From assembly GCA_050178035.1 (NCBI GenBank), contig JBFXGK010000010.1:36396-100395 (forward strand): a stretch of 64,000 nt of DNA. Reading direction: 5' to 3'. Within the stretch, counting starts at the first letter, position 1. Each line of letters starts with the position of its first letter. A program made the position numbers and the translations under genes. The notes beneath the pieces were generated by a model. It was not told where the DNA came from. It saw only the letters and a list, made by a program, of their open reading frames with translations, and made no database searches. Below, one piece after another: positions 1 through 64,000 of this stretch. This stretch comes from Kiritimatiellia bacterium (GTDB lineage Bacteria > Verrucomicrobiota > Kiritimatiellia > JAKQHR01).

Positions 1-946
1 TGAAGCCGCCGTCGCTTTTCTGCACGATGCTGAGCGGCAGCCCTTCGGCATCAAGTTTCACGACGCCGGCGCCTTCGCTTTCCTCGTACAGGCCTTTTTC
101 CTTCAGCAGCGCAATCACGCCGGCCAGCCGGTCGCGGTACCAGCTTTCGCCGCGCTCGAGATCAAAGGAGACCCCCAGACGCTGGAAGGTGCGGTCAAAC
201 TCCTGTTTGCTGAGGCGAATGAATTCCTCCCAGAGGGCAAGGTTCTCGGGGTCGCCGGACTGCAGTTTCACGAGCTCCGCGCGGGCCTGGTCCAGCCACG
301 ATTCGTCTGTCTTGGAGCGCTCATAACTGACGCGATAAACCCGTTCAAGTTCTTCAACCGGGGCATTTTTCAGCGCTTCCTTGTCCAGAAAATGACGATA
401 CCCCATGATGATGATGCCAAACTGTGTGCCCCAGTCGCCAACATGGTTGTCGGCGATGACATCATAGCCCATGAAGCGGTGCAGCCGGTCGAGCGCATTG
501 CCGATCACAGTGGACCGGATGTGGCCAATATGCATGGGCTTGGCGACATTGGGGCTGGAATAATCCATGATCACACGGTGCCCCTGGCCGGGTTTGGGCA
601 CGCCAAGGCGATCGTCCTGCCCCATGGCCATGAGTTGCTGCGCAAGGGCGGTGTCATCCAGATAGAAATTGATGAATCCGGGCCCCGCGATATCCACTTT
701 CGCCACTCCTTCCGGTGGCGGGACGGAACCAACCAGCGCCTTGGCGACTTCCCGGGGGTTCTTTTTCACCCTGGGCGCGAGTTTCATGGCGGCATTCCAC
801 TGAAAATCTCCAAACTGGGGGTTTGCGGTCGGCTGAACCTGCATCTCGGAGGATGCCGTTTCAAGACCCGGAAAGGCTTCCAGAATGCGGGAACCCATCC
901 AATCGGTCAGTCTCCGCTGTAGTGATAACATCTTGTTTTTCATCAT
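1..946 (-). CDS. argS: Arginyl-tRNA synthetase, 5' part (continues beyond the left edge); start at 946, 943 or 931
   Basis: Manual translation of the minus strand gives PNVAKPMHIGHIRSTVIG (HIGH motif), NHVGDWGTQFG and IVQKSDGG. It is absent from the ORF track because its stop lies outside the window. Confidence 0.95.
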   Translation of the reverse strand, partial: MMKNKMLSLQRRLTDWMGSRILEAFPGLETASSEMQVQPTANPQFGDFQWNAAMKLAPRVKKNPREVAKALVGSVPPPEGVAKVDIAGPGFINFYLDDTALAQQLMAMGQDDRLGVPKPGQGHRVIMDYSSPNVAKPMHIGHIRSTVIGNALDRLHRFMGYDVIADNHVGDWGTQFGIIIMGYRHFLDKEALKNAPVEELERVYRVSYERSKTDESWLDQARAELVKLQSGDPENLALWEEFIRLSKQEFDRTFQRLGVSFDLERGESWYRDRLAGVIALLKEKGLYEESEGAGVVKLDAEGLPLSIVQKSDGGF

Positions 947-1133
947 GTTGTGTTTTTTGGCAAATTCTTATGAATTCAGGAGGCGGATTCTACACAACCG
1001 GCCGAAAAAAGGAACAAATAAAAATAGTTGATTTATCCCTTGCATTGGATGGGGGCAGATGTATGCTCGCCTCGGTCAAACGATTTAACGCTTTGATTCG
1101 AGGTACTAACTAAATAAATAAAAGGGGATAATT

Positions 1134-1382
1134 ATGCCTATTATAAAGAAGAAAGCGAGTGCTCCAAAAGCGCCGAAAGCAGTGAAAGTGAAAAAGACCG
1201 CGGCTCCGAAGAAGGCCGAGAAGAAAGTTGCGGCGAAAGCCCGCGTCATCTCGTCCGAGGAACGCTACCAGATGGTCCAGACCGCCGCCTATTACCGGGC
1301 GCAGGCCAATGGTTTCCAGGGCGATCCGCGCCAGCACTGGGCGGAAGCCGAAAAGGAAGTCGCCAAACTGCTGGGCTGCTAA
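1134..1382 (+). CDS. DUF2934-like small protein with Lys/Ala/Pro-rich N-terminus
   Basis: C-terminal ERYQMVQTAAYYRAQANGFQGDPRQHWAEAE matches the DUF2934 pattern; AAGGGGA RBS upstream; terminator downstream. Confidence 0.8.
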   Translation: MPIIKKKASAPKAPKAVKVKKTAAPKKAEKKVAAKARVISSEERYQMVQTAAYYRAQANGFQGDPRQHWAEAEKEVAKLLGC

Positions 1383-1400
1383 TCACAGTTCCGCAAACAC

Positions 1401-1432
1401 GAGCAGCCCCGTTCGCGGGGCTGCTCTTTTTT
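1401..1432 (+). terminator. Rho-independent terminator
   Basis: GAGCAGCCCCG-TTCG-CGGGGCTGCTC followed by T6. Confidence 0.9.
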
Positions 1433-1538
1433 ATGCCCGTCCCCGCACAAAGTTTCTTGTTTTCCCGCTTCCGTTTCTGTATCAACAGCGCATTACGTCA
1501 GTGTGTGAATCATGAGGCCATGTGAAGGAGATGCGTTA

Positions 1539-2444
1539 ATGACAAAAATCCTGATGCCCTGCCTTGTCGCGCTAGCATGCGCGATGTCACCGTTATGCTT
1601 TGCCAGAGAAACTGCCCCGGAAAGCACAAACGATGCCGCTGCTGTTCAGGAGGAAAGCAACGAGGCTGCGGAAACCGCAGCCGATACGGACGACGCCGTG
1701 CTTCGCAACTCCAAGGCCGAAGCCGCCCGGGCCCAGGTTGAAAATACGGAAACCGAAGCCGGGGAAAAACCCGTGCTCCGCAAGGCCAGGAAGGGAAAAA
1801 CCACGGCTGCAGAGACGAAAATCGAAACAGAACCTTCTGACAAGCCGGAGGATGAACTGGACAAGCCCGTGCAGCGCAAGGCGAAGGACGCTGAATCAGC
1901 CACCAGAAAATACGAGACGGGACTCGCACCTTCCTCCACCGGAAGCAAATGGTCCTACACGCTGGGCGCAGGCATCATCATCAGCCCAGACTACAAGGAC
2001 ATGATGGAAATGACCTACGGCGAAGTTGATGCCTCCACCATCGGCTGGGTGGATCTGCAGGCCGGCCTGCGCTGCAAACTTTCCGAAGCCTTCACGCTCA
2101 CGCCGGGTCTCGACCTGCTCGTCAACTATTTCGTCCCCGAAGAGGAAGATACGTTCATCAGCCACATCATCCTTCCGTCACTCGGAATTCAATATGAATT
2201 CCAGAACAACCCGGCCTACTACCTGGGCGCGGACGTCAGCTATCCCCTTGCCGACTCCGGCAGCGACTCGCTCGATCTCTCGGCTTCAGGACCCGGTTTC
2301 AGCGCCTTCCTCGGATATATGACCGAGAAGGAATGGAACATCGAGTTCGGCTACAGCCTTCTCCCGGTCGAAAACGGCTCCGAGGACGATGCCGAGGAAT
2401 ACAATCTGGGCGGCTTCATCCTGAAAGTGAACCGCCGGTTCTAG
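1539..2444 (+). CDS. Exported protein with charged low-complexity N-region and C-terminal outer-membrane beta-barrel-like domain
   Basis: AAGGAG RBS; signal peptide; alternating beta-strand pattern; C-terminal Phe (KVNRRF). Confidence 0.65.
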   Translation: MTKILMPCLVALACAMSPLCFARETAPESTNDAAAVQEESNEAAETAADTDDAVLRNSKAEAARAQVENTETEAGEKPVLRKARKGKTTAAETKIETEPSDKPEDELDKPVQRKAKDAESATRKYETGLAPSSTGSKWSYTLGAGIIISPDYKDMMEMTYGEVDASTIGWVDLQAGLRCKLSEAFTLTPGLDLLVNYFVPEEEDTFISHIILPSLGIQYEFQNNPAYYLGADVSYPLADSGSDSLDLSASGPGFSAFLGYMTEKEWNIEFGYSLLPVENGSEDDAEEYNLGGFILKVNRRF

Positions 2445-2494
2445 AGCCGCGCATATAAAGCCCGTCTCTTTCGGAGTTTGCCGGAAGTTTCAGG

Positions 2495-2580
2495 TGGTGG
2501 TGGGGGATGGATTCGAACCATCGAACTCATAAGAGAACAGATTTACAGTCTGCCGCGTTTAGCCACTTCGCTACCCCACC
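2495..2580 (-). tRNA. tRNA-Tyr(GTA)
   Basis: GGTGGGGTAGCGAAGTGGCTAAACGCGGCAGACTGTAAATCTG...GGTTCGAATCCATCCCCCACCACCA; long variable arm; encoded CCA. Confidence 0.97.
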
Positions 2581-2688
2581 GGCAATGTTCGGGAGAATCT
2601 ACTGATTTTTGCCCGTTTGTCCACCCCCTATTTCAATTGGATTCAGCCCGCTCTTTACTTTGAGGCGGGATCTCTTCATCATACGGGC

Positions 2689-3549
2689 ATGAAGATTGTT
2701 CACTTCAGCGATTTGCATGTCTGGAGGCTTGGACTGGAACTCCATGATGCGTGGTATCCCAAGCGCATGCTGGGCTATGTGAATCTCGCGCTGCGGCGGA
2801 AGTTTAAATATCCGCCCGAACTGGGCCGCGCGGTGGTCGCGGAAATTTTGAAGACCGATGCCGATGCGGTGATCTTCACCGGGGACATGACAACGGCCTC
2901 CCTGCTGGCTGAGTTTGAAGATGCCGCGGAGCTGCTGTCGCCCCTGCTCGAAAAATGGGGAGAACGCTTTGTCGTCCTGCCCGGCAATCACGACCGCTAC
3001 ACCCCCTACACCATTGGACAGAAATTTTTCGAATGTCTTTTCCCCGGTTCCGGCCCGGTGACGCGGACAGACCTCGGCGACCGGTGGAGCATTGTCGCGT
3101 TTGATGCTTCGCGGCCGTTCATGGTTTTTTCAAACGGGGTGATGACCCTGGAACTTGCCGCGCATCTGGCGCAAACCCTTCGCGAAGTTGCGGACACAGG
3201 CCGAAAGTGCATTCTGGCCGGACATTATGCCTACGACAATCCCCCGGGACGCAGCGAAGGTCTGCAGCATCGCCTGCTGGGCGCTCAGCGCCTGATTGAA
3301 GTCATCAACGACTTCAAACCGCCCGTCTATCTGCACGGCCACAAGCATGTGCGCTGGGTTTTCCAGTCGCCGAAAACCCCGGACACCGTCTGCATCAACA
3401 GCGGATCGGCAGGCTTGAAATCAAAAGATCTGCTCAAGCGCGCGGGATTTGTGACCATTGAAGTGGATGATGGCGGCGCGATTCAGAACGTCCTCGCATC
3501 CGCAGCGGCGCCGGATTCAGGCAGCTTCGAAACCCTCGCGCTTTGCTGA
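2689..3549 (+). CDS. Calcineurin-like metallophosphoesterase
   Basis: SDLH, TGDMT, PGNHD and HGHKH motifs. Confidence 0.9.
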   Translation: MKIVHFSDLHVWRLGLELHDAWYPKRMLGYVNLALRRKFKYPPELGRAVVAEILKTDADAVIFTGDMTTASLLAEFEDAAELLSPLLEKWGERFVVLPGNHDRYTPYTIGQKFFECLFPGSGPVTRTDLGDRWSIVAFDASRPFMVFSNGVMTLELAAHLAQTLREVADTGRKCILAGHYAYDNPPGRSEGLQHRLLGAQRLIEVINDFKPPVYLHGHKHVRWVFQSPKTPDTVCINSGSAGLKSKDLLKRAGFVTIEVDDGGAIQNVLASAAAPDSGSFETLALC

Positions 3550-3553
3550 AAAC

Positions 3554-3677
3554 AAAGCGCAGTCGCGGCGCGGCCGCCTTGCCTGCGCACTCCAAAAAGC
3601 GCTGGAATTTATCCAAGAGTTCTTCTGCCGCGAAGCGGCTTTGGAATGCGGCGGGAAGCGAAGCGCCACGCCGCTTT
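3554..3677. repeat. REP-like inverted pair between convergent genes
   Basis: AAAGCG...GCACTCCAAA (3554-3596) faces TTTGGAATGCGGC...CCGCTTT (3640-3677). Confidence 0.5.
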
Positions 3678-3721
3678 TCTTCAGCATCACGGCATTGTCA
3701 GGCGCCCGCGGAGCGGTCGCC

Positions 3722-5224
3722 CTACCTTTGCAGCGAGGCGATGACGGCCCAGGCGTCAGGATTCTTCTTCAGCAGCTCCGAAAAATCGCGGCCGGATTCC
3801 ACGGCATTCTTCAGGCCAGAGGCGGCCGACGTATCGCCCAGCAGAATGCCTCCGGCCATTTTGCCGTCACGGAAAAGGAAGTGCGCGTAGCTGTCGCCTC
3901 TTTCGCCATCCATGCTGATGTAGCTTCCGTCCTCGGGTTCGACTTTTCCAACACTCGTCAGATTGACGCCCAGAACTTTTAGAGTGTTCGCGAAAGGCAA
4001 GCCCCCGAACAGCGCTTCAATGCCGACAGCGTTCATCCCAGCCATGCGGCCCTGATATTGCGACGGGCCCCAGATGCCGTACAACACCCCGTTGTGCTCA
4101 GCCACGTCGCCCGCCGCGTAGATGTCCGGATCGCTGGTGCGCAAATGGTTGTCCACCACAATGCCCTGTTTCACTTCCAGCCCCGCCCTGCGCGCAAGGT
4201 AGGTGTCCGCACGCACGCCGGTGGCCACCAGGACAAGCTGCGCAGGGATTGATCGGCCGCTCTGCAGTTCAACCGCCTCAACCTTCCCGCTTCCTGTGAT
4301 GGCGCGGGTCTGGGCCTTTTTCTCCAGGGCAATTCCAAGCTTGTTTAAATGATCTTCCAGTTTGCCGCCGGCTTTGCGGTTGAGCTGGCGCGGCATCAGC
4401 CAGTCGTGGCCTTCCAGCACGGTCACTTTCAAACCGCGCTGCGCCAGCGCGCCGGCGCATTCCAGACCGAGAATTCCGCCGCCAATCACCACGCACCGCG
4501 GCTTGTCCGCCGAACGCGCAATAATCTCCTCCGCGTCTTTCACCGTCCGCAGCGCAAACACCCCGTCAAGTCCCGTGCCGTCAATAGGCGGGATGAACGG
4601 GTGCGACCCCATGGCAAGGATGAGCTTGTCATAGAATATCTGTCTTCCGCCAGTGAGGGTGAAGAAGCGCTCCTTCGGCGTGATATGATCCACCTTTTCG
4701 CCGCTGAGCAAATCAACGCGGTTCTTCTCATACCAGTCCTTGTCGTGAATCGGCAAAGAGGTGCGGTCAATTTCGCCCGCAAGGAAACGGGTGAGATTAA
4801 GCCGGTAGTACGGGAGCGTGTTTTCGCCGCAAACCAGCGTAATCTTCGCCTTTGGTGACGCATCCCTGACAGCCTCAGCAGCGGAAACCCCGGCAATGCC
4901 CGCGCCGATGATGGCCACATGGATGGTTTTTTCAGATGCGCTCTTCGCTGGCGCGGGCCGCTTCACGGCCTCGAACTCATCCTTCGATGCGCCGCAAAGC
5001 GGGCAGCATTCTGGCGGCACGGAACCTTCATGAATATAACCGCAGACAATGCATCGCCACTGCTTCACCTCCTGCTGCGGGGCTACCGCAGAGGGCGCGG
5101 AATCGTACGGTTCAAAATCCGTGTCGGGTGCGCCGCACAACGGACAATAATCCGGAGGCACAGGCCCCTGGTGGATATAGCCGCACAGGGTGCAGCGCCA
5201 CGCCTTCTGCGGGGCGGCGCTCAT
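3722..5224 (-). CDS. FAD-dependent NAD(P)H oxidoreductase (rubredoxin reductase/NirB-like) with two N-terminal rubredoxin-like domains
   Basis: WRCTLCGY..CPLCG and WRCIVCGY..CPLCG; GAGIAG, GGGILGLE and YAAGDVAE motifs; ATG at 5224 abuts the rubrerythrin stop. Confidence 0.88.
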   Translation of the reverse strand: MSAAPQKAWRCTLCGYIHQGPVPPDYCPLCGAPDTDFEPYDSAPSAVAPQQEVKQWRCIVCGYIHEGSVPPECCPLCGASKDEFEAVKRPAPAKSASEKTIHVAIIGAGIAGVSAAEAVRDASPKAKITLVCGENTLPYYRLNLTRFLAGEIDRTSLPIHDKDWYEKNRVDLLSGEKVDHITPKERFFTLTGGRQIFYDKLILAMGSHPFIPPIDGTGLDGVFALRTVKDAEEIIARSADKPRCVVIGGGILGLECAGALAQRGLKVTVLEGHDWLMPRQLNRKAGGKLEDHLNKLGIALEKKAQTRAITGSGKVEAVELQSGRSIPAQLVLVATGVRADTYLARRAGLEVKQGIVVDNHLRTSDPDIYAAGDVAEHNGVLYGIWGPSQYQGRMAGMNAVGIEALFGGLPFANTLKVLGVNLTSVGKVEPEDGSYISMDGERGDSYAHFLFRDGKMAGGILLGDTSAASGLKNAVESGRDFSELLKKNPDAWAVIASLQR

Positions 5225-5225
5225 G

Positions 5226-5726
5226 TCAGGCGATCTCAATAAATTTTGCGGCCGGGACGCTGCAAATCGGGCACTTCTCCGGAGCCTCGTCATATTCCGT
5301 GTTGCCGCAAACCGGACACACATAGATTTTTCGAGCCGGAAGATCCTTGCCGGCTTTAACGGATTCCAGCGCCTTGTCGTAAAGGTTGTAGTGAATCTCC
5401 TCGACCGCCAGCGCATATTTGAAGGAAATTTCAGCGGGCTTGTTGCCTTCGGCCTGGGCCTGCTTCAAATAGGGCGGGTACATTTTCTGAAACTCAAAGC
5501 CTTCACCCTCGATCGCAGACTGCAGATTTGCAACCGTATCCTTGATGCCCCCCATTGCGCGCAGATGCGCGTGGGCATGGACAGTCTCGGCTTCAGCGGC
5601 TGCGCGGAAAAGTTTTGCGACCTGCGCAAATCCGTCGGCTTCGGCTTTCTTTGCGAAGGCGAGATACTTGCGGTTGGCCTGGCTCTCGCCGGCGAATGCG
5701 TCTTTCAGATTATCAATCGTTGCCAT
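5226..5726 (-). CDS. rbr: Rubrerythrin
   Basis: AFAGESQANRKY, EAETVHA, EEIH and C-terminal CPVCG..CPIC. Confidence 0.93.
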   Translation of the reverse strand: MATIDNLKDAFAGESQANRKYLAFAKKAEADGFAQVAKLFRAAAEAETVHAHAHLRAMGGIKDTVANLQSAIEGEGFEFQKMYPPYLKQAQAEGNKPAEISFKYALAVEEIHYNLYDKALESVKAGKDLPARKIYVCPVCGNTEYDEAPEKCPICSVPAAKFIEIA

Positions 5727-5799
5727 GCTTTTTCTCCTTTTAGTTGATGGACGGAATCTAGCGAATACAGCCCGGAATCTCAAGATTGCCGGATAAAAA

Positions 5800-6306
5800 T
5801 CAGCGCTTGTGACCGTGAGCCTCTTCGGCGTGTATCGCGGCATCTTCGCCAAGATAAGAGGATTTGAATTTCCCGATCAGGTCGCGAAGGGCAGCGCAGG
5901 TCTCAACGCTGGTGGTCTGTTTTGACTTCATGGACTGGACAATGATTCCGTGCAGGAGGGTCAGCTCTTTGACATATTTCTTGTAGGCCTCGCTATTGTC
6001 CTCGCTCACCGGCTTGATGCGCTGGGCCAGAAAATAATCGTTGGCGATTTCCGTGAGAAATCCCGCGTGCTGTTCCTTGTTGTTCACCCAGCGCACAATC
6101 TGGTTCCAGTCAGGCTTGGTTTCCTTTGAAAGCTGGTCAATCAGGGTCATGGATTTCTCAATGGTTTGAACATGTTCCAGCATCATGTCGAAGCGCATGG
6201 AATCCTCAAAAATCCCGCAGGGTATCTGGCAGTGAGCTTCGGCCCACCGTGGCGCGGCCATAAGGGCAATCGCAACTGCAATACTCCTCACAAATATTTT
6301 CTTCAT
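5800..6306 (-). CDS. sodN: Nickel superoxide dismutase precursor with signal peptide
   Basis: Ni-hook HCQIPCGIF directly after AEA; NQIVRWVNNKEQHA. Confidence 0.9.
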   Translation of the reverse strand: MKKIFVRSIAVAIALMAAPRWAEAHCQIPCGIFEDSMRFDMMLEHVQTIEKSMTLIDQLSKETKPDWNQIVRWVNNKEQHAGFLTEIANDYFLAQRIKPVSEDNSEAYKKYVKELTLLHGIIVQSMKSKQTTSVETCAALRDLIGKFKSSYLGEDAAIHAEEAHGHKR

Positions 6307-6429
6307 ATTCAGTCTCCTTCCGTTCAGACCGGCATAATACCCTGTTTTATGCCGTTCGGCAAATGCGGAGCTGAAAAAACACTTCTGGCTGCTTGTGCCG
6401 GAGACAAAAAGCGGGCATTCTGCCGCCAA

Positions 6430-6906
6430 ATGAAAAGAATCTGGATACTTCCGGCGCTGGTTCTGCTGACTGGCTGTTCGCTTCGGACGGCCCGCGCAGA
6501 ATCTGTGCGCCTTCCGCGCAAGACGCCCGACCGGGAAATCACCATGCGCGTCACCGGCTACTGCCCCTGCGGCGAATGCTGCAACTGGAAGAGAAACTGG
6601 CTGTTCCGTCCGGTCATCGCGTCCGGACCGAACAAGGGGAAACACAAGAAAGTGGGTTGCACCGCAAGCGGGAAAATGGCCGGGCGGGGAACGATTGCCG
6701 CCGATGCACGCCTCTTCCCGTTTGGCACCATCATGTATGTTCCCGGTTACGGATACGGGATTGTCGAGGACCGGGGCAGCGCCATCAAGGGGCATCACAT
6801 AGACCTCTTTTATAGAAGTCATTTGACGGCCAAAAAATGGGGCAACAGAAAGCTCCGCGTAAAGGTCTGGTATCCGCCTCGAAAGGCAATTCCGGCACGC
6901 CGCTAA
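6430..6906 (+). CDS. 3D-domain lipoprotein (cell-wall lytic/remodelling family)
   Basis: Lipobox LTGC; TGYC, TASG, TIAAD, EDRGSAIKGHHIDLF. Confidence 0.85.
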   Translation: MKRIWILPALVLLTGCSLRTARAESVRLPRKTPDREITMRVTGYCPCGECCNWKRNWLFRPVIASGPNKGKHKKVGCTASGKMAGRGTIAADARLFPFGTIMYVPGYGYGIVEDRGSAIKGHHIDLFYRSHLTAKKWGNRKLRVKVWYPPRKAIPARR

Positions 6907-7889
6907 ACAGCGTCCAGGATTTCCTGGCGCTGCCGATTCAGGTCATGGATTTCTTTTCGCCAGAACGATTCAGTTCCCCACTCCGGCGACATGCGCGCGA
7001 ATCCGCCATCCGCCTTCTGTCTTGCGCACCACGCGGTGAAGTGCAGGAACCGCATCGCCCGCAGCGGTTCAATCAACCGCAGGGTTGACCGGTCAAAATT
7101 TCGGAAGGTTTCATAACCTTCAAGCAGAAGGTCTAATTCAACAGAAGAATGTTTCAGGTGCCCGGGCAGAAGCATCCAGACATCCTGCACGGGCGGCCCA
7201 AGCGCCATGTCATCAAAGTCTATCAGCCACAGGGGTTCATCCGGCCGGTGAAGAATATTAAGCCGGTGGGCATCGCCGTGGATGCGGATTTTTTCAACGC
7301 CTTCAAAAAGCGGCGCAATCAGGTCCAGCACTGCGCTGGCCGATTCCTCGTAATTCTTCCGAAGCTGACGGGGCACGGCATCCGCATCGAGGATGAACTG
7401 AAGATGCTGCGTCGCCGACTGTCGCGGCCCGATTTCAATCCGGTCGCGCGGCGGATGTTCCGCGCCCACTGAATGCACACGGGCCAGCAGTCGTCCGAGT
7501 TCAAGCCACTGCGCATCGTTTGGCTCATCCAGCGGCCGTCCGCCTCGCTTTGGGAAAATCGCAAAATAGGTTCCGTGATATTCCTGAAGCGGCGCGCCGT
7601 TTGCGCCGCGCAAAGGCGCAATCACCGGAATTTCCTGCGTGCAGAGCTCCATGAGGAAATCCTGTTCATCCTGGAGCGCATCACGGCTCCAGCGGTTCGG
7701 GCGGTAAAACTTCACCACCACCCAGGAACCGTCATCCAGTTCCACATCATAAACCCGGTTGATGTAGCTCGTGAGCGGGCGGCACATGTTTGTGCTTCGC
7801 TTCCCGAGCGCGGTCTCAACCAGGTGCAGCACGGTGTCCGGCGTCAGATGCGAAAAATCCGGCAGCGCATTCTGGTTCTGGTTTGGCAT
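6903..7889 (-). CDS. srkA: SrkA/RdoA-family Ser/Thr kinase
   Basis: SYINRVY, KFYRPNRWS, RIHGDAHRLNIL, IDFDD, IEPLRAMR. Confidence 0.88.
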   Translation of the reverse strand: MPNQNQNALPDFSHLTPDTVLHLVETALGKRSTNMCRPLTSYINRVYDVELDDGSWVVVKFYRPNRWSRDALQDEQDFLMELCTQEIPVIAPLRGANGAPLQEYHGTYFAIFPKRGGRPLDEPNDAQWLELGRLLARVHSVGAEHPPRDRIEIGPRQSATQHLQFILDADAVPRQLRKNYEESASAVLDLIAPLFEGVEKIRIHGDAHRLNILHRPDEPLWLIDFDDMALGPPVQDVWMLLPGHLKHSSVELDLLLEGYETFRNFDRSTLRLIEPLRAMRFLHFTAWCARQKADGGFARMSPEWGTESFWRKEIHDLNRQRQEILDAV

Positions 7890-8040
7890 GGCGGAGACTA
7901 TATCCGTCACTGGCCGGCAAAGCAACTGAGACCTGTATTTCGGACAGAGAATGGGGTATACTATAAGTGGGAAAGGAGGTGGGTCATGGTATTCGTCAGA
8001 AACAACGGATTCTGGGAGACAGAGATGAAGGAGGCCGATA

Positions 8041-8304
8041 ATGAACCTCCTCCTTTACATGTTTTATCCTCTCGTTGGGGTCGTCGAGTGGTATCTGGCC
8101 TTAAGAAGAACCTTGGCCTGCGTCCGGAGGGAGCGGTCGGTCCTTGTTTCGATTGTATTTATCGAAAATTTGCTGGGATTGGCGGTTTTGCAGAATTTTA
8201 TAACCTCCGGTAACTGGCTCATCGCCGTATTCTATTCTATGGGCGCCGCCCTTGGAGCCCTCTTGAGCCTCCGTATCGCCTCCAGTGATCCGTCAAAATC
8301 TTGA
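8041..8304 (+). CDS. Small membrane protein (about 3 TM, DUF2179/DUF5698-like)
   Basis: AAGGAGG RBS; hydrophobic helices; YSMGAALG motif. Confidence 0.6.
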   Translation: MNLLLYMFYPLVGVVEWYLALRRTLACVRRERSVLVSIVFIENLLGLAVLQNFITSGNWLIAVFYSMGAALGALLSLRIASSDPSKS

Positions 8305-8363
8305 GGCGCGGAACGCCACGATCTGTTCAACTTGATGAAAATATTCCCGTACGGGCTGAAAAT

Positions 8364-8410
8364 GAGCCGTTTTAAGCGTTTTTGGCTGTTTTTGAGCATT
8401 TATTGAGCAT
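8364..8410. repeat. Phased T-tract array A (about 4 tracts, 10-bp period)
   Basis: gagccgttttaagcgtttttggctgtttttgagcatttattgagcat. Confidence 0.75.
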
Positions 8411-8512
8411 GATGATAAGAACTGCTTTTGTGTCTGCAATAATTGTACCGCCGCAATTTCGACACGATTGAAGACTAAATTCTGTCACGTCCGGGAATTC
8501 AGTATTTCAAAA

Positions 8513-9586
8513 TTAAAGAAGCTTTTGGGAAATCTTCCACCAATAATAGTAGGCTTCCGGCGATCCGGCCCTCAGTTTGTTCAGCGGCGCATATTCGTTC
8601 TGCATTGGCGTCTTGACCATTTCCGGAAGCTCTTCGGGGTTATATCGGAGAAATGGTATCTTGTCATTTTCGAAGCCGATGGCGCTTGCAAGCCATGCCG
8701 CTTTTGCCGCGCAGGTTTTTGCTTCATCCCTTGAGAAATGCCGGCCGACAATATGGCTGTCCAGCTGGTGGACACCTGTTTCCAATGTCCGGACATTTTC
8801 CGATACGGGGCAACCTTTCAACCCGATCAGGCTGATCATACGGGCGGCCTCAATCGTGTCGTCGAGTATCTGCTCACGGCTAAAGGCGCTGTTCCGGTAT
8901 GAATTTTCCGCTTTCCAAATGTTTTCGTATGCGACGAGCAGCTCGCTCATGTTCCTGCAATGGTCAAACAGAATGCCGATATCTGCACAATGCTTGAGAA
9001 TTTTAAGTGCCGCACCCCTTGCTGAGTACCGAACCCCTATGGTTCCGGGCGCAAATGCCGTCAGTTTGTCGGCGGTCAGACATTCGATGGTCGGAATTTC
9101 CACATCAAACTGGTTTTCAGGAATGGCGAACGGAGCGGCAACCGGTTTGGTTATGGTTTTCGGATAAAGATTTGCCTCTTCCATCACATCCAGCAGAATG
9201 TCGGCGGTTTTGCCATTCACGGCCGAGGTGTAGCTGAATTTGTAGTGGGAGCGTTTCGGCAGGCGGTCCGGACCGCGCGGATCGGGTTCAAAGTTTTCAA
9301 ACCGGCTTTCTTCGCTGATGGCCCGCAGAACCGATTCCATTTCCGCGACCGGAACGGCGCAGACAATATCAACATCTATGGAAAGGCGGCGGATTTCTTC
9401 AAGAAGCAATACCATGCAGGTGCCGCCCTTGAATACAAATGGGAGTTTGCGCCTCACAAGATGGCCAACCAGTTCCAGTGCATAAATGCTCTTCTCCAGA
9501 AGGCCGGGATCAACCCGCCGCATGTGCTTGCGCTGTTCGGCCAGCCACTCTTTCGAAAAACATCTTTCCTGCAATGTATTCATCAT
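8513..9586 (-). CDS. AbiEii-family nucleotidyltransferase toxin (type IV TA); start at 9586, 9583 or 9604
   Basis: LLEKSIYAL, FVFKGGT, RRLSIDVD and DKLTAF motifs of AbiEii/DUF1814-type nucleotidyltransferases. Confidence 0.88.
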   Translation of the reverse strand: MMNTLQERCFSKEWLAEQRKHMRRVDPGLLEKSIYALELVGHLVRRKLPFVFKGGTCMVLLLEEIRRLSIDVDIVCAVPVAEMESVLRAISEESRFENFEPDPRGPDRLPKRSHYKFSYTSAVNGKTADILLDVMEEANLYPKTITKPVAAPFAIPENQFDVEIPTIECLTADKLTAFAPGTIGVRYSARGAALKILKHCADIGILFDHCRNMSELLVAYENIWKAENSYRNSAFSREQILDDTIEAARMISLIGLKGCPVSENVRTLETGVHQLDSHIVGRHFSRDEAKTCAAKAAWLASAIGFENDKIPFLRYNPEELPEMVKTPMQNEYAPLNKLRAGSPEAYYYWWKISQKLL

Positions 9587-9632
9587 TTCTTCCGGATAAT
9601 CCACTATCGGCGCTATTTTGAAAAAAGCGCCC

Positions 9633-11759
9633 TTAGTGGATTGTAATGCGATCTATCAGGCATGAAACATCCGTTTTTCTGCGGGATGAATATTTTATTA
9701 ACTCAGATATATCAATACGTTGCACTTCAATAAGCCTTGATGCGCCCTCTATAAATTCGGTAATATTTACGATAGAATATTCGTATAAATCCGCCAAAAC
9801 ATCCACCATGATCTTCTCCATCAGTGCAAAGCCGTCCCGATGCGGTGTTTTGGTGGAAATCGGCAAAACCACGGCTGTTTTCTCTTCAATGGAGAAAGTG
9901 TGCCGGATTTCCTGTTTGCCGGGATTGGCATAGACGCGATAGCCGAGATCTTTCAACCGGTCGGCGACGCTTTCGATGGCGTCGCGCTCAACATAGGCAA
10001 ACTGCACATGCTTGGCGATTTGGTGCCGCAGCATTTCGTTCAACTGTTCCGTGGACCAGCAGGCAAAGTCGAGCAGCGGGAAAGCTGTTTTCAGCTCGCT
10101 GACCAGTTTTTCGACCGGCGCGGTATCAAGCCGATAAGGTTTTGCAATGGAGGAATACCAGCCGTGCCCGGCATCAAATATTTTGCCTTCCTTCTTTTGG
10201 CGGCTGAGGTAGGTCTTCACCGTGTCCGGCTTGTAGCTCAGCTTTTGCTCGGCCAGCCAGCGGCGGACGGCATCAATGGAAAAATATGGAGCCTTCTGCG
10301 CCAGATCGTGCGTGATGACCTGTTCAACAAAACTTTTGCCGTCCAGATAGGCCATCGCCGCCGCTTCGCCTTTTTCAATCGCTATCTCAACCGCCTTCTT
10401 CGCCTTTTCCAGCAGACGGTGCGATGCTGCCTTCTTCTCCCTCGCTTCAAGAAGCCGGGCAACGATTTCCTGCTGCTTCTCCTTCGCAACGAAGGGGATT
10501 ACAAATTGCGAAATGTCTTTCGGATAAAGATGCGGCTGGGCGCATCCGCTTTTGAATTTTTCAGTTTGCAACCGGCCGATCAATGAATTCATTACGCAGG
10601 CAACATAGATTGGATCCTCTTTATCTGGCCGGATCGTCACAATGTCCTGGCAGGCCAATGCGCGTTCACTGGAAAGATAGGCTTGGGTGCGCCCCACGTT
10701 GGCCCCCGTCGAATACACAAGGATGTCGTTCTGCCGGACCTGCGCCAACTCATTCGTTTCCCAGCATTGCAGCGTGGTCTTGTCTAAATTTTCATAATCA
10801 ATATCGGTTTCTGTCAAATGCTTCTGGGTAATCATCTTGCAAGATCCCTGCTCGTCATATTGCGCGATACAGCCGCGTTCAATATATTCAGCGATCTCTC
10901 CGACCGTCTTCACGTATTCGGCGTTCTTGCGAATGCGCTTGAACAGCTCGTCAAACTTCGGCTGGTAAAACTCCGCATCCAGCCGCCCGCTCGCCGCAAA
11001 GGATTCGGAGAAGGATTTAACGGATGCGTTTTGTTGATGAACAGTTTCGGAATAATTAAGAGCCTCCAGCAAAACCAGCTGGGCAGCTTTGAATTCTGAT
11101 TCGCTGATTTCACGCTTCGCAACACCGTCCAAAAGCAGTTTGCCGATTTTGGTTTGAAGATCGTTTGAGAAGGCGGGAACGGCGATGTTTCCGCAGTCCT
11201 CGAGATTTAAGTGCATTTGAATGTTGCCGGTAAACCATCTGCGCAGCAGCAGCAACCCCTCGCGAGTGTTAAAATATGTCACAAGAAATTCGGAGCGGAT
11301 GCCGCAGTCCGGCTTCAGCTTCAATGCGACTGTATCCTGCGAAACGTTGCATTCGTCAACTGTTACAAGGGATGCGGCGGCACAGGCGGTCTTCGAGAGA
11401 ACAATATCGCCTTTACTCAGATGCGTTTTGTGGTTTTCCTGATCCACTTTCTCTGGGATGCAGACAAAGTCTCCCTGTATTTGCATGTTCCGAAGGTTGG
11501 AGATTCGCACAAAAGGAATTCCGGAATCAGAATAGACTGAAGCATTTACGTCGAAGATCCCTTTTCGAAGCATCTGGGCAATATCGCCAAGCAAAACGGT
11601 GGGGTGTTTTGCCAGTCGTCTTTCAATAGAAATGTACTGCCGTTCATAGACCTCCGCATCCAGCCGGTTTCCGCTTATCAACTCGGACATCCGAACTTCA
11701 CTGATCTCCAGCCCGCTCAACAAGGCCTTGTATTTGGCCTCATTGAACGGGCTTGTCAG
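9633..11759 (-). CDS. Two-TRD RM specificity subunit (HsdS-like) fused to a C-terminal AbiEi/DUF6577-like antitoxin domain; probably entered by -1 frameshift from the upstream gene (nominal TTG start at 11723)
   Basis: Duplicated RLDAE(V/F)Y + TRD + helix units (KGDIVLSK, QNDILVY, GCAQPHLYPKDI..IP); about 230-aa tail with wHTH-like TVKTYLSRQKKEGKIFDAGHGWY, FPLLDFACWST, MEKIMVD and LIKYSSRR. Confidence 0.85.
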   Translation of the reverse strand: MTSPFNEAKYKALLSGLEISEVRMSELISGNRLDAEVYERQYISIERRLAKHPTVLLGDIAQMLRKGIFDVNASVYSDSGIPFVRISNLRNMQIQGDFVCIPEKVDQENHKTHLSKGDIVLSKTACAAASLVTVDECNVSQDTVALKLKPDCGIRSEFLVTYFNTREGLLLLRRWFTGNIQMHLNLEDCGNIAVPAFSNDLQTKIGKLLLDGVAKREISESEFKAAQLVLLEALNYSETVHQQNASVKSFSESFAASGRLDAEFYQPKFDELFKRIRKNAEYVKTVGEIAEYIERGCIAQYDEQGSCKMITQKHLTETDIDYENLDKTTLQCWETNELAQVRQNDILVYSTGANVGRTQAYLSSERALACQDIVTIRPDKEDPIYVACVMNSLIGRLQTEKFKSGCAQPHLYPKDISQFVIPFVAKEKQQEIVARLLEAREKKAASHRLLEKAKKAVEIAIEKGEAAAMAYLDGKSFVEQVITHDLAQKAPYFSIDAVRRWLAEQKLSYKPDTVKTYLSRQKKEGKIFDAGHGWYSSIAKPYRLDTAPVEKLVSELKTAFPLLDFACWSTEQLNEMLRHQIAKHVQFAYVERDAIESVADRLKDLGYRVYANPGKQEIRHTFSIEEKTAVVLPISTKTPHRDGFALMEKIMVDVLADLYEYSIVNITEFIEGASRLIEVQRIDISELIKYSSRRKTDVSCLIDRITIH

Positions 11760-11780
11760 AAAAAAGGGAGTTTTTCCTTC
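11710..11780 (-). promoter_or_regulatory. Candidate -1 programmed ribosomal frameshift signal
   Basis: mRNA GAAGGAAAAACUCCC-U_UUU_UUC-UGACA-[AGCCCGUUCAAUGAGGCC AAAUACAA GGCCUUGUUGAGCGGGCU]; 18-bp stem with 3 G-U pairs. Confidence 0.75.
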
Positions 11781-13837
11781 TTGGCGAATTCGATGAAGGC
11801 TTCGGCGATGCCGTCGCCGGTCAGCCCGTCGTGGTTGAACAGGTCGTGATCCACAAAGAGGTGGCCGTGGCTGTCGAGTTCGTATTCATCAAGGAATTCC
11901 GGGACGGTGTTGTATTTGTCGGGGGTTTCCCCAACGGCTGGAATCATGCCGGTTTTCGTCTCGATCGGCTGGAATTCGGGATTGCGCTTGCGGACGTAGA
12001 TTTTTTCGCCGGAGTTGTCTTTGCCGGGCTTCTGCATCGTGGCAAAGAAGATGTTGTAGTCGGCCGTTTTGGGGCAGAGCGGCCCGGCTTTCGGATCGTC
12101 GTTCCATTTCTGGACAAACAGCACGGAAGTTTTGGTTCCGGTGTGGGGCTTGAAGGTGTTCTGGTGCAGCCCGACCACGGCCAGGATGCGGCAGCGTTCG
12201 GCGATGAAGTCGCGGATCTGTTTGTCGCTGGCGTTGTTGAAGCGGCCCTGCGGCAGGACAATCGCCATGCGTCCGCCGGGGCGCAGGAAATCGAGGTTGC
12301 GCTCAATAAAAAGAATGTCGCGTCCGACATTGGTGCGCCATTTTCCGTTGGCGTTTTTGCCGAGTTCATAACAGGTGATGATCTGGCCGTCCTTGATATC
12401 CCCCGCAAAGGGCGGATTCGCCATCAGGAGGTCGAAGTTGTATTCCTTGTTCCCTTCTTTTTTCCGCCGGAGTTTTTTCAGGCGCTTAAAGCCTTCGTTG
12501 AAGGTGTCGAGCCATTCCTCCTGCCGGGTCGTTTCATCCCAGCGCTTGTAATCGAGCGTATTGAGATGCAGCACGTTGGTCTGACCGTCACCGGCAATCA
12601 GATTCAGCGTGCGGGCGACCCGGACGGCCTTTTCATCGAAATCAATGGCGAAGACCTTGTCCTGCACATACTTCTCGCACTCCACCGGTTTCTGTTCGAT
12701 GGTGAACAGATGGCTGGCATGGATTCCTTTTTCTTCCAGGATCTGCTTCCAGACGTGGAATATTCCGTGAACCGTGAATCCCGAAGAACCCGCCGCCGTA
12801 TCAATCATAGTTTCATGCGCCTGGGGGTTGAGCATCTTTACGCACATATCAATGACGTAGCGCGGAGTAAAATACTGCCCCTTTTCGCCTTTGCTGCTTT
12901 TGCTCATCAGATATTCAAACGCTTCGTCCACCACTTCGAGGTTCGAGTTGAAGAGCTTGACGTCCTGAAGCGATGAAACACAAATGCCCAGATGGGACGG
13001 GCTCAACTGTATACGTGTGGATTCTTCAAAAACGCCCTGCCATTGTTCACGGGCGCTGGAAAAAAGGTTCTGGATTTTCTGATTGAGCGCGGTTTCGGTC
13101 TGTCCGGTATTGCGAAATTCGAGAAAGCGCTTCCGGTCGCGGCCCGACAGCCATTCATCGTAGAGCTTGGTGAAGATCAGCTTGAAAACCTCCTCAAAAA
13201 CATCAACGCCCGCATGGGCAAGCACCTCATCTTCCATGTCCTGAATGAGATCTTTGAGAGACTTCCTCTCGGTAATCAGTTTATCTTTTTCAATCAGATC
13301 GGCGATCGTGAAACGCTCCTGCAAAATATCCGCCAGCGTTTCCGAAGCCATCGGGATGTGCGTGAGATCAAAGAAGTGGTTCGGATCGCGGCGGTTCCAA
13401 TAAGAAATGCTTTCTCCGTTGGTCCATATCGCGATGGGGGCTCCGGTCGCATGGCAGTAGGACTTGAGCTGTTCTTTTCCGGTGCTCCATTTTGGAGACT
13501 TGATCTCCACAATCATATAAACCGAGGTGGGCTTGTCTTTGTCAAAGACAACAATATCCGCGCGTTTAACCTCTCTCCCAAAATGAACGGGATGCTCCAC
13601 CTGAATGCGTTCAAGCGGATATTGGTAGCGATCCATCAATACACGCAAATAGAGCTGACGAACCACTTCTTCGGGCGTCAATCGTATCTGCTTGTTTCGA
13701 ATGCGGCAGGGAACATACAATCCTTCACCCTTCGCCGTCTTCTTGCGGGTAACCTCACTCTCCAGATCACGAATATCCTCTTCGTTGAACTGTGACAGCT
13801 TATAGTTCGAGTTGTGCAGGATTTCTATAATTTTCAT
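11756..13837 (-). CDS. Fused endonuclease (HsdR N-terminal type) + N6-adenine DNA methyltransferase (type IIB/IIG-like RM subunit)
   Basis: TPEEVVRQ, RADIVVF..VEIK (PD-(D/E)xK); GQYFTPR; DTAAGSSGF; ANPPF. Confidence 0.93.
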   Translation of the reverse strand: MKIIEILHNSNYKLSQFNEEDIRDLESEVTRKKTAKGEGLYVPCRIRNKQIRLTPEEVVRQLYLRVLMDRYQYPLERIQVEHPVHFGREVKRADIVVFDKDKPTSVYMIVEIKSPKWSTGKEQLKSYCHATGAPIAIWTNGESISYWNRRDPNHFFDLTHIPMASETLADILQERFTIADLIEKDKLITERKSLKDLIQDMEDEVLAHAGVDVFEEVFKLIFTKLYDEWLSGRDRKRFLEFRNTGQTETALNQKIQNLFSSAREQWQGVFEESTRIQLSPSHLGICVSSLQDVKLFNSNLEVVDEAFEYLMSKSSKGEKGQYFTPRYVIDMCVKMLNPQAHETMIDTAAGSSGFTVHGIFHVWKQILEEKGIHASHLFTIEQKPVECEKYVQDKVFAIDFDEKAVRVARTLNLIAGDGQTNVLHLNTLDYKRWDETTRQEEWLDTFNEGFKRLKKLRRKKEGNKEYNFDLLMANPPFAGDIKDGQIITCYELGKNANGKWRTNVGRDILFIERNLDFLRPGGRMAIVLPQGRFNNASDKQIRDFIAERCRILAVVGLHQNTFKPHTGTKTSVLFVQKWNDDPKAGPLCPKTADYNIFFATMQKPGKDNSGEKIYVRKRNPEFQPIETKTGMIPAVGETPDKYNTVPEFLDEYELDSHGHLFVDHDLFNHDGLTGDGIAEAFIEFAKKEKLPFF

Positions 13838-13867
13838 TTTTCCTCTGAACTTGATTATTTCGGACTA

Positions 13868-13891
13868 TGCCAAACTGTTGACCATTTGGCA
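13868..13891. promoter_or_regulatory. Inverted repeat overlapping the putative RM-operon promoter
   Basis: TGCCAAA-N10-TTTGGCA; minus strand reads TTGCCA-17-CATAGT. Confidence 0.45.
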
Positions 13892-14062
13892 ACCGAAGCA
13901 GTCGTTTATGTCAAATGGAATAGAGAAAGGATGCTGTTTGGCCCGTGAACGGAAAGCCCCCTCTGGCGATCAGCTCTAATCGTCGCAGCATCCATCCGGC
14001 GTTCAAATTCAAAACATAACGCCTGATGTTTCATCGTTATATTTGTCGGGAAATAGGTGTAT

Positions 14063-14160
14063 GGGCTATTTTGACGTTTTTTGGGCATTTTTGGCCAATT
14101 TTGAGCGTTTTTGAGCATTTTTTGACGTTTTTTGGCCATTTATTAGCGCTTTTTGACGCT
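14063..14160. repeat. Phased T-tract array B (about 9 tracts)
   Basis: T-tracts end at 14072, 14082, 14092, 14102, 14112, 14123, 14133, 14144 and 14154. Confidence 0.9.
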
Positions 14161-14202
14161 TGGGAGACCCTTTCGCGACGTAAAGAATCGGAGGTCATAT
14201 TG

Positions 14203-14230
14203 TTGACAAAGAGCCCTAAATACGTACTAT
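14203..14230 (+). promoter_or_regulatory. Sigma70-type promoter of tRNA-Phe
   Basis: TTGACA-16 bp-TACTAT, 30 bp upstream of the tRNA. Confidence 0.7.
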
Positions 14231-14260
14231 GCCGAGACTGCTGGAAACCAAGAATCTGGT

Positions 14261-14336
<76 letters not shown>

Positions 14337-14366
14337 TTTTTCTTTCCGTTTATTAAGGGACCACGA

Positions 14367-14750
14367 ATGAACACGAATATGCACGAATTACTATTGAAGG
14401 ATGAGGTGTTCGCGGTGACGGGGTGCGCCATGGAAGTGCTCAATGGGCTGGGACATGGACTGCTTGAAAAGCCTTATGAAAATGCCCTGGTGGTAGAGTT
14501 TGGCTTGAATAATATTCCTTTCAAACAGCAGCCACGCTTCGAGGTTCAGTACAAGGGCGTCTCGGTTGGAGAATATATTCCGGATCTGATTACACACGGG
14601 CAATTGGTGGTGGACGCCAAAGTCATCGAAAAGATTACGGACCATGAAATAGGTCAGATGATGAATTACCTAAAGATTACCGGATTGAGAGTCGGACTGA
14701 TTCTGAATTTCAAACGCGCCAAATTAGAGTGGAAACGGATTGTTCTGTAA
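14367..14750 (+). CDS. GxxExxY protein (start at 14367 or 14379)
   Basis: LGHGLLEKPYENAL; QMMNYLKITGLRVGLILNF. Confidence 0.93.
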   Translation: MNTNMHELLLKDEVFAVTGCAMEVLNGLGHGLLEKPYENALVVEFGLNNIPFKQQPRFEVQYKGVSVGEYIPDLITHGQLVVDAKVIEKITDHEIGQMMNYLKITGLRVGLILNFKRAKLEWKRIVL

Positions 14751-14825
14751 TATTAGTGTCTATTTGTGTCCATTCGTGGTTCAAAGTATCTATGATCATG
14801 CAAAGAAACACATCTGCGAGTCGTT

Positions 14826-15230
14826 ATGAATATTAGTTCCTGCATTTTCTGCGAGATGGATCCCGCGCGTGTGATCGCGCGCGAAGGCCCATGCTATGCC
14901 GTTTACGACGGATTCCCCGTTTCCATAGGTCATATCCTCATCATTCCCGAACGGCATGTGGCGTCGTTTCGCGAGCTGACGGAAGAAGAGTGGATCGCTG
15001 TCCACAAACTGGCAAATGAACTGTCCAATCAGCTGCGCAAACGGGACAAGACGATTGACGGATTCAATTTGGGCATCAACGACGGCGAAGCGGCAGGGCA
15101 GACCATCTTCCATGTGCATGTGCACCTGATCCCGCGCCGCAAAGGCGATGTCGAAAACCCGCGCGGCGGCGTGCGCCACGTGATCCCGTGCAGAGGGTTC
15201 TATCCAGCCAGCACGGAACCTGAACGCTGA
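14826..15230 (+). CDS. HIT-family nucleotide hydrolase
   Basis: SCIFC, GHILIIP, AGQTIFHVHVHLIPR. Confidence 0.93.
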   Translation: MNISSCIFCEMDPARVIAREGPCYAVYDGFPVSIGHILIIPERHVASFRELTEEEWIAVHKLANELSNQLRKRDKTIDGFNLGINDGEAAGQTIFHVHVHLIPRRKGDVENPRGGVRHVIPCRGFYPASTEPER

Positions 15231-16765
15231 CCGGTGAGTTTTCCGTCCAGAAGCGTGACACATCCGTTCACAAGAACAGCCGCAATGCCGGCGGCAAGCT
15301 GATGAGGCTTCGCGAAGGTTGCCCTGTCGGCTATTTTCTCCGGATCAAACACCGTAATGTCGGCCTTGAAGCCTTCCGCCAGCCGCCCCCTGCCCTGCAG
15401 TTTGAAATGTTCCGCAGGCAGGCTGGTCATTTTGCGGACGGCTTCTTCAAGCGGCATGCGCTTTTCATCAACCACCTTGCGGATGAAACGTGGAAATGCC
15501 CCGTAGGCGCGCGGATGCGGATGATCTTCGCTGAGCGGACCCTCTGGAGCCCGGATGGAGGCATCGCTCCCGATCATCACATAAGGTTCCGAGAGAATCC
15601 GCCACATGTTTTCTTCGCTCATGCCGAAGAAAATTCCGCCGGTTTTAAGTTCATCCTTTTCAATGATCTGAAGGAGAGCCTCTGCAGGATGCAGTTTCAT
15701 TTTGTCCGCAATTTCCGGCAACCGCAGGCCGGGATAATCCGCGTGGTCCGGATGGCTGACCGATCCGATCATGATCCGCTCCCAGTCGGCATCCGTCCGG
15801 CCCGCTTTCAGTTCCGCCAGAATCTTCGCGCGGATCGCTGCATCGCGGATGCGGCCCAGCACAATGTCAGGGCCTCCCGTTGAAGCCCATGCGGGCAGTA
15901 CAATGTCCAGGTCGGTTGATGATGCGGTGTACGGATAACGGTCGGACATGACCGGAAGTCCTTCGGCGCGGGCGGCGCGAATGATTTCAAGCACACGGTC
16001 AATTTTCGGCCAGTTCGCGAGGCCGGAAGTTTTCAGATGCGAAATCTGCGTGCGAACACCGGTGCGGCGGCAAACCTCGATGGTTTCCTCCACAGCCTCG
16101 ATCAGGCCCGCACCCTCGCTTCGCATATGGGACGCATAAATTCCGTCATGCTTTGCGACCACGCGCGCCAGTTCCCAAATTTCGGATGGCTCCGCGCAGC
16201 TTCCCGGAGGATAGACAAGGCCCGTGCTGAAACCGCACGATCCCTCATTCAAACACTTCTCCAAAAGCTGCTTCATAGCCGCGAGCTCATCGGCCGAAGC
16301 CTGCCGCGGTTCGTAGCCCATGACACCCGCGCGGATGGCATTGTGCCCGGTTAGAAATCCGACATTCACGGCAGGTGCAATTTCTTTCAGGGCGGCGCGG
16401 TATTCACACACTGAATGCCATTCCCTGGGATATTTTTTGTCGCGCCAGTCCGAAGGCATTTTGTAGCTGCCCTGAAGCGGCGATGCCGAGGCGCCGCACT
16501 GGCCGACGATTTCAGTGGTGACCCCCTGATATATCTTGCTCATCGCATCCGGCTGAATCAGCAGGTATGCGTCGGAATGCGAATGGACATCAATAAAACC
16601 GGGGCAGACATATTTACCTTCGGCATCAATGATTCGTTTTGCTGGCGCGGCAGACAGATTGCCAATATCGGCAATGGAATCGCCCATGATCCCAACATCG
16701 GCAGGGCGGCCAGGCGTGCCGGTCCCGTCAAAAACCATTCCCCCGGTTATTTTAACATCGAGCAT
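15200..16765 (-). CDS. N-acyl-D-amino-acid deacylase (D-aminoacylase, amidohydrolase)
   Basis: PGFIDVHSHSD, GVTTEIVGQCG, SHMRSE, GSDA, HPRAYGAFPR. Confidence 0.92.
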   Translation of the reverse strand: MLDVKITGGMVFDGTGTPGRPADVGIMGDSIADIGNLSAAPAKRIIDAEGKYVCPGFIDVHSHSDAYLLIQPDAMSKIYQGVTTEIVGQCGASASPLQGSYKMPSDWRDKKYPREWHSVCEYRAALKEIAPAVNVGFLTGHNAIRAGVMGYEPRQASADELAAMKQLLEKCLNEGSCGFSTGLVYPPGSCAEPSEIWELARVVAKHDGIYASHMRSEGAGLIEAVEETIEVCRRTGVRTQISHLKTSGLANWPKIDRVLEIIRAARAEGLPVMSDRYPYTASSTDLDIVLPAWASTGGPDIVLGRIRDAAIRAKILAELKAGRTDADWERIMIGSVSHPDHADYPGLRLPEIADKMKLHPAEALLQIIEKDELKTGGIFFGMSEENMWRILSEPYVMIGSDASIRAPEGPLSEDHPHPRAYGAFPRFIRKVVDEKRMPLEEAVRKMTSLPAEHFKLQGRGRLAEGFKADITVFDPEKIADRATFAKPHQLAAGIAAVLVNGCVTLLDGKLTGQRSGSVLAG

Positions 16766-16768
16766 AGA

Positions 16769-17347
16769 TCAGGGCGCCGGTTCCGGCGGAGTTTCCGGCG
16801 CAGCGGCACCTCCAACGGGTGCGGAGAGTTCCTGCTGGGCGGCGCGGGCGGTTCCGTCAAGCATGGCGATCACTTCGGCCTGCACGGTTTCGAGCTCGGC
16901 CAGCTTGAGACGCGGATCAGGAATCATGAAAACTTCGTTGGTCTTCTTGTGCTCGTAAACGCGCACCAGTGTGCCATCCTCGCGCTCCTGCACATCGCGT
17001 TCCACCAGGATCCGGCGGCGCTCAAGCATCACGGCCAGAATGTAAATCGTGTTGGCCTGCTCCACCACGCGGTCGGTCTCGATCAGTTCGCGCAGAAGCG
17101 ACTCTGCGGTTTCCTTTTTGACGGCGGGCTCCGGCGGCGGCGCCGGCGCGCGGTAAATCGTGCGCCAGCGGCTGAGTGCGTTGGCCTGCACCTCGTCGGT
17201 CCAGCATTTCTCGCAGTAGTCGGAACGGTGGTAGCCGTCTGACTCAAAGGTCAATTTTGAATAGAAGGGCTCCATATCCTCGTACTCGTGTTCGCATTTC
17301 GAGCACGCTTCCGACCGCGCCTTGATGTCCCAGTCCTGTTCTTTCAT
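16769..17347 (-). CDS. Hypothetical protein with two CxxC motifs
   Basis: CSKC and DYCEKCW; tightly coupled within the minus-strand operon. Confidence 0.75.
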   Translation of the reverse strand: MKEQDWDIKARSEACSKCEHEYEDMEPFYSKLTFESDGYHRSDYCEKCWTDEVQANALSRWRTIYRAPAPPPEPAVKKETAESLLRELIETDRVVEQANTIYILAVMLERRRILVERDVQEREDGTLVRVYEHKKTNEVFMIPDPRLKLAELETVQAEVIAMLDGTARAAQQELSAPVGGAAAPETPPEPAP

Positions 17348-19627
17348 CTACAGCTGTTCCTTCTTTGCCCACTCGCTCTCAGGATAGCGTTCCCGCAGCT
17401 CCTTGAGGGTCAGGTTTCTTTCGTCGTTTCGCTGGAGTTTTCCGAGGCATTCCGCTGCGCGCCACAGGCACTCCGGTACAAGGGCCGGTTCGTCAAAGAG
17501 AAGCCCCACGCTCAAGTAGTAGCGCGAGGCCTCATCGCAGTCATCCTTCGATTCGGCCACGCGGCCAAGGCCATAATAGCTGCGCGCGCGGATTTCCAGA
17601 AGATCGTCGCCGGGCGAGCGCTCAGCCGCGAGGGTGAACGCGCCGGACGCTTCGTCGGCTGCGCCGGCATCCAGTGCCAGCAAGCCCCACTGAAGAGCCG
17701 CATCGGCCGAGGTGCGCGCATCGCCGTCTGTTTCAGCCGCCTTCTTAAAGGCCTCGCGTGCCTCGTCCTTTTTACCGAGTCCGGAGGAAGCCTTGCCGGC
17801 GAGATACCAGCCGCCCTGCGCCCATGCCGCGGCATCTTTGCGTTTTGCGAGGGCCAGCGCAACCGTCTGGGCATCCGCAAAGGATTGCGCATTCAGCAAA
17901 CGGCTTGCCAGCCAGTGCATCAGGGCCGGTGGCATGTCGCCCATGGCCTTCTTCCCGGGCAGCGGCTGAAACATCGCGGCAGCCTCATCATCCCTGCCCG
18001 TCTGCTGCAGAAGCGCGGCCAGAGGGATTCTCAACTTGTCCCGCCATTCTTCCGGCGGCTTGCGATCCAGCGCGGCACGGTAGACTTTCTGCGCATCCTC
18101 TGCCTTCCCCGAGCGGGTCAGCAGCATGCCCAGCCGCCACGCGGCGTCATGCACATCCTTTGATTGCGGAAAATCGCGAATGAACTTTTCAAGCGTGCCG
18201 ATAGCCGGTTTGTCATTGCCAAGCTGCATCTCCACAAGCGCCTCGCGGAATGATGCCTGTTCGACAAGAGCCGCATCCTTGCACTGACTGCGCACAGCGC
18301 GCCATCCTTCAAGCGCGGCTTCCCAGCGGGCGGCCTTTTCCTCGCAAAAAGCCAAATTGAATTGTGCCGCGCAGGCAACATCGGATTCCGGATGGTCACG
18401 CACAATCCTCGCCAAAATATCCGAGGCCTCCGGGCACGCATCGCGCTTCAGCAGGATGTCCGCCCGCCGGTAGAGAACCGCGGGCAGCTCTTTGCTCCTG
18501 GAGAAAAGTTCCGCAAAATCCGCGCAGGCCTTCAGCGCCCGCTCATCATTCCCACCCGAAACGCAGGCTTCGATCATCAGAAGATGGGCCGCCTCGCTGA
18601 CGGACGAGTCTTTGAGCACCGGTTCAAGCATGTCGGCGGCCTTCTTGAAATCTTTCCCGTTGAAAAGGATCAAGGCCTGCTCGTAAATGGCCGCAGCGCG
18701 CCAGACGCTGTCCGGGTGATCCGCAATCAGCGCGGCATAAAGCGGCTTGGCTTCGTCCTCGCGGCCCAGCCGGCGGGCGCTGGCGGCCTGGAGATAGAGC
18801 CACTCGTCGGATGTTTTCTTCCCGTGCTTCGCGGCCAGTTCCGCGCAAGCGGTGTAATCCTCGGCATAAAACATTGCCCATGCGGCGCGAAGCGGGGCCT
18901 CGGCGGCGCGCTGATCGTCAGGCCAGTTTTTCAAGAGCCGGTCAAAAGCGGCGGCGCTGTCGCGGAACCTTTTCCTTTCAAAGGCCAGCACGGCCTGCTG
19001 AAAAGCGGCTTCGGCCGCAAGACGGGGCGAGGAATTATCGGCTGTCATCTGCTGATAAAGCTCCTCGGCATCGGCCGGCCTATCCGCCCTATAAATGGCC
19101 GCCAGTTCGAGTGCAGCAAACGAGGCATACGGAGATTTCTTGTGCTGGTCCACCACTTTAGAAAACGATGATTCCGCCTTTGCAGGCTGTCCGCTGTCCC
19201 TCAGGAGCATTCCCTGATGATACAGCGCGCCGGCTTCGATTTCGTCTTCCGGAGAGGATGCCAGCAGTTCGCCCAGCAGCACAAGGGCCTCGTCGAAGCT
19301 TTCCTGCTCCATCAGGATCTCGGCCCGGCGCAGGCGGGCCTTGTTGGCATACGGACTTTTCGGATGGGATGCGGTCAGCTTTCCGCAGGCCTCGGAGGCT
19401 CCGGCCATGTCTTTGCCCTTGATCAGGCACTCGGCAAGGCGGTAAAGGATCACGTCGGCATCCCCGCGGGAGGGTTCTTTCGCCAGAAGCTCGCGGTATT
19501 CGCGAGCGGCCATCTCGTGATAACCCCGGGCGTACAGCCCGTCGGCGAACTGCCGGGCGCTGTCCGTCTGCGCGAAAGCGGAAACGGAAAGCGCGAACCA
19601 TGCGGATAAAATAATCGCGAACCTCAT
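17348..19627 (-). CDS. Exported tetratricopeptide-repeat protein
   Basis: Signal peptide; many TPR units with HP.S/YP.S turns (BamD/CpoB-like). Confidence 0.88.
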   Translation of the reverse strand: MRFAIILSAWFALSVSAFAQTDSARQFADGLYARGYHEMAAREYRELLAKEPSRGDADVILYRLAECLIKGKDMAGASEACGKLTASHPKSPYANKARLRRAEILMEQESFDEALVLLGELLASSPEDEIEAGALYHQGMLLRDSGQPAKAESSFSKVVDQHKKSPYASFAALELAAIYRADRPADAEELYQQMTADNSSPRLAAEAAFQQAVLAFERKRFRDSAAAFDRLLKNWPDDQRAAEAPLRAAWAMFYAEDYTACAELAAKHGKKTSDEWLYLQAASARRLGREDEAKPLYAALIADHPDSVWRAAAIYEQALILFNGKDFKKAADMLEPVLKDSSVSEAAHLLMIEACVSGGNDERALKACADFAELFSRSKELPAVLYRRADILLKRDACPEASDILARIVRDHPESDVACAAQFNLAFCEEKAARWEAALEGWRAVRSQCKDAALVEQASFREALVEMQLGNDKPAIGTLEKFIRDFPQSKDVHDAAWRLGMLLTRSGKAEDAQKVYRAALDRKPPEEWRDKLRIPLAALLQQTGRDDEAAAMFQPLPGKKAMGDMPPALMHWLASRLLNAQSFADAQTVALALAKRKDAAAWAQGGWYLAGKASSGLGKKDEAREAFKKAAETDGDARTSADAALQWGLLALDAGAADEASGAFTLAAERSPGDDLLEIRARSYYGLGRVAESKDDCDEASRYYLSVGLLFDEPALVPECLWRAAECLGKLQRNDERNLTLKELRERYPESEWAKKEQL

Positions 19628-19628
19628 T

Positions 19629-20045
19629 CTATTCCTCCGGCACACTGGTCGCGAACGAGATGTTCCAGATATCGGCCTGGCGGCAAAGGTCCAGCACGCG
19701 GATCACATGCTGATAGGCGGTCTTCTGGTCGGCGCGGATGATGATCGGCTGTCCCGGAAAGAATCCGGAAAGGCGCTTCAGCAGCGGCCCGAGGCTGTCC
19801 TCCGGCTGCTCCTGTCCGCTGATCACAGTCCGGCCGTCAGCGAGGATGTTGATGATGAGTTCGCCGGGCAGGCGCTGGGGCACTTCGCCCGTCTGGGCGG
19901 TCGGCAGCGCTATGTCTATTTCCGTTTCCCACTGCGAGAAAACCTGCGTGGTGATAAAAAAGCACAGCAGCAGAAAGACCACGTCGATCATCGGCGCGAT
20001 CTGGAAGCTCAGCGGCTCGAGTTTGTTCTGTTTACGGAAATTCAT
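19629..20045 (-). CDS. exbD: ExbD/TolR-family protein
   Basis: APMIDVVFLLLCFF; IIIRADQ. Confidence 0.92.
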   Translation of the reverse strand: MNFRKQNKLEPLSFQIAPMIDVVFLLLCFFITTQVFSQWETEIDIALPTAQTGEVPQRLPGELIINILADGRTVISGQEQPEDSLGPLLKRLSGFFPGQPIIIRADQKTAYQHVIRVLDLCRQADIWNISFATSVPEE

Positions 20046-20776
20046 AAGGCGCTGGATTTTTCAGCCGGGGCATTTTCCGCTTCGAGCAGTTCGCCGAGGA
20101 TATCAGCGGAGGCGGCCTCGAGATTGGAAATGAGCTTGGAGCTGCGGCCGCGGAAATAGGAATAGAAGATCATGGCCGGGATGCCCACCAGCAGGCCGGC
20201 GGCGGTGGTGATCAGCGCCTGTGAAACACCGGCCGCGAGGATCATCGGCTTGGCTTTGGCGATGTCGAGCGCGACGGCGTTGAACGCGCGCAGCATGCCC
20301 ATGACGGTGCCCAGCAGGCCGACCATCGGGGAAATGACGCCCAGATCCAGCAGATACTGGATCTGGCCCTGCAGCAGCGAGGCCTGGCGGCTTCCTTCGC
20401 CCTCCATGATTTCCTTCAGCAGGACGGGCTCCATTTCGCGGCTGCTGTCCATGTGCTCCAGTCCGGCAAGGGCCACGCTCGCAGCCGCGTGATCCTCGCG
20501 GCGGCAGAGTTCCGCGGCGCGGTCCAGGCGGCGCTGCTTGAGTTCGGCATACAGCTCGTCCAGAAACCGACGGGGGCACACCCGCTCCTCGCGAAGCACC
20601 ATGAAGAAATAAATGATCATGGCAAGGCCGATCACCGACATCGCCCCGAGCACGTACATCAGCCAGCCGCCGGTTTCGATGATTTCGCCCAGCGACATGC
20701 GCTGTGCGACCGCCTCGGGATCCTGCGCGAAGACGGATGAGGCTGTTAAAAATATGAGGGCAGGGAATTTTCTCAT
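20042..20776 (-). CDS. exbB: MotA/TolQ/ExbB proton-channel protein
   Basis: SPMVGLLGTVMGM; ALITTAAGLLVGIPA. Confidence 0.92.
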   Translation of the reverse strand: MRKFPALIFLTASSVFAQDPEAVAQRMSLGEIIETGGWLMYVLGAMSVIGLAMIIYFFMVLREERVCPRRFLDELYAELKQRRLDRAAELCRREDHAAASVALAGLEHMDSSREMEPVLLKEIMEGEGSRQASLLQGQIQYLLDLGVISPMVGLLGTVMGMLRAFNAVALDIAKAKPMILAAGVSQALITTAAGLLVGIPAMIFYSYFRGRSSKLISNLEAASADILGELLEAENAPAEKSSAL

Positions 20777-20798
20777 TGCATTGTTCTCCACAGACTTT

Positions 20799-21416
20799 TC
20801 ACTGAACCTTGTGCCGCAGCAGTTCAGTGTGCTCGGCAAAATACATCGCGCCCGAGGCCACCGTGATCATGGTGACGGCCAGCCCGATGGCATAGGCAAT
20901 CAGGCCGAACGCGAAGTCGAACTTCAAGAGACTTTCTGTGGCAACGGTGTTGAGAATGTCGTAGCGCACCGCGAGCCCGAGCAGGATCACCGAAATGGCT
21001 ACGATCTGCCAGACGGTCTTGTGCTTGCCCCAGCGGCCGGCGGATATAATGTGCCCCATGCTGGAGGCCAGCAGGCGAAGTCCCGTAACCAGAAATTCGC
21101 GCGAGATGATCACCACGACAATCCAGACCGGCAGCAGCGGATGGTTCCATCCCGGCAGGCGGATGCCGACAAAACTGACCAGCGCGGAGCACACCAGCAC
21201 CTTGTCGGTGAGAGGATCCATCAGCCGGCCGAACGCCGTGACACCGTACACATTGCGCGCCAGATGCCCGTCCAGAAAATCCGTGATGCCCGCCAGGATG
21301 AAAACGAGCAGGGCCGCCGTCTTGGTCATCGGAAACGGCATTCCGATCAGGGCGATCAGGATCAGCGCCAGAAAAAGGCGGCTGACCGTGAGCATGTTGG
21401 GGATATTCCATTTCAT
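20799..21416 (-). CDS. pgsA: CDP-diacylglycerol-glycerol-3-phosphate phosphatidyltransferase
   Basis: NIPNMLT; TDFLDGHLAR...FGRLMDPLTDK. Confidence 0.93.
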   Translation of the reverse strand: MKWNIPNMLTVSRLFLALILIALIGMPFPMTKTAALLVFILAGITDFLDGHLARNVYGVTAFGRLMDPLTDKVLVCSALVSFVGIRLPGWNHPLLPVWIVVVIISREFLVTGLRLLASSMGHIISAGRWGKHKTVWQIVAISVILLGLAVRYDILNTVATESLLKFDFAFGLIAYAIGLAVTMITVASGAMYFAEHTELLRHKVQ

Positions 21417-21976
21417 TGAGCATCTCCATCTTGAACAGGTTTGGCCGACGGATCAAGCGCGTCCCAGTAGGGCTCCGGCGGATCCTCAAGAAATCCCGGT
21501 GTTGCCGCCATCCCGGCGCTTTCCTCTTCGGCACCGGCCGGAATTTCTCCCCGCTGCTCCGCGGCGGTCCTGATCCATGCCGCCAGATGCCAGATTAAAA
21601 TTAAAACGACAGCGGCGCCCAACAGCTTGAGCCAGACGGCGCGCGGAACTTTCTTCAGGCCAGCGGCCAGTTTCAAGCCGAGACTCTTTGCCGTTTTTTT
21701 CCATGCGGGCTGTTTCGTGTCCGGGGCGAGGACCGGCAGCGCGCTTCCGTACTGCTGCTGATATTCGAGGATCAGCGGGGCCGAATCCAGCCCGAGATAT
21801 TCCGCATAAAGCCGGATGAATCCCTTGGCGTAGGCGGGCGCGGCAATTTTCCCGAAATCGTTGTTTTCAAGATGCTGAACCGTCTGCACCTTCATCCGGG
21901 TCGCGATCGCGGCCTGCGAAAGCGTTACGCCCTTTTTCTCGCGGGCCTCTTTAAAAATCTGTCCCATGCGCGGCAT
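21413..21976 (-). CDS. RodZ-like HTH membrane protein
   Basis: AREKKGVTL..YAKGFIRLYAEYLGLD plus a TM helix; ftsK-rodZ-pgsA synteny. Confidence 0.82.
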   Translation of the reverse strand: MPRMGQIFKEAREKKGVTLSQAAIATRMKVQTVQHLENNDFGKIAAPAYAKGFIRLYAEYLGLDSAPLILEYQQQYGSALPVLAPDTKQPAWKKTAKSLGLKLAAGLKKVPRAVWLKLLGAAVVLILIWHLAAWIRTAAEQRGEIPAGAEEESAGMAATPGFLEDPPEPYWDALDPSAKPVQDGDAQ

Positions 21977-24324
21977 CAGTCGTTGATCTCCTCGTCGTCA
22001 TCGGGGTTCTGCGGGATTTCGCCGTCCAAATCAATCAGAATTTCGCGCGGGTCGGAACCGTTGGGCGGTCCGATAATCCCCTTTTCCTCGAGAACGTCCA
22101 TCAGGCGCGCGGCGCGCGTGTAGCCGATGCGCAGGCGGCGCTGGAGCGAAGAGGTGGACGCGCGGCGCGTCTGGCGGATGATCTCAACCGCCGGATCCAG
22201 CAGCTCATCGTCGCCGTCCATCTCCGGCAGATCCGCCTTCTTGTTCTCGATCTGCTCCTTGATCGCCATCTCATACTGCGGACGGCCCTGCTGCTTCCAG
22301 AAATCCACGATCTTGCGGATCTCGCCGTCGCTGGTCATGGTGCCCTGCGCGCGGACGAGCTTGCCGGTCTTCGGGGAGAGGAAAAGCATATCGCCCTTGC
22401 CCAGCAGCTTGTCGGCGCCGTTGGCGTCGAGAATTGTGCGGCTGTCGTTGCGCTGGGCCACCTGGAACGCAATGCGCGCGGGGATGTTGGCCTTGATGGA
22501 GCCCGTGATGACATTCACGGACGGCCGCTGCGTGGCGAGGATCATGTGAATGCCCGTCGCGCGCGAAAGCTGCGCGAGGCGCGCGATGTAGTTTTCCACC
22601 TCGGCCTGCGCCACCATCATCAGGTCGGCCAGTTCATCCACCACGATCACGATGTACGGCAGGCGGTCGGGCATTTTTGCGGCGCTGTTTTCAGCGGCCT
22701 CGTCGGGCTCGCCGAAAAGCTCCTCCTGCGTCACTTTCGGTCGCGAGTTGTAGGCGGAGATGTTGCGCACGCCCGCCTTGGCAAAGAGCTTGTAGCGCTT
22801 TTCCATCTCCATGATCGCCCAGCGGAGCCCGAGGCCGACTTTCTTGGGGTCGGTGATCACCGGCACGACCAGGTGCGGCAGCTCATTATAGAAGGAAAAC
22901 TCGACAATCTTCGGATCCACCAGCATCAGGCGCATCTGGTCCGGCGTGCGCGACATGAGCAGGCCCGCCAGAAGCGAGTTCATGCAGACGGTCTTGCCCG
23001 AGCCGGTCGCGCCGGCGATCAGCATGTGGGGCATGTCCGAAAGGTCGGAGATGATGTCGTTGCCGCCCACGTCCTTGCCCAGCGCCATCGGGAGCGCGGC
23101 GCGCGATTTCTGCCACGCTTCGCCCTCGAGGAGCTCGCGCAGATAGACCAGGGTGGTGGTCGAGTTGGGCACCTCGATGCCCACGACGCCCTTGCCCGGG
23201 ATCGGCGCCTGCACGCGGATGCTCACGGCCTTCATCGCGAGCGCGATGTTGTTGCTCAGCGCGCTGATGCGCTCGACGCGGATGCCCGCGGCGGGCAGAA
23301 CCTCAAAGCGCGTGACCACCGGACCGCGCTCGACGTTGGTGACCTCGGCATCAATTCCGAAATCGGCCAGGGTTTCCTTCAGGATGTTCGCGCTCTCCTC
23401 AAAGTTTTCCTTGATCTGCCGGTCGCGCGCGGGAGGCGGCTTGTCCAGCAGGTTCATCGGCGGCAGCGTGTACTGCGGCGTGATAGCGGGCAGCGTGTCG
23501 GCTCCCGACGGCCCGGTCTCCTCGACCGGCGGAGGCTTGGGTTTTTCTCTGCGCGGCGGGCGCGGAGGTGGCGGCGGGGGCGGCGGTTCCGGCTCAGGCT
23601 CGGGCGCCGGCGGGGTCTCCACCACCGGAGCAGGCTTGCGGGGCTCCCGCTTGACAATTCTTTCAAGCTGCTTGCGCTTGCGCTCCAGTTCGTGGGCTTC
23701 CTCATCAAGAGCTTCGCGGCGGTCTTTCGCACCACGCCACAGCGACGCGATCCTGCGGGAACCGGCTGCCAGCAGCCCGCCGAGTCCGCCCACCGTCTGA
23801 ACGGGTTCAACCTCGAAGAGCAGCACCAGGCCGGCCAGCAGCGCGCAGATTGCCACGACCGCGCAGCCCGCAACGCCCAGCAGGCGCACCAGGAATGCGG
23901 TCGCCAGCAGATGGCCGATGAGGCCGCCCGCATAGGGAATGTTCAGATGCTGCCGCAGAGCGGCCCACAGGTCGGGCTGCAGTTCCACGATGCAGCAAAG
24001 CGAAACCAGCACCACAAGCTGATGCAGCGCCTTGGCCCACAGGCTTCCGCTTCTCTTGAAAATAAGGAACAGGCCCTGCGCCAGAAGTGCCGCCGGGAAC
24101 AGATAGCCCGGCGCGCCGAACAACCAGAACACGGCCAGCCCCATCCACGCCCCGGCGGGCCCGATCAGATTCGTTCCCTGCTCGTTCGGCGGCTCCTGGA
24201 TCAGCGGGAGATCGCCCGCCTGCCACGACACCAGGCTGAGCAGAAAAATGACGCCCAGCCCGATGAAGACAAATCCCCACGCGCTGCGCCAAGCTGTTCT
24301 TCCTGTTTCGCCTGTACTGGACAT
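21976..24324 (-). CDS. ftsK: DNA translocase FtsK/SpoIIIE
   Basis: N-terminal TM region; PHMLIAGATGSGKT; VVDELADLMM; ATQRPS; gamma domain LQRRLRIGYTRAARL. Confidence 0.97.
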   Translation of the reverse strand: MSSTGETGRTAWRSAWGFVFIGLGVIFLLSLVSWQAGDLPLIQEPPNEQGTNLIGPAGAWMGLAVFWLFGAPGYLFPAALLAQGLFLIFKRSGSLWAKALHQLVVLVSLCCIVELQPDLWAALRQHLNIPYAGGLIGHLLATAFLVRLLGVAGCAVVAICALLAGLVLLFEVEPVQTVGGLGGLLAAGSRRIASLWRGAKDRREALDEEAHELERKRKQLERIVKREPRKPAPVVETPPAPEPEPEPPPPPPPPRPPRREKPKPPPVEETGPSGADTLPAITPQYTLPPMNLLDKPPPARDRQIKENFEESANILKETLADFGIDAEVTNVERGPVVTRFEVLPAAGIRVERISALSNNIALAMKAVSIRVQAPIPGKGVVGIEVPNSTTTLVYLRELLEGEAWQKSRAALPMALGKDVGGNDIISDLSDMPHMLIAGATGSGKTVCMNSLLAGLLMSRTPDQMRLMLVDPKIVEFSFYNELPHLVVPVITDPKKVGLGLRWAIMEMEKRYKLFAKAGVRNISAYNSRPKVTQEELFGEPDEAAENSAAKMPDRLPYIVIVVDELADLMMVAQAEVENYIARLAQLSRATGIHMILATQRPSVNVITGSIKANIPARIAFQVAQRNDSRTILDANGADKLLGKGDMLFLSPKTGKLVRAQGTMTSDGEIRKIVDFWKQQGRPQYEMAIKEQIENKKADLPEMDGDDELLDPAVEIIRQTRRASTSSLQRRLRIGYTRAARLMDVLEEKGIIGPPNGSDPREILIDLDGEIPQNPDDDEEIND

Positions 24325-24409
24325 GCGGAAAACCATAGCAGTTTCAAACACGGCATATCAAGCATTGCCCGATGCAAAGTCGCAGAGACCACTTGGGCGC
24401 CGCCAAGGC

Positions 24410-24447
24410 AAAAAAATGCAAAAACGGGCAAAAAAAGCCGATTTTTG
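24410..24447. repeat. Short phased A/T-tract array upstream of ftsK
   Basis: A-tracts start at 24410, 24420 and 24430; T-tract at 24442. Confidence 0.6.
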
Positions 24448-24748
24448 GGCTCATCGGGAAAGATCCTGTCTGAAAACATTTGAAAAAACATATATTTTTG
24501 AACAAGCCCAGCCCGCGGCTCCGCGAGAATGGGCCCGCCCAGCTCGTCGGAGCGGGGTCGCGGGCAGGTAAGGCTCTCCTGCAAATCGGAGACACATGCA
24601 GGATGTTGTTGCCTCCGAGCAGAAACCCGCTTCGAGTGAGAGAGCAATCCATTGCGCATCTTATAGTTACAATCATTGCAATACGTTATTACTTGTCCGA
24701 CTATCCATTGTATGTCTTATCTTGGACAGGAACTTTTCGGATGAACCG

Positions 24749-24818
24749 ATTTTTGGCCAAAAAGTGCTGTTTTTTGGCTTTTTTGATCAAAAATGCCCGT
24801 TTTTTGAGCATTTTTTTG
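24749..24818. repeat. Phased mixed A/T-tract array C (7 tracts)
   Basis: Tracts start near 24750(T), 24759(A), 24770(T), 24779(T), 24789(A), 24800(T) and 24811(T). Confidence 0.8.
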
Positions 24819-24900
24819 GAATCCGGATGGCCGGGCGCTTTTTTATGATTTGACAGCGCAACCGGTTTAAAAGACTGTGAATGCAGTTTTCGCAACCAGA

Positions 24901-26802
24901 ATGAAGAGGAGTCCTGAAAATATTTTTTTGGCGCTGCTGATCATCACAGCGGCGGCAGGGCTGTGCTTCGGGGCCGGCGATGCGCCCTTCGGGTACATTG
25001 AGTCAACAGAGAACACCCTGATTCCCGTGCCGGATGCAGAGCACATCTTCGCCCCCGGTGAGAGCTATCCGCTGCTGCAGGACAATGCCGAACTTTTTAT
25101 CGTCGCGCTCTCGGAAGACCTGCTGGCCGCAGTCCGCAAGCTGGACCGGAAGGGAAATCCGATCGCATGGGTAACGCTTCAGAAACAGCTTATTTTCGGG
25201 GACAAGGCCCGGTCGGTGGAAGGCAGTCTCCTTCTGCAGGCGGGCGATGAGCTCCTGATCCTGAAGGAGACCCAGAATTCCCGCGTTGTGGAATTCAGCG
25301 CCTACCGGCACAGCGTCAGGCTGGACATCCCCAAAAAACTTCCGGCTGGACTGGCATTTGTGCCGCCCGAAAAGGAACTGGTGCCGATTGAGCAACCGGT
25401 GCAGATCACCATGGCGGGATCCGAAAAACCGTCCCCGCCCAAGCCCGCTCCAAAGCCGGTCGCAGTTCCTGCCCTCAGGCCAAAACCGAAACCTGTTCCC
25501 GTCGTGAAAACCACGGCGCCCGCCATGGTCAAGGAGCCTGTTATCGAGCCTGCGCCCGTTGCACAACCTCCGCCCGAGCCGCAACCAGCGCCTGCGCCTG
25601 CTCCCGTACCGGTTCAACAGCCGCCAGAAACTCCGCAACCGGCTGAAGCGCTGCCGGAAAAACCGGCGGAGCCTCCGCAGCCTGCTCCGGTGCCCGCGGC
25701 CGAAACCGCAGTCACACCCGCGCCGGAACCCGTGGCCGCTGCGGCGGAAACCGCGAAGCCCGTTGAAGCGCCCGCCCCCTCCCCGGCGCCCGTTGAAACA
25801 CCTCCAGACGCGCCGGCAGAAGTTCCGCCTGAGGAAGCGCCCGCACCGGCAGCAGCAGAACCGCCCGCCGAATTGCCCGTTCCGGTCGAAGCGCCCGCCG
25901 AGACACCCGCTGAAACTTCTATAGTGGCAGCCGTCACGGAAACAGCCGCCGTTGCCGTTGCGGCCGCCGCGGCAGAACCCGAAGCCAAACCTGCGCCGCC
26001 AGTTCCCCGGCAGAATCCGGTCATCCGGTTCCTCGATCGGTTCATGCTCTCAAGCTACATCCTGCTGCTCATCGCCGTTATTGAGGGCGTTTTCATTATA
26101 AAGCTTCGCAGGAAGGCGGCCGAACCGCCCGGCGAGGCCGCCGCGGAAGAGGAACCGCCGCCGGTTCTGCCCGAGCTGGACCTGACGGAATTCAAGAAAT
26201 ATTTCCAGAGCCTGCGCACATCCATGGGGCAGATCAGCGGGCCGTTCGGAGACTTCACGACCTATCAGCTGGTCTACTACCTGCACACCGCCAGGGAAAC
26301 CGGCGGGCTGGAACTGGAACAGAAGAAGGGCATCGTCTCCGCCGAGATGTTCTTCTCCAACGGCGAAATCGTGCACGGCTTTGTCGGCAACAAGGTGGAT
26401 GACGAGGCCGTGCTCGAGGTTCTTTGCATGAAGTGCGAATCGTTCAACTATACGCATCTGCCGGTGATCATCGAACAGCACACCATCCGCAATCCAACAG
26501 TCAATTTCCTGATCGCCGCCGCGCCGCCGCCCCCGGAAGAACCCGGGACTCCGATCGAAGAAGAAACCGCGGAACCCGAAGGGCCGGCGGCGGAACCCCA
26601 AAGTCAATCCGCAGAAGGAGCCTCCGCCGAAGACGACGAGGCGGCCTCCATGCTGGCCCGTCTGCTGGCCGAGGATGATGAAAAACCGGCGGCGCCCGCA
26701 AAACCCGAGGCGGCCGCCGGCGAGGGGGAATCCGATCCCGAATGGGACGAGATCATGAAGACCCTGAAGGTCCTCGACGATATGAAGCAGAAGCCTAAAT
26801 AG
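24901..26802 (+). CDS. Membrane protein: exported N-domain, Pro/Ala/Glu linker, TM helix, cytoplasmic DUF4388-like domain
   Basis: Signal peptide; about 200-aa PAE-rich stretch; ISGPFGDF..QLVYYL..RETGGLEL..MFFSNGEIVHG resembles DUF4388/PatA-N. Confidence 0.7.
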   Translation: MKRSPENIFLALLIITAAAGLCFGAGDAPFGYIESTENTLIPVPDAEHIFAPGESYPLLQDNAELFIVALSEDLLAAVRKLDRKGNPIAWVTLQKQLIFGDKARSVEGSLLLQAGDELLILKETQNSRVVEFSAYRHSVRLDIPKKLPAGLAFVPPEKELVPIEQPVQITMAGSEKPSPPKPAPKPVAVPALRPKPKPVPVVKTTAPAMVKEPVIEPAPVAQPPPEPQPAPAPAPVPVQQPPETPQPAEALPEKPAEPPQPAPVPAAETAVTPAPEPVAAAAETAKPVEAPAPSPAPVETPPDAPAEVPPEEAPAPAAAEPPAELPVPVEAPAETPAETSIVAAVTETAAVAVAAAAAEPEAKPAPPVPRQNPVIRFLDRFMLSSYILLLIAVIEGVFIIKLRRKAAEPPGEAAAEEEPPPVLPELDLTEFKKYFQSLRTSMGQISGPFGDFTTYQLVYYLHTARETGGLELEQKKGIVSAEMFFSNGEIVHGFVGNKVDDEAVLEVLCMKCESFNYTHLPVIIEQHTIRNPTVNFLIAAAPPPPEEPGTPIEEETAEPEGPAAEPQSQSAEGASAEDDEAASMLARLLAEDDEKPAAPAKPEAAAGEGESDPEWDEIMKTLKVLDDMKQKPK

Positions 26803-27136
26803 AAAGTTCCCGGGCCAGGATTTCGCTGGCCTCGTCAAACTCTATGCCGATTTCGCGCGATTTCCCGTTCGGGTGCACATCCACGCGAACCACGCGGCCC
26901 CGGATGACAATGTTATCCTCGCGAATGCCGATCTCCACCTCCATCTCGGACCCCATCACAATTTCCTGGAACACTTCCAGCCGGATGCCGGACTTGCTCA
27001 GGTCAAGCGTCCGCCCCAGGGAAACGGGAAATTTCTGAATCCCCTTTTCCCTGTTGGTGTAGGACACCAGGTAAAGGCCCCGAATCCGCGGATGACGCCG
27101 GGGATCCTCAATACGAAGTGTTTCGCTCTTTTTCAT
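26795..27136 (-). CDS. PilZ-domain (c-di-GMP-binding) protein
   Basis: RRHPR and DLSKSG motifs; GRVVR..GIEF. Confidence 0.88.
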   Translation of the reverse strand: MKKSETLRIEDPRRHPRIRGLYLVSYTNREKGIQKFPVSLGRTLDLSKSGIRLEVFQEIVMGSEMEVEIGIREDNIVIRGRVVRVDVHPNGKSREIGIEFDEASEILARELSI

Positions 27137-27332
27137 TGTCAGCCTCCGATGCCCGCATGGATACATCAATCAACAATAAATATACCGCCAACGCCCGCAA
27201 CCTCCAAGCGTAATTTCGGCGGCATCGGGCGGAAAAAGGGCCGCGAAACAAAAAAACATTCCCCCTATTCCAAAGATTGGAGGTTTAGTGTATAAGGGTC
27301 GTTTGCTTTTAAGAGAAAAGAGGAGAAAACGA

Positions 27333-29009
27333 ATGATACGAAAAGACAAAATCATGGTGACCGTGGACAACGGCGCCCCCCGCGAAATCAAACCCGGCAC
27401 CTGCGTCAGGGACCTGCTCAAGAAAAAAGAGGACAAGGCCGGCCTGCCCTATTTGGCCGCACTGGCGAACAACGACATGGTGTCGCTGTCCTTCCCCATC
27501 GAGGTGGACAGCAACATCCGGATGCTGACGCTGGCCGATTCTCACGGCTGGCGCATCTACCGCAACTCGGCGGCATTCCTGCTGGCCAAGGCGACCCACG
27601 ACGTCTTTCCCGATGCGAAGCTATACATCGAGCATTCGCTTGGCGACGGCTATTTCTGCAACTTTGAGATGAACAGCTCCATGGGCATCACCAAGAAGCA
27701 GATCAAGCAGATCGAGGACAAGATGCACCAGCTGGTCGAAGCCGACATCCCGATCGTGCGCCGGAAGATCGAATACAGCGACGCGATCGGTCACTTCGAG
27801 GGCCAGAACCGGCACGACACCGTCAACCTGCTTCGCTACAGCAACCCGCCCAGGGTGCTGGTCAACATCTGCGAGGATTACCTGGATCTCTTCCATGGCC
27901 CGCTGGTTGACCGCACATCCGCACTCCAGCACTTCAAGCTGTTTGCGTATGAGGACGGGTTCGTGATCCAGTTCCCGGACCGCGACAACAAGACCCCGAA
28001 AATGTCCACCTTCGAGCGCCAGCCCTACCTGTTCGACATCTTCAAGTCCTACAAGGCGTGGGGCCGCATCGTGAACGTCCGCACCGTCGGGGACCTGAAC
28101 ACCATTATCGCCAGCGGCAAGCTGCGCGACTTCATCCACATCTCCGAGGCCTATCAGGAGAAGAAGATCGCTGAAATCGCGGACACCATCACCGCCCACG
28201 GCGGAAAGATCAAGTGGATCTGCATCGCGGGGCCTTCCTCCTCCGGCAAGACCACCTTCGCCAAGCGCCTGTGCGTGCAGCTGCGCGTGAACGGCCTGCG
28301 CCCGGTGGCCATCTCCGTGGACGACTACTTCGTGGACCGCACCCGCACCCCGAAGGATGAGAACGGCGAACCGGATTTCGAGAACATCGAGACCGTGGAC
28401 CTCAAGCTGTTCAACGAGCACCTCAGCCTGCTGGACAAGGGCGAAACCGTCGGGCTGCCGACGTTCAACTTCGGCACCGGCGACCGCGAATACCGCGGGA
28501 AGACCATGAAGCTGGAGAGCGACCAGATTTGCGTCGTCGAGGGCATTCACTCGCTGAATCCGCGCCTGACCGAGGCCATCAGCTCTGACCACAAGTACAA
28601 GATCTACATCAGCGCGCTCACGCAGCTCAACCTGGACTGCGGCAACCGCGTGTCCACCACGGACAACCGTCTCATCCGCCGCATGATCCGCGACCATAAC
28701 TATCGCGGGAACTCGGCGCTGATGACGCTGAAAATGTGGCCGAGCGTGCGCCGCGGTGAAAAGAAGTGGATCTTCCCCTTCCAGGCGGAAGCCAATGCGG
28801 CCATCAACTCCGCGCTCGACTACGAGCTGGCGGTGCTGAAGCCCCATGTGGAACCGCTGCTGGCGGAAGTGAAGCCCTACGATCCGCAGTACGCCGACGC
28901 GCGCCGCCTGCTGGAATTCCTGTCGCGCTTCAACGCGGCGCCCAGCTCGATGGTTCCGCCGACTTCGCTCATCCGCGAATTCATCGGCGACAGCGGCTTC
29001 GAATACTAA
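27333..29009 (+). CDS. Nucleoside (uridine) kinase with ThrRS-like N-terminal region
   Basis: AGPSSSGKTTF; ISVDDYF; VEGIHSLN; RRMIRD; AGGAG RBS. Confidence 0.9.
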   Translation: MIRKDKIMVTVDNGAPREIKPGTCVRDLLKKKEDKAGLPYLAALANNDMVSLSFPIEVDSNIRMLTLADSHGWRIYRNSAAFLLAKATHDVFPDAKLYIEHSLGDGYFCNFEMNSSMGITKKQIKQIEDKMHQLVEADIPIVRRKIEYSDAIGHFEGQNRHDTVNLLRYSNPPRVLVNICEDYLDLFHGPLVDRTSALQHFKLFAYEDGFVIQFPDRDNKTPKMSTFERQPYLFDIFKSYKAWGRIVNVRTVGDLNTIIASGKLRDFIHISEAYQEKKIAEIADTITAHGGKIKWICIAGPSSSGKTTFAKRLCVQLRVNGLRPVAISVDDYFVDRTRTPKDENGEPDFENIETVDLKLFNEHLSLLDKGETVGLPTFNFGTGDREYRGKTMKLESDQICVVEGIHSLNPRLTEAISSDHKYKIYISALTQLNLDCGNRVSTTDNRLIRRMIRDHNYRGNSALMTLKMWPSVRRGEKKWIFPFQAEANAAINSALDYELAVLKPHVEPLLAEVKPYDPQYADARRLLEFLSRFNAAPSSMVPPTSLIREFIGDSGFEY

Positions 29010-29023
29010 GAGTGGTTCAAACC

Positions 29024-29057
29024 AAACGGCCGCGGTGGAAACACCGCGGCCGTTTTT
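29024..29057 (+). terminator. Rho-independent terminator
   Basis: AAACGGCCGCGGTG-GAAA-CACCGCGGCCGTTTTT. Confidence 0.9.
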
Positions 29058-29100
29058 CTGTTCCTGGATTTTGGGCTGAATTTACATTCAGCCAGCTCCC

Positions 29101-29221
29101 AATTTTCATCATTTTTTGGGGGGGGAAATTTAAAGAATTTTGCCCGTTTTTTGCGATTTTTGGCCTATTTTGCCAGTTTTTTGCGATTTTTGAGCATTTT
29201 TGAGGCTTTTTGAGCCTTTTC
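29101..29221. repeat. Phased T-tract array D (about 12 tracts)
   Basis: T-tracts end near 29141, 29152, 29161, 29171, 29182, 29191, 29201, 29211 and 29220. Confidence 0.9.
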
Positions 29222-29948
29222 AGCCCTTGAGGCGGGCGATGTAGACGCTGTTTTCTGATGTGGATTGGAGAAGCGGATTCTCGAATGTGACCTGACGGCC
29301 TTCGGCCCAGCCAAAGACGGACTGCAGGCGGCTCGCGAATCCGGAATCCACAGGGTCATTCGACCACAGCGCGAATATGCCGGCGGGTTTGAGAAACTGC
29401 TTCAATTTGTGCAATCCGGCCTCTGTATAGAAGTCGGCATGGCTTGGGTTAAGAAGAAAATCGGGCGCATGATCAATGTCCAGCAGAACGGCATCGAACT
29501 GCGCATCGGCTTTTTCGGGAGAAAAACCCCTGCCCCGCGCCAGCGCAAAGAAGTCGGCATGAAGGAAAATGCAGCGCGAATCATTACTGAGCAGATTTCC
29601 GTTGGGAACCAGACCGCGGCGGTGCCAGTCAATGACGGGCTCCAGCGCCTCCACAACAATCATTCGGGCCACCTGCGGAAACCTGAGAGCGGCGGCCGCC
29701 GTGTAGCCCAGGCCCAGTCCCCCGATCACAATATCCCAGTCGCGGCCCGGCAGTTTCGCCAGGGCAAGATCAGACATCACTTCTTCCGCTTCGTGAAACA
29801 GGCTGGACATGAGATATTCATTGTTCAGCTTGATTTCATAGGCATCGGCGCTATTGAGCGCGAGGACGGTCCGGCGCTGGAGGATCAGTTCCCCCATGGG
29901 GGTTTGCTGATAGTCAAGCTCTTCAAATTCTGGTTTTGATTGATTCAT
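29220..29948 (-). CDS. Spermidine-synthase-like SAM-binding protein
   Basis: LMSS; IVIGGLGLGYTA; LLDIDHAP. Confidence 0.85.
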   Translation of the reverse strand: MNQSKPEFEELDYQQTPMGELILQRRTVLALNSADAYEIKLNNEYLMSSLFHEAEEVMSDLALAKLPGRDWDIVIGGLGLGYTAAAALRFPQVARMIVVEALEPVIDWHRRGLVPNGNLLSNDSRCIFLHADFFALARGRGFSPEKADAQFDAVLLDIDHAPDFLLNPSHADFYTEAGLHKLKQFLKPAGIFALWSNDPVDSGFASRLQSVFGWAEGRQVTFENPLLQSTSENSVYIARLKG

Positions 29949-30006
29949 CAGAAGACGGGGCCGGCACATGGTTGCAACGATGCGCCGGTGTGATCTTTCT
30001 TTCTGG

Positions 30007-30699
30007 TCACTGTATTTTATCCGTGAAGCGGGGAGCAATCAGAACCGGCGGATGCATGTAGACCGGAACCGGTTTTTCAGATGGAATATTTTGTTCTTTC
30101 CGCAGTCGCACCAGTGCCGCCAGATCGCGCGCGCGCGGATAGCGCGGACCCTTCAGCCAGTTCAATCCGTGCATGCCGTGCGTCGCAAAATCAGGCTCCA
30201 GACGGCTGTAATCCGGACTTACGACCAGAATTCCTGAGGGAATTTTTCCGGGCAGCTCCGGAGCCTTCACCAAAGACCATTCGGCGGGCGAATCCGTTTC
30301 TCCGCGGGCGAAGTCAAAAATACCGAGCCAGACCAGCCCGCGGCGCGCATCTCCAACCACCGCCACCCGCGGAACATTCATTTCCCGCGCGGCGCCGCGC
30401 GCAAGGACGGCGCCGCTGCTCACGCAATAGACTTCTTTTTCCCCGGGAAGAGCAAGGGTCTGCGCGCAGGTCAGCGCGGTGCGGAGTCCGGAATAAACGC
30501 CCGGGCCGCGGCCGGCCGCAAAACAGTCAATGTCGCTCCATTCCCATCCCGCCTGCCCCAGCAGTGCCGGCAGGCGGCTGAACACGCCCTCATGACGGCC
30601 GCGCTCCTGATCCCAAACCTCCTGCAGACTGAAGTCGCCGGGGCCCGAAAGAGCCACGCTCCCCTGAAGGGCCGAGAGTTCAACGGCAAGAATTTTCAT
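30007..30699 (-). CDS. tsaB: tRNA t6A biosynthesis protein TsaB
   Basis: MKILAVE; GRGPGVYSGLR; DARRG; adjacent to tsaE. Confidence 0.88.
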   Translation of the reverse strand: MKILAVELSALQGSVALSGPGDFSLQEVWDQERGRHEGVFSRLPALLGQAGWEWSDIDCFAAGRGPGVYSGLRTALTCAQTLALPGEKEVYCVSSGAVLARGAAREMNVPRVAVVGDARRGLVWLGIFDFARGETDSPAEWSLVKAPELPGKIPSGILVVSPDYSRLEPDFATHGMHGLNWLKGPRYPRARDLAALVRLRKEQNIPSEKPVPVYMHPPVLIAPRFTDKIQ

Positions 30700-31133
30700 G
30701 GAGGTCCTTCTTTTCCTGTGCGCAGAAAGATTTCCCTTTCATCCAGTCCGTTGCCCATGCGAAGCCAGATGTGGAGCGTATCGGGCGGCAGCAGATCAGC
30801 CACCACTTCCGGCCATTCGATGGCCGTCACGCCGTCGCCGTAGAGATAGTCGTCCAGTCCAAGATGAAGCGCCTCCCCGGAATCGGACACGCGGTAAAGG
30901 TCCATGTGATGCAGCGGCAGCCGGCCGCGGTATTCGTTGACGATGGTGTAGGTCGGGCTGCTCACGGCGGCTTCGACGCCCAGCGCGGCGGCCAGCCCCT
31001 GGATGAAGCATGTCTTGCCGGAGCCAAGCTCCCCGTGAAACGCGAGAATCGAGCCCGGACGCAGTTCACCTGCCAGTTGGGCGGCAACGGCGCAGGTCTC
31101 TTCGGGACTCTTTGTCTTAAATCGCTTTTTCAT
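30696..31133 (-). CDS. tsaE: tRNA t6A biosynthesis ATPase TsaE
   Basis: GELGSGKT; VSSPTYTIVNEY; HMDLYR; IEWP. Confidence 0.95.
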   Translation of the reverse strand: MKKRFKTKSPEETCAVAAQLAGELRPGSILAFHGELGSGKTCFIQGLAAALGVEAAVSSPTYTIVNEYRGRLPLHHMDLYRVSDSGEALHLGLDDYLYGDGVTAIEWPEVVADLLPPDTLHIWLRMGNGLDEREIFLRTGKEGPP

Positions 31134-31299
31134 CTCACGCTTAAACCGGCACACTGATAACGCATCCGCCGTAAAACCGCAAGCGGTCACTTTTCTGGAA
31201 TTACCCTTTGTCACGGCCGCGCGTTTCAGTTAGGATGCGGACTTGTTGTTTTCGGTTCTAAATGATGACTGAAATCCCTGACTACATAGGAGTCGAACA

Positions 31300-33093
31300 G
31301 TGACCATAGCAGCACAAGCAAAACTGGAATGGAATGAGCAGCACAAGCATCCGCTGGGATTCAAGACCCGCCGCGGACTCAACTGGTTCACCGTCGGCCT
31401 GCTGTACGCGATGTTTTACATGTGCCGCTACAACTTCCGCTTCGCCGGCGCGGGCATGCGCGCGGAGTTCGGATGGTCCACCGGCGACATCGCCAATCTC
31501 GCCGCATGGTTCTCCATCGCCTACGGCACCGGACAGCTCCTCAACGGCCTCTTCTGCGACCGCATCGGCGGTCGCGCCTCGATGCTGATCGGCGCCATCG
31601 GATCCATCTCCGTAAACGTTCTCATCGGGTTTTCGCCGTGGACGTCCTCCTTCATGGCCTTTGCCGCCATGTGGATGGTGAACGGCTACATCCAGGCCGC
31701 CGGCACGCCCGGCATGGTCAAGATCAACGCCGCGTGGTTCAACAGGGAGGAGCGGGGACTTTTCTCCGGCATCTTCGGCTTCATGATCCAGTCCGGCCAG
31801 GCCATGATTTCCATGCTGGCCCCGTGGATTCTGGCGGGCTTCAGCTTCCTCGCTTTCGTGGTCGGCCCCGGCGAGTGGCGCATGCTCTTCTGCCTCCCGC
31901 CGATTTTCCTCGGCATCGTCGCCATCTGGTTCTACTTCATCTCCGCGCAGTCCCCCGAGGACGCGGGCTTCCACGAGACCATTCAGGACGACGTGGACAA
32001 TTCCGCTGGAACCACGGTTCCCGTGCTCGAATCGTTCAAGTTTGTGTTTTCCAACCCGCTCGTGTGGTTTTACGCCGTGGCCTACGGCTGCACCGGCGCC
32101 GTCCGGCATGCCGCCGACCAGCTATCCCCGCTCTACTTCGAGGACGTGCTGGGGTTCAACATGAAGACCAACCTGCCGCTCATTGCCAGCTTCACGCTGG
32201 TGCTCGTGCCCATTGTGGCCGTCTGCGGCTCCGTGGTTTCCGGATGGGTCTCTGACCGCTTCTTCCGCGGCAACCGCTATCCCGTGGCCATGGTTCTCTA
32301 TTACGGCGAGGCCTGCGTCATCGCGGTCGCCACCACCGTCATGGCCCTCAAGCTCATCGGGCCCACCACCTCCGGCATCCTGCTCGGCTGCCTGTTCCTC
32401 GTTCTGATCGCCATCACGGCCAACAGCACCCATTCCATCGTCGGCGCCGCCGCCCCCGTGGACATCGGCGGCAAAAAAATGGCCGGATTCGCCTCCGGCG
32501 TGATTGACTCCTTCCAGTACTACGGCGCCGCCCTCGGCCTCTTTGTGACCGGCCTGCTGCTCGACGTCTCCCTGCCGGGCAACTACACCGTCTGGTTCGG
32601 CATCATGACCTGCTTCGCCTTCTTCGGCGGATGCGCAATGCTCTCGCTGCTCCTGCGGCAGAAAGGCAAGGCCCTCGCCAGCCGCGCCGTGATTGGCTTC
32701 ATGGCGCTTCTGGTCATCGGCGGCTTCACCGTCGGCATCGGGAAATACCGCACCATGAAGCCCGTCGCCATCGAGCACTATGCCGCCGCCGCGCAGGACG
32801 CCTTCCAGGCCGGCGACACCAAGACGGCGACCAAGGAAGCCCAGCGCGTCCTTCGCCTGGCGCCCGGGCACGCCGGATCCATGCAGATTGTGGATACCGT
32901 CCATGATCAGTTTGTCGTCGCCGCTCAAACCGCCCTTGCGGCCGGCGATGCCAAATCAGCCATCGAAAACGCGCAGAACGCCATCAACCTGAAGGGCCGG
33001 GAAAGCGCCGGTCTTTCCATTCTTGCCGAATCCAAGGCCCTGGGCAAAGCCCAGGACAAGGCCGCTGACGCTGAAAAAGAAGATAAAGAATAG
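31300..33093 (+). CDS. MFS transporter (GlpT/OPA-like) with C-terminal TPR-like extension
   Basis: YMCRYNF; DRIGGR; WFNREERG; GWVSDRFF; AGGAG RBS. Confidence 0.85.
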   Translation: MTIAAQAKLEWNEQHKHPLGFKTRRGLNWFTVGLLYAMFYMCRYNFRFAGAGMRAEFGWSTGDIANLAAWFSIAYGTGQLLNGLFCDRIGGRASMLIGAIGSISVNVLIGFSPWTSSFMAFAAMWMVNGYIQAAGTPGMVKINAAWFNREERGLFSGIFGFMIQSGQAMISMLAPWILAGFSFLAFVVGPGEWRMLFCLPPIFLGIVAIWFYFISAQSPEDAGFHETIQDDVDNSAGTTVPVLESFKFVFSNPLVWFYAVAYGCTGAVRHAADQLSPLYFEDVLGFNMKTNLPLIASFTLVLVPIVAVCGSVVSGWVSDRFFRGNRYPVAMVLYYGEACVIAVATTVMALKLIGPTTSGILLGCLFLVLIAITANSTHSIVGAAAPVDIGGKKMAGFASGVIDSFQYYGAALGLFVTGLLLDVSLPGNYTVWFGIMTCFAFFGGCAMLSLLLRQKGKALASRAVIGFMALLVIGGFTVGIGKYRTMKPVAIEHYAAAAQDAFQAGDTKTATKEAQRVLRLAPGHAGSMQIVDTVHDQFVVAAQTALAAGDAKSAIENAQNAINLKGRESAGLSILAESKALGKAQDKAADAEKEDKE

Positions 33094-33102
33094 GAGTCAC
33101 CC

Positions 33103-33555
33103 ATGAGGGACATTCAAGCTCATCAGCCCATTCCCCGCCAGCTCTGGATCAGGGATCGCTGCATCGCCGTGGAAACGCAGTTCCGCAAGCGCACCGGGCG
33201 CGCCGCTTTTGCCGCACGCTTTTTCCCGCTGTTCGCCATCCTCGCGCTGGCCTACTGGAACAGCATCCAAACGCCTGCGCCCGTCACCCTGTGGCTTGCC
33301 GTTCCCGTCACGGTTGCGGCCGCCTACATCACTCTGGTGGTCCTCTCCCATCGCCTCCACGACATCGGGCAGAGCGGGGCCAACCTGCTTCAAATCGTTC
33401 TACCGGCCTTCGTCTGGCTGTGGGTGGGCGGAGACCTCATGGCCAAAATCCCGCCGCGCCTCTGGATCGGCACGGCGGCCGTACTCGCCCTCTGGCCGGC
33501 CATCGTCATCCTCCGCCTCTGCTTCCAGCCCGGGACCCAAACGTCCAACGGCTGA
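33103..33555 (+). CDS. DUF805-like membrane protein
   Basis: HRLHDIGQSG resembles the DUF805 RRLHD..SG motif; TM helices; AGGAG RBS. Confidence 0.65.
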   Translation: MRDIQAHQPIPRQLWIRDRCIAVETQFRKRTGRAAFAARFFPLFAILALAYWNSIQTPAPVTLWLAVPVTVAAAYITLVVLSHRLHDIGQSGANLLQIVLPAFVWLWVGGDLMAKIPPRLWIGTAAVLALWPAIVILRLCFQPGTQTSNG

Positions 33556-33574
33556 ACAGCGGCCGCGACAAAAT

Positions 33575-33659
33575 AGTTCCAGCCATTGGAAGTTTTCCCG
33601 AAAAAAGTTCCAATGATTGGAACTTTTTAATAGGATTCTTCCAACCATTGGAACTTTTT
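33575..33659. repeat. Three TTCCA-N3-ATTGGAA quasi-palindromes in the pheS leader
   Basis: TTCCAGCCATTGGAA, AAAAAGTTCCAATGATTGGAACTTTTT and TTCCAACCATTGGAA. Confidence 0.85.
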
Positions 33660-34673
33660 ATGAACGCTGAAGACATTGTCAGGATTAAAGGCGAGGCTTT
33701 GAGCGAGGCGGCCGCCGTCGCGGACTCCGCCGCGCTGGAGGCTTTCCGCATCAAATACATGAGCCGCAAGGGCATTCTGCAGGATCTGATGCAGAACCTC
33801 AAAACGGCCGAGCCGGCCGACCGGCCGGTGATCGGCAAGGTCATCAACGAGATGAAGAACGAACTCACCGCGCTTCTGGATGAGCGCAAGAAGGCGTTCG
33901 AAGAATCCGCGCAGGCGAAGAAGGCGCCGTTCGACATCACGCTCCCCGGCCAGTGGCCGCGGCCCGGTTCACGGCACCCGATCAGCCAGATCATCGAGCG
34001 CGTGGTGGATATTTTCCATTCGCTGGGCTTCACGGTCGCCGAGGGGCCGGACATCGAAACGGTCTATCACAACTTCGACGCCCTCAACACGCCGCCGCAC
34101 CATCCGTCGCGCGATCCGCAGGATACGTTCTACCTCGACAACGGCGATCTGCTCCGCTGCCACACCTCGCCCGTTCAAGTGCGATACATGGAGACCCACG
34201 AACCGCCCGTGCGGATCGTGGTGCCGGGCCGCTGCTACCGGCGCGACACGCCGGACGCGACGCACTCGGCCAACTTCCACCAGATCGAGGGACTGTATGT
34301 GGACCGCGAAGTTTCGCTGGCTGACCTGAAGGGCGACCTTTCGTATTTCGCGCGTGAACTGATGGGGCCGAACGTGAAGGTCCGTTTCCGTCCGCATTTC
34401 TTCCCGTTCACCGAACCCAGCGTCGAAGTGGACTTCACCTGCCACGTCTGCGGCGGCAAGGGCTGCCGCGTCTGCAAGCAGAGCGGATGGATTGAAATTG
34501 CCGGCGCGGGCATGGTGGACCCCAACGTTTTCAAGGCCGTGGGTTACGACAAGCACAATGTCGTTGGTTACGCATTCGGCATGGGCATCGAGCGTATCGC
34601 CATGATCCTTTACGGCATCCACGATATCCGCCACCTGTACGAAAACGACGTCCGCTTCCTGCAGCAGTTCTGA
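33660..34673 (+). CDS. pheS: Phenylalanyl-tRNA synthetase alpha subunit
   Basis: HPSRDPQDTFY; LRCHTSPVQ; FHQIEG; FPFTEPS; AFGMGIER. Confidence 0.98.
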   Translation: MNAEDIVRIKGEALSEAAAVADSAALEAFRIKYMSRKGILQDLMQNLKTAEPADRPVIGKVINEMKNELTALLDERKKAFEESAQAKKAPFDITLPGQWPRPGSRHPISQIIERVVDIFHSLGFTVAEGPDIETVYHNFDALNTPPHHPSRDPQDTFYLDNGDLLRCHTSPVQVRYMETHEPPVRIVVPGRCYRRDTPDATHSANFHQIEGLYVDREVSLADLKGDLSYFARELMGPNVKVRFRPHFFPFTEPSVEVDFTCHVCGGKGCRVCKQSGWIEIAGAGMVDPNVFKAVGYDKHNVVGYAFGMGIERIAMILYGIHDIRHLYENDVRFLQQF

Positions 34674-34696
34674 ATATTTCCCGGGCAACAACTGTA

Positions 34697-34728
34697 AAAA
34701 CGCCCCGGAGGAAACTCCGGGGCGTTTT
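34697..34728. terminator. Bidirectional intrinsic terminator
   Basis: AAAACGCCCCGGAG-GAAA-CTCCGGGGCGTTTT between convergent genes. Confidence 0.88.
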
Positions 34729-34751
34729 AAATGCGCTCTATATCCGGCTGA

Positions 34752-35435
34752 TTATTTCGGGCACTTTTTCAGGCACATGAACCAGTCCAGACACTTTACA
34801 TCCGGATCCGGCTTCGTGGTGCGGTCCTTGGCGGTGCCGCAGGAGCCCGGAGGCGGAACGATGACGTCGTCGCCCGGCTGCCAGTTGGCCGGCGTCGCAA
34901 TGCCGTGCTTGTCCGCGGTCTGCAGCGCGATCAGCACGCGCATGACTTCGTCCATGTTGCGTCCGTTTGATGACGGATAATACATGATCAGCCGCACGAT
35001 GCCCTTGGGGTCAACGATGAACACCGCGCGCACGGCCTGCGTCGAACTCGCGCCCGGCTGAAGCATGCCAAACGCCCGCGCCACGTCCATCTTCAGGTCT
35101 TCAATGACGGGAAAGTTGACCTCGAGATTCTTCATACCCTTGTACTCGATCTTCTCCTTGATGGTGCGCAGCCACGCGATGTGAGCATAGATGCTGTCAA
35201 TCGAGAGCCCCAGCAGTTCGCAGTTGCGCTTCTTGAAGTCATCGGCCATCGAGGCGAAGGTCATGAACTCCGTTGTGCAAACCGGCGTGAAGTCCGCCGG
35301 GTGTGAAAAGAACACAACCCACTTCCCCTCGTAGCACTTCGGGAAGTCAATATCGCCTTGCGTGGTCTTTGCGACAAAAGACGGCGCCTTGTCGCCAATC
35401 AGCGGCATGCGGATTTCTGCATTCTGTTCTGTCAT
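34752..35435 (-). CDS. Peroxiredoxin (Prx6/archaeal-type)
   Basis: FSHPADFTPVCTTEF; ATPANW; C-terminal CLDWFMC. Confidence 0.93.
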   Translation of the reverse strand: MTEQNAEIRMPLIGDKAPSFVAKTTQGDIDFPKCYEGKWVVFFSHPADFTPVCTTEFMTFASMADDFKKRNCELLGLSIDSIYAHIAWLRTIKEKIEYKGMKNLEVNFPVIEDLKMDVARAFGMLQPGASSTQAVRAVFIVDPKGIVRLIMYYPSSNGRNMDEVMRVLIALQTADKHGIATPANWQPGDDVIVPPPGSCGTAKDRTTKPDPDVKCLDWFMCLKKCPK

Positions 35436-35518
35436 TCTGATTTCTCCTTATGGTTGGCGGGCTGTCCGGCCGTGCTCCCCCGCGCGGGCGGCCCGCTCTT
35501 TTAATAATGTATGGGTAC

Positions 35519-35541
35519 TATATAGGAATCATTCCTATATA
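35519..35541. promoter_or_regulatory. Fur/PerR-type operator upstream of the peroxiredoxin gene
   Basis: Perfect 11-1-11 palindrome TATATAGGAAT-C-ATTCCTATATA. Confidence 0.75.
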
Positions 35542-35574
35542 CAAGCAGAAAAGAATATATTTTTCGGAAGATGG

Positions 35575-36027
35575 TCAGGCCCGCGCGCAGCGGCGACACA
35601 GCCCGCGCAGCTCGATCTGCACAGAGGTAATCCGCCCGCAGGGCACGTTTTTCATCCGCGGACGGACCGCATCCAGCTCGTCGCTGTTGAAGTCGCGGAT
35701 CAGGCCGCATTCCGTGCAGATGAAGTGGTGATGCTGTCCTGTGTTGCCGTCAAACCGCGCACGGTCGCCGGGATAACTGACGCGACTGATGATGCCCTTT
35801 TCCTCAAACAGGCGCAGAGTGCGGTACACGGTGTCGAGCGATATCTGGGGGATTCGCTTTTTCACGCTGCGGTGGATGATTTCCACGTCAGGATGGTCCA
35901 GGGCAGACGCCACCTCGCGATACACCTCCGTGCGCTGGTGCGTGACCCGGATCCCCGTGCGCAGGCAGAGTTCGGGAAAAGAGGCCATCCGCTCCGCCAT
36001 GATCTTTTTGTCCGCCGCTCTTTTCAT
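35575..36027 (-). CDS. Fur-family transcriptional repressor (PerR-like)
   Basis: RVTHQR; DHP; SLDTVYRTL; HHHFICTECG; GLCRRC. Confidence 0.92.
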   Translation of the reverse strand: MKRAADKKIMAERMASFPELCLRTGIRVTHQRTEVYREVASALDHPDVEIIHRSVKKRIPQISLDTVYRTLRLFEEKGIISRVSYPGDRARFDGNTGQHHHFICTECGLIRDFNSDELDAVRPRMKNVPCGRITSVQIELRGLCRRCARA

Positions 36028-36040
36028 CGCATTCACCAGA

Positions 36041-36055
36041 TAAGAATTATTCTTA
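36041..36055. promoter_or_regulatory. Fur/PerR-type operator (putative autoregulation)
   Basis: Perfect 7-1-7 palindrome TAAGAAT-T-ATTCTTA, 13 bp before the regulator start. Confidence 0.7.
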
Positions 36056-36139
36056 CGGCGACAATTTAACACCGGTCAGCCCATCTGTAAAGCCGGGCAC
36101 AAAAAGTTCCAATAACTGAAACTTTTTCCGTCGCCGGGG

Positions 36140-37339
36140 CTATTTGCGTTTCGCGACCTGTTTCAGGGCCTGATCAATATCGGACAGGATATCGGCCGCC
36201 GGTTCGATGCCCACAGACAGCCTCACCGTGTTGGGCTTGACGCCGAAAAGGGTGCGCCGCTCGGGCGGCATGTAGAGCATGGTGGTCAGGAATGGAATGC
36301 AGATCAGCGATTCGGTGGAGCCCAAACTGACCGCGTGACGCACGACACGCAGCGCGGAGATGAACCGCTTGGCGTCTTCCTGCGTTTTCCCCACATCAAA
36401 CGCCAGCATGCCTCCGAAACCGTGTTTCATCTGCCGGACGGAAATTCTGTGCCCGTCGTCGCTTTTGAGACCGGGGTATCGAAGGTTGAACACTTCACGG
36501 CACTGCGCCAGATGCCTGGCCACAGCCATCGCGTTGGAGGCCATTCGCTCGGCGCGCAGCGGAAAAGTCTTCAGCCCGCGCTCCAGCAGCGAGGCGGAGT
36601 AGGCATCGAGCGTTGTGCCGATCGCCTGCCTTGTGAACCACAGCTTGTCGTAATCATCTTTCGAGCCCGCGATGGCGCCCGCCATGAGGTCGTTGTGCCC
36701 GCCCAGCGCCTTGGTCGCGCTGTGGACGATGAGGTCCGCGCCCAGCTCAAGCGGGTGCTGGTGATACGGCGTGGCAAACGTATTATCCACCACCACCATC
36801 GCGCCGACCGTGCGGGCCATTTTCTTTGTGGCGGCAATATCTATCACCTTGCACAGAGGATTGCTGGGCGTCTCGAGGAATATCATCTGCGTGTTGGGCT
36901 TGATGCAGTCTTTGACGCTCTTCCAGTCCGCGGCATCCACCCAGGTCACTTCAACCCCGAGCCGTTCAAGGATGAGCGACACCTTGTAATGCGCACCGTA
37001 GATGTCGTGGAAAAGAATCAGATGCCCGCCGGCTCGCAGATACGTCAGGTAAACCATTGAGCAGGCGGCCATGCCCGTGGTGCATACGACGCAGTCCTCT
37101 GCGCCCTCCAGCTCCGCGATGCGCTTTTCGACCGCGCGCACGGTCGGATTGTCGTCGCGGTGATAGGTGTAGCCGTCAATCTTTCCGTCCGTGATTTTCT
37201 GCAGGACATCAAAGTCGAGATACTCGTAGTTCACCGCGTTCACGATGGGGGTCACCATCGGACGGTTGCCGTAGGGTGTTAGCGGATCATCAGAATTCCG
37301 CCGCTTGTAATGGATCCGTGTATGCTTTGCCTTTTTCAT
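36140..37339 (-). CDS. Cys/Met-metabolism PLP enzyme (cystathionine/methionine gamma-lyase family)
   Basis: NPT; TGMAA; ETPSNP; VDNTFATP; HSATKALGGHND; SLG. Confidence 0.9.
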   Translation of the reverse strand: MKKAKHTRIHYKRRNSDDPLTPYGNRPMVTPIVNAVNYEYLDFDVLQKITDGKIDGYTYHRDDNPTVRAVEKRIAELEGAEDCVVCTTGMAACSMVYLTYLRAGGHLILFHDIYGAHYKVSLILERLGVEVTWVDAADWKSVKDCIKPNTQMIFLETPSNPLCKVIDIAATKKMARTVGAMVVVDNTFATPYHQHPLELGADLIVHSATKALGGHNDLMAGAIAGSKDDYDKLWFTRQAIGTTLDAYSASLLERGLKTFPLRAERMASNAMAVARHLAQCREVFNLRYPGLKSDDGHRISVRQMKHGFGGMLAFDVGKTQEDAKRFISALRVVRHAVSLGSTESLICIPFLTTMLYMPPERRTLFGVKPNTVRLSVGIEPAADILSDIDQALKQVAKRK

Positions 37340-37432
37340 ACTGCCTCTCTTCCTGCCGGTCGCTCCGCGCTCTTTGCCGCCGGATTCACTGCATGTGTAA
37401 GCGAAACCCCCGGCGCAATCAAGGGCGGTTTT

Positions 37433-38275
37433 TTACATAGAACCATCGAAATCGAATACACTTCCCGCAGCGCAGGGGATCACACGGCCGGGCAGGCGCC
37501 GGGAAAGAAATTCTAGGGCATTTGCCCCCGTGCAGTGGCAGGCGGCAATCTGTTTCACATTGAAGCGCTCGAGAGCCTCGGCCGTTTTCTCCAGCCGCGT
37601 GACCGTGGCGCGCGCAAGGTGCATCCCTCCGATCACAGCAAAATATTCTGAAGATCCGCTGAGTTCCGAAATATACTCCAGCGTGTTGACGACACCCGCG
37701 TGCGCGCATCCGAGCACGACAACGGTTCCCTTTGGGGTATCGAGCCACAGCGCCTGATCGTCAGGAATGGGGTCCGGCCGAACTCCGATTTTATCGAGAA
37801 AAAAATGCCCGCCCGCATCCTCGTAATTGTTGCGGCGGGGGATCTCTCCGGTCACGTGCACTCCGGGCGCGATCTCCGCCGGGCCGGATGTGCACACAAT
37901 GTTTTCCGGATGCGATTTCAGCGCGCCCTCCGCCGGATACGGCATGTTGATGGCGCGCATGATGGTGTCCCGCAGACTGAAACGGGGCGCGAAGGCCTCC
38001 GGATGCATGAAGATTTTTGCGTTTGGCGCCCGCTGAAGGGCGTGCGGCAGCCCGCCGGTGTGATCGTAATGCCCGTGGCTCAGCACAATGGCGTCCGCCC
38101 CCTCCAGCGGAATCTTCAGCGCCGCGGCATTGTGCGGAAAAGCCTCCCCCTGCCCGGTGTCAAAGAGAATTTTCGCCGACGGGGTTTCGATCCACAAAGA
38201 AAGTCCGTGCTCGGCTATCAGATCTTCAGGCGGAGCCGTGTTTTCAACTACGACGGTTATCTTTATGATGTCCAC
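37433..38275 (-). CDS. MBL-fold metallohydrolase
   Basis: EHGLS; FDTG; SHGHYDHTGG; GCAHAG; GGMHL; HCTG. Confidence 0.9.
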   Translation of the reverse strand: MDIIKITVVVENTAPPEDLIAEHGLSLWIETPSAKILFDTGQGEAFPHNAAALKIPLEGADAIVLSHGHYDHTGGLPHALQRAPNAKIFMHPEAFAPRFSLRDTIMRAINMPYPAEGALKSHPENIVCTSGPAEIAPGVHVTGEIPRRNNYEDAGGHFFLDKIGVRPDPIPDDQALWLDTPKGTVVVLGCAHAGVVNTLEYISELSGSSEYFAVIGGMHLARATVTRLEKTAEALERFNVKQIAACHCTGANALEFLSRRLPGRVIPCAAGSVFDFDGSM

Positions 38276-38279
38276 TTGA

Positions 38280-39296
38280 TCACACTGCTTTCAGCTGAGG
38301 AAGAACGTGCTGTAATACTTTTCGGGCCTTGGCGCCGCAACCGGCCATGGCCCCGGGACAGGGAATGCGGCCGATGCGGCGCGACGTTTCTCCGATGGCA
38401 TTCCTGATTTCGGCAAGCGATGCGCCCCGCGCGTAGAGCAGCCCCGCAGTCAGCGCCGGTGCGGCTTTGGTGGCCAGTCCGCATGCGCCGGATATTCGCG
38501 ATGCCTTTTTTGTGAGATGAATCTGCGTCAGCAGCGCAAACAGCACGGCGGGCAGAATGGCTTCGCCCTTTTCCTGATACAGTTCATAAAACGGCACCCC
38601 GATGAAAATCCCCTGGTTGCCGGAGCCCGTGACGGTCATCACCGGCGAAGCGGAACCCAGCATACGCGCGCGCACCAGTTCCGGAACCCTTTGCGCCAGC
38701 GGTTTCGATCCTGTTCCCCGCACCTGGCGCGTGATAAATTTCAGAGCAATTCCTTCCAAAGAAGGATTTCGCTGCCCGACCACTGACCATATTTCTTCCA
38801 TGCTGATGTTGAAGTCCTCAGCGGGTTCGGCGCGATAGAACACCTTCCCGTTCAGAAGCACACGCGCGATACGGTCATGCCGCCCGATGATTTCAACCGC
38901 GACTTCATCGCCCCCCTGCCTCAGCACGGCACGGACGTAAAACTTTTTCTGATCCAGCGGATGAACCGCAAGCCATCCGCGACGGCGCAGAATTTTCCGG
39001 GCAAGCGGCAGTTTCAGAGACGGGAAAATATTGAAACTTTCAGGCGATGACGCAAGCCCCGCCGCGGCAACCGCACGCAGGCCCCGCTTGTTCAGGCGGG
39101 GAACCACCGCGGTTGAGGCGTTCCGCAGAATGTCGCGCGTCGCGGTCAGTTCCGCGCTGAACGTCCGTGGATTAAACGGCATCTTAAAATATGATTTGGC
39201 CGTCGCAAAAGCGAATGCCACGCTGGCCGGCTCGGTGCAGCCGGCAACCTGAACAATTTCAGAACACAAAATGCTTTCTATTTCACTCGCATTCAT
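38280..39296 (-). CDS. L-cysteine desulfidase/serine dehydratase-like (CyuA/UPF0597) protein, compact form
   Basis: GCTEP; GSGNQGI; SGACG; CPGAMAGCGAK. Confidence 0.72.
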   Translation of the reverse strand: MNASEIESILCSEIVQVAGCTEPASVAFAFATAKSYFKMPFNPRTFSAELTATRDILRNASTAVVPRLNKRGLRAVAAAGLASSPESFNIFPSLKLPLARKILRRRGWLAVHPLDQKKFYVRAVLRQGGDEVAVEIIGRHDRIARVLLNGKVFYRAEPAEDFNISMEEIWSVVGQRNPSLEGIALKFITRQVRGTGSKPLAQRVPELVRARMLGSASPVMTVTGSGNQGIFIGVPFYELYQEKGEAILPAVLFALLTQIHLTKKASRISGACGLATKAAPALTAGLLYARGASLAEIRNAIGETSRRIGRIPCPGAMAGCGAKARKVLQHVLPQLKAV

Positions 39297-39301
39297 CGTT
39301 T

Positions 39302-39622
39302 TCAGATACTGACAACCTTATCGCATTCGCGAACGATTTCATACAGGTCCTTCATGGTGGAAAGAGGACAAAGCTCCGATCCTCCGGAGTTCCTGATTTT
39401 GAGGCAGGATCCGCAGGCCAGTATCTCGCCGCCCTTGTCCGCGAAGGTCTGCATCATGGCGGGGACATTAAAGGGGTCCGTGTTGAACTTCTCGCATTCC
39501 ACACCCTTGGCCAGGAGGAACACCTTCACCGAATCGCCCTGCTCCATGGAAAACACACCGAGCCGGAATGCATTCCAGGCCGCTTCGGCATCTGTGGAAT
39601 AGATGATGATTCCCAGTTTCAT
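39302..39622 (-). CDS. DsrE-family protein
   Basis: WNAFRLG; VFLLAKGV; ACGSCLKIR. Confidence 0.87.
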   Translation of the reverse strand: MKLGIIIYSTDAEAAWNAFRLGVFSMEQGDSVKVFLLAKGVECEKFNTDPFNVPAMMQTFADKGGEILACGSCLKIRNSGGSELCPLSTMKDLYEIVRECDKVVSI

Positions 39623-39633
39623 TTCTCCCCTTT

Positions 39634-40836
39634 TCAATGGTCACAGACGTTGGCGCCGGTTTTGAGCGTTCCTTCCATAAAGGCGGCCACCAGATTTTCG
39701 GGCGTGTCCGCCGGCGCGCCGACAACAACCATTATTCCGTTGGCCTCGAACAGCGATTGCGCGCGCTGGCCCATGCCGCCGGCGATGATGGCGTTGGCGC
39801 CCTGCTCGTGAAGCCAGCGGGGAAGCACGCCCGGTTCATGCGCGGGCGGTTTCAGATGCGTTGTGGACCGGATTTTCTTTGCGCCGACATCTGCATCCAC
39901 CATTGCGAACTGTTCGCAGTGGCCGAAGTGAGCGCAGAGTTTTCCGTCTGCAAGGGGTATCGCAATTTTCATGATGTTTTCCTTTTTTTCTTTGGGTTGA
40001 ACTTTTCTTTCAGAATGTGAATCCATCAGCGCCAGCACGGGCGCGCTGATGCGGTCAAAGGACCGGGCCGTGACCGTGCTGCCGTAATGATACACGAACG
40101 GTTCACCCCCGTCGCAGGATTCGCCCACGGCCGGATCAAGCGGCACGCGGCCAAGAAAAGGCACCTTCATTTCAGATGCCATTCGTTCGCCGCCGCCGCT
40201 TTTGAATATTTCGGTCACGGTGTTGCAGTGCGGGCAAACAAAACCGCTCATGTTTTCGACCAAACCAAGCACGGGAATACTGAGCTGGTGACAAAAGCGG
40301 ATCGACTTGCGGACATCGGCGAGCGCCACGTCCTGCGGCGTGGTGACGACCACCGCTCCATCGAGAGGCTTGACAAGCTGGCAGACCGAAAGCGGTTCGT
40401 CGCCGGTGCCGGGAGGCGAATCAATGATGAGGAAATCCAGATCGTCCCATTCCACATCCTTGAGAAACTGGCGGATTACGTTCATCTTCATGGGGCCGCG
40501 CCAGATCACCGCGTCATCACGGTTCTTCAGCAGGAATCCGATGGACATAACCTTCATCCCCGCCGCCTCCACAGGCTGAAGGGCCCCGTCAACCTGCTGA
40601 ACCTTTGCATCCTCCAGTCGAAGCATCTTGGGGATGCTGGGCCCATGGATATCCACATCCAGCAGCCCAACCTTGTGGCCTGCCAGCGAAAGCGATACCG
40701 CGAGATTCACCGCAACGGTGCTTTTGCCGACGCCGCCCTTGCCGGACATCACCAGGATCTTGTGCCGGATGCGACCGAGCCGCTCCCGGAGCTGCTGTTC
40801 TTCCATAAACTGTTCCAAGTTGCCTTCCTGCTGCAT
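39634..40836 (-). CDS. Mrp/NBP35 Fe-S carrier ATPase fused to a C-terminal NifB/NifX-like domain
   Basis: [10 protein letters not shown]; WRGPMK; DSPPGTGD; ENMS..CPHC; [12 protein letters not shown]. Confidence 0.92.
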
Positions 40837-40851
40837 TGTATTATCCTTTTG

Positions 40852-41739
40852 TTAGTTTTGCCGGTCTGTTTCAAGATGACACCAGACTGCGTTTTTGATT
40901 TCCTTCAAGTCCTCGCCGGCGGGGGTTTCTGTTTCCACGATGCATTTTCCTTCCACTTGAGCCTCCGTCACCCCGGAATCATAGCAGATGCGCCCTGCAA
41001 CTTCCGCACCCAGGCGCACAGCCATTGTTTCGATCTTCTCCGTCTGAGCCGGATTGATGTCCCACTTGTTCACGCAAACCATTGAAGATATTCTGAAGTG
41101 GTTTGTCAGCCTCAGCACCCGTTCAAGATCATGTTCGCCCGAGAGGGTGGGTTCAGTAACCACCAGCACCATCGAGGCGCCGGTGATTGACGCGATCACC
41201 GGGCAGCCGATGCCCGGAGGCCCATCCATCAGCACCAGACCCAGTTTCCGTTCTTCGGCGATCTTGCGCGCCTCCTCGCGGACCAGCGACACCAGTTTGC
41301 CGGAGTTCTCACCACCAGGAGTCAGGCGGGCATGCACCATCGGTCCGCAGCGTGTTTCCGAAATATACCATTCGCCGCCCGGCCGGACCGGGAAATCAAT
41401 GGCTTTGGCAGGACAGATGCCGACGCACACCCCGCAGCCCTCGCATCCAGAAGGATCAATGGCATACACTTCACTATCGCGCCGGATGGCATCAAACCGG
41501 CAGTGCGCTTCACAAAGTCCGCATCCGACGCAGTCCTCCGCGCGAATGACGGCCTCATGTCCGCCGCGAAATTCCTCGCGTTGCTTAATCTGCGGCTGCA
41601 AAAGTAAATGAAGATCGGCTGCGTCCACGTCGCCATCCGCCAGCACGGCATTTTTTGCCAGTGAAGCAAATGACGCAGTCACACTCGTTTTGCCCGTGCC
41701 GCCCTTGCCGCTGATGATCACCAGTTCCTTGACTTTCAT
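40852..41739 (-). CDS. MinD-superfamily P-loop ATPase with inserted ferredoxin domain
   Basis: SGKGGTGKT; CVGCGLC..C; CEGCGVC..CP; DGPPGIGCP. Confidence 0.9.
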   Translation of the reverse strand: MKVKELVIISGKGGTGKTSVTASFASLAKNAVLADGDVDAADLHLLLQPQIKQREEFRGGHEAVIRAEDCVGCGLCEAHCRFDAIRRDSEVYAIDPSGCEGCGVCVGICPAKAIDFPVRPGGEWYISETRCGPMVHARLTPGGENSGKLVSLVREEARKIAEERKLGLVLMDGPPGIGCPVIASITGASMVLVVTEPTLSGEHDLERVLRLTNHFRISSMVCVNKWDINPAQTEKIETMAVRLGAEVAGRICYDSGVTEAQVEGKCIVETETPAGEDLKEIKNAVWCHLETDRQN

Positions 41740-43079
41740 GCTGTTGCGAATTCCTTTCTTTCGGCATCCAGCGCTGCAAAGACAAAGAAGTTGTCTGAAG
41801 GTTTTGCCGCCAGTTCCGGATGCGTAGAATACTGATACTGCGCGACATCTTCAATGGTTGCGCCCGTTTGTATGGCCAGTGAAATAAAATCCACGTTGGC
41901 CGCGGCACACCGGTCCCGCCGCAAAACGCTTCCGCCAATGATTTTTCGCGTCTCGCGGTTGAAAACAAGTTTGATCCTGACCGGGGAAGCGCCGGCCATC
42001 ATCGGATAACGGTCAAGCGATTCTCCGATGCCGGAAACCGCCTTGATGCCCTGCGTCACGGCGGCCTCTTCAATCAGGCCGGCGGACCCGATTGACCAGT
42101 CAAACACGGTGGACACATTGCTGTTGATGATCCCCGGGAAGCGGGCCGGTTTGCCTAGAATATTTCGAGCGACAACCTTGCCCATAAAAACCGCGTTTGT
42201 TCCAAACTCGCCTGCTGCCGGGTTGCCCGTTATAAAAGATTTCTTTTCCGCGCAGTCGCCGGCCGCATAGATATTTCCCGCACTGGTGCGGAGATAGTCG
42301 TCCGTCACAACGCCATATCGGGAGCATCGGATTCCGGAAGCCTCCGCCAGCCGGGTATCGGGAAAAACGCCTGCCGCCATCACCACGAAATTTGCTTTCA
42401 GCGTCTGCCCGTCATCCAGCCGGACCGCGCGGACGCAGCCCCCCTCCAGATCAAGGGATTCCACCCTGCGGCCCGTGAACAGTTCCACGCCCTGCTCTTT
42501 CAGGGCATTTGCCAGCGGCGCGATAAACTCCGGCTCGGACGTGGCCATCAGGATTTGAGGCCGCATTTCAACCAGGGCCACCTCAATCCCGGTGCGTCTC
42601 AGGGCAACGGCGGCTTCGACGCCTATATATCCGCCCCCGACGACCACAACCCGCTCAGAACACTGGGCCAGGTCGCGAAGCCGTTCAAGATCCGCAAGAG
42701 ATCTGACCGGAACAACATTTCCTGTTTCAATCCCCGGGATTTCCGGAATCAGGGGCTGAGCCCCCGTAGCCAGAACCAGATGCTGGTACCGCATTTCCAA
42801 TCCTCCGGCGGTTTTGATGCGCCGGGCCGTTGTGTCGAGCGCAGACACTTCGTCAATCAGCAGTTCCGCCCCAAAATCGCTGATGAGGGAATTAGGAATC
42901 TGAAAAGCCATTATAGGCTTCTCCTGCGAAATCCCATAGGGGATGGCGCAGCGGTTGACGTTGACCTCTTCATTCTTTATCAGTGTCACGCTTCCGGAAA
43001 ATCCGGCCTTGTGAAGAGCATGAACAACGGACCGGCCCGCCGGGCCGCCACCGATAATGATTACATCCCTCTTTTCCAT
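41736..43079 (-). CDS. Pyridine nucleotide-disulfide oxidoreductase (CoA-disulfide/persulfide reductase or NADH oxidase-like)
   Basis: GGGPAG; NRCAIPY single Cys; GGGYIGVE; YAAGDC. Confidence 0.87.
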   Translation of the reverse strand: MEKRDVIIIGGGPAGRSVVHALHKAGFSGSVTLIKNEEVNVNRCAIPYGISQEKPIMAFQIPNSLISDFGAELLIDEVSALDTTARRIKTAGGLEMRYQHLVLATGAQPLIPEIPGIETGNVVPVRSLADLERLRDLAQCSERVVVVGGGYIGVEAAVALRRTGIEVALVEMRPQILMATSEPEFIAPLANALKEQGVELFTGRRVESLDLEGGCVRAVRLDDGQTLKANFVVMAAGVFPDTRLAEASGIRCSRYGVVTDDYLRTSAGNIYAAGDCAEKKSFITGNPAAGEFGTNAVFMGKVVARNILGKPARFPGIINSNVSTVFDWSIGSAGLIEEAAVTQGIKAVSGIGESLDRYPMMAGASPVRIKLVFNRETRKIIGGSVLRRDRCAAANVDFISLAIQTGATIEDVAQYQYSTHPELAAKPSDNFFVFAALDAERKEFATA

Positions 43080-43097
43080 GGTTTTCCCCGGGGCAAA

Positions 43098-43598
43098 TTA
43101 AGCGGCGGCCCGCTCACGCAGCAGGCGGCGCAGTTCCTGAATCATATCGTGCTCTTCGCGGGCGACCAGGGACATCGTGCTGCCGATCACATTGCCGAGA
43201 AACATCTTGCTCATCAGCGCAATGTTCATCTTGGCGATATATACTTTACCGTCCGCGGTTTCATATACCGACCAGGTGCACGGCATCATCGCTCCCATAT
43301 GCGGATATTTGTCCACAATCCGGTTGGCGTACTTCGCCTTGCATACAAAGAATATTTTCTTCTTCTTGAGATTGTCGAAGTAATGCTGCCGGGAGACCAC
43401 CTCGTGAAAGTTCCAGTCGGGAATCGGGTGCCCCCAGCCGTCAACAGACTTCACAGCCTTTTCGACATTTTCGCAGACTTTCTCGAACGATGCATGCATC
43501 CGGTATCTCCGGATCATTCCCGTCCGCATCGCAGCAATGAAAAGAACGGCCATCAAAACCGATCCCGCGACAACGCTCAATATAATGTTCAATGTCAT
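43098..43598 (-). CDS. DUF302-domain protein with N-terminal TM anchor
   Basis: VCKAKYA..MMPCTWSVYE. Confidence 0.78.
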   Translation of the reverse strand: MTLNIILSVVAGSVLMAVLFIAAMRTGMIRRYRMHASFEKVCENVEKAVKSVDGWGHPIPDWNFHEVVSRQHYFDNLKKKKIFFVCKAKYANRIVDKYPHMGAMMPCTWSVYETADGKVYIAKMNIALMSKMFLGNVIGSTMSLVAREEHDMIQELRRLLRERAAA

Positions 43599-43600
43599 TT

Positions 43601-44476
43601 TTATATTTTCCTTTCGTGGTTTGCAAATTCCGCAATTTTTATCGCCATTTCTTCCAAAGCAGCCCGGAATCCGGGCAGCGTGATCATCATTTCCCCGCGG
43701 GAATAGGCCTCGGCCACGCGGCGGTCATCCGGCAGTTCCGCCAGCAGTGTGATTTTTTCCGCTTCGCAGTATTTTTTAACCTCGTCGTTTCCGATGCCGG
43801 CGCGGTTGATCACCACGCCGAACGGACGACCCAGTTCGCGCATCAGTTCCACTGCCAGCCGCAGGTCGTTCAGGCCAAACGGAGTCGGCTCCGTCACAAG
43901 AATGACATAATCCGCATCGCGAACGGCGGCCACCACCGGGCAGGCTGTTCCGGGAGCGGAATCCAGGAGGACAACGCCCCCCAGCCTGCGGGTGCGCTTG
44001 ACCGCGCGAATAATCGGCGGCGTGATGGAAATGCCGACCTTGAGCCGTCCCTGGCCAAACATAATCTTTCCGGAGGTTCCGCTTTCAACCACACCAATTT
44101 CCTGATCGGTTTCACAAATGGCATATTGGGGGCAGGCCAGCGTGCAGGCGCCGCAGCCGTGGCAGAGTTCCGTGAAAACCATCGCCTTTTTCGGCACGGC
44201 AATCGCGTTGAAATGACAGGCCTCCGCGCACTTCCGGCATCCCGTGCAGCGCACAGCGTCAATCACCGGCACCTTCATCGTCACGGATTCGGTTTTTTCA
44301 ATCTTGGGCCGGAGAAAAATATGACCATTGGGCTCCTCGACATCACAGTCCAGATACTGAACGGCAATATCCTGTTCGGCCAGTATCGCGGCAAGATTCA
44401 CCGCCACGGTGGTTTTCCCGGTTCCGCCCTTTCCGCTGGCCACGGCAAGCGTGAAAGTTGAATCATTCATTTCCAT
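43601..44476 (-). CDS. Second MinD-superfamily ATPase with ferredoxin domain
   Basis: ASGKGGTGKT; DCDVEEPN; CTGCRKC; CHGCGAC; TEPTPFGLND. Confidence 0.9.
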   Translation of the reverse strand: MEMNDSTFTLAVASGKGGTGKTTVAVNLAAILAEQDIAVQYLDCDVEEPNGHIFLRPKIEKTESVTMKVPVIDAVRCTGCRKCAEACHFNAIAVPKKAMVFTELCHGCGACTLACPQYAICETDQEIGVVESGTSGKIMFGQGRLKVGISITPPIIRAVKRTRRLGGVVLLDSAPGTACPVVAAVRDADYVILVTEPTPFGLNDLRLAVELMRELGRPFGVVINRAGIGNDEVKKYCEAEKITLLAELPDDRRVAEAYSRGEMMITLPGFRAALEEMAIKIAEFANHERKI

Positions 44477-45323
44477 TTTGCTCCACTATCATCATGCTGC
44501 CCACGGGTTCGCCGATCTGTTTTGCGATCACCGGGCATTTGACCGTGAACAGAAAGAATATATGCTTGCCGGTGTCCGACAGCGTTTCATAGTTGCCCTG
44601 GCCCTTCGCAACAATCAGATCGGCGCAGTCAAACCACTCCTTGAACTTATCATCGCAGTCTTCAACGATGGTGCCCGGGGCGTCTGATCCGTTTCCAAAA
44701 ACAGGCAGAATCTCCGGCAGCCCGGCCCTGTCCGCATCCTCCAGCGTGGCATCGTTGATCACCGGCGCGCCGCGCACAAAAAGAGTGATCTTCTCGGCGG
44801 GAAGTTCCTCAATCAGCAGCCGGTCAAAATATATTTCCCCGGCATTGTCCGCGAGATAGAGAATACAGCGAGCCTTCTCCGCGGCCTCAAACAGCCGCTC
44901 CGGCTCGCCGCTGAGGGGCGTGCCGAGAATGTCTTCCATGTGGCCGGGCAGCTCATCCGGGCCAATCTGTGTTTTTGCGCCGGCGTCGAGCATATTGCCG
45001 GCGATGGCCAGTTTGACAGCCGTTTCGCGACGGTCCGCATGGCCCGACAGAAGTTCCCGAAGTCTGGGCAGCAAACCTTCCGCGGTCTGATTCATGCGGG
45101 CCTTCAAGTCGCGGTAGGGATCTTTGCTTCCCAGCTCCCGGCGAATCAGCCGATGAAGGCGCTGCGCCATCATTGGCGGAGTGCCATCCCACGACTCCGC
45201 CGCAATGACATTGAGCAGACGCCGAAGCAGAGCCTCGCGCTGTGCGGGATCGCTGACGGTTTGCTCCACAGCCTCGGCCGCCTGGCGCGCGAAACAGGGG
45301 ATGCATTCGATGACCGTTTTCAT
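44463..45323 (-). CDS. DUF89/ARMT1-like damage-control phosphatase
   Basis: ECIPC; AIAGN; DNAGE; INDAT; KGQGNYE. Confidence 0.9.
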   Translation of the reverse strand: MKTVIECIPCFARQAAEAVEQTVSDPAQREALLRRLLNVIAAESWDGTPPMMAQRLHRLIRRELGSKDPYRDLKARMNQTAEGLLPRLRELLSGHADRRETAVKLAIAGNMLDAGAKTQIGPDELPGHMEDILGTPLSGEPERLFEAAEKARCILYLADNAGEIYFDRLLIEELPAEKITLFVRGAPVINDATLEDADRAGLPEILPVFGNGSDAPGTIVEDCDDKFKEWFDCADLIVAKGQGNYETLSDTGKHIFFLFTVKCPVIAKQIGEPVGSMMIVEQNGNE

Positions 45324-45703
45324 CGCTGTGCACCCCATGATTCATCCGACAGCAGATAATTTGCAAGGGCACGGTACAGCGTGCTGACGGCCAGGATTGC
45401 GCAATGCCTGCCCTCTTCCGGCAGGCATTCCTGGGCCTCAATAATTTCCCGCGGACTAATGCCCAGCGCCTCAAGGACCGTCTTCCCTTTTGTCCGCTGC
45501 GAAACCGCTGTCCCGCACATCCGCGTGTGCTCGCATCCGGTGGTGTAATAGGTCACGTCCTCTATTCGCCCGTCGCTGATTTTGAGATAGAATTCCATCT
45601 CGTCCCCGCACGGGCCCTTGAGATACGCCGAGGACGTCGGGACGAGCATGCGCCCCAGAAACGGGTCGTCCGGCGCGGATTTGTCTCTCCAAATCAGATT
45701 CAC
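45320..45703 (-). CDS. IscU/NifU-like Fe-S scaffold
   Basis: GPCGDEM; GC; HCA. Confidence 0.85.
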   Translation of the reverse strand: MNLIWRDKSAPDDPFLGRMLVPTSSAYLKGPCGDEMEFYLKISDGRIEDVTYYTTGCEHTRMCGTAVSQRTKGKTVLEALGISPREIIEAQECLPEEGRHCAILAVSTLYRALANYLLSDESWGAQR

Positions 45704-46344
45704 GACAAGTTCTCCTGTTTCTGTCCACGCACCACAACAAACGAACCTTTGCCAAAGCCAGGCCGGACCGGATCCTCCGCCTGCAAGGTTTTGGGATCGC
45801 TGAACAGCGTCTGTCGGTATTCAAAACCCGTGAAACCCGCTTCTTCCATAAGGGCCGTCACCTCCGCAACATTGAAAAACCGGGCATCACGGTAGAATAC
45901 GCTTTCGCTCTGCTTGCTTACGTACTCCCGGCCGAGAGCGCTGTCGCGATCCACGAATCCAATGACCGCATAACCGCCAGGCCGAATAACCCGGAACATT
46001 TCATGGAGACTCCTTTGCGGATCGTCCACAAAGCAGATGGTCGTCACCATCAGGGCGGCGTCAAAGCAGGCATCCGGAAACGGGAGATTTTCGGCCGTGC
46101 CGCTCACAGCGCCGAGTTTTCTTTTCAGCGCCATCAACCGCATTCCTTCCGCAGGCTCCACGCCGCGGCGGATACCCAAAGGTCCCGCAAAATGACCGGC
46201 GCCCACGCCAATCTCAATTCCGTTCGCGCCGGCCGGCCACAAATCGCGCACCGCGGCCAGTTCGGACTGATAGGCCGCAGGATGCTTTTCAAACCATGCG
46301 GCATACCGCTCGCTGAATTGATCAAATGGCTCTGTTTTGGGCAT
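45700..46344 (-). CDS. Class I SAM-dependent methyltransferase
   Basis: EIGVGAG; AENLPF; TTICFVDD. Confidence 0.88.
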   Translation of the reverse strand: MPKTEPFDQFSERYAAWFEKHPAAYQSELAAVRDLWPAGANGIEIGVGAGHFAGPLGIRRGVEPAEGMRLMALKRKLGAVSGTAENLPFPDACFDAALMVTTICFVDDPQRSLHEMFRVIRPGGYAVIGFVDRDSALGREYVSKQSESVFYRDARFFNVAEVTALMEEAGFTGFEYRQTLFSDPKTLQAEDPVRPGFGKGSFVVVRGQKQENLS

Positions 46345-46348
46345 GACA

Positions 46349-47284
46349 CTATTTCTCCGGCACCGCGGCGAAATAAATCTCGCCGTCCCGGTACTGAAAC
46401 CGGATCTTCTGCGACCGCAGCAGATCGCCGGCGTATTTGGATACTTCATTGACATGCATTCCGAACGCGTCGGCAATCTGCCGGGCCGTGCAGGGCCTGC
46501 GGCGCAGCATGTTCAGGATGGTCTCCTCGTTGGCCTTTATGTTCGCCGCGCACCGTTTCGGGAAACCGGCAATGATGGATGCCGCCGGGCGGAACAGCTC
46601 CGCGAGATCGGCCATCTGATCCTCGGGCACCGGATGGACCGTGGAGTCGGCCGGCGGCCGCACCGCCGTATTGAGATGTATTTCATCTGCCCCGAGGGTG
46701 CCGGCAATCCGCGCGATCTTTTCGACCTGCTCGCGGGCCGAGTTCATGCCGTCTATCAAAAACACCTCCAGCCAGATTTTTCCGCTGTATTCCGCACGAA
46801 AAGACTGCAGGCCGGTCACATAACGTTCAAAAGTAATGGCCTCGTGGGGCTGGTTGATGCGCTGGAATGAAGCGGCATCCCAAACGCTGAGGGAAAGTTT
46901 GGCAATATCCGCCTCTGCCGCGGCCTTGCGGACTTCCGGCAGCCAGAGGAGCGTGCCATTCGTGAGGACAACTGCCGGCGCGGGCATTTTATCTTTGATG
47001 AATTTGAGAATCTCGCCGAATCCGGAATGAAGCGTGGGCTCTCCAGAGCCGGAAAGAGTGATGAAATCGGCCTCGCTTCCCTCCTTCTCCCAGCGGATCA
47101 GTTCCTGCTGAACTTCCCGAACGGGCACATATTCCCGTCGCTCGATGGTCTTGTTGGATGTGTGACCCAACTGGCAGAAAATGCAGTCCAGTGTGCAGGT
47201 TTTGAGCGGGGTCAGATCCACCCCCAGCGACCGGCCAAAGCGCCGTGACGGCACCGGGCCGAATATATAACGGTAAGGCTGCAT
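46349..47284 (-). CDS. Radical SAM protein
   Basis: FGPVPSRRFGRSLG; CTLDCIFC; SGSGEPTL. Confidence 0.92.
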   Translation of the reverse strand: MQPYRYIFGPVPSRRFGRSLGVDLTPLKTCTLDCIFCQLGHTSNKTIERREYVPVREVQQELIRWEKEGSEADFITLSGSGEPTLHSGFGEILKFIKDKMPAPAVVLTNGTLLWLPEVRKAAAEADIAKLSLSVWDAASFQRINQPHEAITFERYVTGLQSFRAEYSGKIWLEVFLIDGMNSAREQVEKIARIAGTLGADEIHLNTAVRPPADSTVHPVPEDQMADLAELFRPAASIIAGFPKRCAANIKANEETILNMLRRRPCTARQIADAFGMHVNEVSKYAGDLLRSQKIRFQYRDGEIYFAAVPEK

Positions 47285-47339
47285 AGCATACTTCAGGTTA
47301 CGGCGCGCGGGATTTTCCGCGCGCCGCCCCCTGCCTCTT

Positions 47340-47681
47340 TTATTTCTTTTCAGGTTTCTTTGTTTCGAGCTCCTGAATGCGGCCGCGGATTTCGTCGAGC
47401 GCCTGCCCAAAGTATTCCGCCTGCTGCTTCAGTCCGGCGAGTTCCTGCTCCGGGGCCGGCGCAACCGGCACCGCATAGCCCCAGCCGCCGCGCATCCAGC
47501 CCGGCTGGCCTGTGGCGAAAAAGCGGTTCCGCCATCCGCGGCCGCCGCCTCCAAAACCGCCACCGCGGCCAAAACCCGTTCCGAACCCGCGGCCCGGTGC
47601 GGCCGCACCTGCGCAGAAGCCCGCGCCTCTGCCTGTCATTGCTCCCATTCCCATGGGTCCTGTTCTGTCTCCACCTGGCAT
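47340..47681 (-). CDS. DUF5320-family Gly/Arg-rich protein
   Basis: MPGGDRTGPMGMGAMTGRGAGFC; C-terminal coiled coil. Confidence 0.87.
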   Translation of the reverse strand: MPGGDRTGPMGMGAMTGRGAGFCAGAAAPGRGFGTGFGRGGGFGGGGRGWRNRFFATGQPGWMRGGWGYAVPVAPAPEQELAGLKQQAEYFGQALDEIRGRIQELETKKPEKK

Positions 47682-47707
47682 GATATGCTCCTTTCTTTCT
47701 GTTTATT

Positions 47708-48070
47708 TCAAACCCAGTGACCTTCGCGGTCGGCTCCGCCGGCCTCCGGAAGCTCACCCTTTTTAAAATCCTCGATGGCCTCAGCCACCTTGCCGCCCTC
47801 TTTCAGGTATATTTTGATTCCGGATGAATTCAGCACCCGAAAGGCCTTGGGCCCCACATGGCCAGATACAACCGCCTCCGCGCCCAGACGCGCAACAAAT
47901 TCGGCGGCCTGAATGCCCGCGCCCTGCGCGGCCTGCAGATTGGGGGTGTTGTCATGCGCCGACCATTTTCCTGTTTCAGCGTCGCACAGGATAAACTTTC
48001 GGGCCCGTCCGAAATGCGGATCCATTTCCGCCTGCAGGTCATCGCTCAGTGATGTCAGTACCAGCCTCAT
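47708..48070 (-). CDS. NifB/NifX-family cofactor-binding protein
   Basis: HFGRA; GAGIQAA; GPKAF. Confidence 0.9.
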   Translation of the reverse strand: MRLVLTSLSDDLQAEMDPHFGRARKFILCDAETGKWSAHDNTPNLQAAQGAGIQAAEFVARLGAEAVVSGHVGPKAFRVLNSSGIKIYLKEGGKVAEAIEDFKKGELPEAGGADREGHWV

Positions 48071-48435
48071 ATTTGTCTCCTTCCTCTCCCGCAACCTCTG
48101 CCGCCCCGCCCCCGGCGCTCCGGGTCAACAGGTGAAATATTCGCGTCATGCTGCACCGGACCGCCCTCGAGGCGGAGGGCCTTGCCGTTGATCAGGGCAT
48201 CCGCAACCTTCCGGCGGGCGGCTTCGGCCACGCGCGAGAAGGTGGGCCGCGAGATTTTCATCTGTTCGGCGGCCTGCTCCTGATAGAGCCCCTCCAAATC
48301 GGCGAGGCGCAGCGCCTCCAGCTCGTCGAGCGTCACCACCACCTCTTCAAGATTTCGCAGCGGGATGCCCGCTGGCTTGAAATAGGTCACGCCCGGGACA
48401 AATCCGATTCTTCGCATGCAGCATGGTCTGGTCAT
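48067..48435 (-). CDS. DUF134 putative DNA-binding protein
   Basis: RPCCMRRI..YFKPAG; ELEALRLADLEGLYQEQAA..ISRPTF. Confidence 0.92.
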   Translation of the reverse strand: MTRPCCMRRIGFVPGVTYFKPAGIPLRNLEEVVVTLDELEALRLADLEGLYQEQAAEQMKISRPTFSRVAEAARRKVADALINGKALRLEGGPVQHDANISPVDPERRGRGGRGCGRGRRQI

Positions 48436-48453
48436 ATATTCATCCTTCTATAT

Positions 48454-48484
48454 TGAACATATGTTCATTATGCGAAAATGTCAA
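48454..48484 (-). promoter_or_regulatory. Promoter with overlapping palindromic operator for the DUF134 operon
   Basis: Minus strand TTGACA-17-TATGTT; perfect palindrome TGAACATATGTTCA (48454-48467) covers the -10 box. Confidence 0.72.
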
Positions 48485-48621
48485 GGGGCGCATTTCCCCG
48501 CACCGCGCCGCGCCGCCCCTTGAACGGCCAGTGTGCATGCCTGGGGACCGGCGCGCTTTACAACAACATCCTCTTTACCTATGATGTGCCAGATTGATTT
48601 CAGAAATGGTGTTGAACATCC

Positions 48622-49632
48622 ATGAGCATTGACAGATTCAGAACCGCCGTCAGCATCCTGTTCCGGCATCCGCCGGCGTGGAAGTTCGACAAGAACCGCG
48701 ACCGCGCCTTCTCCGAAATTGACCGGTTCCTGGAGGAGTATGTTCGCCCCGGACAGCCCTGCGACCTGAAGAAACGACCGAACGAGGTTTGGGATACCGT
48801 TGAAACCTATCTTGTAAAGGCCGTCACCGAAATCGAAAAGTCCATCACGCTTTCGGCAAAGCCGCAGGGAGTCACGGTGTGGCAGATGTACAACTCGGGC
48901 GTCATTATCCAGTTCGCGGGGAAAATTGTTGCGCTCGATCTGCTGCCGATCATCCGGGACTTCGACTGGGTTGAACCGCCCGGGTTCACCCGTCGCATCG
49001 CAAACATGGTGGACATGCTGCTGGTGACGCACCGCCACAAGGATCACTGCGATGCGGCCCTTGTCCGCGCATGTCTCCGGAGCGGAAAGCCGGTCATGAT
49101 GCCGAAGGTCCTGGCCGACACGTTCGGCGAGGATCCCCTGCTCATTCCGGTGGACGGGATACTGGAAACCGAACTGGCCGGATTGAAAATCACTGCCCGA
49201 ACCGGATGCCATGTCTGGAAGGAAACCATTGCAGAACTTCCGGTGGCATATTACGAGGTCACCGCACCAGACGGGTTCAGTTTCATTTTTGCGGGCGACA
49301 CGGACTACACGAAGGAGTTTGAGAAAACGCCGGGAAAGGATATCCACCTGCTCTTCATCCCGTGGCGCAATCCCAATGCGTTTTATGAGGAGGGGCAGCC
49401 CAATCGCAAGGGAACCGCAGTGGATGCCGTCAACATTGCGCTCAAGAAAATTAAGCCGCGCGCGCTGGTTTACGAGCACTACGGGGAATTGAAGCATGTC
49501 TACGAGGGATTCGCGCCATCGTATGGAATGGCCGCATGGCTGAAGAAAGAGATCAAAACGCCGTCGGAGAGGATGTTCTGGGGCGAAAAGATCACGATGG
49601 CCGGCGTGCAGAAGAAAATCAGCGCCCGGTAA
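48622..49632 (+). CDS. MBL-fold metallohydrolase
   Basis: THRHKDHCD; FAGDTD; EHYG. Confidence 0.8.
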   Translation: MSIDRFRTAVSILFRHPPAWKFDKNRDRAFSEIDRFLEEYVRPGQPCDLKKRPNEVWDTVETYLVKAVTEIEKSITLSAKPQGVTVWQMYNSGVIIQFAGKIVALDLLPIIRDFDWVEPPGFTRRIANMVDMLLVTHRHKDHCDAALVRACLRSGKPVMMPKVLADTFGEDPLLIPVDGILETELAGLKITARTGCHVWKETIAELPVAYYEVTAPDGFSFIFAGDTDYTKEFEKTPGKDIHLLFIPWRNPNAFYEEGQPNRKGTAVDAVNIALKKIKPRALVYEHYGELKHVYEGFAPSYGMAAWLKKEIKTPSERMFWGEKITMAGVQKKISAR

Positions 49633-50026
49633 GAGCGGCCCAAATCATAACCCCGGCCAGCAGCAGTTCCGCGAGATACATCATCCGGATGGCGGCCGGC
49701 GACCGGTTCACAATCATCAGTTCCGCCAGGTGCCGGAAGGAATTCCCCCGCAGGCAGGCGACCCCCATAGTGGCAGTGAAGAGCACAACCACCAGCAGAA
49801 GCCACGAAGAAATGTCCAGCGTGCCCGGCACCGCAAGCCAAAGCGCAGAAGCCAGCGCAATGAAGAATATGCCTGTTCCTGGCTGGCGCGCGGGAATATT
49901 CGGCAGCAAATCCCCGATGGTTTTCCTGATCTCGTGAGGCTTGATCAAACCCCACAACGACTCCAGCGCCATCACGGCCGACACCAGCAGCAGGATGATG
50001 TGCACCCGGTTCAAGGCCGCCCCCAT
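49619..50026 (-). CDS. Small integral membrane protein
   Basis: About 4 hydrophobic helices; overlaps the upstream gene in operon fashion. Confidence 0.65.
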   Translation of the reverse strand: MGAALNRVHIILLLVSAVMALESLWGLIKPHEIRKTIGDLLPNIPARQPGTGIFFIALASALWLAVPGTLDISSWLLLVVVLFTATMGVACLRGNSFRHLAELMIVNRSPAAIRMMYLAELLLAGVMIWAALTGR

Positions 50027-50589
50027 TCCCGCGGTTCGATCGAAAGATTCTGCAGGCCAATCGTGACGCGCTCGTCAAAGACATGGAGAACAACCAGCCG
50101 GACTTCATTGATAGCCGTCCAGTTCAGTGAATCTCCGGAAACAGGCACGCGATAAACACCCCGGTTGTTGAGAACGGAGCCGCGGCACTCCGACATAGGC
50201 CGGACACCGGAAACATTTCCTTTGCTGTCTGCCATCACAATTCCGATCCGGTCATCCATGTCCGCGGGTTCCATCGCAAAGGTCAGAACTGAATCGGCCT
50301 TCAATCCGCTCATATCCCAAGGCCGCGTGAAACAGAAAGACACCCACCCCATTCGGTTTGTGGCGGGCGTCACATGCCATGCGGCCTGATTGCCCATGAA
50401 CTTGAAGACCTGACGGGCGAAGCCGGGAACCGAAGTTTTTTCATCTCCAATCCTGTCGGGATTCAGAAGGCGGATGCGCACGAGGGGGACAAATTCCCGT
50501 TCCGGCTCCTCCTTCCCGCGCGCTTGGGCATTCATCATCGGCATCGCAAGAAGCAACCCCCCAATGATAATCCGCAATCCGGTTTTCAT
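50011..50589 (-). CDS. Hypothetical exported protein
   Basis: Signal peptide MKTGLRIIIGGLLLAMPMMNAQA; beta-rich body. Confidence 0.6.
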   Translation of the reverse strand: MKTGLRIIIGGLLLAMPMMNAQARGKEEPEREFVPLVRIRLLNPDRIGDEKTSVPGFARQVFKFMGNQAAWHVTPATNRMGWVSFCFTRPWDMSGLKADSVLTFAMEPADMDDRIGIVMADSKGNVSGVRPMSECRGSVLNNRGVYRVPVSGDSLNWTAINEVRLVVLHVFDERVTIGLQNLSIEPREWGRP

Positions 50590-50629
50590 AATAATTCAGG
50601 CTATCACAGAAGAGTATCTGCACAAAGTG

Positions 50630-51829
50630 CTAAAAGGGATCCGCGCGGCATACCAAACCCTTGAGATATGCGCTTTCCGGAAAGTGCAGCGCGACCGGAT
50701 GATCGGCTCCCTGATGCATGTGATAAAGTATGCGGGCGTTCACTCCTGCGTCCAGCGCCGCGCCAGCAACGATTTTCTGGAACAAATCCGGTGAAATGCC
50801 GCCGGAACAGGAAAAGGTGAACAGCAGTCCGCCGGGATTGAGCAATTTGAATGCCAGCAGATTGATATCCTTGTAACCGCGGGCGGCTCCGGCAGCCTGC
50901 GCCGCTGTTGCTGCGAACTTGGGCGGATCGAGGATGATGCAATCAAACTTTTCGTTCCTGTCGCGCATTTTCCGCAGCTCAAGGAATACATCGCCCTCAA
51001 TCCATGAAATATTTTCGCGCGCATCAAATCCGTTCAAAGCCATGTTCTTTTTTGCTGTTTCGACGGCCTCGGCTGATGAGTCAATCGATGTTACGCTTCG
51101 CGCACCGCCCGCCATCGCATAAACCGAAAAGGCGCCTGTGTAGCAGAAGCAATTCAATATCTTTGCGTCTTTGGCAAACTTTCGGAACAGGCGCCGGTTC
51201 TCGCGCTGATCCAGGAAGAATCCGGTTTTCTGCCCTGCACAAATATCCACAATGAACTTCAATCCGCTTTCGCTGATTTCGAGAGATGGCGGAGGCAGCC
51301 CGCCCCTGAGAACGCCCTTGCGTTCAGGCAACCCCTCGAGTTGCCTGACGTCCACATCTGAACGTTCGTAAACGTTTTGGATACCGGTCACCTTGCACAG
51401 TTCATCGGCAAGGACATCGCGCCAGCGTTCCGCTCCGGCCGTCAGGCACTGCAGTACAAGAAATTCGCCGTAGCGGTCGGCGATCCATCCGGGCAGGCCG
51501 TCCGCTTCCCCGAACACCAGGCGGCAAGCCCCAAAATCTTCGGGCGAAAGCAGGTATTTCCTCAATTGCACGGCTTCCTGCAGCTTGCGGTTGAAAAATT
51601 CAGGGCCAATGACATCGGATTCAGTCCACGACAAAAGGCGAACCCGAATGCTGGATTCCGGACTGAAAAGCCCGTACGCGAGGAATTTTCCGCGGCTGTC
51701 CTCAACCCTGACGGTCTCGCCCGATCCGGGATCGCCGCGGACTTCCTCAAGCGCTCCTGAAAAAACCCACGGGTGAAACTGGAGAACGCTCTTCTCCCGT
51801 CCCGGTTTGAGTTTTACCGTTTTGTGCAT
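50630..51829 (-). CDS. rlmI: RlmI-family 23S rRNA m5C methyltransferase
   Basis: HPWVFSG; GQKTGFFLDQR; NCFCYTG; ILDPPKF; TFSCS; YLK. Confidence 0.9.
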   Translation of the reverse strand: MHKTVKLKPGREKSVLQFHPWVFSGALEEVRGDPGSGETVRVEDSRGKFLAYGLFSPESSIRVRLLSWTESDVIGPEFFNRKLQEAVQLRKYLLSPEDFGACRLVFGEADGLPGWIADRYGEFLVLQCLTAGAERWRDVLADELCKVTGIQNVYERSDVDVRQLEGLPERKGVLRGGLPPPSLEISESGLKFIVDICAGQKTGFFLDQRENRRLFRKFAKDAKILNCFCYTGAFSVYAMAGGARSVTSIDSSAEAVETAKKNMALNGFDARENISWIEGDVFLELRKMRDRNEKFDCIILDPPKFAATAAQAAGAARGYKDINLLAFKLLNPGGLLFTFSCSGGISPDLFQKIVAGAALDAGVNARILYHMHQGADHPVALHFPESAYLKGLVCRADPF

Positions 51830-51911
51830 GTTGTTTTGGCCGTTTTTAAAAGCAATGGCCGTCACCGGCACCGGTGACGGCCATCTGATCATTCATCACA
51901 AGGCCTGCGGA

Positions 51912-53108
51912 TTATTTCCCGCCGCGGCGCGGAATCGCGTCGTCGAGGAATTTCTTCAGCAGTCCGGACGGATCCTTGAAGCGGTTGTTCAGAACCATCG
52001 CCGCCATGACGTACGGCTTGTGCTCGGCTTCCATGTAGGTGCGCGTCCGGTAGCGATCGAAGACCGTGGCGGCCACTTCGCCCTGCTTGCAGCTCACGCC
52101 GGTGATGTCCGCGGGGAGGCAGTGCATGTAAAGCGCCTTGCCGTCCTTCGTCTTCTTCATCAGCTCCTCGGTGCACTCCCAGTCCTTGAATTTCAGGTTG
52201 TTGGCGAGGCACTGCTTCTCGAGGTCGCCGAGCTTCGCGGCTTCGCCGCCGCGCAGCATCTTCGTGCGCTGCTCCATGATGCTGAAGGGCGCCCAGCTCT
52301 TCGGATAGACGATGTCCGCGTCCGCGAACGCATCTTCCATGCTGTTGACGACTTCAAACTTGCCGCCGGAGGCCTTGGCAAACTCGCCGGCCTTTTTCAC
52401 AATGTCCGGCATCAGGTCGTAACCCTTCGGGTACGCCAGCGAAACGTTCATGCCGAAGCGGCTCATCAGGCCGATAATGCCCTGGGGCACGGACAGCGGC
52501 TTGCCATAGGACGGGCTGTAGGCCCAGGTCATGGCGATCTTTTTGCCGCGCAGGTTTTCCAGCGAACCGAAGGTTTTCTGCAGATGCATCAGGTCGGCCA
52601 TGGACTGCGTCGGATGGTCGCGGTCGCACTGGAGGTTCAGGATCGCGGGCTTCTGGGGCAGCACGCCGTCGCGCAAGCCCTCTTTCACGGCATTGGAAAC
52701 TTCCTTCATGTATTCATGGCCTTCGCCAATGTACATGTCGTCGCGAATGCCGATCACTTCCGTGAGGAACGAGATCATGTTCGCGGTCTCGCGGACGGTT
52801 TCGCCGTGGGCAACCTGCGACTTCTTCTCGTCCATGTCCATCAGCGTCAGGCCCAGCAGGCTCGCGGCGCTCGCGAACGAGAAGCGCGTGCGGGTGGACT
52901 GGTCGCGGAAGATGGAGACCGCGAGGCCGTTTTTGAACGCCGGCGTCTGGATGCCCTCGCGGAACAGCTCCTCGAAGATCTCAGCGGCCAAGAGGACCGC
53001 GCGCAGATCCGCATCCGACTGCTCCCACGTCAGCAGGAAGTCGTTTTCGTACAGACCAGTCTTGAGCTTGCTCATCTGGTCAATCAGTGACTTGATTTTT
53101 TTGCTCAT
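51912..53108 (-). CDS. ygeW: Knotted carbamoyltransferase YgeW
   Basis: FRDQSTRTR; LQCDRDHPTQ; WAYSPSYGKPLSVPQG; HCLPAD. Confidence 0.93.
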   Translation of the reverse strand: MSKKIKSLIDQMSKLKTGLYENDFLLTWEQSDADLRAVLLAAEIFEELFREGIQTPAFKNGLAVSIFRDQSTRTRFSFASAASLLGLTLMDMDEKKSQVAHGETVRETANMISFLTEVIGIRDDMYIGEGHEYMKEVSNAVKEGLRDGVLPQKPAILNLQCDRDHPTQSMADLMHLQKTFGSLENLRGKKIAMTWAYSPSYGKPLSVPQGIIGLMSRFGMNVSLAYPKGYDLMPDIVKKAGEFAKASGGKFEVVNSMEDAFADADIVYPKSWAPFSIMEQRTKMLRGGEAAKLGDLEKQCLANNLKFKDWECTEELMKKTKDGKALYMHCLPADITGVSCKQGEVAATVFDRYRTRTYMEAEHKPYVMAAMVLNNRFKDPSGLLKKFLDDAIPRRGGK

Positions 53109-53141
53109 TCAGAATCTCCTTATGTCTTTGATTCAGCGGGT

Positions 53142-54626
53142 TTAGAGCTTTTTCAGCAGCCCTGTCCCCTCGTTAAACTCGTTGATCAGCTTGTCCCATT
53201 CCTCAACCTGTTCGGAAGCGAACAGTTCCTTCCAGAAGTCCTCGTCCCAGAGGGCGCGCAGATCTTCAGAATTCTTGGCCTGCTGTTCAACCCAGGTGAA
53301 GTACTTGAAGTTGTGCAGCGCCTTCTGATCGAAGAAGGTCAGCTCGCGCAGATTGTCGGTGCGAATACCTTCGAGGTAGCGCCCGAAGTGGCTGCTGGCC
53401 TTTATCGCATCGTACTTGCCGTGCTGTTCGGTCATTTCCGCCTGGCGCGACGCATAGAGCTCCATGGAATCTGTCGCCGGGAAGAAGATGACATCGCGCG
53501 AATCCATTTCGTAGTATTTCGCGGCCTTGATCGCAGCCGTGAAGTTGCAGATGGAGGAAATGCCCAGCAGGCTGAGCTGGTTGATGAAATCCTCCTTCAG
53601 GCCCTGCTTCTTCAGGAAATCCTTGCCCGCAGGCTCGTTGAAGAGGCGCAGAAGCTGCATGGTCTTCTCGTCATCAATGGCGGCCACCATATCGGTGTTG
53701 CGGACATTGTGGATCCACGGCACGTGCTTGTCGCCAATGCCCTCGATGCGATGCGCGCCGAAGCCGAACTGATAGAGCGTCGGGCACTGCAGCGCCTCGG
53801 TGGCCACCACGCGGATGCCCGGATGCATGGTGCGCAGGTAATCGCCCGCGGCGATCGTCCCGGCAGAACCCGTTGCACTGACGTAGCCGGCCAGGCGGCT
53901 GTTCTCGGTCTTGTAATGATTCTGGTAGATTTCCTCAATCACGCTTCCGGTCATGTTGTAATGCCAGATCGCATTGCCAAACTCGTCAAACTGGTTGAAG
54001 ATGACGATCTTGTTGCCGCGCTCCTTGCGGAGCTCCCAGCACTTGTCGTAGATTTCTTTCACGTTGGACTCGGTGCCCGGCGTGGCGATGATTTCGTCTG
54101 TGCCGATTTCCTTCAGCCACTCAAAGCGCTCGCGGCTCATGCCCTCGGGCAGAATAGCGACCGCAGGACATCCCAGCAGGGCACAGTCGTAGGCGCCGCC
54201 GCGGCAGTAGTTGCCGGTGGAGGGCCAAACGGCCTTCTGGGTGGTCGGGTCGAAATTTCCGGACACCAGGCGGGGAACCAGGCAGCCGTATGCCGCGCCC
54301 ACCTTGTGCGCGCCGGTGGGGAACCACTTGCCGACAAGGCCGACAATCTTCGCATCCACGCCCGTCAGCTCGGAGGGAAATTCGATCCAGTTGCCTTCGC
54401 CGAAGCCGCCGCCCTTGGGCTTGGCTTCGTTCTTCCAGGTGATGCGGAAAAGGTTGATGGGATTGATGTCCCACAGACCGACATCCTGCAGCTTCTTCAC
54501 AATCTTTGCGGGAATTTTTGAGGGATCCTTCTGCTGCGCGAACGTGGGCAGAATGATGTTCTGCTTCTTTGCCCGCTCTATTGCGCGCGCCAGAACTTCC
54601 TTATTAATGGATTCTATTATCTTCAT
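53142..54626 (-). CDS. PLP-dependent fold-type II enzyme (cysteine synthase/threonine synthase-like)
   Basis: FPTGAHKVGA; STGNY; NQF; TGSAGT; IEGIG. Confidence 0.85.
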   Translation of the reverse strand: MKIIESINKEVLARAIERAKKQNIILPTFAQQKDPSKIPAKIVKKLQDVGLWDINPINLFRITWKNEAKPKGGGFGEGNWIEFPSELTGVDAKIVGLVGKWFPTGAHKVGAAYGCLVPRLVSGNFDPTTQKAVWPSTGNYCRGGAYDCALLGCPAVAILPEGMSRERFEWLKEIGTDEIIATPGTESNVKEIYDKCWELRKERGNKIVIFNQFDEFGNAIWHYNMTGSVIEEIYQNHYKTENSRLAGYVSATGSAGTIAAGDYLRTMHPGIRVVATEALQCPTLYQFGFGAHRIEGIGDKHVPWIHNVRNTDMVAAIDDEKTMQLLRLFNEPAGKDFLKKQGLKEDFINQLSLLGISSICNFTAAIKAAKYYEMDSRDVIFFPATDSMELYASRQAEMTEQHGKYDAIKASSHFGRYLEGIRTDNLRELTFFDQKALHNFKYFTWVEQQAKNSEDLRALWDEDFWKELFASEQVEEWDKLINEFNEGTGLLKKL

Positions 54627-54721
54627 GGCAGTCTTTCTCCTTCAGTCATTTCAAACAAGCGGTAAGACCATATACAAAAAAACCCCAATGACAACCAAAT
54701 CTTTTCAATCTGCTTCGATTT

Positions 54722-55489
54722 TCAAGGTGATACGGGCGTGGCTATCCGGTCGGAATACGGCTCATTTTCGGCGGGCGGGGTTTCAGTTTCAACATCCCGG
54801 ACACGCAAAAGGGTTTTGTGGCGCGACGGAAAGCTTTCAACATCAATATCCTGTATCGTCCACAAGCCCTCGATTTTCTTGAAACTCTTGATTTCCATGC
54901 GGCGGATGCGCTCGTTTTCGCGGTTGTAGCCCTCGGCCTGCAGCAGCAGGCCAATTTCCGGGTCAATCCACAGCCGCATTCCGGCATACGCGCCGGTTTC
55001 CGGATCGGGCGCGATCACATCCACCACATGGCACAGGCGGCCCTTCTTTTTCTCCGTGCCTGACAGCCTCGCGTCTTTCCACCACAGGAAGGAAAAACTG
55101 AGGTCAGCCCAGCTGAAATCCATGCCGGCCACCTGCGCGGTCGGGTCCGGATTTTCAACCGCAACCGGCGGGCTTCCGGTCGAAATGGAGATGGACGCCC
55201 CGCCATTGGCATCCCATGAGATTTCAAAACGCTGCTGCTCCTCGCCAAAAAGATCCCTGAGGACATATTTTGCCGACGGAATCATGCCCCCCCATTCCGT
55301 ATGAATATCCACCCGCCCTTCCGTTTCGATTTCCCCGCGGCGGGTTTTCGAGTGGTAACGGGCCTGCACATCCATCGGCGCATCAGGCAGCGCCGCGCGA
55401 ACCAGCGCGAGCAGATCCTGGGCAGTCGGTTCTTCCGCGCGGACAGATGCAGCACACAAGGCAAAAAGAAGAATCAGCAATCTTCTCAT
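54722..55489 (-). CDS. Outer-membrane lipoprotein-sorting (LolA-like) protein
   Basis: Signal peptide; GMDFSWADL; LWIDPE; KKIEGLW. Confidence 0.72.
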   Translation of the reverse strand: MRRLLILLFALCAASVRAEEPTAQDLLALVRAALPDAPMDVQARYHSKTRRGEIETEGRVDIHTEWGGMIPSAKYVLRDLFGEEQQRFEISWDANGGASISISTGSPPVAVENPDPTAQVAGMDFSWADLSFSFLWWKDARLSGTEKKKGRLCHVVDVIAPDPETGAYAGMRLWIDPEIGLLLQAEGYNRENERIRRMEIKSFKKIEGLWTIQDIDVESFPSRHKTLLRVRDVETETPPAENEPYSDRIATPVSP

Positions 55490-57882
55490 GATTTTTTACC
55501 GGCAAGTGCCCTGTTCAGCGCAAACCGGATGACCTGATCCATGTTCTCAACGCCTTTGAACTTCAGCTTGCGCCGGATTTCCGCAGGCACCTCGTCCAGG
55601 TCTTTCAGGTTGCGCTTCGGCAGGACAACCGTCTTGATGCCCGCCGCCGCGGCCGCCAGGATCTTTTCCTTGATTCCACCCACCGGCATGACTTTTCCGC
55701 GCAGGGTGATCTCGCCGGTCATGGCGATTTCCGCCGACATGGATTGCCCGGTCATCAGCGTAACCAGCGCCATCGTCATCGCCACGCCCGCCGAGGGGCC
55801 GTCCTTTGGAATCGCGCCGGCAGGCACATGAATATGGAAGTCCCTTTTTGCCTCTTCGGGCACTTCGACCTTCAGCTTTTTGGCATTGGCCTGCACATAA
55901 CTGAGCGCGGCGCGCGCCGATTCCTTCATGATGTTGCCCAGCGAGCCCGTCAGGATGAGCTGCCCCTTCCCCGGCATCTGGGTGGCTTCAATGAAAAGAA
56001 TGCGACCGCCCACCGGCGTCCAGGCGAGCCCCGTGACAATGCCGGGCTCGGTTTTGGCTTCGGCCACCTCGGATTCAAACTTTTCCTGGCCAAGAAGCTG
56101 AACGATTTTCGCCGGAGTGATGACGGCCTTCTCCTTTTTGCCCTCGGCCACGCTCCGCGCCACTTTCCGGCACACGTTGGCCACCTCGCGTTCAAGGTTG
56201 CGGACTCCGGCTTCGCGCGTGTAGCCGTCTATGATCAGTTCCAGCGCGGATTTTTCAAACGCGATCTGGCCCGCCTTCAGCCCGTGCGCCGCCATCTCTT
56301 TTTTAATCAGGAATTTCTGCGCGATGTGCAGCTTCTCGTTGATCGTGTAACCGCTCAGCTCCAGCACCTCCATCCGGTCGCGCAGCGGGGGCGGAACCGT
56401 GTCAATCGTGTTGCAGGTCGTGATGAACAGCACATGCGACAGATCGAAAGGCACATTCAGATAATGATCGGAGAATGAAAAATTCTGTTCCGGATCCAGC
56501 ACCTCCAGCAGGGCCGACGACGGATCGCCGCGGAAATCGGCGCCGACCTTGTCGATCTCGTCCAGCATGAACACCGGGTTGCGCGTGCCGGCGCGTTTCA
56601 GCCCCTGGATAATCCGTCCGGGCATCGCGCCGATGTAGGTCCGGCGGTGGCCCCGGATTTCGGCCTCGTCATGCACGCCGCCCAGCGACATGCGGAAAAA
56701 CTTGCGGCCCAGCGCGCGCGCGATGGATTTTCCCAGCGAGGTTTTGCCGACGCCCGGAGGCCCCGCAAAGCACAGAATCGGGCCTTTCATGTCTTTTTTG
56801 AGCTTCAGCACCGAAAGATATTCCAGTATCCGGTCCTTGATGCGCACCAGATCATAATGATCGGCATCCAGAACTTTTTTGGCCGCCTTGATGTCCAGCA
56901 GATCCTCCGTCTCCACCGACCACGGAAGTTCCGTGATCCAGTCGAGATAGGTGCGGATTACGGCATACTCCGGCGACGCCGGCGGAATGGCTTCCAGCCT
57001 CTTTTTCTCCTTGTCGGCGATCTCCGCCACATCGGGGGGAAGCTTTGCGGCCTCAATTTTCTTGTCTATTTCCCGAACCTCGGCCTGCTGCGGATTGTCC
57101 TCGCCCAGTTCTCCCTGGATGGCCTTGAGCTGCTCGCGCAGATAATAGTCGCGCTGGGATTTTGAAAGCGTCTCGCTGACCTTGCTCTGGATCTGCGTGC
57201 CGAGCTGCAGAATTTCCAGCTCGCGGTTGAGCTGCGTGGTCAGTGTTTCAAGACGCTTGCGCGGCCGGTATTCCTCCAGAAGCCGCTGGCGCTCCTCGAG
57301 AGGAATATTCACGTTGGAGGCGATCAGGTCGGCCAGCTTCCCGGCGTCGGCCATGTTCACCGCGGCGATCTTCAGTTCATCCGGCATCGCAGGCGACATG
57401 GAAATGATGTCCTGAAACCGCTGCGAGGCGTTCCGCGCCAGCGCGTCCAGCTCGATGCTCTGCTCCAGTTCATCCTGAAGCGGGTTGTAGCGCGCCCTGA
57501 GATAGGCGTCCTCGGGCAGATAGGTCCGGATCTGGCAGCGCACAATGCCCTGCACCAGAATGCGCACGGTTTCATCCGGGAACTTGATCATCTTCAGCAC
57601 GCGCGCCATGCATCCGAACTCATGCAGGTCGTGCGGGCCCACTTTGTCGTCATCGAGCTTGCGGTCGCGCTGAAGCACCGCCAGGAAAAGCCGGCTGCCG
57701 GCCACCACATCGTCTATCAGCTTGATCGAGCGCCGCGTGGCGACCGCCAGCGGGACAATCATTGTGGGGAAAAGCACAAGGTCATTGAGCGGCAGAACCG
57801 GGAGCACCGGCGGCGCATTCTGCCCGGTCTCCTCGGCATCGCCGGACAGCACAGATTTGATGTTTTTCTTCTGGTCGGCCAT
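55486..57882 (-). CDS. lon: ATP-dependent Lon protease
   Basis: GPPGVGKTS; RGHRRTYIG; LDEIDK; PKDGPSAG; GGIKEK. Confidence 0.98.
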   Translation of the reverse strand: MADQKKNIKSVLSGDAEETGQNAPPVLPVLPLNDLVLFPTMIVPLAVATRRSIKLIDDVVAGSRLFLAVLQRDRKLDDDKVGPHDLHEFGCMARVLKMIKFPDETVRILVQGIVRCQIRTYLPEDAYLRARYNPLQDELEQSIELDALARNASQRFQDIISMSPAMPDELKIAAVNMADAGKLADLIASNVNIPLEERQRLLEEYRPRKRLETLTTQLNRELEILQLGTQIQSKVSETLSKSQRDYYLREQLKAIQGELGEDNPQQAEVREIDKKIEAAKLPPDVAEIADKEKKRLEAIPPASPEYAVIRTYLDWITELPWSVETEDLLDIKAAKKVLDADHYDLVRIKDRILEYLSVLKLKKDMKGPILCFAGPPGVGKTSLGKSIARALGRKFFRMSLGGVHDEAEIRGHRRTYIGAMPGRIIQGLKRAGTRNPVFMLDEIDKVGADFRGDPSSALLEVLDPEQNFSFSDHYLNVPFDLSHVLFITTCNTIDTVPPPLRDRMEVLELSGYTINEKLHIAQKFLIKKEMAAHGLKAGQIAFEKSALELIIDGYTREAGVRNLEREVANVCRKVARSVAEGKKEKAVITPAKIVQLLGQEKFESEVAEAKTEPGIVTGLAWTPVGGRILFIEATQMPGKGQLILTGSLGNIMKESARAALSYVQANAKKLKVEVPEEAKRDFHIHVPAGAIPKDGPSAGVAMTMALVTLMTGQSMSAEIAMTGEITLRGKVMPVGGIKEKILAAAAAGIKTVVLPKRNLKDLDEVPAEIRRKLKFKGVENMDQVIRFALNRALAGKKS

Positions 57883-57885
57883 GAT

Positions 57886-58317
57886 CTATCTCTTTCCTGT
57901 TTTCTTCGCGCCGGATTTCTTTCCCGCATGCGGGGCGCGCACGCGGATTTCCAGCACGCCGTTTTTCATGGTGGCCTTCGTGTGAACGGGGTCCGTGTCG
58001 TAGGGAAGCGTCACCGACCGGTGGAACGGCCCGTATTCAATCTCCAGCTGCCGGAAGCGGAACCCCGCAAGCGTATCGGAGCCGAAGGATTCGCAGCGGG
58101 TGCCGTTGATGTTCAGCACGCGGCCTTCGCAGGTGATTTCGAGCTGCTCGAGGGGAACCCCCGCAAGCTCCACGCGGATCACAACGCCTTCCGCGCTTTC
58201 AAACACATCCGTGTTCGGGGCCCAAACGTCGGGGACATTGCTGTCCAGCGCATGTCCGGCCACCCCGCCGACCTTCCGCCGGATCTGGCACCACTGCAGA
58301 AAAACCTTGTTTGTCAT
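57886..58317 (-). CDS. Hsp20/alpha-crystallin small heat-shock protein
   Basis: PNTDVFE; ELAGV; YGPFHRSVTLP; NGVLEI. Confidence 0.9.
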   Translation of the reverse strand: MTNKVFLQWCQIRRKVGGVAGHALDSNVPDVWAPNTDVFESAEGVVIRVELAGVPLEQLEITCEGRVLNINGTRCESFGSDTLAGFRFRQLEIEYGPFHRSVTLPYDTDPVHTKATMKNGVLEIRVRAPHAGKKSGAKKTGKR

Positions 58318-58444
58318 AAACCCGCCTCTTCGTGATTCACCATCTGCTTCAGTATAGACGGCCCGGCCCGGAATCCAAGTTCTGATTTGCCCGATTTATT
58401 TGTCGAACTTTTCCGGCGGCTCGGCTAGGCTGACGTTCTTGTTT

Positions 58445-58530
58445 GGCAGGGCGTGCACTCTGTGCGCGCCGCGGCGGCCGGCGGATCAGCCTTCGCCAGG
58501 GCTTTGGCCTGACAGGGCGGCCGCCCTGCC
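58445..58530. repeat. REP-like element with nested 33-bp palindromic insert
   Basis: GGCAGGGCG...CGCCCTGCC arms; GGATCAGCCTTCGCCAGGGCTTTGGCCTGACAG resembles the reverse complement of 63925-63956. Confidence 0.6.
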
Positions 58531-58548
58531 TGAAGTTTTAAGCGGAGA

Positions 58549-59862
58549 ATGAAGATGCCATCAAAAAGTGAAATGAACATTTCCACGCTGGGGAACTGCA
58601 AATTCCGCTCGCCGCTGAGCCTGTCCACCGTCCGCGGAGACGGCATCGGCGATTTCATTCCCGACGCCGCGCGCGTGCGCCATCAGGTTGAAATCAACAC
58701 CCCCTACGACACCCCCGATATCCTTTTTGAAAAGGCCGGGCCGCGGGAAAAGATCTACTTCGATCCCCCCCAAACCCGCGCGGCCATCGTTTCGTGCGGA
58801 GGCCTCTGCCCCGGCATCAACGACGTCATCCGTTCGATCTATCTTGAATTGAAGCAGAACTACCGCGTGCAGGAAGTCCTCGGCATCCGCTACGGATTCC
58901 AGGGCATGAATCCCGCCGCCGGCAAACCGCCCATGGTGCTCAGCGAAGAACGGGTTGACCGCATTCACCTTCAGGGCGGCACGGTTCTGGGCACTTCGCG
59001 CGGAGCGCAGCCGGTCGAGGTGATGGCGGACTTCCTTGAAGCGCAGAACATTGATCTGCTCTTCTGCATCGGCGGCGACGGCACGCAGCGCGGCACGCAC
59101 GCCATTGCGCAGGAAATCGCCAGGCGCGGGCTGAAGAAGGCCATCGTCGGAATCCCCAAAACCATTGACAACGACATCCCCTACGTCGAACAGACTTTCG
59201 GATACCTCACCTCCATCGAGCGCGCCCTCGAAGTGCTGGACTGCGCGCACGTCGAGGCCACCGCCATCGTCAACGGCATCGGACTGGTCAAGGTCATGGG
59301 CCGCGACTCCGGCTTCATCGCCGCCGGCGCTTCGCTGGCCTGCCAGGACGTGGACTTCACGCTCATCCCCGAAGTCAAATTTTCGCTGCACGGGGAAAAC
59401 GGATTCCTGAGCCATCTTGAAAAAAGGCTGGCCCGGAAACCCCACGCCGTGATTGTCGTGGCCGAGGGCGCCGGGCAGGAACTCATGCCGAAGGACGAGC
59501 GCCGGCGCGACGCCTCCGGGAACATCCTGCACAACGACATCGGGACCTTCCTGCTTGCGGAAATCAAAAAATATTTCCGGGAAAGAAACATCGAGGTCAG
59601 CCCCAAATACATTGACCCGAGCTACATCATCCGCAGCGTGCCCGCCAACTGCGAGGACAGCATCCGGTGCGACCTGTACGCCCGGCACGCCGTCCACGCC
59701 GCCATGGCCGGGAAGACCGATGTTCTCATCGGATTCTGGAACGGAAAATACATCCATGTGCCCCTCGCCGATGGCACCTGCTGCCGCCGCTATCTCCAGC
59801 CCGAAAGCGAACTCTGGGAAAGCGTGCTCTCCGTCACCGGCCAGCCCCGGAACATGATTTGA
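58549..59862 (+). CDS. pfkA: 6-phosphofructokinase, ATP-dependent type (start at 58549 or 58573)
   Basis: GGLCPG; GGTVLGTSRG; GGDGTQRG; PKTIDND; MGRDSG; DPSYIIRS. Confidence 0.93.
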   Translation: MKMPSKSEMNISTLGNCKFRSPLSLSTVRGDGIGDFIPDAARVRHQVEINTPYDTPDILFEKAGPREKIYFDPPQTRAAIVSCGGLCPGINDVIRSIYLELKQNYRVQEVLGIRYGFQGMNPAAGKPPMVLSEERVDRIHLQGGTVLGTSRGAQPVEVMADFLEAQNIDLLFCIGGDGTQRGTHAIAQEIARRGLKKAIVGIPKTIDNDIPYVEQTFGYLTSIERALEVLDCAHVEATAIVNGIGLVKVMGRDSGFIAAGASLACQDVDFTLIPEVKFSLHGENGFLSHLEKRLARKPHAVIVVAEGAGQELMPKDERRRDASGNILHNDIGTFLLAEIKKYFRERNIEVSPKYIDPSYIIRSVPANCEDSIRCDLYARHAVHAAMAGKTDVLIGFWNGKYIHVPLADGTCCRRYLQPESELWESVLSVTGQPRNMI

Positions 59863-59868
59863 GGCAGG

Positions 59869-60618
59869 ATGAAAACGGCATACGCAGCCCCGGACGTGAT
59901 GGCTCTTTTTCCGCAAAGCGCGGATGCGGCGTTCTGGCTGGATGGCGAAATCGGGACGCTCCTCTCCATAGGCCCCGGCGGCAGAGAACTGCGCCGCGTT
60001 GAAGCGGGCGGCCGGGTTTTCTTCCTGAAGCGAAGCGGCCGCGAATCGCTCTTGAAGCATTGGTTCAGCATTCTGCATGGCGGCAGGCCGCTGTCGGGAG
60101 CACTTCGCGAAAAGCGCATGCTGGAGCAGCTGAGGGCCCGCGGATTCGCGGCCATGGAACCGGCGGCATGGGGGCAGGAACGGCTTCCAGGCTTCCGGGC
60201 GCGCGGATTTCTGCTGGTGCGGAAAGTGAACGGGGAGGAACTGGCCGAACTCTTTGACAAATCCCCCGGTTTGCGGAAGCGCGAGCTGATGACCGCCGCG
60301 GGGCACCTGGTCGGGCGGCTGCACGCCAGAGGTTTCCTCCAGCCGGTCCGGCTCAAGGATCTGATTCTTTCGGGCGGCGAGCTGGTGCTGATTGACCGGG
60401 AGACTTCAAAGCCGTGGCCGGGGCTGTTCAGCCGGAGGCGCGCCGCAAAAGCGCTGGCCCGGTCCCTGCGCCGCATGCACCGCGACGGGCACCGCCCGGG
60501 CGCGGGAAGCCTCTATGCTTTTCTGCAGGGGTACCGGCAGGGCGTTTCGGAAAAATGCATCATCAATCCGCTCAAACTGGCCGCACAGGTCTGCGCCGAA
60601 CTCCGGAAAACAAACTGA
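59869..60618 (+). CDS. LPS kinase (Kdo/WaaP/InaA)-like protein
   Basis: FFLKR; REKRML; RLHARGF; LIDRE; the catalytic loop appears divergent. Confidence 0.65.
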   Translation: MKTAYAAPDVMALFPQSADAAFWLDGEIGTLLSIGPGGRELRRVEAGGRVFFLKRSGRESLLKHWFSILHGGRPLSGALREKRMLEQLRARGFAAMEPAAWGQERLPGFRARGFLLVRKVNGEELAELFDKSPGLRKRELMTAAGHLVGRLHARGFLQPVRLKDLILSGGELVLIDRETSKPWPGLFSRRRAAKALARSLRRMHRDGHRPGAGSLYAFLQGYRQGVSEKCIINPLKLAAQVCAELRKTN

Positions 60619-60623
60619 CGCAG

Positions 60624-60720
60624 ATTTTTGCGTTTTTGGGCCTTTTTTAGCGTTTTTTGGCCATTTTTGAGCATTTTTGGCCGTTTTTGGGCACTTTTTG
60701 GCCATTTTTCAGAGATTTTA
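60624..60720. repeat. Phased T-tract array E (10 tracts)
   Basis: T-tracts end at 60629, 60637, 60648, 60658, 60668, 60678, 60688, 60699, 60709 and 60719. Confidence 0.9.
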
Positions 60721-61065
60721 CCGCAGAGATCACAAGGAACACAAAGACGGAGCATGAAACAGCTTTTGCGATCCCTGCGCTCTTTCACGGTGAATTCGTT
60801 TTTTGACAGGATCAACAGGATGGACAGGATTGCAGAGAGTAAATGAAATTCAATTGGGAACTCAGGAAGGCAGGAATTGGAAGGGGGAAATCTCTTCGCG
60901 CGGAATTTCTGCTGGAATGATGGAATGGTGGAAGAATGGTAAAGCCACATCTTTGCGATCTTTCGCGGTGAATTCATTCTTCATTCTGAATCCTGTATTC
61001 TGACTCCTGTCTTCTGAATTCTGACTGCCGACTCCTGTCTTCTGAATTCTGACTACTGTCTTCTT
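60721..61065. repeat. Mosaic of short 7-9-nt tandem repeat motifs
   Basis: (ACAGGAT)x3; GGAATG-type repeats; 7-mer TTCTGAC/TCCTGTC run with a 25-bp direct repeat at 61002-61026 and 61030-61054. Confidence 0.75.
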
Positions 61066-61112
61066 GTCTTCATCCCCTGCCCCTGCTAGCTTTCCCCCAC
61101 AGGTTGATCTTT

Positions 61113-63914
61113 ATGGCTCTGAGCTGGAACGAAATCAAATCTCGCGCAATGGCCTTTTCCAAGGAGTGGGAAAACGAAACCTCCGAGGACGCCGAGGCCA
61201 AATCCTTCTGGGACGGCTTTTTCAATGTCTTCGGCATCAGCCGCAAGCGCGTGGCCTCGTTCGAGGAACCCGTCCGCAAGCTCGGCGAGCGGCAGGGCTT
61301 CATGGACCTCTTCTGGAAAGGCGTCCTGCTGGTCGAGCACAAATCGCGCGGCAAAGACCTCGACCGGGCCTTCACGCAGGCGCTGGACTACTTCCCCGGC
61401 ATCGCCGAACGCGACCTGCCCAAATATGTGCTGGTTTCCGACTTTGCCCGCTTCCGTCTCTACGATCTGGAAGCGGACGAGCAGCACGAATTCGCGCTGA
61501 AGGATCTGCACAAAAACGTCCGCCTGTTCGGCTTCATCGCGGGCTACCAGACGCACAAGCTCCAGGAGCAGGACCCCGTCAACATCCGCGCCGCCGAACG
61601 CATGGGCAAACTGCACGACCAGCTCAAGGCCGTCGGCTACGAAGGCCACCCGCTCGAACTCTATCTCGTGCGCCTCCTGTTCTGCCTCTTCGCCGACGAC
61701 ACGGGCATCTTCGAACGCCAGCAGTTCCAGGAATACATCGAGCGCCGCACCGGCGAAGACGGCACCGACCTCGCGCACCACATCGGCACACTCTTCCAAA
61801 TTCTCAACACGCCCCCGGAAAAGCGGCTCAAGAACCTGGACGAGGAAATCGCCGCCTTCCCGTTCATCAACGGCAAACTCTTCGAGGAACTGCTTCCCGC
61901 GGCCAGCTTCGACAGCGCCATGCGCCAGAGCCTGCTGGACTGCTTCGCGCTCGACTGGAGCCGCATCTCCCCCGCCATCTTCGGATCGCTCTTTCAGTCC
62001 ATCATGGACAAAACCGCGCGCCGCAACCTCGGCGCGCACTACACCAGCGAGCAGAACATCCTGAAACTCATCAAGCCGCTGTTTCTGGACGGACTGCGCG
62101 AGGATTTCGAGAAAATCAAGAACAACCGGAACAAACTGGCCGATTTCCACAAAAAGCTCGAAAGCCTGACCTTCCTTGACCCGGCCTGCGGATGCGGAAA
62201 CTTCCTCGTCATCGCCTACCGCGAACTGCGCCTGCTGGAACTGGACCTCCTCCGCGCCTCGCGCGGAGCCGAACAAATGACGCTGGACGTGCATTCGCTC
62301 ATCAAACTCAACGTGAACCAGTTTTACGGCATCGAAATCGAGGAATTCCCGTCGCTCATCGCCCAAGTCGCCCTGTGGCTCATGGATCATCAGATGAACA
62401 TGCTCGTCTCGGAGGAATTCGGTCAATACTTCGCCCGCATCCCCCTCCGGTCCTCCGCCAATATCGTCCGCGGCAACGCCCTCCGAATTGACTGGAACGA
62501 TGTCGTCCCCGCCTCAAAACTTTCTTACATCATGGGCAATCCGCCGTTTGTGGGTCATCATTATCAAAACGAGCAGCAAAAAACTGATCAAGCCGCAGTC
62601 TTGCACAAGATTGCTGCTCATGGAGTTCTGGATTACGTGGCGAATTGGTATGTGAAAGCCACAGAATTGATGCAGCGACACCATTTCATTCAAGCCGCAT
62701 TCGTTTCCACCAATTCCATAACGCAAGGTGAACAGGTTGGCATATTGTGGCCTTTGCTGCTGTCACAGGGAATCCGGATAAATTTTGCTCACAGAACGTT
62801 CCAATGGAACAATGAAGCGCGGGGCAAGGCGGCTGTCCATTGCGTCATTGTTGGATTCGCAATGTCCGATAGACCTGAAAAATGGTTGTTTGAATATGAA
62901 AATATTAAGGGCGAGCCTTTAGCAATCAAAGCAGGCAATATCAATCCCTATTTGGTAGATGCATCGGATGTCGTGCTTTCAAATCGGAGTTCGCCTATTT
63001 GCAACGTTCCGAAAATGAGTTGGGGCAATAAACCATCGGACGGCGGGCACTTGATTCTTTCAGACGAGGAACGCGCCGATTTCCTTCTAAAAGAACCGAA
63101 AGCTGCCGGATATATTCACCGTTATGTCAGCGGGAGCGATCTGATTGATAACAATGCGCGTTATTGTTTGTGGATCAATGATCTCGCGCCGGATTTGTTT
63201 CGAGGCATGCCGGAAGTTATGAAAAGAGTTGATGCCGTAAAACGCTTTCGACAAGAGAGCAAAGCGGCTTCAACCCGTGAATATGCGAAATATCCAACAA
63301 GATTTCGCCAAGTCGCGCAACCAGACTCTGATTATCTCGCAATACCCGAAGTTTCTTCTGAGCGCCGCCACTATATTCCCATTGCCTATTTAAGTCGGGA
63401 TATTATTTGCAGCAACACCATACAATTCATCCCAAAGGCTACGCTGTACCATTTCGGCGTCATTAACTCTGTTATGCACATGGCCTGGATGCGTACGGTT
63501 TGCGGGCGCTTGAAAAGTGACTATCGTTATTCAAACACCATCGTCTACAACAACTTCCCCTGGCCGGAGAATGTGAGCGAGAAGCAGAAAGCGGAAATCG
63601 AGAAATGTGCGCAGGCGGTTTTGGATGCGCGGGCGCAGTTCCCGGAATCATCGCTGGCCGACCTGTACGATCCGCTGACCATGCCGCCGGTGCTGATGAA
63701 AGCGCATCAGGCGCTGGACAAAGCCGTGGACGCCGCCTACGGCCGCACAACCTTCAAAACCGAAGCCGAACGCGTGGCCTTCCTCTTCGAACTTTACCAG
63801 AAATACACATCCCTCCTCCCGCCGGAGAAAGTGAAGAAGGCGAGGAAGACGAAGAAGAAGTCAGAAGAATTTCACCATGAAGATCATGAAGTTCATGAAG
63901 AATTCCGAAGGTAG
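61113..63914 (+). CDS. MmeI-like single-chain type IIG/IIL restriction-modification enzyme
   Basis: MDLFWKGVLLVEHKSRG nuclease motif; GAHYTS; DPACGCGNFL; GNPPF; RLKSDYRYS; LADLYDP. Confidence 0.94.
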   Translation: MALSWNEIKSRAMAFSKEWENETSEDAEAKSFWDGFFNVFGISRKRVASFEEPVRKLGERQGFMDLFWKGVLLVEHKSRGKDLDRAFTQALDYFPGIAERDLPKYVLVSDFARFRLYDLEADEQHEFALKDLHKNVRLFGFIAGYQTHKLQEQDPVNIRAAERMGKLHDQLKAVGYEGHPLELYLVRLLFCLFADDTGIFERQQFQEYIERRTGEDGTDLAHHIGTLFQILNTPPEKRLKNLDEEIAAFPFINGKLFEELLPAASFDSAMRQSLLDCFALDWSRISPAIFGSLFQSIMDKTARRNLGAHYTSEQNILKLIKPLFLDGLREDFEKIKNNRNKLADFHKKLESLTFLDPACGCGNFLVIAYRELRLLELDLLRASRGAEQMTLDVHSLIKLNVNQFYGIEIEEFPSLIAQVALWLMDHQMNMLVSEEFGQYFARIPLRSSANIVRGNALRIDWNDVVPASKLSYIMGNPPFVGHHYQNEQQKTDQAAVLHKIAAHGVLDYVANWYVKATELMQRHHFIQAAFVSTNSITQGEQVGILWPLLLSQGIRINFAHRTFQWNNEARGKAAVHCVIVGFAMSDRPEKWLFEYENIKGEPLAIKAGNINPYLVDASDVVLSNRSSPICNVPKMSWGNKPSDGGHLILSDEERADFLLKEPKAAGYIHRYVSGSDLIDNNARYCLWINDLAPDLFRGMPEVMKRVDAVKRFRQESKAASTREYAKYPTRFRQVAQPDSDYLAIPEVSSERRHYIPIAYLSRDIICSNTIQFIPKATLYHFGVINSVMHMAWMRTVCGRLKSDYRYSNTIVYNNFPWPENVSEKQKAEIEKCAQAVLDARAQFPESSLADLYDPLTMPPVLMKAHQALDKAVDAAYGRTTFKTEAERVAFLFELYQKYTSLLPPEKVKKARKTKKKSEEFHHEDHEVHEEFRR

Positions 63915-63968
63915 GGCGGGCAGCCTGTCAGCCGAAGCCTTGGCGAAGGCTGATCCCTTGCCCGCCGC
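63910..63968. repeat. GTAG-type REP-like element with nested insert
   Basis: GGTAGGGCGGGCA...TGCCCGCC surrounding CTGTCAGCCGAAGCCTTGGCGAAGGCTGATCC. Confidence 0.6.
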
Positions 63969-64000
63969 AAAGAATGCATAATAAGAGACCACGGATGACA

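Follow-up and report, generated by a model that had tools for sequence, protein, structure and literature searches.

A putative programmed −1 ribosomal frameshift cassette at the RM/S junction of a Type IIB-like restriction-modification family

In the Escherichia coli dnaX gene (tau/gamma), a −1 frameshift takes place at the heptamer A_AAA_AAG, which is preceded at some 10 nt by a Shine-Dalgarno (SD)-like element and followed after 5–6 nt by a hairpin; the shift meets an immediate stop in the −1 frame, and the two products of the one gene join one complex. In the IS3/IS911 elements (OrfA/OrfAB), the second ORF lies in the −1 frame without a start of its own, a structure is present on the 3′ side, and the fusion protein is functional. 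To our knowledge, few cellular bacterial genes, phage and IS genes aside, use programmed −1 frameshifting. On the side of restriction-modification, BcgI is a Type IIB enzyme, a type that cuts to either side of a bipartite site, and is made of an RM polypeptide and an S subunit with two target-recognition domains.

For the scarcity of cellular −1 frameshifting genes see also the review PMC5009743; the heptamers of the IS3/IS911 family include G_GGA_AAG and U_UUU_UUC (PMC4066793). The closest solved relative of the enzyme described here, BsaXI, is an (RM)2S heterotrimer (PMC11997821), and the available text of that paper contains 0 occurrences of the word frameshift. In EcoKI, hsdM and hsdS share 1 nt, their translation is coupled and a real start codon is present, and an engineered M-S fusion gave cleavage in vitro only with added free M (PMC3510504). 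A frameshift was considered for a C-protein-REase fusion, and no such product was seen (PMC3850674).

The RM/S junction in the window

The window, i.e., the whole stretch of 64,000 nt of Kiritimatiellia DNA that was analysed, carries the junction on the minus strand, to which all junction coordinates refer (Table 1). The RM ORF ends in CTC CCT TTT TTC TGA, its product terminating with ...KEKLPFF in the 0 frame, and the slippery heptamer is overlapped by a second one, C_CCU_UUU (11762–11768), which is likewise in phase. The AAGGA coincides with Lys-Glu codons of the RM gene and is a possible 5′ stimulator of frameshifting. The hairpin (arms 11753–11736 and 11727–11710, 3/18 pairs being G-U) codes for SPFNEAKYKALLSGL in the −1 frame; the same stem was recovered by RNAfold on a 101-nt stretch at −42.8 kcal/mol, whereas shuffles of this stretch gave a mean of −25.1 with an sd of 3.5 (z = −5.04; 0/200 as stable). 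The S frame, −1 relative to RM, is open from 11888, and joining the 693 and 708 codons gives a predicted transframe product of 1401 aa. The TTG of the S frame is the first Leu codon of a conserved LL(E/S)GLE motif and possibly a minor independent start of S, the next start being an ATG at 11690–11688.

Table 1. Features of the RM/S locus in the window
Feature	Position	Strand	Remarks
RM gene	11756..13837 (13837 -> 11756)	−	ORF, 693 aa
SD-like AAGGA	11775..11779	−	9 nt between AAGGA and heptamer
Slippery heptamer U_UUU_UUC	11759..11765	−	in 0-frame phase
Spacer UGACA, 5 nt	11754..11758	−	bases 1–3 are the 0-frame stop UGA
Hairpin, proposed 3′ frameshift stimulator	11710..11753	−	18 bp, 8-nt loop
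−1 frame continuation (S)	9633..11759	−	708 codons + stop
TTG, first canonical start in S frame	11721..11723	−	within 3′ arm of hairpin
AbiEi antitoxin-like domain (Pfam DUF6577) at S C-terminus	9669..10307	−	DUF6577 E 3e-32
AbiEii nucleotidyltransferase toxin gene, directly downstream of S	8513..9604	−	PF08843 E 2.5e-16

The length of the T-run was judged from two contigs, a kind of evidence that drops rare variants. Assembled a second time, at a word depth of about 70, the likely source run was identical over 11500–12100 and had no indel there. Nor was there one at the T-run in a 237-nt contig that belongs to a relative and stems from another study, and L001, an independent MAG of 90% identity, reads CCC TTT TTT C TGA as in the window; T6 is genuine and no assembly error. 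The first-pass annotation, which had asked for T6 to be checked against T7, is upheld on this point by all three sequences. What it had described at the junction was correct on the sequence in every detail, from the two overlapping heptamers and the AAGGA to spacer, stem and loop; RNAfold returned its 18-bp hairpin with three G-U pairs and an 8-nt loop, the coordinates agree with an S frame at −1 and a TTG buried in the hairpin, and recalculation gave its product sizes of 693 and 1401 aa.

The RM protein has an N-terminal PD-(D/E)xK-type nuclease (HSDR_N_2, residues 55–162) and, fused behind it, a gamma-class N6-adenine methyltransferase (N6_Mtase/Eco57I; N6_Mtase at 301–608), with Pfam E-values of 4e-29, 1e-27 and 2e-11 and 1080 bits against PADLOC MTase_I PDLC03034. 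Its translation shows D...E-x-K and NPPF, which we take to be the nuclease and methyltransferase motifs, and its best PDB relative is RM.BsaXI (8w0p, E 4e-20). The S region consists, in this order, of a linker LTS, the conserved S N-terminal peptide, two target-recognition domains (TRDs) and a C-terminal AbiEi-like domain; Pfam Methylase_S matches it in two stretches and PADLOC Specificity_I over residues 7–451 (E 2e-41). With a nuclease-methyltransferase polypeptide and a two-TRD S, the predicted domain make-up is that of a Type IIB enzyme of the BcgI/BsaXI kind. The AbiEi domain (PADLOC AbiEi PDLC02235, E 7e-32, profile positions 10–227 of 240), which is fused to S in L001 as well, lies immediately upstream of the AbiEii gene (PADLOC AbiEii PDLC02299, E 3e-94), as in the AbiE type IV toxin-antitoxin layout, the antitoxin here being a domain of S and no separate gene. 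Identity with MAD2/MAD5 of MADS, the methylation-associated defence system, was rejected, since the scores were 320 bits against an NCBIfam cut-off of 720 for MAD2 and 131.5 against 400 for MAD5. For a naturally fused homologue, AlphaFold2 gave from an alignment of 17 rows a mean pLDDT of 52 and a pTM of 0.31; the junction was modelled as coil and then a long helix from the PFD motif, with pLDDT <50 there, too poor a model to reveal the role of the junction peptide.

Conservation of heptamer, stem and S peptide

The comparative set consisted of 80 homologous loci and the window, i.e., 81 loci, 58 of them split and 23 fused RM-S genes; the named loci come from at least 10 phyla, and the 80 are relatives of at least 62% identity within one family and so not independent samples. 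An in-phase X_XXY_YYZ heptamer is present at the RM/S junction in 79/81 loci, a tally taken over all 81. Among the split loci (n = 58), G_GGA_AAG was found in 24, U_UUU_UUU in 23, U_UUU_UUC in nine and none in two; these two, L032 and L035 (T5), lack an in-phase heptamer, and their S frame is +1. Heptamer and 0-frame stop are 0 or 3 nt apart in 56/56 heptamer-bearing split loci, and the −1 S frame that follows runs for 460–725 codons in 49 of them; it is shorter (115–427 codons) in seven, four of which reach the end of the analysed DNA and are not truncations, because the sequence ends there. The fused homologues, of about 1150–1200 aa, carry U_UUU_UUU in 23/23 cases, and the heptamer is followed by a GAN or AAR codon in every case, therefore the first −1 codon is UGA or UAA throughout. 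Because of this immediate stop, the fused layout would encode the same two products as the split one, an RM ending in ...FF and an RM-S.

The bases around the heptamer are conserved in a particular way. In 28 T-run split loci the heptamer is preceded by AGT (24), CCT (two), GGT (one) or CAT (one), so that the residue may be S, P, G or H and the third base is T in all 28; among GGGAAAG loci, of which 20 were scored, the same Ser codon (TCT/TCA/TCC/TCG) and the Phe codon (TTT/TTC/TTG/TTA) vary freely. Selection at the junction thus acts on nucleotides as well as on amino acids. On well-supported branches of the RM tree, which had 73/81 loci as rows (L007–9, L024, L033, L042, L062 and L067 left out), there were at least four changes for GGGAAAG and at least six for T7–8. 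A GGAG/AGGA/GAGG core is located 4–20 nt upstream of 41/50 T-run heptamers, in 40 of them at 9 nt, and in only 5/20 of the GGGAAAG class; this SD-like motif overlaps conserved Lys-Lys-Glu codons. All three heptamers fall into high-efficiency E. coli classes (V_VV.A_AA.R and H_HH.U_UU.Y), with G_GG.A_AA.G among the top three by measured E. coli efficiency (PMC4066793).

All 50 aligned split loci have the 5-nt spacer, and in the 52 scored −1 loci a hairpin was confirmed at a fixed distance of about 5 nt. Over the 18 pairs and 50 split loci of the hairpin alignment, outside which stand L004, L027, L065 and L073 with a 12-nt insertion within the hairpin, 90.3% of the cells are paired, versus 30.8–61.0% with the partner slid by 1–3 columns, and the covariation score was reached by 0/500 shuffles; pair 46–79, for example, occurs as UA32/CG8/GC7/UG2/AU1, that is, in all four Watson-Crick types with zero unpaired cells. 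In the fused genes (20/22 fused junctions aligned; L014 and L015 left out), a 13-bp outer stem starts 6 nt past the heptamer. A covariance model derived from the alignment of 50 loci, when searched against the window's genome, found the junction with E 1.5e-15 and one other weak match of 30.8 bits, an unrelated intergenic palindrome that is taken as chance; a REP-like repeat was rejected, as the junction is the sole strong match of the model in the genome. An intrinsic terminator or attenuator was likewise rejected, there being no U-run behind the stem. The terminator and promoter scan over 9000–14600 found the hairpin not terminator-like and site counts equal to those of shuffles. An Rfam scan of 11500–12000 gave nothing at threshold, its sole match being a lncRNA family (14.2 bits versus a gathering score of 45), and an inverted-repeat finder, which ignores G-U pairs and so has no bearing on this stem, did not include the hairpin among the best 25 of its 26 pairs.

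The S N-terminal peptide is conserved upstream of the possible S starts: Pro is found in 50/50 split loci (four codons used), Phe in 50/50 (TTT 27, TTC 23) and a Tyr in the unpaired loop in 49/50 (TAT 29, TAC 20), and in the 50 split loci of standard spacing all three precede any start codon. In the fused homologues the same peptide is in-frame coding sequence. The conservation upstream of the TTG could in part be selection at the RNA level, because the 5′ arm is constrained by pairing with the conserved coding 3′ arm; the loop Tyr is the only conserved residue free of this constraint. S starts were scored in 54 split loci; the junction scoring covered 54 split and 14 fused junctions of the 81 loci, leaving out L007–9, L019, L021, L024, L033, L042, L057, L062 and L067, as well as L006 and L015, which run off their own contigs. 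No ATG, GTG or TTG occurs near the S N-terminus in 3/54 split loci, the first start lying at codon +87 in L060, +46 in L075 and +115 in L076.

The first-pass annotation had asked for comparative checks, and in these the homologues speak for it: the heptamer is in phase in 56/58 split and 23/23 fused loci, the stem covaries across 50 split loci, and independent SD+ATG starts for S are not the rule in the family, the usual sole canonical start being a TTG inside the stem. These features, with their phase, spacing, conservation and covariation, are what is observed.

The family is probably very large, with at least 8000 proteins scored, and spans many phyla, with members in Nostoc, Picosynechococcus PCC 7002, Flavobacterium, Neisseria, Treponema and E. 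coli/Klebsiella elements; its junction signal was found in 3/5426 complete E. coli genomes and also in the model cyanobacterium PCC 7002. In contrast, a relative of 39% identity on Trichormus plasmid D (n = 1) has GGAGG with overlapping TGATG coupling, and neither heptamer nor hairpin at its RM/S junction.

Readings of the junction and a proposed mechanism

The sequence components of a dnaX/IS3-type cassette were found here, namely an in-phase heptamer, a 3′ structure, a start-less conserved −1 domain or a defined truncation, and conservation across homologues, and we estimate a probability of roughly 0.8 that they form a cassette for programmed −1 ribosomal frameshifting. The most serious competitor, though an unlikely one, is an ordinary two-gene operon with translational coupling, in which S starts at a TTG or ATG inside the hairpin and the heptamer has no role; the hairpin would mask this start and be melted by ribosomes that terminate at the RM stop, as in EcoKI hsdM/hsdS. 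The RM stop is indeed separated from the heptamer by 0–3 nt and from the stem by about 5 nt, therefore a terminating ribosome would open the stem, and 46/54 split loci have a TTG or ATG as codon +9 or +10 of the conserved peptide, with TTG favoured over TTA beyond what pairing needs (22 U-G versus 9 U-A at one pair), so that independent or re-initiated synthesis of S is possible. PGAP, on a Klebsiella plasmid, puts the S start at the neighbouring TTG, that of the second Leu of the LL pair, the EcoKI M and S genes are coupled (PMC3510504), and the distant relative uses an SD with overlapping stop and start. Coupling, however, leaves unexplained why three heptamers that were repeatedly interchanged are in phase in 56/58 split loci, why the third base before the heptamer is fixed as T while the residue varies, why Pro, Phe and the loop Tyr before the TTG are conserved with synonymous changes, and how the three loci without a nearby start would make S; moreover, the 23 fused genes need no coupling, yet retain heptamer, hairpin and immediate −1 stop. 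A coupled TTG/ATG start could still be a minor, additional source of S beside frameshifting.

The T-run could also be a switch, by phase variation (mutational) or by transcriptional slippage, one added T fusing RM to S and the hairpin being unrelated. One more T gives a single frame in every T-run class, U7/U8 runs occur in 46/81 loci, L032 and L035 resemble one-T deletion variants, UUUUUUU is prone to slippage and indels (PMC4066793), and phase-variable RM genes with homopolymer tracts are well known (PMC3711429). This is nevertheless very improbable, since 24 split loci have the same spacer and hairpin at GGGAAAG, which is no repeat tract, and the window itself has only T6, with no length variant in the two covering contigs, though contigs drop rare variants. 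Slippage would not demand the 0-frame phase that the heptamer always has, and a covarying hairpin 5–6 nt 3′ of the site is a prediction of ribosomal frameshifting; neither DNA slippage nor RNA-polymerase slippage is known to need a hairpin. That the split is a defect, be it an error of sequencing or assembly or a frameshift that recently inactivated a gene meant to be fused, would agree with the existence of fused homologues and with the single extra T that would join the frames, but it can hardly be credited: the second assembly is identical, the T6C form is common to L001 and eight other loci, and the split, present in 58/81 loci, always falls at the same codon and mostly goes with a long −1 S frame.

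According to the frameshift reading, ribosomes on the RM mRNA would reach U_UUU_UUC and be held by the hairpin 5 nt downstream, with a possible contribution from the AAGGA. Some would stop at the adjacent UGA and release free RM, whereas in others both Phe-tRNAs would re-pair one base back and translation would continue as ...KLPFF-LTSPFNEAKYKALLSGLE... into S, giving RM-S or, in the window, an RM-S-AbiEi protein. A single mRNA would then supply one RM and one RM-S, which together amount to the (RM)2S make-up of Type IIB enzymes. In split genes the 0 frame would yield RM and the −1 frame RM-S; in fused genes the 0 frame would yield RM-S and the −1 frame, through its immediate stop, an RM ending in ...SFF. 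The occurrence of frameshifting, its efficiency and its stoichiometric purpose are deduced from sequence, and the comparative data support the first-pass annotation in this interpretation at the same level. The wider proposal, that a very large Type IIB-like RM family sets its subunit ratio by recoding, with an efficient −1 shift, comparable amounts of RM and RM-S and an (RM)(RM-S) enzyme, is in our view slightly favoured.

If true, bacterial immunity would have its first described case of recoding, a large new class of recoded genes would be added, and a 2:1 subunit ratio from one mRNA would be explained. The fused and split layouts, being one spacer base apart, would therefore be functionally equivalent, and switching between them would lose neither product. 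The AbiEi antitoxin would be tethered to the restriction enzyme, so that the frameshift level would link restriction to an abortive-infection toxin. Current annotation would be wrong in labelling RM "N-6 DNA methylase" or "type I M" and in giving S the in-hairpin TTG start, and there would be a bearing on the swapping of recognition subunits and on the engineering of Type IIB enzymes. The first-pass annotation knew of no characterised recoded restriction-modification system and advised a literature check; none is described in the literature searched, which covered the available text of PMC3711429, PMC5009743, PMC4066793, PMC3850674, PMC6789123, PMC6211672 and a bioRxiv preprint, with subscription journals, REBASE notes and supplementary tables outside its scope. 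The supplementary cluster lists of PMC3711429 and PMC4066793 might name the RM/S family.

Comparison with known recoded genes and restriction systems

The RM/S cassette shares with dnaX the in-phase heptamer, the upstream SD-like element and the downstream hairpin, and the fused RM-S genes resemble it further in a −1 frame that stops at once and would give a shorter product without the C-terminal part, so that one gene would supply two products for one complex. Unlike dnaX, the heptamer is U_UUU_UUY or G_GGA_AAG and not A_AAA_AAG, the gene codes for a defence enzyme instead of a replication factor, and in the split layout, which is that of the window, the shift would lengthen the protein. With IS3/IS911 the split loci have in common overlapping ORFs, a second frame at −1 that would lack its own start, a 3′ structure, shared heptamers and, as proposed, a functional fusion protein; they differ in being chromosomal, plasmid or island defence genes and not transposase genes, and in their stimulator, a simple hairpin of 16–19 bp that itself codes for a conserved peptide. 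Phase-variable RM genes are similar insofar as the frame at a nucleotide run decides on a functional enzyme, but the run here is short, always in slippery phase and accompanied by a covarying hairpin, and is replaced by GGGAAAG in 24 relatives.

Among restriction enzymes, BsaXI likewise combines an N-terminal PD-(D/E)xK nuclease and N6A methyltransferase in its RM and has two TRDs in its S; its RM, however, has 916 aa and matches only the methyltransferase core of the window's RM (query residues 299–579), and a BsaXI-sized relative uses ordinary coupling, unlike the RM/S cassette. In EcoKI, as here, the methylase C-terminus adjoins the S N-terminus and the frames are one base apart, and its M-S fusion is functional, M plus M-S making up M2S as proposed here for RM plus RM-S, although the EcoKI fusion arose by mutagenesis and not by recoding (PMC3510504). 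By analogy, the proposed assembly of an enzyme from RM and RM-S fits both the (RM)2S composition of BsaXI and the EcoKI M-S data.

The RM–S junction in the window

A −1 ribosomal frameshift had been proposed by the first-pass annotation at the junction between a nuclease–methyltransferase gene (RM) and the gene of its specificity subunit (S), and every detail that it had listed, i.e., the slippery heptamer with the overlapping C_CCU_UUU, the AAGGA, the UGACA spacer and the 18-bp hairpin, proved correct in the sequence, as did the −1 register of S and the position of its TTG within the hairpin (see the table). The RM gene ends in AAG AAG GAA AAA CTC CCT TTT TTC TGA, with 9 nt between AAGGA and the heptamer and UGACA following the latter. 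The 101-nt junction folds at −42.8 kcal/mol, versus a mean of −25.1 (sd 3.5) for its shuffles, none of which equalled it (0 of 200; z = −5.04).

Features of the RM–S locus and its surroundings (window positions)
Feature	Position	Strand	Remarks
RM ORF, 693 aa	13837..11756	minus	HSDR_N_2 nuclease domain, then N6-adenine methyltransferase
S frame, −1	open from 11888	minus	two Methylase_S domains, then C-terminal DUF6577/AbiEi domain
Heptamer U_UUU_UUC	11765-11759	minus	in phase with RM frame; C_CCU_UUU overlaps
Hairpin, 18 bp	11753-11736 with 11727-11710	minus	three G-U pairs, 8-nt loop
First canonical S-frame start, TTG	11723	minus	within hairpin 3′ arm
Next ATG in S frame	11690	minus	downstream of TTG 11723
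AbiEi antitoxin-like domain, complete	9633-10307	minus	S C-terminus; DUF6577; PADLOC AbiEi, E 7e-32
Inverted repeat, 22 nt	9598-9642		86% complementary, 1 nt between arms; covers S-AbiEi stop and AbiEii start
AbiEii toxin gene	9604..8513	minus	next gene, directly after S-AbiEi
Intergenic palindrome, core GTTCCAATNATTGGAAC	33571-33659		also in own genome at C4:78168-78254 (L088 1501-1587)

The RM protein scores 1080 bits against the PADLOC model MTase_I PDLC03034, and among solved structures it comes closest, over the methyltransferase core only, to the RM subunit of BsaXI, a Type IIB enzyme (8w0p, E 4e-20). The RM–S block (9633-13837) occurs once in the 2.96-Mb genome and has a G+C content of 50-52%, versus 57.5% for the whole window; this and the 68-70% identity of its RM protein to proteins of unrelated phyla would fit a cassette that spread as a whole by horizontal transfer.

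The choice between T6 and T7 in the heptamer was followed at the level of contigs. A Logan contig of the probable source run (word depth ~70) is identical to the window over 11500-12100, a relative sequenced in another study has a 237-nt contig that spans 11706-11863 with nine substitutions and no indels, and locus L001 (RM 90% identical), from an independent Kiritimatiellae metagenome-assembled genome (MAG), likewise reads CCC TTT TTT C TGA. T6 is supported by all three and no T7 was seen, although contigs, unlike raw reads, leave room for rare variants of the T-run.

The S-DUF6577 fusion is also present in L001. Covalent linkage between a restriction enzyme and a type IV antitoxin is unusual; no discussion of such a fusion was found in the literature searched. 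The inverted repeat between S and AbiEii could serve the AbiEi domain as an operator or act as another element of translational control. The GTTCCAATNATTGGAAC palindrome is repeated in clusters in at least two places of the genome and may bind a regulator or represent a REP-like element.

Heptamer, hairpin and frame layout in relatives

At least 8000 scored relatives were obtained in the protein search, and the best 120 show two main length classes, ~660-730 aa and ~1110-1200 aa, the longer of which carries Methylase_S too. When the window's −1 frame was aligned with two long forms by BLASTP, LTSPFNEAKYKALLSGLEISEV fell opposite the internal ...SFFESSPSVTPFDAVKYQQLMDGLEAVEI, which makes the stretch from the RM stop to the first S start homologous to sequence that is coding beyond doubt. 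The best 80 of 591 confirmed genomic relatives (62-90% identical; isolate genomes and MAGs) were then compared with the window; phyla named in this set include Cyanobacteriota, Bacteroidota, Pseudomonadota, Bacillota, Spirochaetota, Acidobacteriota, Ignavibacteriota, Thermodesulfobacteriota and Kiritimatiellota.

In 58 of these 81 loci RM and S are split between two frames, and in 23 they are fused in a single ORF. The split loci carry G_GGA_AAG (24 loci), U_UUU_UUU (23), U_UUU_UUC (9) or no heptamer (2). Every heptamer stands in X_XXY_YYZ phase with the RM frame, and the RM stop follows 0 or 3 nt later in all 56 cases, so the predicted conservation of heptamer and −1 overlap was borne out in 56 of 58 split loci. 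After the heptamer the −1 frame runs for 460-725 codons in 49 of the 56 and for 115-427 in seven, four of which (L011, L029, L058, L078) reach the end of the fetched DNA, so that S is not truncated there. L061, L073 and L076, where the S frame stops early (220, 200 and 115 codons) with heptamer and hairpin retained, are possibly decaying copies or shuffled S genes. The two loci lacking a heptamer, both from Bacteroidales MAGs (L032, 5560-5600; L035, 5563-5603), have T5 instead of T6 or T7, S in the +1 frame and an intact hairpin; they look like U_UUU_UUC sites that lost one T, and may go back to such a deletion, to an error of assembly or to +1 shifting on UUU_U.

All 23 fused loci read AGT TTT TTT followed by GAN or AAR, so that a ribosome slipping into the −1 frame would meet TGA or TAA as its next codon; a −1 shift would therefore produce a protein ending in ...SFF, the C-terminus of the split-gene 0-frame product. 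Split and fused layouts encode an identical product pair, the 0 and −1 frames having swapped roles, and a seemingly ordinary fused ORF of 1180 aa probably also yields a truncated RM ending in ...SFF. Cyanobacterial fused genes, e.g., that of plasmid pAQ6 in Picosynechococcus PCC 7002 (L084, 5020-5100; SYNPCC7002_RS15140, 1179 aa, AGT TTT TTT GAA, with a predicted short product ending in ...KLSFF), keep the AGT TTT TTT and the −1 stop right after it, together with a long hairpin. The genes are split on a conjugative Klebsiella plasmid (AGT TTT TTT CGG), where the 0-frame stop lies 27 nt past the heptamer, within the hairpin, and among 5426 complete E. coli genomes three carry a chromosomal version 99.9% identical to it. 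These three are experimentally convenient hosts of the cassette.

The covariation of the stem, which had been suggested as a check, was evaluated in the 50 split loci with standard spacing, where the stem starts 5 nt past the heptamer. Standard pairs fill 90.3% of the 900 cells (18 pairs), versus 30.8-61.0% with the 3′ partner slid by 1-3 columns; both sides are changed in 57 cells (shuffled mean 16.1) and the covariation score reaches 0.301 (versus 0.183), no shuffle out of 500 being as high in either measure. Pair 46-79 is UA in 32 loci, CG in 8, GC in 7, UG in 2 and AU in 1, and is never unpaired. Paired amino-acid replacements in the upper stem (AKYKA, ARYRG, THYKE, TRYRE) retain complementarity, and a 12-nt insertion in split L004, L027, L065 and L073 and in the fused genes gives a longer hairpin on the same base (AGCCCNTC/GANGGGCT). 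For 20 fused genes RNAalifold gave a 13-bp outer stem from 6 nt past the heptamer, with double changes in three pairs. No family matching the junction was found in Rfam 15. Of 50 T-run heptamers, 40 have the SD-like core 9 nt upstream and one has it 7 nt upstream, and among 20 G_GGA_AAG loci only five have it; since it overlaps conserved Lys-Glu codons, it is suggestive only.

The codon preceding the T-run in 28 T-run split loci is AGT (24), CCT (2), GGT (1) or CAT (1), its third base being T throughout despite the changing residue, as the heptamer needs at its X position. In the 20 G_GGA_AAG loci scored, where the same codons lie outside the heptamer, Ser is written TCT, TCA, TCC or TCG and the next codon TTT, TTC, TTG or TTA. 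The pattern points to selection acting on nucleotides at this site. The fused genes come out as a single clade (SH-aLRT 98) in a maximum-likelihood tree built from 73 RM proteins, in which the heptamer classes are interleaved and well-supported branches require at least four changes for G_GGA_AAG and at least six each for the T7-8 and T6C (U_UUU_UUC) classes. Systematic measurements in E. coli are described as placing G_GG.A_AA.G in the three most efficient heptamers and H_HH.U_UU.Y in a high-efficiency class, both G_GG.A_AA.G and U_UU.U_UU.C being used by IS elements (PMC4066793).

Competing explanations

Programmed −1 frameshifting at the RM/S junction is the favored reading on strong comparative evidence, with a probability of roughly 80%. 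Independent SD+ATG starts of S in relatives, which the first-pass annotation would have counted against it, are not usual in the family: the first canonical S start (ATG, GTG or TTG) lies at codon +9 or +10 from a conserved Pro in 46 of 54 scored split loci, and three lack one nearby (L060, [Haemophilus] felis, where it comes at +87; L075, +46; L076, +115, a gene that may be decayed because its S frame has only 112-115 codons). Coupled re-initiation at the TTG is a possible second route to S, in keeping with a somewhat over-used TTG and with the PGAP annotation of S from a TTG of the conserved Leu pair, but it accounts neither for the in-phase heptamers and frame layout across the 81 loci nor for the nucleotide-level selection or the fused genes. 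Upstream of the S start, 50 loci share an invariant Pro (all four codons), an invariant Phe (TTT 27, TTC 23) and Asn or Asp at +2; the Pro and Phe codons lie in the stem, so that RNA pairing partly explains their conservation. The Tyr in the unpaired loop (49 of 50; TAT 29, TAC 20) is the cleanest sign that the stretch before the TTG is translated. RefSeq starts S at a TTG within the hairpin (conserved Leu-Leu) in the Klebsiella plasmid (L085, 4950-5010) and in E. coli hits H11-H13; if frameshifting is true, the family is systematically mis-annotated.

Slippage on the T-run, whether of DNA or of RNA, leaves the 24 G_GGA_AAG loci, the phase rule of the heptamer and the hairpin unexplained. That the split is an error or a pseudogene is excluded by the agreement of the contigs and L001 on T6 and by a junction anatomy conserved over 81 loci. 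A distant relative on Trichormus plasmid D (39% identity; RM of 917 aa) has GGAGG and then an overlapping TGATG, with heptamer and hairpin absent at its RM/S junction; going by this single case, the cassette may be subfamily-specific.

Proposed mechanism and known systems

The first-pass annotation knew of no characterised recoded restriction–modification system, and none was found in the freely readable full-text literature or in the main recoding surveys; the nearest published statement located there is a negative frameshifting test in a C-protein–REase fusion (PMC3850674). The mechanism class of the frameshift is known; what appears new is that a defence enzyme would use it, and in two mirrored layouts.

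Under programmed frameshifting, the ribosome would stall on the heptamer against the hairpin, part of the ribosomes terminating or staying in the 0 frame and the remainder moving back by one base. The 0 frame would then give RM (693 aa) and the −1 frame RM–S–AbiEi (1401 aa, with the predicted junction peptide ...LPFF-LTSPFNEAK) in the window, whereas the cyanobacterial genes would give RM–S in the 0 frame and RM in the −1 frame. One RM and one RM–S would make up (RM)2S. Roughly equal amounts of both would presumably be needed, which would call for efficient frameshifting, such as that of dnaX. A composition of (RM)2S is reported for BsaXI from cryo-EM and SEC (PMC11997821). An engineered EcoKI M–S fusion is described as restricting in vivo and cleaving in vitro only with added free M, from which its authors concluded that the active enzyme contains one M and one M–S (PMC3510504); this matches the pairing of RM with RM–S in the arrangement proposed here.
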